From the IMG/VR virus record IMGVR_UViG_3300017593_000278, positions 1 to 9,371 of that record: a stretch of DNA of 9,371 bases; one strand, given 5' to 3'. The notes under the pieces were generated by a model. That model did not search any database. It was not told the DNA's origin and saw only the letters and a list, made by a program, of their open reading frames with translations. The position numbers were made by a program, and so were the translations under genes. This document shows positions 1-9,371 of this stretch, piece after piece; the stretch's first letter is position 1; every line of letters starts with the position of its first letter.

Positions 1-572
1 GCAGTTGCTTTATCTTTCTTCTCACTTGCTTTCTTAACAGCAATAAACACTTTTACGCCAAACAATTCAAACAAACTTTCAATTGTCTTTCTTCTCTCTA
101 TATATATATTTGATAAACCACCCTCGAACTTCTTATCAAAAGTCTCATAATTATTCTGTATATATTTTATTATTCCACCTTCAGTATCGACCCACAACGT
201 CTTATATCCAAGAGTCCCCCAAAACCATGCCTCTTGTAGCATAAATCTTGTTTTGCCTATTTCTGGTGGTGCGTAAAAACCAAATAGTTCATCTGAATTA
301 TACGGAAATCCATAGAAAGCTTTATTCATAACTTCCAAACTGCTAGGTAATTCCAAAAAATTTTCAATCCCATCTAATATTCTTTCAGCCTTCAACATAT
401 CCCTCACCTCTAATAATCTAACATGTTTACAATGTCCATGGGTTAAAAACCCAATGCAAGAACAAAAAGGTTCACCATTCCAAATAACAGCCGTATGGAT
501 ACCAGTGCTACCTTCAACTAATATCATCCTCATGTTCAGCCGTTTCATCCATATATGTTCCAATAACTTCAT
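1..572 (-). CDS. SWIM zinc-finger + RecA/RadB/KaiC-superfamily P-loop ATPase (C-terminus outside window; absent from ORF track)
   Basis: Manual translation gives an open frame from ATG 572 (GGTGA at 578-582, 5 nt spacer) to the window edge: MKLLEHIWMKRLNMRMILVEGSTGIHTAVIWNGEPFCSCIGFLTHGHCKHVRLLEVRDMLKAERILDGIENFLELPSSLEVMNKAFYGFPYNSDELFGFYAPPEIGKTRFMLQEAWFWGTLGYKTLWVDTEGG... It contains CxC-x8-CxH (SWIM-like), Walker A APPEIGKT, and the RecA-family hhhDTEG motif carrying the catalytic Glu. Confidence 0.85.
   Translation of the reverse strand, partial: MKLLEHIWMKRLNMRMILVEGSTGIHTAVIWNGEPFCSCIGFLTHGHCKHVRLLEVRDMLKAERILDGIENFLELPSSLEVMNKAFYGFPYNSDELFGFYAPPEIGKTRFMLQEAWFWGTLGYKTLWVDTEGGIIKYIQNNYETFDKKFEGGLSNIYIERRKTIESLFELFGVKVFIAVKKASEKKDKAT
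404..410 (-). promoter_or_regulatory. Internal Shine-Dalgarno GAGGTGA ahead of in-frame ATG 398
   Basis: Minus strand reads GAGGTGA-GGGAT-ATG. The heptamer and 5-nt spacer match those at six other gene starts in the window. Confidence 0.6.
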
Positions 573-933
573 ACGACTCACCATCCAATACCACATATTT
601 ACCAAGCTTCTTTTCGTACACTAAAAAATCATAGACAACCTCTGGGTATTTTGCAAGTGCTTTCACTGTTGCTATAGCATGCAATATGCCACCAACCAAC
701 ACAATATATATTTTGTCCTTATCATATTTAAAGCTTTCGGTATACCATGCATCGATGTTCTTCTTTATGCTCGTTATTGCTTTATTGACTAACGCTTTAT
801 TAGAGTAATCATAAATCACAGTATTTGTTAATTCCTTGACAATAACAATATCATTGACACCATCAAATGTACGTACAACCTCATCTGATATATTATATTT
901 CACCACAGAAGGTACAAATACCCATATAACCAC
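514..933 (-). CDS. Hypothetical ~139 aa alpha/beta (Rossmann-like) protein; possible CARF/Csx3/SAVED-like fold
   Basis: Start moved from 981 to GTG 933 because GAGGTGA (939-945) sits 5 nt upstream. The segment KIYIVLVGG-helix-FLVYEKKLGKYVVL resembles the strand-Gly-helix-hairpin core of Csx3/SAVED-type domains. The fold call is inference only. Confidence 0.7.
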   Translation of the reverse strand: MVIWVFVPSVVKYNISDEVVRTFDGVNDIVIVKELTNTVIYDYSNKALVNKAITSIKKNIDAWYTESFKYDKDKIYIVLVGGILHAIATVKALAKYPEVVYDFLVYEKKLGKYVVLDGESYEVIGTYMDETAEHEDDIS

Positions 934-943
934 ATCAATCACC

Positions 944-1585
944 TCACTCCGTATCTTTATCATATATAATCTGACTTGCAAATTTTGGTTGTGCTAATAT
1001 ATCCTCAAGTTGCTGAATTCTACTGTTTATCAAATTAACAGTATCTTCCCAAGAAATACCAGCTAATTTGTTCTCAGGCATTTCGACAATAGTTTGTTCA
1101 ACTGATAACAATTCCCTAACAACATATAACAATGTCAACTCCTTAACATTTTCGGGTAAATCAGTATGCCCATACCGATATGTAATAATTATTTCATCTC
1201 CACCCCAATCAACATCGAGAACCTTTATAAATATTTTTCCACTCTCAAGTAAAGTCCATCTATTTGTATCGTCTACCAATTCCCTATAAGAGTTACCAAA
1301 TAATACTTGCACACTTATAATTTGTGTAATCGCCTCTCTACTAAGAGTAATCGGAACACCTCTACCAACCAAAAATCCTGTTCGCCAAACACCCATATCA
1401 AATATTTCTTTAATTTCTTTAACTCTACCATTCCATGTGCTCGCTGTTAAATGGTCAACATTCTCCATAGCCCTAATAATACGCTTTATCAATTTTTCGT
1501 CAGAAAATGCACCTTCTACCCAATCAACATTCAAATATTCCCTCACATCATCTGGTGTTATATACAATTTTGCCACATTCACCAT
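944..1585 (-). CDS. Head-tail connector/adaptor (HK97 gp6 / SPP1 gp15-like)
   Basis: N-terminal YITPDDVREYL...SDEKLIKRIIRAMENVDHLT and C-terminal ITYRYGHTDLPENVKELTL are typical of gp6/gp15-type adaptors. It lies downstream of the capsid gene. GAGGTGA (1591-1597) supports ATG 1585. Confidence 0.8.
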   Translation of the reverse strand: MVNVAKLYITPDDVREYLNVDWVEGAFSDEKLIKRIIRAMENVDHLTASTWNGRVKEIKEIFDMGVWRTGFLVGRGVPITLSREAITQIISVQVLFGNSYRELVDDTNRWTLLESGKIFIKVLDVDWGGDEIIITYRYGHTDLPENVKELTLLYVVRELLSVEQTIVEMPENKLAGISWEDTVNLINSRIQQLEDILAQPKFASQIIYDKDTE

Positions 1586-1603
1586 ACCATTCACCTCAAA
1601 TAA

Positions 1604-1621
1604 TATTTAAAAAGAAAGAAA
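1604..1621 (-). terminator. Oligo-T tract (possible archaeal terminator) overlapping a TATA-like TTTAAATA
   Basis: Minus strand reads TAG-TTTCTTTCTTTTTAAATA directly after the stop of the gene that follows the MCP, in one of the few intergenic gaps. Confidence 0.45.
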
Positions 1622-1903
1622 CTAAAACTTCTTAATCACCAATACTTTATAACTCACTACAATATCCTGAGCTGAATCACTATTATTAATAGCCTTAACA
1701 TAAATAGTATGCAAATCTTCGGCAATTCGCACAAATTCAACAGACGCATCTGAAGTATCGGTTTTAATTCCAACAACAATTGCTACACTGTTACTACCAA
1801 TATCAAAACTCACAACACTTGAAGACCCAGCACCAACTGAACTTGCCGTAACTGTCCCCTCGACATAGTCAGCCCGAATAATATCTGGAAATTCCCTCAA
1901 CAT
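1622..1903 (-). CDS. Small beta-rich virion protein (candidate capsid decoration/cement), 93 aa
   Basis: GGGGTGA (1908-1914) precedes ATG 1903. The sequence is V/S/A/I-rich with alternating beta-strand patterns and directly follows the MCP. Function is inferred from position. Confidence 0.6.
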   Translation of the reverse strand: MLREFPDIIRADYVEGTVTASSVGAGSSSVVSFDIGSNSVAIVVGIKTDTSDASVEFVRIAEDLHTIYVKAINNSDSAQDIVVSYKVLVIKKF

Positions 1904-1932
1904 TTTATCACCCCAAATATTATTAAAAGGCA

Positions 1933-3123
1933 TCAAGCCTTAACAATATCTCTAATCTTTGCCTGAACTCTTAGGTTTCTTGCTACTACTTCTCCAAAGA
2001 ATGTGTAGATACCTCTTGTGGTTGTCTTGTTGTTAACAAGTGGGTTATCAATCTCATAGTATCTAGGTGGTTCTGCAACAGATATAGCAAGTCTTGGATA
2101 TCCATTTCCTTCAGGGTCTGATGTATCAAGTATATATAGCCTGTTTAGACCATTGCTAGAACTTCTATCAACAGGTGTATCTACTGCAGTTATGATAGGT
2201 ATTCCGAATATAGACATCACTTTCATTCCAACGTCAACACCCTCAGGTGTCTGTACACCGTTAACACTACCTCTTGCATATCTCATCTCAGTCTTTGCAT
2301 ATCTTGTAAGTGTCTCGTACATGCTAAGTAGGTATGCATATGTCTTTGCACCAGTAAGCATAACATTTGGTCTTCCCCCTCTTTCCCAAACTTCAGCAAG
2401 AGCATCAAGTATTAAATCTGTAGTAAGTGCCTGTCCACCTGATTCGGATGAATATTTAACAACTGAATCGTATATACTATCTGCACTTCTATCAACTCCG
2501 TAAACATCTTCTCTACCTGCAACCTGTAGTGCTGATGCCTCTGCAGAGCTTGAAACTATTCTGTCTAGTGGAAGTATGTAGTTTGTGGTTGTTGATGGGT
2601 CTTCACAATCTGAACCATCTGTAAAGTTCTCACCGAAATATTTTCTCATTATCATCATGTTTATTAGCTTTACAAAATTCTGGGCATACTCTTTCCTAAG
2701 TCTGTCAACTGTAACGACTGCATCATCTTTACTCCTACTCTTTAATAGCATTTTCTTACTAATTTCAAACGGAAGTGCCGCCTTTTTAATATCTGCTTCC
2801 ATTCTAGCATACTCTGGAAGTACTGCAGATGGAAGAGTATCACCTTCGCCAAACACAATGTTCGCATACGTAGTTGGTAAAGCTACTTCAACTCTCCAAC
2901 CACTTCTTGGAAAATCTGTTTTTGGTAACATACCAAAAGCATTTGCTTCTTTATTGAGTAAAGACCACACTAGCATACCATAAGTCTTGTTTAGATAATC
3001 AGCACCAAGTGTAGTTTGTATTGCACCTGTACCCTTTGTTATTCCTTCAACATCCCAAAATACACCACTCTCTCCTTCAAGATACCACTTTTTTAGCTCA
3101 GCTAAACTCAATATTCTATACAT
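1933..3123 (-). CDS. Major capsid protein (HK97 fold), ~396 aa
   Basis: Size and position follow protease and scaffold. The N-terminal YGMLVWSLLNKEANAFGMLPKTDFPRSGWRV resembles, from memory, MCPs of archaeal tailed viruses (halovirus/magrovirus type). It also has FGIPII and a C-terminal GEVVARNLRVQAKIRDI. GAGGTGA (3129-3135) supports ATG 3123. Confidence 0.88.
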   Translation of the reverse strand: MYRILSLAELKKWYLEGESGVFWDVEGITKGTGAIQTTLGADYLNKTYGMLVWSLLNKEANAFGMLPKTDFPRSGWRVEVALPTTYANIVFGEGDTLPSAVLPEYARMEADIKKAALPFEISKKMLLKSRSKDDAVVTVDRLRKEYAQNFVKLINMMIMRKYFGENFTDGSDCEDPSTTTNYILPLDRIVSSSAEASALQVAGREDVYGVDRSADSIYDSVVKYSSESGGQALTTDLILDALAEVWERGGRPNVMLTGAKTYAYLLSMYETLTRYAKTEMRYARGSVNGVQTPEGVDVGMKVMSIFGIPIITAVDTPVDRSSSNGLNRLYILDTSDPEGNGYPRLAISVAEPPRYYEIDNPLVNNKTTTRGIYTFFGEVVARNLRVQAKIRDIVKA

Positions 3124-3128
3124 TTCTT

Positions 3129-3626
3129 TCACCTCTTAAGTAATTCAAACACCTTATCAGGATTTCCTCTACCGTCCAAAATCTCAAAAATCTCATCGTC
3201 TATACCTTTTTCGATATCAATCGCATCAACAACTGGAGTCTCTGAAACATCATCAAATTCCTCTTTTTCTTCAGTTTCGCCCTTTTTAACTTCTTCATCT
3301 TTGGCTTCCTCTTTAACTTCCTCTTCAGCTTTCTTTTCGACTTCCGCTTTCTCAATTGTTTCCTCTGCTTCCTTATCAGTTACCTCTTCGGTAACTTCAT
3401 TGGTATTGTCTTCAGCTTTCTCAACTTTATCTTCCTCAACTTTCTCCTCAATCTTTTCTTCAACATCTGTTTTAATCCCTTTCTTAATCTCGTCGAAATT
3501 ATCAATCATAACAGATATTAATCCTTTCTGAACTTCGACCAACTTATCTATAACATCCTCTATATCTTGTAGTTTTTTCTCAATTTCCTTTAATTTTTCC
3601 TCAACAATCTCAAAATTTTCACCCAT
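3129..3626 (-). CDS. Acidic coiled-coil capsid scaffolding protein, ~165 aa
   Basis: Extremely E/K/D-rich with an N-terminal heptad pattern (VEEKLKEIEKKLQDIEDVIDKL). It sits immediately upstream of the MCP. GAGGTG (3634-3639) supports ATG 3626. Confidence 0.7.
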   Translation of the reverse strand: MGENFEIVEEKLKEIEKKLQDIEDVIDKLVEVQKGLISVMIDNFDEIKKGIKTDVEEKIEEKVEEDKVEKAEDNTNEVTEEVTDKEAEETIEKAEVEKKAEEEVKEEAKDEEVKKGETEEKEEFDDVSETPVVDAIDIEKGIDDEIFEILDGRGNPDKVFELLKR

Positions 3627-3637
3627 TCCCAAACACC

Positions 3638-3874
3638 TCAATTCTTTTTCTTATCCCGTTCATTCAACCAAACTTGTTTTCTTCGTCTTGCTCCAACTGT
3701 TCTGGGGTCATCAGGCTCAGATTCAGATGGACGTTTCGTTTTCATTTGATGATAAAATATCCACCCACATAATCTCCGAGCCGTATCTTCATCAACACCA
3801 TTCTCATTCATCACACGTTCAACACAATGGTAAAACCATTTCTTTGGTGGTCTCAAATCATTTGCTTTCATCAC
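3638..3874 (-). CDS. Small basic protein with a CV-x17-C helical module (head-associated, unknown function)
   Basis: The ORF fills the gap between protease and scaffold. WFYHCVERVMNENGVDEDTARRLCGWI resembles the protease C-terminal segment. The start could be GTG 3874 or ATG 3871. Confidence 0.7.
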   Translation of the reverse strand: MMKANDLRPPKKWFYHCVERVMNENGVDEDTARRLCGWIFYHQMKTKRPSESEPDDPRTVGARRRKQVWLNERDKKKN

Positions 3875-5120
3875 CCTCTCTACGAAATTTACCTTTTACC
3901 ATTTCCTTTGCTTTTTCAATTTCGTCAACAAAAATTTCTAGCTCAGTTAGAGATAATTCAATATCATCACCGAACATATCGACAACAAAATGATATTCAT
4001 CTCCTTTCTTAACATACCTCTTTATATATGCACATATACGTTTAGCACTTTCCAAACTCTTACCAGTTGCCATCATGTATCTAACACAACCACAAAATCT
4101 TGACTTGGTATCAGGGTCATCTGGACATGACATTTCTTTAAAATGGCTACCTTCCATATACTTCTCTTTATCCACTTTAGCTTTGATAAGATTTACAAGC
4201 TCTTCTACCTTTTCTTTCAATCCAATAGTATCAACACGTTTCTCGCCAACCGCTTCGTATACACTATCAACAGCATCTGGAGAATTGTTTATTTCAATAG
4301 TTGTATCAATTCCCTCATCATCCTTTTTAATATCTTCCATTTTATTTTCTTCTCCCAACGATACCACCACCAACAAAGATTTCATAACATCTAACAATAC
4401 ATCTACTTTAACATCATTTGACGCACCACTATGTAATATGTTATGCACTACACCTTTATAAATATCCACTATTCTCGATACTTCTTCATCTTCACTCACC
4501 GCATTTAGACGAGTATTGAAAATTTCAAGCATATCACCAAAATCAAGACTCTTTAAAATACTTTCATAATCTAGTTCAATTTGTCCTTTAGCCAAAGAAA
4601 CTTCTTCTATTTTAGCATAAGGATTTCTAGGACTACCAACAATGCTAATTTCACTAATTTCAATTTGCTCAAATTCTCTAATAACAACATCATCTTTTAA
4701 AACATCCTTTGATTTTCCTTTCCCACCAATCGAAAATGCTGTAAGTTTGCCCTCTTTAATTGCATTCCAAACCGCATTATCTGTAGCATAATCATCGAAT
4801 ATTTGTGCAACAATATATACACCCCATTTACTTGTATCTGGATGTTTCATTATTTCCCACTGCACAATTTTACCAACCTTAACAATAGAATGTGCAAAAT
4901 GAACATCCCCACCACGCTTCATGTATTTAATCATTGCAGACTTCAATACACTAATTGGTAAAATATCATTATCTTTATCAACAACTTCAACACTAGCCCA
5001 ACCACTAACAAGTCTATCCGATTCATTAGTAACAGTTATTTTCATAGATTCTGTAACATATTTATTCGCATCAATGACATCACCATTATCAATTTCTTGT
5101 TTAATAATATCTTCACTCAT
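3858..5120 (-). CDS. Prohead maturation serine protease (HK97 gp4/XkdF-like) with a long C-terminal extension
   Basis: RLVSGWASVEVVDKDNDI, a candidate catalytic His (FAHS..VGKI), VWNAIKEGKLTAFSIGG (catalytic Ser motif) and ISEISIVGSPRNPYA. GAGGTGA (5126-5132) supports ATG 5120. Confidence 0.9.
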   Translation of the reverse strand: MSEDIIKQEIDNGDVIDANKYVTESMKITVTNESDRLVSGWASVEVVDKDNDILPISVLKSAMIKYMKRGGDVHFAHSIVKVGKIVQWEIMKHPDTSKWGVYIVAQIFDDYATDNAVWNAIKEGKLTAFSIGGKGKSKDVLKDDVVIREFEQIEISEISIVGSPRNPYAKIEEVSLAKGQIELDYESILKSLDFGDMLEIFNTRLNAVSEDEEVSRIVDIYKGVVHNILHSGASNDVKVDVLLDVMKSLLVVVSLGEENKMEDIKKDDEGIDTTIEINNSPDAVDSVYEAVGEKRVDTIGLKEKVEELVNLIKAKVDKEKYMEGSHFKEMSCPDDPDTKSRFCGCVRYMMATGKSLESAKRICAYIKRYVKKGDEYHFVVDMFGDDIELSLTELEIFVDEIEKAKEMVKGKFRREGDESK

Positions 5121-5125
5121 AATAT

Positions 5126-5716
5126 TCACCTCTTTCTAACACCTCTAACAACACATCTACACCGTGGATGAACCGTATATTCCCTACTTTTACCCCCACC
5201 GATACTAGCTATGTACTCCCGTAACATTTCAATTTCAACACCACCCTTTGTAAGCTCTGCAACTCTCCTACATTTCTCACATACTTTATCATCTTTTTTA
5301 TTAACAAACTCAAATTTGTTAATACCCAATCTCTCTTGATAATACATAACTCTAACACTATTTGCTAAATTACTTAATTCAGTCATCGCTATTGTCTCTG
5401 CCTTATCTCTATCCAATCCAATATTTACCAATTCTTCAATAACTTTACCTTTCCTAACAAACCATCCATTGACGAATGAATGTACCAAAACTTCATTAAC
5501 TTTTTTAGCTACCTCTTCATCTAAATCGGTATAAAACTTCCACCTATCAACTTTAAATAATGCCCATTCTCGCATTCCTTTTGTAACTTTTGTAATATAA
5601 TATGTTCTACCTTTTTCCAATATATCCAAATCATCATCATCTAATACAGTAGTAAACCACGAATATCCACCAATTAATGACTTCCGCACAAAATTTCTTA
5701 TGTTATCAATAATCAC
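5126..5716 (-). CDS. Mu gpF / SPP1 gp7-like minor head morphogenesis protein
   Basis: AETIAMTELSN, DDKVCEKC and C-terminal HPRCRC are hallmark motifs. It lies between portal and protease. The GTG start overlaps the portal TGA, with GGAGGT upstream. Confidence 0.88.
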   Translation of the reverse strand: MIIDNIRNFVRKSLIGGYSWFTTVLDDDDLDILEKGRTYYITKVTKGMREWALFKVDRWKFYTDLDEEVAKKVNEVLVHSFVNGWFVRKGKVIEELVNIGLDRDKAETIAMTELSNLANSVRVMYYQERLGINKFEFVNKKDDKVCEKCRRVAELTKGGVEIEMLREYIASIGGGKSREYTVHPRCRCVVRGVRKR

Positions 5717-7371
5717 GCCCCTTCAACCTCCTTATCTGACGCATCTCTACGCTTTCTCCTAACTATCTGTGGTTGTCCTTGATATCTGTCAGCTGTACCA
5801 CTTGACATTCTACCTCTTTCGGGTTCTCCTTGAAATCTATCCTCTGGTTTATTCATATTAATCTTATTATCTTCTTGTTTTGTTGTCTTTTCTTCAGATT
5901 TAACAAATTTGAAATCTATACCGTCTTCACCCTCAAACATTATAGCATCATAACCAAGTGTTTTCATTGCCTGAGCTTTCTGTATTCTTAACATCTCCCT
6001 CTCAATCTTTGCCTTCATATCTTTCTCTTCATGGTGAACCAACTTAATCTCCCAATCTTCAATCTCCAACTGTTTAGCAATCCATTTCAATATTCCTTCG
6101 TTCAATCTATATTGCTCCCTATCCAATACCCTATTTGTAACAGTTATCTGAAGTCCCTCATTAGCCAAACCAACCCCAGTTGAATAATCAGCTTGGAATA
6201 ATGGCATTACACCAAAGGTAGCACCAATACTTCTTCTTAATTCATTTCTATATTCAATGAAATTGATATCATCAGCCCTATAACTCATATCTATAAATTC
6301 CGCTGGTCTCGTGCTTTTCATCAAATTAGGATTATCAATCGCAAACGGTATTAAGCTATATGGGTTCTTTGCTCTCTCCTCTTCAATACGTTTCCACATC
6401 TTGTAAACTTTAGCTGGATTTCCTCGTATTATCAGTAAACCAGCTGGTGGTCTTCTCAAAGAGTAACTATATAATACATATTCATCCATTTTCATCAAAA
6501 TCATAACCTTTTGCCACACAGACATTAACAACGGTGTACCATATCCCACACTATGCTCACTCTTTGTATCAAAATATACTTCATCCCCAGAATAATATAC
6601 TATAATATTACTATTAAGCTTCGCTCTGAAATGAGCCTCAAACATCTCAGTGCCACAAATTGGACATTTAATATTCCCTTTCTCATAATCATCTGGTTTA
6701 ACAGTTATAAGTTTATTCCTGTGTTTTGGACAAACCATCAAATAATTCCCATTATCATCTCTACCATAAGAACCAAATCTATTCATAATTATTTGCATCA
6801 CAAACGGTGAACCCCTAATAATCTCTTTGATTTCACTTTTTACAACTTTACCATTTTTAAAATAATATTTCTTATGAGCAACAACAAAAGCATTATCATA
6901 AACATTTAAATCGACTGCAAACCCATATAACAAATCGAGTAACTTCTGTTTGTTTTCATTTATATTACCCATCCACTCCATTAATTTATTATACTCATTT
7001 TCATCAGGTTCTACTATATTTGTAGAACCACATTTCTCACATTTATCAACACGCTCTTCATATACAGCTCCACAATCCTCACACTTACTAGCAAATTTAG
7101 GTTTTAAATATATACCATTTTTAATTGTCTCATCAACAATACTCCTAATTATTGTTTTAACAACATCACTATTATTAAATAAATATCTCGCTATTTTTAA
7201 TGTTGTCAAATTTGGCTCTCTAAACGACTGGTCATATGGAATAATCTTTTTAAAATCATCCAATACTGGTCTAGGATTCATTCCACCATATATCGCAAAA
7301 TACTCATCATCACTTGATACATTATCCCCTTTTGTGAACAGTTTATCTTTAATATATTCAATAATACCCAT
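5713..7371 (-). CDS. Portal protein with two zinc-ribbon insertions, ~552 aa
   Basis: Portal-like segments DLNVYDNAFV, GYGTPLLMS and FIEYRNELRRSIGATFGVMP. It is the first gene of the portal-gpF-protease-MCP order. Inserts are CEDC..CEKC and CPKH..CPIC. GAGGTGA (7377-7383) supports ATG 7371. Confidence 0.88.
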   Translation of the reverse strand: MGIIEYIKDKLFTKGDNVSSDDEYFAIYGGMNPRPVLDDFKKIIPYDQSFREPNLTTLKIARYLFNNSDVVKTIIRSIVDETIKNGIYLKPKFASKCEDCGAVYEERVDKCEKCGSTNIVEPDENEYNKLMEWMGNINENKQKLLDLLYGFAVDLNVYDNAFVVAHKKYYFKNGKVVKSEIKEIIRGSPFVMQIIMNRFGSYGRDDNGNYLMVCPKHRNKLITVKPDDYEKGNIKCPICGTEMFEAHFRAKLNSNIIVYYSGDEVYFDTKSEHSVGYGTPLLMSVWQKVMILMKMDEYVLYSYSLRRPPAGLLIIRGNPAKVYKMWKRIEEERAKNPYSLIPFAIDNPNLMKSTRPAEFIDMSYRADDINFIEYRNELRRSIGATFGVMPLFQADYSTGVGLANEGLQITVTNRVLDREQYRLNEGILKWIAKQLEIEDWEIKLVHHEEKDMKAKIEREMLRIQKAQAMKTLGYDAIMFEGEDGIDFKFVKSEEKTTKQEDNKINMNKPEDRFQGEPERGRMSSGTADRYQGQPQIVRRKRRDASDKEVEGA

Positions 7372-7376
7372 CAATA

Positions 7377-7706
7377 TCACCTCGTTTTATCATACCTATC
7401 AAATATTTTTTCATACTTATCCCGAATCCTAAAATACTCTTTCATAAATTCCTCATCATGACTTTTCCAATTTTCATACCCACGTTCTCTAAGATTGTAA
7501 TGAGCCATTTCATGCATGATAATTTCAAATAATCCCCATCTAGCTAATGCCGTTTGTCCACCCTTAATATATAAAATATTATGCCCCTTAACAGTACGGG
7601 GCATGAAACCTGCTCTAGGATATTTAACTCTATCATTACTATGAACAATTTCTATTTTCCATCCCAACTGTTTTAATATTTTCCTGATTTCACTAATAAT
7701 ATTCAT
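7377..7706 (-). CDS. Small zincin metalloprotease (SprT/WLM/YgjP-like), 109 aa
   Basis: IIMHEMAH (HExxH) is followed by SHDEEF, which supplies the third His ligand as in SprT/YgjP-like minigluzincins. Confidence 0.8.
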   Translation of the reverse strand: MNIISEIRKILKQLGWKIEIVHSNDRVKYPRAGFMPRTVKGHNILYIKGGQTALARWGLFEIIMHEMAHYNLRERGYENWKSHDEEFMKEYFRIRDKYEKIFDRYDKTR

Positions 7707-7707
7707 T

Positions 7708-8490
7708 TTAACCTACCTCAATATCATGTGCCCACAACATCTTATTACTACGAGATACACCAAACATCCAAAACTTTGTTTGAGATTTTAAGCCCATTTT
7801 CGCAACATAATCATCATCAGACACCATTGTACCATTAATAAGAATCGTAATATTATTCCAATCCAAACGACTAAACGTATGGAAATGCCCCAATAAAACA
7901 ACATCGAACTGCTCATCTATGCCACCACTATACCAACGCATTGCTTTCTGAATAATACCGTAGAGAGGTATGTTTTGATACATATAAACTTGGTCGCCAT
8001 GAATTAATAAATACTTCCAACCTCTTATACTTGCTATATGATACCAATCTCCAACATGTACATCAACTTGATTATTGTGCCTATATATATCTCTTAACCT
8101 TTTATACAACATAAGTTCCCAATTCGTAATACCCTTTCTATTCGCTCTACCATGATTCCCATAAACACAATGAATATCAACTTTCCTATACCTGTCCAAC
8201 AGACCTTCAGTAAACCAATCAAAAGTATCAACGAAAACATCAATTGCCTCATCTACATTCAAATCAGTATTGTACCCTTGCCCACCATATATAGCTTCAC
8301 CATCTATCATATCACCAAGTAAGAATATGTGAATATCAGGCATTTTATAAGCCTTATTAATTTCATTCTTAAAATCTAAAACACTCCTCAATAATTTACC
8401 CATACGCTGTCTAAACACATCCACATTATATGATTTAGTTTTCTTACCAACATGCGTATCACTAATAACAACAACGGTACTTATCTCCAT
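7708..8490 (-). CDS. Calcineurin-like metallophosphoesterase, ~260 aa
   Basis: All five motifs are present: SDTH, GDMIDG, GNHG, HGD, GHFH. Start moved to ATG 8490, which overlaps the upstream TAA (TAATG) and has GGTGG upstream. Confidence 0.9.
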   Translation of the reverse strand: MEISTVVVISDTHVGKKTKSYNVDVFRQRMGKLLRSVLDFKNEINKAYKMPDIHIFLLGDMIDGEAIYGGQGYNTDLNVDEAIDVFVDTFDWFTEGLLDRYRKVDIHCVYGNHGRANRKGITNWELMLYKRLRDIYRHNNQVDVHVGDWYHIASIRGWKYLLIHGDQVYMYQNIPLYGIIQKAMRWYSGGIDEQFDVVLLGHFHTFSRLDWNNITILINGTMVSDDDYVAKMGLKSQTKFWMFGVSRSNKMLWAHDIEVG

Positions 8491-8879
8491 TATCCACCAC
8501 CAACCATATATACAAAATAATAGACGATTAAAATAATCGTCAACACTATACTCCAATATCTCAATATTTTATCCTGAAGTTTATCGCTATATGACTGCTC
8601 ACGCTCAATATTATCTAGTTTATTTTTCAATAACATTATATCATTATTGTGCTCCAGTTTTGTTACAAATCGTTCCGAATAATTATTATATTTCACAAAC
8701 TTGCGTTCAACCACTTTATCCAAATCATGTTGTTCATCGACCATTTCTTTTACAAGTGTTGATAATTCTTTAATATCTTCTCTTATATTACCAATAGCTT
8801 CCTTGATTTCTCCCCGAAATCGTTCAAAATCACGTTCAAGTTTCAGCACACGTTCATCAATATCAGGCATGTTCATCAT
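8490..8879 (-). CDS. Coiled-coil protein with a single C-terminal transmembrane helix (holin/XhlA-like architecture)
   Basis: Heptad-rich charged N-terminus (IDERVLKLERDFERF...) and a hydrophobic tail WSIVLTIILIVYYFVYMV. Function is inferred. Confidence 0.65.
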   Translation of the reverse strand: MMNMPDIDERVLKLERDFERFRGEIKEAIGNIREDIKELSTLVKEMVDEQHDLDKVVERKFVKYNNYSERFVTKLEHNNDIMLLKNKLDNIEREQSYSDKLQDKILRYWSIVLTIILIVYYFVYMVGGG

Positions 8880-8901
8880 CTCGCCTATAATTTATACTCC
8901 A

Positions 8902-8915
8902 ATATTTATAAATAT
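8902..8915 (-). promoter_or_regulatory. TATA box (TTTATAAA) within a perfect 14-bp palindrome ATATTTATAAATAT
   Basis: It lies in a 36-nt intergenic gap, centred ~29 nt upstream of ATG 8879, a spacing compatible with an archaeal promoter and a nearly leaderless transcript. Confidence 0.5.
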
Positions 8916-9371
8916 CTAACCCCAAATCACATAAATCGGTTCATACTTCCATTTTCCTATTCTACCATGTTTATATGTTGAAAATTTACCTGTTTGAGGC
9001 TCATACATATATACCTCTGGAGTCCCATCATTCTTTCTTGCGATAAATATATTCCATGCATGGTATCCAATATGACCAACATCGTCAACAATCCGCCCAA
9101 CTGCAATTCCGACATTATTTATACCGTATACAAATGGAACAAATCCAGCAAAACTAACTGCAAAATTATCGCAATCATATTCTTCCAGTCTATATTTACT
9201 CCATTTCACCATGTCATACTTGATTATTTTCATCATCGTCTCAAATTTCGGATATTTATACGAACCATCCCAAAGATATGTAATACACAAAGATTCACAT
9301 GCCTTCAGCATTTTCAATAAATCATCTGCTTTAATTACATATTTCTCCCTAACCTTTGTCCTTAAGAAAAC
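8916..9371 (-). CDS. Papain/transglutaminase-like cysteine protease (MOA agglutinin C-terminal-like); N-terminus outside window
   Basis: YDCDNFA (Cys), GYHAWNIF (His) and YEPQTG (Glu) form a candidate catalytic triad. The frame stays open past 9317 to the window edge (VFLRTKVREKYVIKADDLLKM...). Confidence 0.8.
   Translation of the reverse strand, partial: VFLRTKVREKYVIKADDLLKMLKACESLCITYLWDGSYKYPKFETMMKIIKYDMVKWSKYRLEEYDCDNFAVSFAGFVPFVYGINNVGIAVGRIVDDVGHIGYHAWNIFIARKNDGTPEVYMYEPQTGKFSTYKHGRIGKWKYEPIYVIWG

What the first reader, a model, noticed from the sequence alone, without database searches (positions are those of the whole stretch)
1..572. Gene missed by the ORF track: SWIM zinc finger fused in frame to a RecA/RadB-like ATPase
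Seen: one uninterrupted frame carries CSC-x8-CKH (423-464), then APPEIGKT and LWVDTEG. Known: RadA has an N-terminal helix-hairpin-helix domain, RadB has none, and bacterial Sms has a C4 finger. SWIM fingers usually partner SNF2 helicases or nucleases, or occur as separate SWIM proteins that bind Rad51 paralogues (eukaryotic SWS1-SWSAP1 Shu complex). Inference: this may be a viral single-chain SWIM + RecA-paralogue recombination mediator, analogous to the Shu complex.
Basis: partly seen in the sequence, partly recalled or inferred. Interest (0 to 1): 0.75.

Follow-up and report, generated by a model that had tools for sequence, protein, structure and literature searches.

The report
SWIM finger fused to viral RadA/RadB-like ATPase
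The left end of this viral contig holds the first half of a real, conserved gene in which a small zinc finger (SWIM) is fused to a RecA-type DNA ATPase; it opens the DNA replication and recombination gene block of a group of uncultured, probably archaeal, tailed viruses, and its exact job (strand pairing or DNA unwinding) is untested.

Summary
On the minus strand, one open frame runs from 620 to the contig end. It carries CSC-x8-CKH (464-423), APPEIGKT (272-249) and LWVDTEG (197-177). The ORF list omits it only because it runs off the end of the contig. A 98.3%-identical contig supplies the full 364-aa protein and differs from the window only by synonymous changes inside the ORF.

About 60 homologue clusters exist. 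In 32 aligned full-length members the four SWIM ligands, the Walker A Gly-Lys, the Glu of DTEG and the Walker B Asp are invariant. Profile and fold searches place the ATPase nearest archaeal RadA/RadB and the Rad51 family, not DnaB or KaiC.

In relatives the gene comes directly after the head genes. It is followed by a PriS-PriL primase, PolB, an OB-fold protein, a Cas4-like nuclease and an ERCC4 nuclease.

- **Best reading (about 0.5):** the virus's own ATP-dependent strand-pairing or annealing protein for recombination-dependent replication, with SWIM in the place of RadA's N-terminal domain.
- **Main rival (about 0.3):** a ring helicase like bacterial RadA/Sms.
- **Shu-complex mediator idea:** no specific support.

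"RadA-like" ATPases of archaeal tailed viruses are known. I found no description of the SWIM fusion, so I rate this a new variant of a known kind.

The parts
1..548 (-). 5' half (codons 1-182 of 364) of the SWIM-RadA/RadB-like ATPase gene. It runs off the contig end, and bases 1-2 are a partial codon.
   Evidence: The frame is open. It is 100% identical to residues 6-182 of the full-length P0001. L003 shows only synonymous differences.
408..533 (-). SWIM zinc-finger domain, residues 6-47: three beta-strands followed by helices.
   Evidence: AF2 models give strands 6-12, 17-23 and 26-29, then helices 32-37 and 41-47, with pLDDT 86-92. Pfam SWIM scores 13.3 bits for this protein, and 15 of 32 homologues hit it, best E 6.2e-6.
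423..464 (-). Metal-ligand signature CSC-x8-CKH (C29, C31, C40, H42).
   Evidence: Direct translation. Invariant in 32 of 32 and 13 of 13 homologues. The spacer is 8 residues in 22 of 32 and 9 in 7 of 32.
351..407 (-). Linker between the finger and the ATPase core, residues 48-66. Its length varies, it carries a loosely conserved hydrophobic-acidic patch, and it has no FxxA motif.
   Evidence: Low pLDDT of about 56. Linker sequences and 0 of 32 with F..A.
249..272 (-). Walker A / P-loop, APPEIGKT (G98 and K99 invariant).
177..197 (-). Strand LWVDTEG carrying the RecA/Rad51-type catalytic Glu (E123 and G124 invariant).
   Evidence: It aligns to RecA's FIDAEHA region.
3..62 (-). First strand and Lys-rich tip (KKASEKKDK) of a family-specific beta-hairpin inserted between the DTEG strand and Walker B. 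The second strand lies beyond the contig end.
   Evidence: AF2 strands 166-172 and 185-192, with tip pLDDT 64-78. The alignment shows a variable Lys-rich insert.
514..548 (-). 35-nt overlap of the gene's start with the end of the upstream 155-aa gene (514-981).
   Evidence: The relatives L022 and L023 have the same overlap.

Best explanation
Window 548-1 (minus strand) is the first half of a 364-aa protein of an uncultured, probably archaeal, tailed virus. I take this identification as near certain.

**Architecture**
- An N-terminal SWIM zinc finger.
- A flexible linker.
- A catalytically intact RecA-superfamily ATPase core closest to archaeal RadA/RadB and the Rad51 family. It carries its own conserved loops (QQNxPAK and HAS.NPANPY) at what I infer to be the positions of the DNA-binding loops L1 and L2, plus a Lys-rich beta-hairpin insert.
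- A conserved C-terminal helical tail.

**Most likely function (inferred)**
It is the virus's own ATP-dependent strand-pairing or annealing protein. It would assemble on single-stranded DNA that the neighbouring Cas4-like nuclease exposes and the neighbouring OB-fold protein covers. It would then pair that DNA with a homologous duplex, so the adjacent primase and PolB can start recombination-dependent replication and build concatemers. The ERCC4 nuclease would trim or resolve the branches. The SWIM finger sits where RadA/Rad51 carry their N-terminal DNA-binding domain, so it would provide a second DNA or partner contact.

The sequence, the conservation, the fold and the gene neighbourhood are shown. 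Oligomeric state, DNA pairing and zinc binding are inferred.
For: **Real, conserved gene**
- A full-length identical protein exists (P0001), and 64 representative clusters were found.
- Only synonymous differences separate the window from a 98.3%-identical contig.
- The AF2 model has pLDDT 90.2 and pTM 0.90.
- The SWIM ligands and ATPase catalytic residues are invariant in 32 of 32.

**RadA/RadB/Rad51 affinity**
- PDB profile search, E-values: RadA 1.6e-14, DMC1 2.5e-11, RAD51B 1e-10, UvsX 2.6e-10, KaiC 8e-10, RadB 1.3e-9. No DnaB, gp4 or Sms appears in the best 60.
- NCBIfam: RadB 32 of 32 (best 1.7e-20), RadA 26 of 32, DnaB-type 2 of 32.
- The top 50 Foldseek PDB hits are all RAD51, RadA, DMC1 or RAD51 paralogues.
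- The full-length protein passes the Pfam AAA_24 cut-off, 29.0 against 27 bits. From memory, AAA_24 is the family that holds phage Sak4.
- Per its abstract, phage Sak4 is a RadB-like single-strand annealing protein stimulated by its own SSB (PMC5928155, listed).

**Recombination context**
- The order ATPase, PriS-PriL primase, PolB, OB-fold protein, Cas4-like nuclease, ERCC4+HhH nuclease holds in loci with 25-52% GC.
- The link to ERCC4 and an OB-fold protein persists where no primase or PolB was annotated next to the gene (L028).
- Magroviruses encode both an MCM helicase and a "RadA-like ATPase" (PMC5434244). The best viral fold match is a RecA-like ATPase of an uncultured archaeal virus, 34% identical, E 7e-29.

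**Functionally critical loops**
- Inteins sit at three or more sites inside the two family-specific loop motifs.
Against: - No biochemical data exist for any member.
- The RadA/Rad51 polymerisation motif FxxA is absent from the linker (0 of 32), so filament formation is not assured.
- In about 40 kb of a 47-kb relative I found no other helicase. That leaves room for this protein to be the replicative helicase.
- Against viral structures, phage DnaB-like helicases score about as well as phage RecA/UvsX-like proteins, E 1e-11 to 1e-9.
- The conserved His in HAS, where Rad51/RadA carry Gln, and the invariant Arg residues in the hairpin after the GG motif are features I recall from ring helicases and RecA rather than Rad51. 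I did not verify the alignment register.
- I could not confirm that the best viral fold match comes from a magrovirus.
Confidence: 0.5

Rival explanations
1. It is a ring-shaped (hexameric) RecA-fold DNA helicase, like bacterial RadA/Sms or DnaB/T7 gp4. It would serve as the replicative or branch-migrating helicase of these viruses and work directly with the primase and PolB encoded next to it. The zinc finger would act as the N-terminal partner- or DNA-binding module.
For: - The gene order ATPase, primase, polymerase is conserved.
- No MCM, SF3 or DnaB-type gene and no other strict Walker A ORF was found in about 40 kb of a 47-kb relative, nor within 10 kb of the gene in most loci.
- A zinc finger followed by a RecA-like core is also the layout of bacterial RadA/Sms. 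The sms model is hit by 22 of 32 members, best E 3e-7.
- PHROG DnaB-like hit at E 8.6e-5.
- Many phage DnaB-like helicases appear among the viral fold matches.
- A phage RecA-like protein has been shown to be a 5'-3' helicase (PMC8965321, title and abstract).
- FxxA is absent.
Against: - Every sequence-profile and PDB fold ranking puts RadA/RadB/Rad51 first.
- DnaB_C is hit by only 4 of 32 members and DnaB NCBIfam models by 2 of 32.
- The KNRFG motif (0 of 32), the Lon-like domain and the DnaB N-terminal domain are all missing.
- The PHROG hit covers only the P-loop region, residues 57-120.
- Magroviruses carry a RadA-like ATPase alongside MCM.
- No genome was seen complete: about 7 kb of the 47-kb contig stayed unread.
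Confidence: 0.3
2. This is the first reader's idea: a single-chain counterpart of the SWIM protein plus Rad51-paralogue mediator (Shu complex, SWS1-SWSAP1). It would not pair DNA itself. It would load or stabilise the host's RadA filament on viral DNA.
For: - A SWIM finger and a Rad51-paralogue-like core are combined in one chain.
- RAD51 paralogues (RAD51B, RAD51D, XRCC3) are among the very best fold matches.
- RadB, the archaeal paralogue, is the model that every member hits.
- No second viral recombinase was seen, so a host RadA partner is conceivable.
Against: - The ATPase residues are fully conserved.
- There is no specific similarity to Shu or SWS1 components: PSY3 at E 0.026 in one member, and Ala at His+3 in 5 of 32.
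- The SWIM-only model finds no significant structural neighbour at all.
- The viral module already looks self-sufficient, with its own OB-fold (putative ssDNA-binding) protein, nucleases, primase and polymerase.
- The host is unknown.
Confidence: 0.1
3. It is not a true fusion or not this kind of gene. Either two genes were joined by an assembly error, or the ATPase is the DNA-packaging terminase of the neighbouring head module.
For: - The gene directly follows the head genes.
- No terminase was recognised in the window.
- One relative (L019) has the finger split by a frameshift.
Against: - The fusion is continuous in an independent 98.3%-identical contig and in more than 40 homologues from many samples.
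- Separate large terminase genes exist in relatives: L034 19089-20504 and L019 8151-9563.
- The fold is Rad51-like, not terminase-like.
Confidence: 0.02

Closest known systems
"RadA-like" or "RecA/RadB-like" ATPases annotated in archaeal tailed viruses (magroviruses, haloarchaeal and nanohaloarchaeal viruses)
   Same: - A viral RecA-superfamily ATPase inside a replication block with PolB, an archaeo-eukaryotic primase, an ssDNA-binding protein and nucleases (PMC5434244; figure legend of bioRxiv 10.1101/2025.02.15.638363).
- The best viral fold match is such a protein from an uncultured archaeal virus: 34% identity, E 7e-29.
   Different: - Neither paper mentions a SWIM finger (0 occurrences in the one I searched for it).
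- That 305-aa match is too short to hold the finger, or its start was called too late.
- tblastn with three family members found nothing in 50,697 deposited phage and archaeal-virus records.
Archaeal RadA and RadB (Rad51-family recombinase and its paralogue)
   Same: - Walker A, the DTEG strand, Walker B and the GG..H..R region.
- The best profile and fold matches.
   Different: - RadA has a helix-hairpin-helix N-terminal domain and an FxxA polymerisation motif. Here a SWIM finger stands in that place and FxxA is absent.
- RadB has no N-terminal domain.
- Scores lie far below the equivalog cut-offs: 22 bits against 172 for the window's protein.
- The family has its own loop motifs, a Lys-rich hairpin insert and a C-terminal tail.
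Phage Sak4 (RadB-like, core-only single-strand annealing protein; from memory a member of Pfam AAA_24)
   Same: - A virus-encoded, RadB-like ATPase core.
- The full-length protein passes the AAA_24 cut-off, and 28 of 32 members hit the model.
- A cognate single-strand-binding protein is encoded nearby, as for Sak4 (PMC5928155 abstract).
   Different: - From memory, Sak4 is bacterial-phage, shorter, and has no zinc finger.
- Here the sequence affinity to RadA/RadB models is stronger than to AAA_24.
Bacterial RadA/Sms
   Same: - An N-terminal zinc finger followed by a RecA-like ATPase.
- The sms model is hit by 22 of 32 members.
   Different: - From memory, Sms has a C4 finger, a KNRFG motif and a C-terminal Lon-like domain, and forms hexameric helicase rings.
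- Here the finger is CxC..CxH, KNRFG occurs in 0 of 32, and the protein ends without a Lon-like domain.
Shu complex / SWS1-SWSAP1 (eukaryotic SWIM protein bound to Rad51 paralogues)
   Same: A SWIM finger associated with a Rad51-paralogue-like fold.
   Different: - There the two are separate polypeptides, with largely inactive ATPase sites (from memory).
- Here they form one chain with an intact ATPase.
- No specific sequence or fold similarity was found.

Membership tests
SWIM zinc finger (Pfam PF04434) | CxCxnCxH ligand signature | tested here: met
   CSC-x8-CKH at 464-423. Invariant in 32 of 32 and 13 of 13 homologues. Spacer of 6-13 residues, mostly 8.
SWIM zinc finger (Pfam PF04434) | Score at or above the Pfam gathering cut-off (19.6 bits) | tested here: inconclusive
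   The window's protein scores 13.3 bits, E 0.06, below the cut-off. 15 of 32 homologues match at E <= 0.1, best 6.2e-6.
SWIM zinc finger (Pfam PF04434) | Small beta-strands-plus-helix fold with the ligands at the last strand and the start of the helix | tested here: inconclusive
   AF2 predicts three strands then helices, with C29/C31 at the end of strand 3 and C40/H42 at a helix start. Foldseek with the 56-aa model found no significant PDB neighbour, best E 0.84.
SWIM zinc finger (Pfam PF04434) | Binds zinc | not testable with these tools
   Needs metal analysis of purified protein.
RecA/RadA/Rad51 superfamily ATPase core | Walker A, a catalytic Glu after the following strand, and a Walker B Asp | tested here: met
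   G98, K99, E123 and D216 are invariant in 32 of 32.
RecA/RadA/Rad51 superfamily ATPase core | RecA fold, closest to Rad51/RadA structures | tested here: met
   The top 50 Foldseek PDB hits are all RAD51, RadA, DMC1 or RAD51 paralogues, E 4e-13 to 2e-10. Profile against PDB: RadA 1.6e-14.
Archaeal RadA (recombinase proper) | N-terminal helix-hairpin-helix domain | tested here: not met
   The N-terminus is a SWIM finger. No HhH family was hit.
Archaeal RadA (recombinase proper) | FxxA polymerisation motif in the linker before the core | tested here: not met
   0 of 32 linkers contain F..A.
Archaeal RadA (recombinase proper) | Forms filaments on ssDNA and exchanges strands | not testable with these tools
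   Needs biochemistry or EM. No multimer prediction was available.
Archaeal RadB | Score at or above the TIGR02237 equivalog cut-off (172.4 bits) | tested here: not met
   22.1 bits for the window's protein. All 32 members hit the model, best E 1.7e-20, but no member's score was shown to reach the cut-off.
Archaeal RadB | Core-only protein without extra domains | tested here: not met
   The protein has a SWIM finger, a hairpin insert and a C-terminal tail.
Bacterial RadA/Sms | C4 zinc finger, KNRFG motif and C-terminal Lon-like domain | tested here: not met
   The finger is CxC..CxH. KNRFG occurs in 0 of 32. No Lon-like family was hit.
DnaB / SF4 replicative helicases | DnaB_C-type core and DnaB N-terminal domain | tested here: not met
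   DnaB_C is hit by 4 of 32 (best 6.7e-5), and DnaB NCBIfam models by 2 of 32. None appears in the best 60 PDB sequence hits or the top 50 PDB fold hits. The PHROG 19 hit covers only residues 57-120.
KaiC-like ATPases | Best match to KaiC models | tested here: not met
   KaiC models are hit by 25 of 32 (Pfam, best 1.6e-9) and 20 of 32 (NCBIfam, best 7.5e-8). They score below the RadB and RadA models. In the PDB search, KaiC is 8e-10 against RadA 1.6e-14.
Pfam AAA_24 (PF13479), from memory the family that holds phage Sak4 | Score at or above the gathering cut-off (27 bits) | tested here: met
   Full-length P0001 scores 29.0 bits, E 1.2e-6, and 28 of 32 members match. The half present in the window scores only 13.9 bits.
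Shu complex / SWS1-SWSAP1-type mediator | Specific similarity to Shu2/SWS1 (from memory: Ala three residues after the His) or to Csm2/Psy3/SWSAP1 | tested here: not met
   Ala at His+3 in 5 of 32. PSY3 at E 0.026 in one member. No Shu component appears in the top 50 fold hits.

The most novel reading that the evidence does not exclude
The fusion could be a "Rosetta stone". The SWIM finger would dock on a RecA-fold core in cis in the same way that eukaryotic SWS1/Shu2 docks on Rad51 paralogues in trans. In that case the SWIM plus Rad51-paralogue partnership of eukaryotic recombination would have an archaeal or archaeal-virus precedent, or even an ancestor. The simple viral protein could then be used to find out what the SWIM finger does in those complexes.
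Probability: 0.08. Interest if true: 0.8.

Novelty: new variant of a known kind. Interest (0 to 1): 0.5.

Why it matters
**The ATPase itself**
RecA-type ATPases of archaeal tailed viruses are routinely labelled "RadA-like", and I know of no study of any of them. This work shows three things:
- A whole family of about 60 clusters at 50% identity carries an ancestral, invariant SWIM finger in the place of RadA's N-terminal domain.
- The gene heads a conserved block of primase, PolB, an OB-fold protein, a Cas4-like nuclease and an ERCC4 nuclease.
- In at least one 47-kb relative, no other helicase is visible in the 40 kb read.

**How these viruses replicate**
Either these viruses start and maintain replication through their own recombinase, as phage T4 does, or a Rad51-like core has been turned into their replicative helicase. 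Each outcome would be informative about replication in archaeal viruses.

**The SWIM finger**
The fusion is a compact system for asking what a SWIM finger contributes to a Rad51-type ATPase. That question is still open for the eukaryotic Shu and SWS1-SWSAP1 complexes.

**Annotation**
Gene callers often start the gene at an internal Met and so lose the finger.

Tried and rejected
**Searches that found little or nothing**
- The word-indexed protein search with the 177-aa fragment found nothing. The exhaustive HMMER search was needed.
- The fragment alone gave only sub-threshold Pfam hits (SWIM 13.3 bits, AAA_24 13.9 bits) and no meaningful PDB sequence hit.
- tblastn of three family members against deposited phage and archaeal-virus genomes gave no match.
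A 10-sequence alignment found only four short MAG contigs, labelled Aenigmatarchaeota, "Hydrothermota" (two) and Pseudomonadota. That is too little to name a host.
- Foldseek with the SWIM domain alone gave nothing significant.
- Literature searches for a SWIM-RadA, RadB or KaiC fusion found none. This is absence from the searchable library only.

**Analyses I could not do**
No tool could fetch reference sequences, and I did not type them from memory. Profile and fold rankings stand in for it.
- Multimer prediction and inspection of model coordinates (SWIM-core contacts, zinc geometry). Neither was available.

**Ideas rejected**
- *Terminase.* Relatives have separate TerL genes.
- *Assembly chimera or frameshift.* Independent contigs and more than 40 homologues show one continuous frame.
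- *A large SWIM-less subfamily.* The SWIM-less database entries sit singly among SWIM-bearing sisters in the core tree. Several begin at an internal Met in the linker. Two "cut" entries have the whole finger upstream in frame.
Full report
**1. The observation**

All genes of the window lie on the minus strand. In one minus-strand frame there is no stop from position 620 to the contig end. Direct translation gives:
- CSCIGFLTHGHCKH at 464-423;
- APPEIGKT at 272-249;
- LWVDTEG at 197-177.

The piece of 177 residues has three cysteines, and all three are in the motif. Cysteine makes up 0.86% and histidine 1.5% of the window's 14 ORFs. From those figures I calculate about 3e-5 chance matches to C.C.{6,25}C.H in a piece of this size.

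The ORF list lacks the gene because it leaves out ORFs that run off an end. The window is the entire contig IMGVR_UViG_3300017593_000278.

The most likely start is the ATG at 548, for two reasons:
- It is the start of the database protein P0001.
- The 69%-identical relative P0066 starts at the matching Met, with the same 35-nt overlap onto the upstream gene.

**2. The rest of the gene, and evidence that it is a gene**

The exhaustive search of 1.84 billion representative proteins found 64 relatives. P0001 (364 aa) is 100% identical over the 177 residues searched (residues 6-182 of P0001). Its contig, L003 (1747 bp), is 98.3% identical to window 1-718 without gaps. Seven of the 12 differences fall in the target ORF, and all seven are synonymous. 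The window therefore holds codons 1-182 of 364.

With a 32-sequence alignment, AlphaFold2 gives a confident model, with mean pLDDT 90.2 and pTM 0.90. Its parts are:
- three strands and two helices at residues 6-47 (the finger);
- a low-confidence linker;
- a RecA-type alpha/beta core;
- a two-stranded hairpin insert at 166-192 with a Lys-rich tip;
- a helical tail at 342-357.

**3. Conservation of the fusion**

In 32 full-length homologues that are 25-39% identical to the window's protein, these residues are invariant:
- C29, C31, C40 and H42 (the SWIM ligands);
- G98 and K99 (Walker A);
- E123 and G124 (DTEG);
- D216 (Walker B);
- G283, G284, K292, R309 and R315.

Thirteen N-terminal segments translated directly from contigs again show the four ligands invariant.

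Among the 67 database proteins, some lack the finger or start inside it. Three results suggest most of these are late start calls rather than true losses:
- Two of the "cut" ones have the complete CxC..CxH upstream in the same frame: P0042 in L018 and P0067 in L028.
- In a tree of the ATPase cores, the seven "SWIM-less" proteins sit singly among SWIM-bearing sisters, which requires 7 changes.
- Several of them begin at a Met that lies in the linker of the SWIM-bearing proteins.

One relative (L019) has a frameshift between CSC and CKH. The finger therefore looks ancestral and nearly universal in this family.

**4. What the two domains are**

*The finger.*
- The signature and its spacing (8 residues in 22 of 32, 9 in 7 of 32) fit SWIM.
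- Pfam SWIM is hit by 15 of 32 members, best E 6.2e-6. The window's own protein scores 13.3 bits, below the 19.6-bit cut-off.
- A separate model of the finger (pLDDT 86.9) found no significant PDB neighbour. Fold confirmation is therefore lacking.

*The ATPase.*
- A profile of the family against PDB sequences gives these E-values: archaeal RadA 1.6e-14, DMC1 2.5e-11, RAD51B 1e-10, UvsX 2.6e-10, KaiC 8e-10, RadB 1.3e-9 and RecA about 1e-8 to 1e-6. The three top rows are artificial RecA concatemers.
- In NCBIfam the RadB model is hit by all 32 members (best 1.7e-20). RadA is hit by 26, sms by 22, KaiC models by up to 20 and DnaB-type models by 2. The window protein's RadB score (22 bits) is far below the 172-bit equivalog cut-off.
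- Pfam member counts are AAA_25 29, AAA_24 28, KaiC 25, Rad51 17, RecA 11 and DnaB_C 4. Full-length P0001 passes the AAA_24 cut-off.
- In Foldseek against the PDB, the first 50 hits are all RAD51, RadA, DMC1 or RAD51 paralogues.
- In Foldseek against viral models, the top hit is a "RecA-like ATPase-domain-containing protein" of an uncultured archaeal virus (34% identity, E 7e-29). A mix of phage RecA/UvsX-like and DnaB-like proteins follows at 1e-11 to 1e-9.

The protein is not a RadA, RadB or Sms orthologue:
- It has no HhH domain.
- It has no FxxA motif (0 of 32).
- It has no KNRFG motif (0 of 32).
- It has no Lon-like domain.

**5. Family-specific features**

Two motifs stand at what I infer to be the positions of the DNA-binding loops L1 and L2 of recombinases:
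- QQNxPAK, after Walker B;
- HAS.NPANPY, before the RGG motif.

Seven members carry inserts of 330-450 aa that appear to be inteins. They occupy at least three different sites, and all of them lie within these two motifs. From general knowledge, inteins favour functionally critical sites of replication and recombination proteins (see also PMC4760082, listed).

The region after the GG motif (GG....H..KR..Y.D.R.KK....YRRFWLVR) follows the Rad51 pattern. It also has invariant Arg residues in the hairpin that, as I recall, carries RecA's trans-acting lysines. I did not verify the alignment register, so this stays a lead.

**6. Genomic context**

*The window.* On the minus strand it carries, in order:
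- a lectin-like protein;
- a coiled-coil protein;
- a metallophosphatase;
- a 109-aa protein;
- the portal;
- a MuF-like protein;
- the prohead protease;
- the major capsid protein;
- an adaptor-like protein;
- a 155-aa protein;
- the target gene.

*Relative L022 (27 kb).* It has nearly the same order and shows what follows the target gene:
- a 362-aa primase with an archaeo-eukaryotic catalytic part and a PriL-type domain;
- an intein-bearing PolB;
- further downstream, a Cas4-like nuclease and an ERCC4+HhH nuclease.

In L003 the gene after the target is the same primase.

*Other viral contigs.* Thirteen IMG/VR contigs with 25-52% GC carry the family. In L009 and L018 the annotated order is ATPase, primase, PolB, OB-fold protein, Cas4-like nuclease, ERCC4 nuclease. 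In L028 the arrangement differs, but an ERCC4 nuclease and an OB-fold protein still sit next to the gene.

*The 47-kb contig.* Walking about 40 kb of it showed a clamp-like protein, ribonucleotide reductase, tail genes, head genes and this module. No MCM, SF3 or DnaB-type gene and no other strict Walker A ORF appeared. About 7 kb remained unread.

*Terminase.* Large terminase genes are separate in relatives.

*Host.* An archaeal host is an inference. It rests on the primase type, the clamp, the best viral fold match, one Aenigmatarchaeota MAG contig and the similarity of the module to published archaeal virus maps.

**7. Mechanism**

*Best explanation (about 0.5).* I infer the virus's own ATP-dependent strand-pairing or annealing protein for recombination-dependent replication and concatemer formation. 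The nuclease, OB-fold protein, primase, polymerase and branch-nuclease genes beside it would supply the other steps. The SWIM finger would replace RadA's N-terminal DNA-binding domain. In favour:
- the RadA/RadB/Rad51 affinity;
- the RadB-like phage annealing protein Sak4, which works with its own SSB (PMC5928155);
- the coexistence of MCM and a RadA-like ATPase in magroviruses (PMC5434244).

*Main rival (about 0.3).* A ring helicase in the manner of bacterial RadA/Sms or DnaB. In favour:
- the gene order;
- the apparent lack of another helicase;
- the missing FxxA motif;
- the zinc-finger-plus-core layout;
- a phage RecA-like protein that is a 5'-3' helicase (PMC8965321).

*Artefact or terminase readings.* I regard these as refuted.

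**8. Novelty**

"RadA-like" or "RecA/RadB-like" ATPases in archaeal tailed viruses are published. I found no description of the SWIM fusion. No homologue turned up in deposited virus genomes either. I rate the finding a new variant of a known kind, with moderate interest.

Noticed in passing
window 8916-9317 (-): A 133-aa ORF with a ricin-type beta-trefoil lectin C-terminal domain (Pfam Lectin_C_term, E 8e-8), upstream of the head genes. It might be a carbohydrate-binding virion or host-recognition protein.
   Followed up: no
window 7708-8556 (-); L022 3142-3933; L034 15340-15981: A calcineurin-like metallophosphatase sits two genes upstream of the portal in the window and in the relatives L022 and L023. 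L034 also carries one, near its terminase gene.
   Followed up: partly
window 5713-7380 (-): The portal protein (PHROG 18178, E 7e-40) has weak zinc-ribbon hits at residues 73-122 and 215-244, and holds 7 of the window's 27 cysteines.
   Followed up: no
window 1-9371: GC skew is very strong and uniform (-0.29 to -0.54, once -0.15) at 30-39% GC, and every gene lies on the minus strand. The coding strand is therefore markedly G-over-C rich.
   Followed up: no
P0006, P0027, P0029, P0035, P0038, P0053, P0054; L017 4136-6193: Seven family members (and probably the 685-aa ORF of L017, which I did not analyse) carry inserts of 330-450 aa that appear to be inteins. The inserts use at least three sites, all inside the two family-specific motifs QQNxPAK and HAS.NPANPY. 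PolB of L022 and the ribonucleotide reductase of L034 also carry inteins.
   Followed up: partly
L019 9950-11049: In this 52%-GC relative the SWIM finger is split by a frameshift between CSC and CKH. This could be an assembly error, a pseudogene or a real two-piece gene.
   Followed up: partly
L018 18032-20709 and L034 11206-11808: A set of 7-deazaguanine (queuosine/archaeosine-type) synthesis genes lies just after the replication module: QueC, a radical-SAM enzyme, a PTPS-family protein (QueD-like) and GTP cyclohydrolase I. This suggests DNA modification in these viruses.
   Followed up: no
P0042/L018, P0067/L028, P0039, P0044 and the SWIM-less entries: Public gene calls for this family often start inside or after the finger, in several cases at a Met in the linker. 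In L018 and L028 the full finger lies upstream in frame. Database proteins therefore under-report the fusion.
   Followed up: yes
window 5126-5716 (-) versus L022 5917-5981: The window has a separate 196-aa MuF-like gene between the portal and the protease. The otherwise syntenic relative L022 has no gene at that place.
   Followed up: no
L028 11737-13308: A 523-aa P-loop protein with no Pfam match lies four genes after the ATPase, in a relative where no primase or PolB was annotated next to the ATPase. It might be an unrecognised primase-helicase.
   Followed up: partly

What the first reader, a model, noticed from the sequence alone, without database searches (positions are those of the whole stretch)
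514..933. Candidate viral CARF/Csx3/SAVED-like cyclic-oligonucleotide binder or ring nuclease
Seen: a stand-alone ~139 aa alpha/beta protein with KIYIVLVGGILHAIATVKAL...FLVYEKKLGKYVVL. Known: Csx3/Crn3 ring nucleases and SAVED domains have a hydrophobic strand, a Gly loop, a helix, then a Y-(D/E)-x-x-(L)G hairpin, and archaeal viruses are known to counter type III CRISPR by degrading cA4 (AcrIII-1). Inference: it could be a new anti-type III CRISPR or anti-CBASS protein placed between head and recombination genes. The similarity is by eye and weak.
Basis: inference. Interest (0 to 1): 0.6.

Follow-up and report, generated by a model that had tools for sequence, protein, structure and literature searches.

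The report
Small viral CARF/SAVED-fold dimer protein
A 139-residue protein of an uncultured archaeal head-tail virus is predicted to have the same fold as the cellular sensors of cyclic-oligonucleotide alarm signals (CARF/SAVED), so it may soak up or destroy such signals, but its function is untested and its fixed place next to the replication genes leaves a replication role open.

Summary
The ORF is real. It lies at window 514-933 on the minus strand, has a GTG start with a good ribosome-binding site, and encodes 139 aa. It belongs to a very rare family of about 25 metagenomic proteins of 110-153 aa.

No CARF, SAVED or Csx3 sequence model matches. The classical CARF motifs are only partly present. 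The His of GGILH is H, Q or N in 21 of 23 members, so it is not invariant.

The gene is core in this viral lineage: all 10 loci carry it directly upstream of a SWIM/RecA-like ATPase, PriL and PolB. It is probably distantly related to the phage family PF23992/phrog_5888. That family always follows an SF2 helicase, but related cassettes lack it.

The best reading is a minimal viral CARF-like binder of cyclic oligonucleotides, either a sponge or a slow ring nuclease (confidence about 0.4). The main rival is a replication accessory protein (about 0.3).

The parts
514..933 (-). Target gene: 139-aa stand-alone protein with a predicted minimal CARF/SAVED-type fold (strands 3-7, 30-34, 74-78, 101-107, 112-117, 123-125; helices 15-22, 46-67, 83-94; C-terminal tail 126-139 disordered).
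   Evidence: ORF and translation; model pLDDT 87.3, pTM 0.81; fold matches; homologues.
939..945 (-). Ribosome-binding site GAGGTGA, 5 nt upstream of the GTG start at 933. It lies 10 nt after the adaptor gene's stop, so the two genes are probably co-transcribed.
   Evidence: Read directly from the sequence.
688..702 (-). Codons for residues 78-82 (VLVGG): the end of strand 3 and the Gly loop (G81 invariant, G/S82) at the N-terminus of helix 3. In the dimer model the two loops meet at the two-fold axis. Position 85 (H/Q/N) follows and is not part of the interface.
   Evidence: Conservation; interface and closest pairs (83:83, 83:81, 83:82).
592..633 (-). Codons for residues 101-114: the beta4-beta5 hairpin (YDFLVYEKKLGKYV), the family's signature, with invariant L104 and E107, basic 108/109/112, and Y113.
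   Evidence: Secondary structure; conservation.
805..810 (-). Codons for D42-Y43 ([ND]-Y, Y43 invariant), in the loop after strand 2. This loop is part of the predicted dimer interface and of the C-terminal edge of the sheet.
3..548 (-). 5' part of the downstream gene: an N-terminal SWIM zinc finger plus a RecA/DnaB-like ATPase (AAA_25/AAA_24), cut by the window end. Its likely ATG at 548 overlaps the last 35 nt of the target, as in locus L001.
   Evidence: ATPase alignment A5.
944..1594 (-). Upstream gene: head-tail adaptor, 216 aa.
   Evidence: phrog_442 at E 2.1e-5 and phrog_17057 at E 3.8e-9; conserved upstream of the target in related loci.

Best explanation
The gene encodes a minimal (about 120-residue core), stand-alone member of the CARF/SAVED structural superfamily, made by an uncultured archaeal head-tail virus. 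The fold is a Rossmann-like sheet in which the last crossover is replaced by a beta-hairpin. The protein is predicted to form a symmetric homodimer through helix 3 and the hairpin. This places the two invariant Gly loops (G81-G/S82, followed by H/Q85) side by side on the two-fold axis. From the strand order I infer that the other conserved polar positions lie on the same edge of the sheet: S/C9 after strand 1, [ND]42-Y43 after strand 2, and E107-[KR]108-[KR]109 with [KR]112 on the hairpin. I could not check this on the model's coordinates. This is the arrangement CARF dimers use to hold a symmetric cyclic oligonucleotide. I therefore propose that the dimer binds a host second messenger. In archaea this is most likely cyclic tetra- or hexa-adenylate from type III CRISPR. 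The protein would remove it either by sequestration (a sponge) or by slow cleavage (a ring nuclease), as Csx15 and the viral SAVED protein AcrIII-2 do, and so blunt the host's signalling defence. Predicted in silico here: gene, fold, family and dimer. Inferred: the ligand, the pocket and the anti-defence role.
Confidence: 0.4

Rival explanations
1. It is a replication or recombination accessory protein. In this reading the small Rossmann-like dimer works with the adjacent SWIM/RecA-like (DnaB/RadA-type) ATPase and the PriL-PolB machinery, for example as a loader, a regulator, or a binder of nucleotides or DNA ends. The CARF-like fold would be re-used for a non-defence ligand or for a protein contact.
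For: The target lies directly upstream of the AAA_25 ATPase, PriL and PolB in every locus with enough sequence (L001, L002, L004, L008, L009, L019-L021). In most, the target's end overlaps the ATPase gene, by 35 nt in the window and in L001. Insertions occur more often, and are larger, between the adaptor and the target than between the target and the ATPase. The gene is core in this lineage. In bacteriophages the probable relatives (PF23992) follow an SF2/SNF2 helicase directly in 8 genomes of several phage groups, inside a helicase/Gam/gp34/RecD-like/PolA cassette. A ninth, Pelagibacter phage HTVC027P, has the gene at the start of a linear record, so its upstream neighbour was not seen.
Against: The neighbouring NTPases are of unrelated classes (RecA-like in the archaeal viruses, SF2 in phages), so no conserved partner is evident. 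The bacteriophage cassette works without the gene in Pbunaviruses. To my knowledge no helicase cofactor has this fold, and nearly all structural neighbours are ligand sensors of defence systems. The whole genome of this lineage is collinear, so adjacency may reflect shared descent only. The link to PF23992 is itself only probable (hhalign 57.7%). A co-fold with the ATPase was not run because the single job went to the homodimer.
Confidence: 0.3
2. It is a virion neck protein (head-closure or stopper type), encoded after the head-tail adaptor as in many tailed viruses.
For: It comes immediately after the adaptor gene (10-nt gap) in the window and in L001, L002, L004 and L006. Its size is typical of neck proteins. 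There is one weak PHROG hit to a baseplate-spike family (E 0.024).
Against: The model is a Rossmann-like alpha/beta fold. No connector, stopper or tail-completion structure appears in any fold list. No connector PHROG or Pfam family matches. Other genes separate it from the adaptor in L008, L009, L019 and L021, while it stays with the ATPase. No tail genes follow it.
Confidence: 0.03
3. It is a sensor or buffer of another small nucleotide or of an RNA end (for example 2',3'-cyclic-phosphate ends as sensed by RtcR, 5'-phosphate nucleotides as bound by Argonaute MID domains, or an unrelated metabolite) that serves the virus's own regulation, not counter-defence.
Against: These neighbours score lower than the SAVED and CARF sensors of cyclic oligonucleotides. 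A stand-alone sensor without an output domain has no obvious way to signal unless it acts by sequestration.
Confidence: 0.12

Closest known systems
Csx15 (minimal CARF-superfamily cA4 sponge and slow ring nuclease; PMC13148439)
   Different: No sequence similarity was detected (no NCBIfam, Pfam or PADLOC hit). The conserved Csx15 residues named in the paper (S9, H11, H82, R116, R120, R123) have no evident counterparts apart from a Ser/Cys after strand 1. The target family instead conserves [ND]-Y, G-[GS]-x-x-[HQ] and Y-E-[KR]-[KR]. Csx15 is cellular, either CRISPR-linked or orphan, whereas this protein is viral. No Csx15 structure appeared in the lists, so no direct superposition was made.
AcrIII-2 / Crn5, viral SAVED ring nuclease (PDB 9r8s; PMC12751052)
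   Different: AcrIII-2 is a full SAVED domain, a fusion of two CARF-like units (238 aa), and is 53% identical to its host's CalpL. The target is a single unit that would need to homodimerise, and it has no detectable cellular parent. Whether the catalytic His128 of AcrIII-2 has a counterpart was not tested; the one partly conserved His in the target family is position 85, in another loop.
Crn1-type CARF ring nucleases (Sso1393, Sis0811) and CARF sensor domains (Csm6, Can2, Card1, Cad1, Csa3)
   Different: The target lacks one beta-alpha unit, the wHTH or effector domains, and the basic motif II residue. Sequence identity is 4-15%, and no CARF HMM matches.
Pfam PF23992 (Pam3_gp32-like) / phrog_5888, uncharacterised ~110-aa phage proteins
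   Same: This is the nearest family by shape (ESM Atlas top row, TM 0.58/0.70; BFVD rows 2-5) and by language-model features. Four of 19 target-family members give sub-threshold hits (best E 1.3e-4, 22 bits). The profile-profile comparison gives 57.7% probability, P 1e-4, over strand 3, Gly loop, helix 3 and hairpin. Both families are viral and sit in replication modules. One phage record (Lydia) annotates its copy as 'CRISPR-associated-like protein'.
   Different: The window protein itself does not hit PF23992, and no member reaches the 27-bit cut-off. The motifs differ (VVQE, FGE and G-[ND]-P against P-[SC], [ND]-Y and G-[GS]). The neighbours differ (after an SF2 helicase and before Gam, against before a RecA-like ATPase). 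The function of PF23992 is unknown, so the link adds breadth but no mechanism.
AcrIII-1 (DUF1874) and Csx3/Crn3
   Same: Like the proposed role of the target, they remove cA4. AcrIII-1 is widespread in archaeal viruses.
   Different: Their folds are unrelated to the target. Neither appears in any structure or profile search done here.

Membership tests
CARF/SAVED structural superfamily | Rossmann-like alpha/beta fold in which the last crossover is replaced by a reverse turn, giving an antiparallel terminal hairpin | tested here: met
CARF/SAVED structural superfamily | Two-fold (or pseudo-two-fold) pairing of two units, so that loops from both line a central ligand pocket | tested here: met
   The homodimer prediction gives ipSAE 0.72 against a best control of 0.00. 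The mark was reached by 20 of 30 proteins solved as pairs of one chain and 1 of 23 solved as single chains. Runs agree in at least 95% of contacts and the partner's pLDDT is at least 80. Helix 3 pairs with itself and the loops 81-82 of both copies touch. This is in silico only.
CARF/SAVED structural superfamily | Motif I: a conserved polar residue (Ser, Thr or His) in the loop after strand 1 | tested here: inconclusive
   Position 9 is S in 9, C in 9, N in 3 and other in 2 of 23 members; P8 is present in 18 of 23.
CARF/SAVED structural superfamily | Motif II: a conserved basic residue or the [DN]x[ST]xxx[RK] signature after the central strand and Gly-rich loop (definition from my knowledge of Makarova et al. 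2014) | tested here: not met
   After strand 3 the family has an invariant G81, G/S82 and H/Q/N85, but no conserved basic residue. The conserved basic residues lie on the hairpin (108, 109, 112).
CARF/SAVED structural superfamily | Recognition by curated sequence models (Pfam CARF/SAVED families, NCBIfam Cas ancillary models, PADLOC) | tested here: not met
   There are no hits for the window protein. Among 19 members there is only one stray hit, to Cas_APE2256, at E 0.017. The PDB profile search gives nothing below E 0.2 and no CARF or SAVED chain.
CARF/SAVED structural superfamily | Binding of a cyclic or linear oligonucleotide second messenger | not testable with these tools
   This needs binding assays or a co-fold with cA4 or cA6. 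The ligand list of the complex tool has no cA3, cA4 or cA6, and ligands are not scored.
Ring nucleases (Crn1-5, Csx15/16/20, AcrIII-1/-2) | Conserved catalytic residue(s) positioned on the scissile phosphodiester, and cOA cleavage | tested here: inconclusive
   No invariant Ser, His or Lys occupies the motif I position. The His of GGILH is H in 12, Q in 7 and N in 2 of 23. E107 is invariant. Activity cannot be tested here.
Csx3/Crn3 | Csx3 fold | tested here: not met
   No Csx3 chain appears in any of the four PDB fold lists.
Pfam PF23992 Pam3_gp32-like / phrog_5888 | Score at or above the curated cut-off (27 bits) against the family HMM | tested here: not met
   The window protein gives no hit. 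The best family member scores 22.3 bits, E 1.3e-4; phrog_5888 gives E 2.5e-4 for P0019 only. The profile-profile probability of 57.7% and the top Atlas shape match make a distant relationship probable but not membership.
Tailed-virus neck proteins (head closure, stopper, tail completion) | Matching fold or profile, and a position within a contiguous neck and tail gene string | tested here: not met
   There is no connector profile or structure match. The gene is followed by replication genes, not tail genes.

The most novel reading that the evidence does not exclude
The archaeal-virus family and the bacteriophage family PF23992/phrog_5888 (114 phage records, including Yuavirus, Bordetella, Acinetobacter, Burkholderia and Pelagibacter phages) together form a previously unrecognised superfamily of minimal viral CARF-fold dimers. 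On this reading they sequester or cleave host cyclic-oligonucleotide signals. That would be a new anti-type III CRISPR and anti-CBASS family shared by viruses of archaea and bacteria, and one that HMM-based screens for viral CARF/SAVED genes have missed.
Probability: 0.25. Interest if true: 0.8.

Novelty: new variant of a known kind. Interest (0 to 1): 0.58.

Why it matters
Only a few viral proteins are known to disarm cyclic-oligoadenylate signalling. According to the papers read here, these are AcrIII-1 and AcrIII-2. A search of phage genomes with CARF/SAVED sequence models yielded AcrIII-2 as its promising candidate (PMC12751052).

A stand-alone, ~120-residue CARF-fold dimer with no detectable sequence link to cellular CARF or SAVED proteins would have three implications if it binds such signals. 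It would add a new counter-defence family. It would show that viruses hold very old, diverged copies of the sensor fold rather than only recent captures. It would also give a function to a domain of unknown function present in more than a hundred cultured phages, where the idea can be tested directly.

If the protein instead serves replication, it would be an unusual re-use of the CARF fold outside defence. Either result is informative. The present evidence is structural prediction and gene context only.

Tried and rejected
- **Sequence family scans of the target:** Pfam, NCBIfam and PADLOC gave nothing. PHROGs gave only two weak hits (phrog_28409 at E 0.007 and a baseplate-spike family at E 0.024), which I treat as noise.
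- **Word-based protein search:** it found only 3 proteins, and only 11 with the profile.
- **P0022:** this 806-aa hit of the exhaustive search is a laminin-G repeat protein, a false positive, and was dropped.
- **Direct tblastn of the target against cultured phages:** no match.
- **PDB sequence-profile search:** only noise, E 0.2 or worse.
- **The search for related loci with the 19-sequence alignment:** it failed for lack of a conserved stretch.
- **Two scans of the species genome collection** (target trio, then ATPase alignment): no provirus was found, so the host stays unknown.
- **The look-up of sequencing runs:** No read or expression data were used, and read laying was not called.
- **Known phage sponges:** Acb4 has a dsRBD-like fold (PMC11722364). 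The paper on Sequestin, Lockin and Acb5 (10.1101/2025.07.12.664507) does not mention CARF, SAVED or Rossmann, so no link could be drawn.
- **Literature:** a full-text search for PF23992 found no paper.
- **Neck-protein and Csx3 readings:** rejected on fold.
- **Longer start at TTG 981:** rejected, because homologues start at the GTG-933 position and a ribosome-binding site precedes it.

Full report
**1. What is in the window.**
The window is a whole IMG/VR virus record of 9,371 bases, classed as a linear fragment about 15% complete. All credible genes lie on the minus strand. Read 5' to 3' on that strand they are:

| Window coordinates | Gene product | Evidence |
|---|---|---|
| 8916-9317 | protein with a lectin C-terminal-like domain | |
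| 8490-8879 | coiled-coil protein | |
| 7708-8556 | Mre11/SbcD-like Metallophos exonuclease | phrog_284, E 2e-42 |
| 7377-7706 | 109-aa HExxH protein | |
| 5713-7380 | portal | phrog_18178, E 7e-40 |
| 5126-5716 | Mu F-like protein | |
| 3858-5129 | S78 prohead protease | |
| 3129-3641 | very acidic, scaffold-like protein | |
| 1933-3132 | major capsid protein | phrog_24667, E 3e-30 |
| 1622-1936 | 104-aa protein | |
| 944-1594 | head-tail adaptor | phrog_442, phrog_17057 |
| 514-933 | the target | this report |
| 3-548 | start of a SWIM zinc-finger plus RecA/DnaB-like ATPase | |

**2.
- The target ORF runs from GTG 933 to the stop at 516-514 on the minus strand and encodes 139 aa.
- GAGGTGA lies 5 nt upstream of the start, and only 10 nt separate it from the adaptor's stop.
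- Relatives start at the same residue.
- The likely ATG of the ATPase gene, at 548, overlaps the last 35 nt of the target. The same overlap is seen in locus L001.

**3. The family is real but very rare.**
- The word-indexed search of 5.8 billion proteins found three sequences, at 100, 83 and 53% identity.
- The exhaustive phmmer search of 1.84 billion cluster representatives found 19 hits. One of them, P0022, is a laminin-G false positive.
- A profile search added four more members.
- All members are stand-alone proteins of 110-153 aa from metagenomes.
- In the 23-sequence alignment, Y43, Y76, G81, L93, L104 and E107 are invariant.
- Other conserved positions are P8 (18/23), position 9 (S 9, C 9, N 3), position 42 (N 16, D 7), position 82 (G 14, S 9), position 85 (H 12, Q 7, N 2), positions 108, 109 and 112 (K or R) and Y113 (22/23).

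**4. Fold.**
- The AlphaFold2 model of the window protein has mean pLDDT 87.3 and pTM 0.81. Its elements are strand 3-7, helix 15-22, strand 30-34, helix 46-67, strand 74-78, helix 83-94 and strands 101-107, 112-117 and 123-125. The tail after residue 126 is disordered.
- Foldseek against the PDB put SAVED and CARF proteins on top (3TM-SAVED, Can2, Cdn1, Cap4, Cap5). All E-values were above 1e-3.
- To check that this is a property of the family, I folded P0019, which is 24% identical to the target (pLDDT 90.2). Its top 16 rows in the exhaustive search are all CARF or SAVED.
- The ESM Atlas shape search returned viral ~110-aa clusters first. The top row is PF23992 Pam3_gp32-like at TM 0.58/0.70. 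RtcR (a CARF protein) and SAVED clusters follow.

**5. Dimer.**
- The controlled co-fold of two copies supports binding, with ipSAE 0.72 (runs 0.72, 0.75, 0.69) against a best control of 0.00.
- That mark was reached by 20 of 30 proteins solved as pairs of one chain and by 1 of 23 solved as single chains.
- The runs agree in at least 95% of contacts, and the partner's pLDDT is at least 80.
- The interface is symmetric. Helix 3 pairs with itself (83:83, 86:86, 87:87, 90:90), the Gly loops 81-82 of both copies touch, and the hairpin and strand 6 pack on the partner.
- Residues S/C9, H/Q85, K108 and K112 are not named in the interface. The tool notes that an unnamed residue is only uncertain, not shown to be free.
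- By strand order, the conserved polar and basic residues sit at the C-terminal edge of the parallel strands.

**6. What does not fit a simple CARF label.**
- No curated sequence model of CARF, SAVED, Cas ancillary or defence proteins matches.
- The basic motif II residue is missing.
- The motif I position is Ser or Cys.
- No Csx3 structure appears anywhere in the fold lists.

**7. Gene context in the archaeal viruses.**
- In a 27-kb contig (L001) the order is Metallophos nuclease, HExxH protein, portal, protease, scaffold, capsid, adaptor, target, AAA_25 ATPase, primase large subunit (PriL), family B polymerase with an intein, a Cas4-like nuclease and an ERCC4 nuclease. This points to an archaeal virus.
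- The best BFVD match is a protein of an 'uncultured archaeal virus' (E 2e-13), which agrees.
- The same arrangement of target, ATPase, PriL and PolB is seen in L004, L008 and L009.
- To avoid circularity, I searched IMG/VR with the ATPase alone. All three loci found (31-36% identical ATPase, on contigs of 16-90 kb) carry a target homologue upstream.
- The whole order of capsid, adaptor, zero to two inserted genes, target, at most one small gene, and ATPase is conserved.
- So the gene is core in this lineage and stays with the ATPase rather than with the adaptor.

**8. The bacteriophage relatives.**
- Four of 19 family members give sub-threshold hits to PF23992 (best E 1.3e-4), and P0019 hits phrog_5888.
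- A profile-profile comparison of the 23 archaeal-virus sequences with nine PF23992 proteins gives 57.7% probability (P 1e-4) over strand 3, Gly loop, helix 3 and hairpin.
- Together with the shape match, a distant relationship is probable but not established.
- PF23992 proteins occur in 114 cultured-phage records.
- In eight genomes of several phage groups (Pam3, YuA, Lydia, Acinetobacter SH-Ab 15497, BcepF1, Brevundimonas Fanboy, Klebsiella K21lambda1, Salmonella PMBT28) the gene directly follows an SF2/SNF2 helicase. In Pelagibacter phage HTVC027P it is the first gene of a linear record.
- Except in Fanboy, a Gam-like or ~180-aa gene follows the PF23992 gene. A gp34-like gene and a RecD/UvrD-like helicase (YuA, Lydia, Pam3, Acinetobacter, Klebsiella, Salmonella) and PolA (the last three) lie further downstream where the fetched region reaches them.
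- The authors of the phage Lydia record call their copy a 'CRISPR-associated-like protein'.
- The Gam-like and gp34-like genes occur in 450-495 records. The Pbunavirus DL60 cassette has no gp32-like ORF. In phages the gene is therefore dispensable for the cassette.

**9. Weighing the readings.**
- *For ligand binding:* the fold and the predicted dimer geometry are those of cyclic-oligonucleotide sensors. Stand-alone versions of this fold are known to act as sponges or ring nucleases, including in viruses (PMC13148439, PMC12751052). The conserved Tyr, Gly-loop and Lys/Arg positions suit nucleotide binding.
- *Against an anti-defence role:* the gene is core, it is translationally linked to the replication ATPase, and the host and its defences are unknown.
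- I put about 0.4 on a second-messenger binder (sponge more likely than efficient nuclease, since no invariant catalytic residue is seen).
- I put about 0.3 on a replication accessory, about 0.12 on another ligand or a self-regulatory role, 0.03 on a neck protein, and the rest on something else.
- The fold assignment itself I hold at about 0.9 and the dimer at about 0.75.

**10. Novelty.**
- No paper mentions PF23992, and I found none describing this archaeal-virus family.
- The White laboratory's HMM-based search of phage genomes for CARF and SAVED ORFs singled out the AcrIII-2 gene as a promising candidate (PMC12751052).
- The protein is therefore best filed as a new, sequence-orphan, minimal viral variant of a known fold class, with function unproven.

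**11. Limits.**
- All structural evidence is predicted.
- No ligand was modelled.
- The co-fold with the ATPase was not run.

Noticed in passing
window 3-548 (-); L001 10380-11477; L021 3953-6010: The downstream ATPase has an N-terminal SWIM-type zinc finger (the C.C...C.H pattern is invariant in four homologues) fused to a RecA/DnaB-like AAA_25/AAA_24 core. In L021 the protein is 685 aa, so a further domain is fused there.
   Followed up: partly
window 5713-7380 (-): The portal protein carries two zinc-ribbon-like insertions, at residues about 97-122 and 215-245 (weak Pfam hits to zf-ChsH2, TFIIB and Zn_ribbon_3). This is unusual for portals.
   Followed up: no
window 7377-7706 (-): A 109-aa protein with an HEMAH (HExxH) motif lies directly upstream of, and overlaps, the portal gene. 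It is conserved in L001 (E 2.5e-32). It may be a small metalloprotease. There is only a weak NCBIfam hit (E 0.08).
   Followed up: no
window 3638-3874 (-) and 3858-5129 (-), residues 333-369: A Cys-containing helical motif near the C-terminus of the prohead protease recurs at the start of the next small ORF, which is 78 aa and overlaps the protease gene's end (BLASTP E 0.003 for the pair). This could be a duplicated module or a frameshift-related product.
   Followed up: partly
window 8916-9317 (-): This ORF matches the C-terminal domain found in ricin-type lectins and agglutinins (PF18022, E 8e-8, above the cut-off). Its role in a virus is unclear.
   Followed up: no
window 1-9371; L001 1-20414: The head genes (portal to adaptor) are flanked by nuclease genes on one side and replication genes on the other. 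No identifiable terminase or tail genes lie in the window or in the 20 kb of L001. All genes are on one strand with tiny or negative gaps, and the GC skew is strongly negative throughout (-0.13 to -0.61).
   Followed up: partly
L001 12556-15849: The family B DNA polymerase of the related virus carries an intein with a LAGLIDADG endonuclease. L008's polymerase (674 aa) shows no intein families in the precomputed Pfam hits.
   Followed up: no
L018 (Pseudomonas phage Lydia) 3501-3854; L022 (phage DL60): Phage Lydia's PF23992 gene is annotated 'CRISPR-associated-like protein', and the helicase before it is annotated 'P1-like antirestriction protein'. Pbunavirus DL60 has the same helicase/Gam-like/gp34-like cassette without the gene.
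   Followed up: yes
L009 6792-7064; L019 3656-3922; L020 3723-3971: In the more distant archaeal-virus relatives, a small gene of about 82-90 aa sits between the target and the ATPase. The L019 and L020 copies look alike by eye (both contain YGGV). Function unknown.
   Followed up: no

What the first reader, a model, noticed from the sequence alone, without database searches (positions are those of the whole stretch)
1933..7371. Recurrent hydrophobic-x-K-[G/A/S] motif in head proteins: candidate prohead protease cleavage site
Seen: MCP ITKG about 30 residues from its N-terminus. Scaffold IKKG, VEKA, IEKA, VKKG, IEKG. Protease LAKG (right after the catalytic domain), ILKS, IYKG, VMKS, LIKA, VKKG, IEKA, MVKG. 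gpF VRKS, LEKG, VTKG. Portal FTKG near the N-terminus and FVKS just before the charged C-terminal tail. Known: prohead proteases cut scaffold, MCP propeptide, portal and themselves at short shared motifs. Inference: cleavage after Lys would shred the scaffold, release the protease domain and give a mature MCP starting GTGAIQT.
Basis: partly seen in the sequence, partly recalled or inferred. Interest (0 to 1): 0.6.

Follow-up and report, generated by a model that had tools for sequence, protein, structure and literature searches.

The report
Lysine cleavage motif of a prohead protease
In the head genes of an archaeal tailed virus from hydrothermal vents, the short motif hydrophobic-x-Lys-small is far more frequent than chance. 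It is very probably where the virus's HK97-type capsid protease cuts, which makes this a new example of a known mechanism rather than a new one.

Summary
[ILVFM]xK[GAS] occurs 29 times in the five head proteins, against 8.0±2.7 in shuffles. Non-head proteins sit at background.

The excess is carried by the scaffold (6 vs 0.7), the C-terminal half of the protease (9 vs 2.6) and gpF (5 vs 0.9). It recurs in the scaffolds and proteases of relatives with about 40% identity. An unbiased scan of 999 patterns ranks it second.

Two sites are deeply conserved:
- **MCP site (ITK|G).** It lies in a predicted disordered linker. Lys is present in 60 of 62 homologues in the aligned column, and one column away in the other two. 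The P3 residue is I, V, F or L in all 60.
- **Protease boundary site (LAK|G).** It sits directly after the catalytic domain, at the start of a disordered linker. It is near-invariant in about 150 protease clusters and in phage T5 (LAKS).

The motif matches the experimentally known HK97 site (FNK|S). It agrees at P1 and P1' with the T5 site (HLK|A). The HK97 and T5 propeptides are also enriched in it.

The cleavage-site reading is therefore well supported, but no experiment shows it. The portal C-terminal site and the gpF sites are not conserved. I rate this a new member of a known kind, of moderate interest.

The parts
1933..3123 (-). Major capsid protein, HK97 fold. 396 aa from the ATG at 3123; the ORF as listed runs to 3132.
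   Evidence: Pfam SU10_MCP and phrog_24667. 64 homologues. AF2 model with pLDDT 81 matches HK97-fold capsids.
3031..3042 (-). ITKG, the predicted MCP maturation site. The cut after K33 (K30 from the ATG) removes a propeptide of about 30 residues and leaves a mature N-terminus beginning GTGAIQT.
   Evidence: Lys is in the aligned column in 60/62 homologues; P3 is I/V/F/L in 60/60; P1' is A31, T8, S7, G6. The site lies in segment 24-40, which has pLDDT below 50, after helix 7-16. It aligns with MSKA100 of the HVTV-1 MCP.
3129..3641 (-). Acidic scaffolding protein (170 aa as listed; possibly starts at the ATG at 3626). It carries six motif copies: VQKG 3522-3533, IKKG 3477-3488, VEKA 3414-3425, IEKA 3345-3356, VKKG 3279-3290 and IEKG 3204-3215.
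   Evidence: 6 observed vs 0.66 expected. The predicted fragments are 39, 15, 21, 23, 22, 25 and 25 aa. Four of the eight Gly residues in the protein are the G of a motif copy. IEKG143, 25 aa from the C-terminus, aligns with a motif copy in three of five relatives (L002, L004, L005).
3638..3874 (-). Small 78-aa protein with a Cys-containing helical domain that is a paralogue of the protease C-terminal domain. It is a separate gene here, with a Shine-Dalgarno-like GAGGGTGATG and a 17-nt overlap with the protease gene.
   Evidence: BLASTP against protease residues 300-420 gives E 2e-4. The same domain is fused into the protease in L005 and L009.
3858..5120 (-). Prohead protease, 420 aa from the ATG. 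It has an S78 catalytic domain (about residues 30-175) and a 240-aa C-terminal extension that is helical and scaffold-like and ends in a Cys domain.
   Evidence: Pfam PF04586. It aligns with HK97 gp4 across His65 and Ser114. H77 and S130 are invariant in alignment A2.
4584..4595 (-). LAKG, the predicted autoprocessing ('release') site directly after the catalytic domain.
   Evidence: phi-A-K-[G/S] is present in 7/7 relatives and near-invariant in about 150 of 159 protease representatives. A177 and K178 are at least 90% conserved. The site lies at the start of the linker 177-186, which has pLDDT below 50. T5 pb11 has LAKS at the same place.
3891..4559 (-). Seven further motif copies in the protease C-terminal extension: ILKS 4548-4559, IYKG 4452-4463, VMKS 4377-4388, LIKA 4179-4190, VKKG 4002-4013, IEKA 3909-3920 and MVKG 3891-3902.
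   Evidence: Of the eight sites after the catalytic domain (LAKG plus these seven), seven are kept as the motif in L002, against 58% identity elsewhere in the extension. In 145 representatives the extensions hold 509 copies against 249±15 expected.
5126..5716 (-). Mu F-like minor head protein with five motif copies: VRKS 5678-5689, LEKG 5609-5620, VTKG 5576-5587, VRKG 5447-5458 and LTKG 5243-5254.
   Evidence: 5 observed vs 0.9 expected, p about 5e-4. The positions are not conserved in L007 or L004, and L002 has no MuF gene at this position. Whether it is a substrate is uncertain.
5713..7371 (-). Portal protein with two zinc-ribbon-like inserts. It carries FTKG 7327-7338 near the N-terminus, FVKS 5896-5907 before the charged tail, and three internal copies.
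   Evidence: phrog_18178. 5 observed vs 2.3 expected, not significant. The N-terminal phi-x-K-G is kept in L002 and L008 (three of five portals); FVKS is not conserved.

Best explanation
The window is the head-assembly module of an archaeal tailed virus from hydrothermal-vent metagenomes. Its prohead protease has an HK97 gp4-type (MEROPS S78) serine protease domain with the assemblin fold. That domain is fused to a long, scaffold-like C-terminal extension.

The protease most likely recognises hydrophobic(P3)-x(P2)-Lys(P1), followed by a small residue (P1': G, A or S, sometimes T), in exposed or unfolded segments. It cuts after the Lys.

Inside the assembled procapsid this would have four effects:
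1. It removes an MCP propeptide of about 30 residues at ITK|G.
2. It separates the catalytic domain from its own C-terminal extension at LAK|G.
3. It cuts the extension and the separate scaffold into peptides of about 6-66 and 15-39 residues. These could leave the shell.
4. It detaches the last 25 residues of the scaffold, which by analogy with other scaffolds may be the shell-binding end.

Shown here: the enrichment, its specificity for Lys and for scaffold and protease, the conservation of the two key sites, their position in predicted disordered linkers, and the match to the known HK97 site and, at P1 and P1', to the T5 site.

Inferred: that cleavage really occurs at these sites, which copies are used, and the order of events.
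For: - **Window statistics.** 29 vs 8.0±2.75. The result survives block shuffles, and ten permuted-order controls give far fewer hits.
- **Relatives.** Proteases and scaffolds are enriched in L002, L004, L005, L007, L008 and L009. Non-head proteins have O/E of about 1.1.
- **Unbiased scan.** The motif ranks 2nd of 999 patterns in scaffold plus protease (58 vs 19.7, z 8.3, with L002 left out). It ranks 247th in non-head proteins.
- **Protease family.** In the C-terminal extensions of 145 representatives at 50% identity or less, there are 509 copies vs 249±15 (z about 17.6). phi-x-R-[GAS] gives 110 vs 109 and phi-x-E-[GAS] gives 249 vs 260. A and S at P1' are more enriched than G.
- **MCP site.** K is in the aligned column in 60/62 homologues and P3 is hydrophobic in 60/60. 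The segment has pLDDT below 50.
- **Boundary site.** It is near-invariant and lies in a low-confidence linker after a catalytic domain with pLDDT above 94.
- **HK97.** The known site K103/S104 (PMC10275583) reads FNK|S. The delta domain has 4 copies vs 0.75 expected, p 0.004.
- **T5.** The mature MCP chains in the PDB begin at residue 160, so the cut is HLK|A. The propeptide has 5 copies vs 0.98 and the mature part has none. The protease has LAKS after its catalytic domain.
- **HVTV-1.** This is the nearest isolate by MCP. All 4 motif copies of its MCP lie in the first 103 residues, and the last aligns with ITKG.
- **Fold.** The protease model matches T4 gp21 and herpesvirus assemblins. Those enzymes use P3-x-P1|small motifs of the same shape; A-X-E with Ser preferred at P1' is reported for SPN3US (PMC10052503).
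Against: - There are no proteomic, N-terminal sequencing or biochemical data for this virus or its close relatives.
- In the AF2 model several copies lie inside or at the ends of predicted helices. Accessibility is therefore assumed, and a helix-end structural role is not excluded for some.
- The motif also occurs in folded parts that are presumably not cut: protease VLKS61 (a conserved helix), MCP IKKA, LLKS and IVKA, and HK97 IIKG376. It cannot be sufficient on its own.
- P1' is variable in MCP homologues (T, V, E, D, Q).
- The T5 site has its hydrophobic residue at P2, not P3.
- In phage phi12 the two mapped sites share only a basic P1, and the authors suspect low sequence specificity (PMC8569155).
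- The portal and gpF sites are mostly not conserved.
Confidence: 0.7

Rival explanations
1. The motif is a structural signature of the helical scaffold-like domains, such as helix ends capped by Lys and a small residue or a coiled-coil register. It has nothing to do with cleavage.
For: In the AF2 model of the protease, five of the eight copies after the catalytic domain sit at or just after the ends of predicted helices. One copy (VLKS61) is a conserved helix inside the catalytic domain. phi-x-K followed by any residue is mildly over-represented in all protein classes, including non-head proteins.
Against: - Other proteins of the same viruses show no excess (O/E about 1.1).
- The Arg and Glu versions of the motif are exactly at expectation in the same domains.
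- Ala and Ser, which are not helix breakers, are more enriched at P1' than Gly.
- The two best-conserved copies lie in predicted disordered linkers, not helices.
- The motif coincides with the mapped HK97 site, and at P1 and P1' with the T5 site.
Confidence: 0.13
2. The Lys motif marks another Lys-directed event, for example covalent cross-linking, Lys modification, or docking of the protease extension and scaffold onto the shell without cutting.
For: HK97 uses a Lys in capsid cross-linking (established knowledge). The motif is conserved, but its chemistry has not been tested here.
Against: The cross-linking Lys of HK97 lies in the mature shell domain, not in the propeptide or scaffold. Here the copies concentrate in the parts that are normally discarded. 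The aligned HK97 and T5 sites are cleavage sites.
Confidence: 0.05
3. The sites are cut, but by a host Lys-specific protease rather than the viral S78 enzyme. Staphylococcal phage 80alpha, for example, uses a host protease.
For: Host proteases in phage maturation have a precedent (discussed in PMC8569155).
Against: The motif travels with the S78 protease across bacterial phages (HK97, T5) and archaeal viruses from very different hosts. Its best-conserved copy lies within the protease polypeptide itself.
Confidence: 0.05
4. Chance: a motif picked after the fact in Lys-rich proteins.
For: MCP and portal counts taken alone are only marginal.
Against: z is about 8 in the window. The motif ranks 2nd of 999 patterns in an unbiased scan of independent relatives. 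z is about 17.6 in 145 further proteases.
Confidence: 0.02

Closest known systems
Phage HK97 gp4 protease (MEROPS S78) acting on the gp5 delta domain
   Same: Same protease family: Pfam PF04586, with the catalytic His and Ser aligned. The known cut K103/S104 reads FNK|S, which fits the motif exactly. The delta domain is enriched in the motif, 4 vs 0.75. In both cases the cut lies in an unstructured stretch before the N-arm.
   Different: HK97 has no separate scaffold. Its scaffold is the 103-residue delta domain of the MCP, and its protease is short (225 aa). The window has a propeptide of only about 30 residues, a separate acidic scaffold, and a protease with a 240-residue extension. HK97 has AMKS rather than phi-A-K-[GS] after the catalytic domain.
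Phage T5 pb11 protease acting on pb8
   Same: The mature pb8 starts at residue 160, after Lys159 and with Ala at P1'. The propeptide has 5 motif copies and the mature part none. pb11 carries LAKS directly after the catalytic domain, as the window carries LAKG.
   Different: T5 also uses a long MCP delta domain instead of a separate scaffold. At the mapped pb8 site the hydrophobic residue is at P2 (HLK|A). I could not check from the literature held here whether pb11 is cut at LAKS.
T4 gp21 and the giant-phage proteases (SPN3US gp245, phiKZ gp175)
   Same: Same assemblin fold; the best structural match of the model is T4 gp21, 5JBL. Same logic: a three-residue motif, with many copies in propeptides and scaffold-type proteins, and self-cleavage. 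A-X-E with Ser preferred at P1' is reported in PMC10052503.
   Different: P1 is Glu in those phages and Lys here. They belong to a different protease family (not S78) and have far more substrates.
Herpesvirus assemblin with its release (R) and maturation (M) sites
   Same: The fold matches. The architecture also matches: a protease domain fused to a scaffold-like C-terminal part, with one site directly after the catalytic domain and one near the C-terminal end of the scaffold. In HSV-1 the M site lies 25 residues from the C-terminus (from my own knowledge); here IEKG lies 25 residues from the end of the scaffold.
   Different: The herpesvirus motif is (V/L/I)-x-Ala|Ser, with P1 Ala instead of Lys (from my own knowledge). 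The relationship is distant and visible only at fold level.
Haloarchaeal tailed viruses HVTV-1, HCTV-1 and HCTV-5 (Druskaviridae)
   Same: These are the nearest isolated viruses by MCP, at 29-30% identity. In HVTV-1 the aligned site is MSK|A, and all four motif copies of the MCP lie in the N-terminal 103 residues.
   Different: The MCP N-terminal extension is much longer (about 100 aa). The protease is 637 aa with an acidic tail. They are halophiles with genomes of about 100 kb. I could not retrieve the published N-terminal sequence data.

Membership tests
Peptidase S78 (HK97 gp4-type prohead serine protease) | Sequence match to the family profile above the curated threshold | tested here: met
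   PF04586 scores 36 bits against a cut-off of 21. PHROGs head maturation protease families also match.
Peptidase S78 (HK97 gp4-type prohead serine protease) | Catalytic His and Ser conserved | tested here: met
   BLASTP against HK97 gp4 aligns FAH with FNH (His65) and FSIGG with MSVGF (Ser114). H77 and S130 are invariant in 60 homologues. That these two are the catalytic residues is from my own knowledge.
Peptidase S78 (HK97 gp4-type prohead serine protease) | Assemblin (herpesvirus protease-like) fold | tested here: met
   The catalytic domain of the AF2 model has pLDDT above 94. The best PDB matches are T4 gp21 (5JBL) and the HCMV, EBV, PRV, HSV-2 and VZV proteases.
Peptidase S78 (HK97 gp4-type prohead serine protease) | Cuts the capsid protein precursor after Lys, as HK97 does at K103/S104 | not testable with these tools
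   Only indirect evidence: the conserved phi-x-K in MCP homologues and the match to the HK97 and T5 sites.
HK97-fold major capsid protein with a cleaved N-terminal propeptide | HK97 fold | tested here: met
   AF2 model with pLDDT 81. Foldseek matches many HK97-fold capsid proteins, HK97 itself included.
HK97-fold major capsid protein with a cleaved N-terminal propeptide | The N-terminal segment is removed on maturation | not testable with these tools
   Predicted only: helix 7-16, then a disordered linker that holds the conserved Lys.
Motif-directed multi-site scaffold and propeptide degradation (as for T4 gp21 or SPN3US gp245) | The same short motif recurs in scaffold, propeptides and the protease itself, and is rare elsewhere | tested here: met
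Motif-directed multi-site scaffold and propeptide degradation (as for T4 gp21 or SPN3US gp245) | The fragments are produced and are absent from mature heads | not testable with these tools
   No virions and no proteome are available.

The most novel reading that the evidence does not exclude
phi-x-Lys|small may be a general recognition code of a large S78 protease clade that spans bacterial phages (HK97, T5) and archaeal viruses. In that case the near-invariant phi-A-K-[G/S] directly after the catalytic domain would be a universal self-release site. It would be the functional counterpart of the herpesvirus R site, conserved since before the split of bacterial and archaeal tailed viruses. Mature capsid-protein N-termini and scaffold fates could then be predicted from sequence alone for many uncultured viruses.
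Probability: 0.45. Interest if true: 0.55.

Novelty: new member of a known kind. Interest (0 to 1): 0.4.

Why it matters
It gives a concrete, testable prediction of capsid maturation for uncultured archaeal viruses from hydrothermal vents. It predicts the mature capsid-protein N-terminus, where the protease frees itself, and how the scaffold is removed.

It also suggests that the Lys specificity known from HK97 is shared widely in this protease family, and that motif counting can flag which head proteins are protease substrates. The mechanism itself, motif-directed proteolytic maturation of HK97-type procapsids, is well established. The gain is in annotation and in evolutionary reach, not in a new principle.

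Tried and rejected
- **IMG/VR scan.** A scan of IMG/VR for relatives of the MCP found nothing. Relatives came from the protein database and their contigs instead.
- **Own genome.** The held genome is only the window itself, so no same-genome background was available. I used non-head proteins of the window and of seven related contigs as the natural control.
- **Average residue preferences.** Preferences around all Lys residues are weak. The signal is in the joint motif, not in single positions.
- **Papers not held.** I tried to read the primary papers on HVTV-1 virion proteins and on T5 head-protein processing; none is held. The mature T5 N-terminus was instead taken from the sequence deposited with the PDB capsid structures.
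- **Frameshift idea.** I considered a programmed frameshift joining the protease and the 78-aa ORF and rejected it. The ORF has its own Shine-Dalgarno-like sequence and ATG, with a 17-nt overlap.
- **Sequence search of the PDB.** A search with the protease profile gave only coiled-coil noise. The fold search was informative.
- **Portal and gpF as conserved substrates.** Not supported by alignment.

Full report
**What the window is**

All genes of the window lie on the minus strand. In order of transcription they are:
- a calcineurin-like phosphoesterase (7708-8556);
- a small ORF (7377-7706);
- the portal (5713-7380; phrog_18178, E 7e-40);
- a Mu F-like minor head protein (5126-5716);
- an S78 prohead protease (3858-5129; PF04586, 36 bits against a cut-off of 21);
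- a 78-aa ORF (3638-3874);
- an acidic 170-aa protein without family matches, taken as the scaffold (3129-3641);
- the major capsid protein (1933-3132; SU10_MCP and phrog_24667);
- a 104-aa ORF;
- a head-tail adaptor-like protein (944-1594).

The nearest isolated viruses by MCP are the haloarchaeal viruses HVTV-1, HCTV-1 and HCTV-5 (29-30% identity) and a Methanofastidiosa virus. Related metagenomic contigs carry the same head module next to an archaeal-type replication module: an AAA ATPase, the primase large subunit, family B polymerase, a Cas4-like nuclease and ERCC4. The DNA of the window occurs in hydrothermal-vent and sediment metagenomes. The held genome is only this contig.

Against residue shuffles of each protein, the five head proteins hold 29 copies of [ILVFM]xK[GAS] where 8.0±2.75 are expected. 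None of 5000 shuffles reached 29. Shuffling only within blocks of 10 to 50 residues keeps local composition and gives the same answer, z 7.8-8.1.

The excess comes from the scaffold (6 vs 0.66), the protease (9 vs 2.6) and gpF (5 vs 0.9). MCP (4 vs 1.5) and portal (5 vs 2.3) are marginal when taken alone. Non-head proteins of the window are at background (8 vs 5.2). phi-x-K-G is absent from them, while the head proteins have 14.

Ten other orderings of the same three residue classes give 4-16 hits in the head proteins. In 26,930 residues of non-head proteins all eleven orderings give 90-121.

**Was the motif picked after the fact?**

I fetched seven contigs of relatives whose MCPs are 76% (L002) or 35-41% identical.

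In every one with an annotated protease and scaffold, these two proteins carry more copies than expected. Examples are the L005 protease (13 vs 3.5) and the L009 scaffold (4 vs 1.0). Their non-head proteins have O/E between 0.6 and 1.36.

I then scanned 999 patterns of the form class-x-residue-class on scaffolds plus proteases, leaving out L002.
- The first-ranked pattern is a conserved Cys motif of a folded domain.

An exhaustive search with the protease gave 1760 family members, of which the best 150 were returned as representatives at 50% identity or less. For 145 of them I took the C-terminal extension after the catalytic domain, not counting the boundary site itself. These extensions hold 509 copies against 249±15 expected.

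The controls are flat:
- phi-x-R-[GAS]: 110 vs 109;
- phi-x-E-[GAS]: 249 vs 260;
- the motif without a hydrophobic P3: 810 vs 866.

Ser (189 vs 75) and Ala (194 vs 84) at P1' are more enriched than Gly (126 vs 89). The signal therefore needs Lys together with a hydrophobic P3 and a small P1'. It is not what a helix-capping glycine would give.

**Two deeply conserved copies**

*MCP site.* In 62 MCP homologues the N-terminal 30-40 residues are poorly conserved.
- The Lys of ITKG is in the aligned column in 60 of them, and one column away in the other two.
- The residue two before it is I, V, F or L in all 60.
- The residue after it is A (31), T (8), S (7), G (6) or other (8).
- In the AF2 model (pLDDT 81) the site lies in the only long low-confidence segment, residues 24-40. 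That segment sits between an N-terminal helix and the HK97-fold body.

*Protease boundary site.*
- In the proteases of all seven loci, phi-A-K-[G/S] follows the last strand of the catalytic domain.
- In the profile alignment of 159 representatives it is almost invariant. A177 and K178 are at least 90% conserved in alignment A2.
- The AF2 model of the protease has a confident catalytic domain (residues 30-175, pLDDT above 94). A linker with pLDDT below 50 follows at 177-186 and starts at this site.

*Other copies.* Of the eight copies after the catalytic domain, seven are kept as the motif in L002. Often the residues differ (I/V, S/A, M/F). Identity elsewhere in the extension is 58%. In the scaffolds the number of copies is kept (5-6 in the window and L002, 2-4 in the others) while their positions drift. 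The exception is the copy about 25 residues before the C-terminus, which aligns with a motif copy in three of five relatives (L002, L004, L005).

**Link to known cleavage sites**

*HK97.* The cleavage site is K103/S104 (PMC10275583). In the HK97 sequence this reads FNK|S, an exact instance of the motif. The 103-residue delta domain holds four copies against 0.75 expected, p 0.004.

*T5.* The MCP chains deposited with the mature T5 capsid structures correspond to residues 160-458. The cut is therefore K159|A160 (HLK|A).
- The T5 propeptide holds five copies against 0.98 expected.
- The mature part holds none.
- The T5 protease carries LAKS directly after its catalytic domain, like LAKG here.

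*HVTV-1.* All four copies of the MCP lie in the first 103 residues. The last, MSKA, aligns with ITKG.

*Fold.* The window's protease aligns with HK97 gp4 across the catalytic His and Ser. Its model is closest to T4 gp21 and the herpesvirus assemblins. Those enzymes use motifs of the same shape with another P1. For example, SPN3US uses A-X-E| with Ser preferred at P1', and has several motif copies in its propeptides (PMC10052503).

**Most likely mechanism**

The protease is built like a protease-scaffold fusion. After procapsid assembly it probably cuts after Lys in exposed phi-x-K-small segments. This would:
- remove the MCP propeptide of about 30 residues, leaving a mature N-terminus GTGAIQT;
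- free the catalytic domain at LAK|G;
- reduce its own extension to pieces of 6-66 residues;
- reduce the scaffold to pieces of 15-39 residues;
- detach the last 25 residues of the scaffold.

The parallel with the herpesvirus release and maturation sites rests on my own knowledge of that system. I give this about 0.7 overall. Confidence is higher for the MCP and boundary sites and lower for any other single copy.

**Limits**

- No direct evidence of cleavage exists for this virus or its close relatives.
- Some copies lie in predicted helices.
- Copies in folded domains (protease VLKS61; MCP IKKA, LLKS, IVKA; HK97 IIKG376) are presumably spared. Context must therefore matter.
- P1' is only a preference.
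- The T5 site has the hydrophobic residue at P2.
- For phage phi12 the two mapped sites share only a basic P1, and the authors suspect loose specificity (PMC8569155).
- The portal N-terminal copy is kept in three of five portals. The portal C-terminal copy and the gpF copies are not conserved. I treat these proteins as possible substrates, not established ones.

**Novelty**

Lys at P1 for the HK97 protease, and motif-rich propeptides for T4-like proteases, are both known. New here are:
- the extension to an uncultured group of archaeal viruses from vents;
- the motif definition with its controls;
- the finding that phi-A-K-[G/S] at the end of the catalytic domain is near-invariant across about 150 protease clusters and present in T5.

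In the papers I could search I found no statement of such a consensus, but several key papers are not held. I file the finding as a new member of a known kind.

No other genetic code was used.

Noticed in passing
window 3638-3874 (-) and protease residues about 335-370 (window about 4020-4125): The 78-aa ORF between protease and scaffold shares a Cys-containing helical motif (F..CV..M...G....A.R.C..I) with the confidently modelled C-terminal domain of the protease. BLASTP gives E 2e-4, and the domain has pLDDT 90-96. In L005 and L009 the same domain is fused into the protease. It has no Pfam family and its function is unknown. It may be a shell- or metal-binding module.
   Followed up: partly
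window 5713-7380 (-), portal residues about 97-122 and 215-244: The portal carries two CxxC...CxxC zinc-ribbon-like inserts. Pfam hits to zinc-ribbon families are weak. The first insert is conserved in all five aligned portals. This is unusual for portal proteins.
   Followed up: partly
L002 4705-8186 compared with window 3129-7380: The closest relative, L002 (MCP 76% identical), has neither the Mu F-like gene nor the 78-aa ORF between portal and scaffold. The head module is therefore mosaic even among close relatives.
   Followed up: no
L002 12635-15928: The family B DNA polymerase of the close relative carries an intein with a LAGLIDADG endonuclease domain (Pfam list).
   Followed up: no
whole window: Strong and uniform strand asymmetry: GC skew of -0.15 to -0.54 on the plus strand at 30-39% G+C. 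The coding strand is therefore purine-rich throughout.
   Followed up: no
protease catalytic domains of 148 representatives: phi-x-R-[GAS] is four times over-represented in the catalytic domains, 209 vs 50. This is explained by the nearly invariant M-x-R-G-G motif (R69, G70, G71). It is a fold element, not a cleavage signal.
   Followed up: yes
window 3123, 5120, 7371: The longest ORFs of MCP, protease and portal start at GTG, but an ATG follows three codons later. The database proteins identical to the window start at that ATG: 396 and 420 aa.
   Followed up: yes
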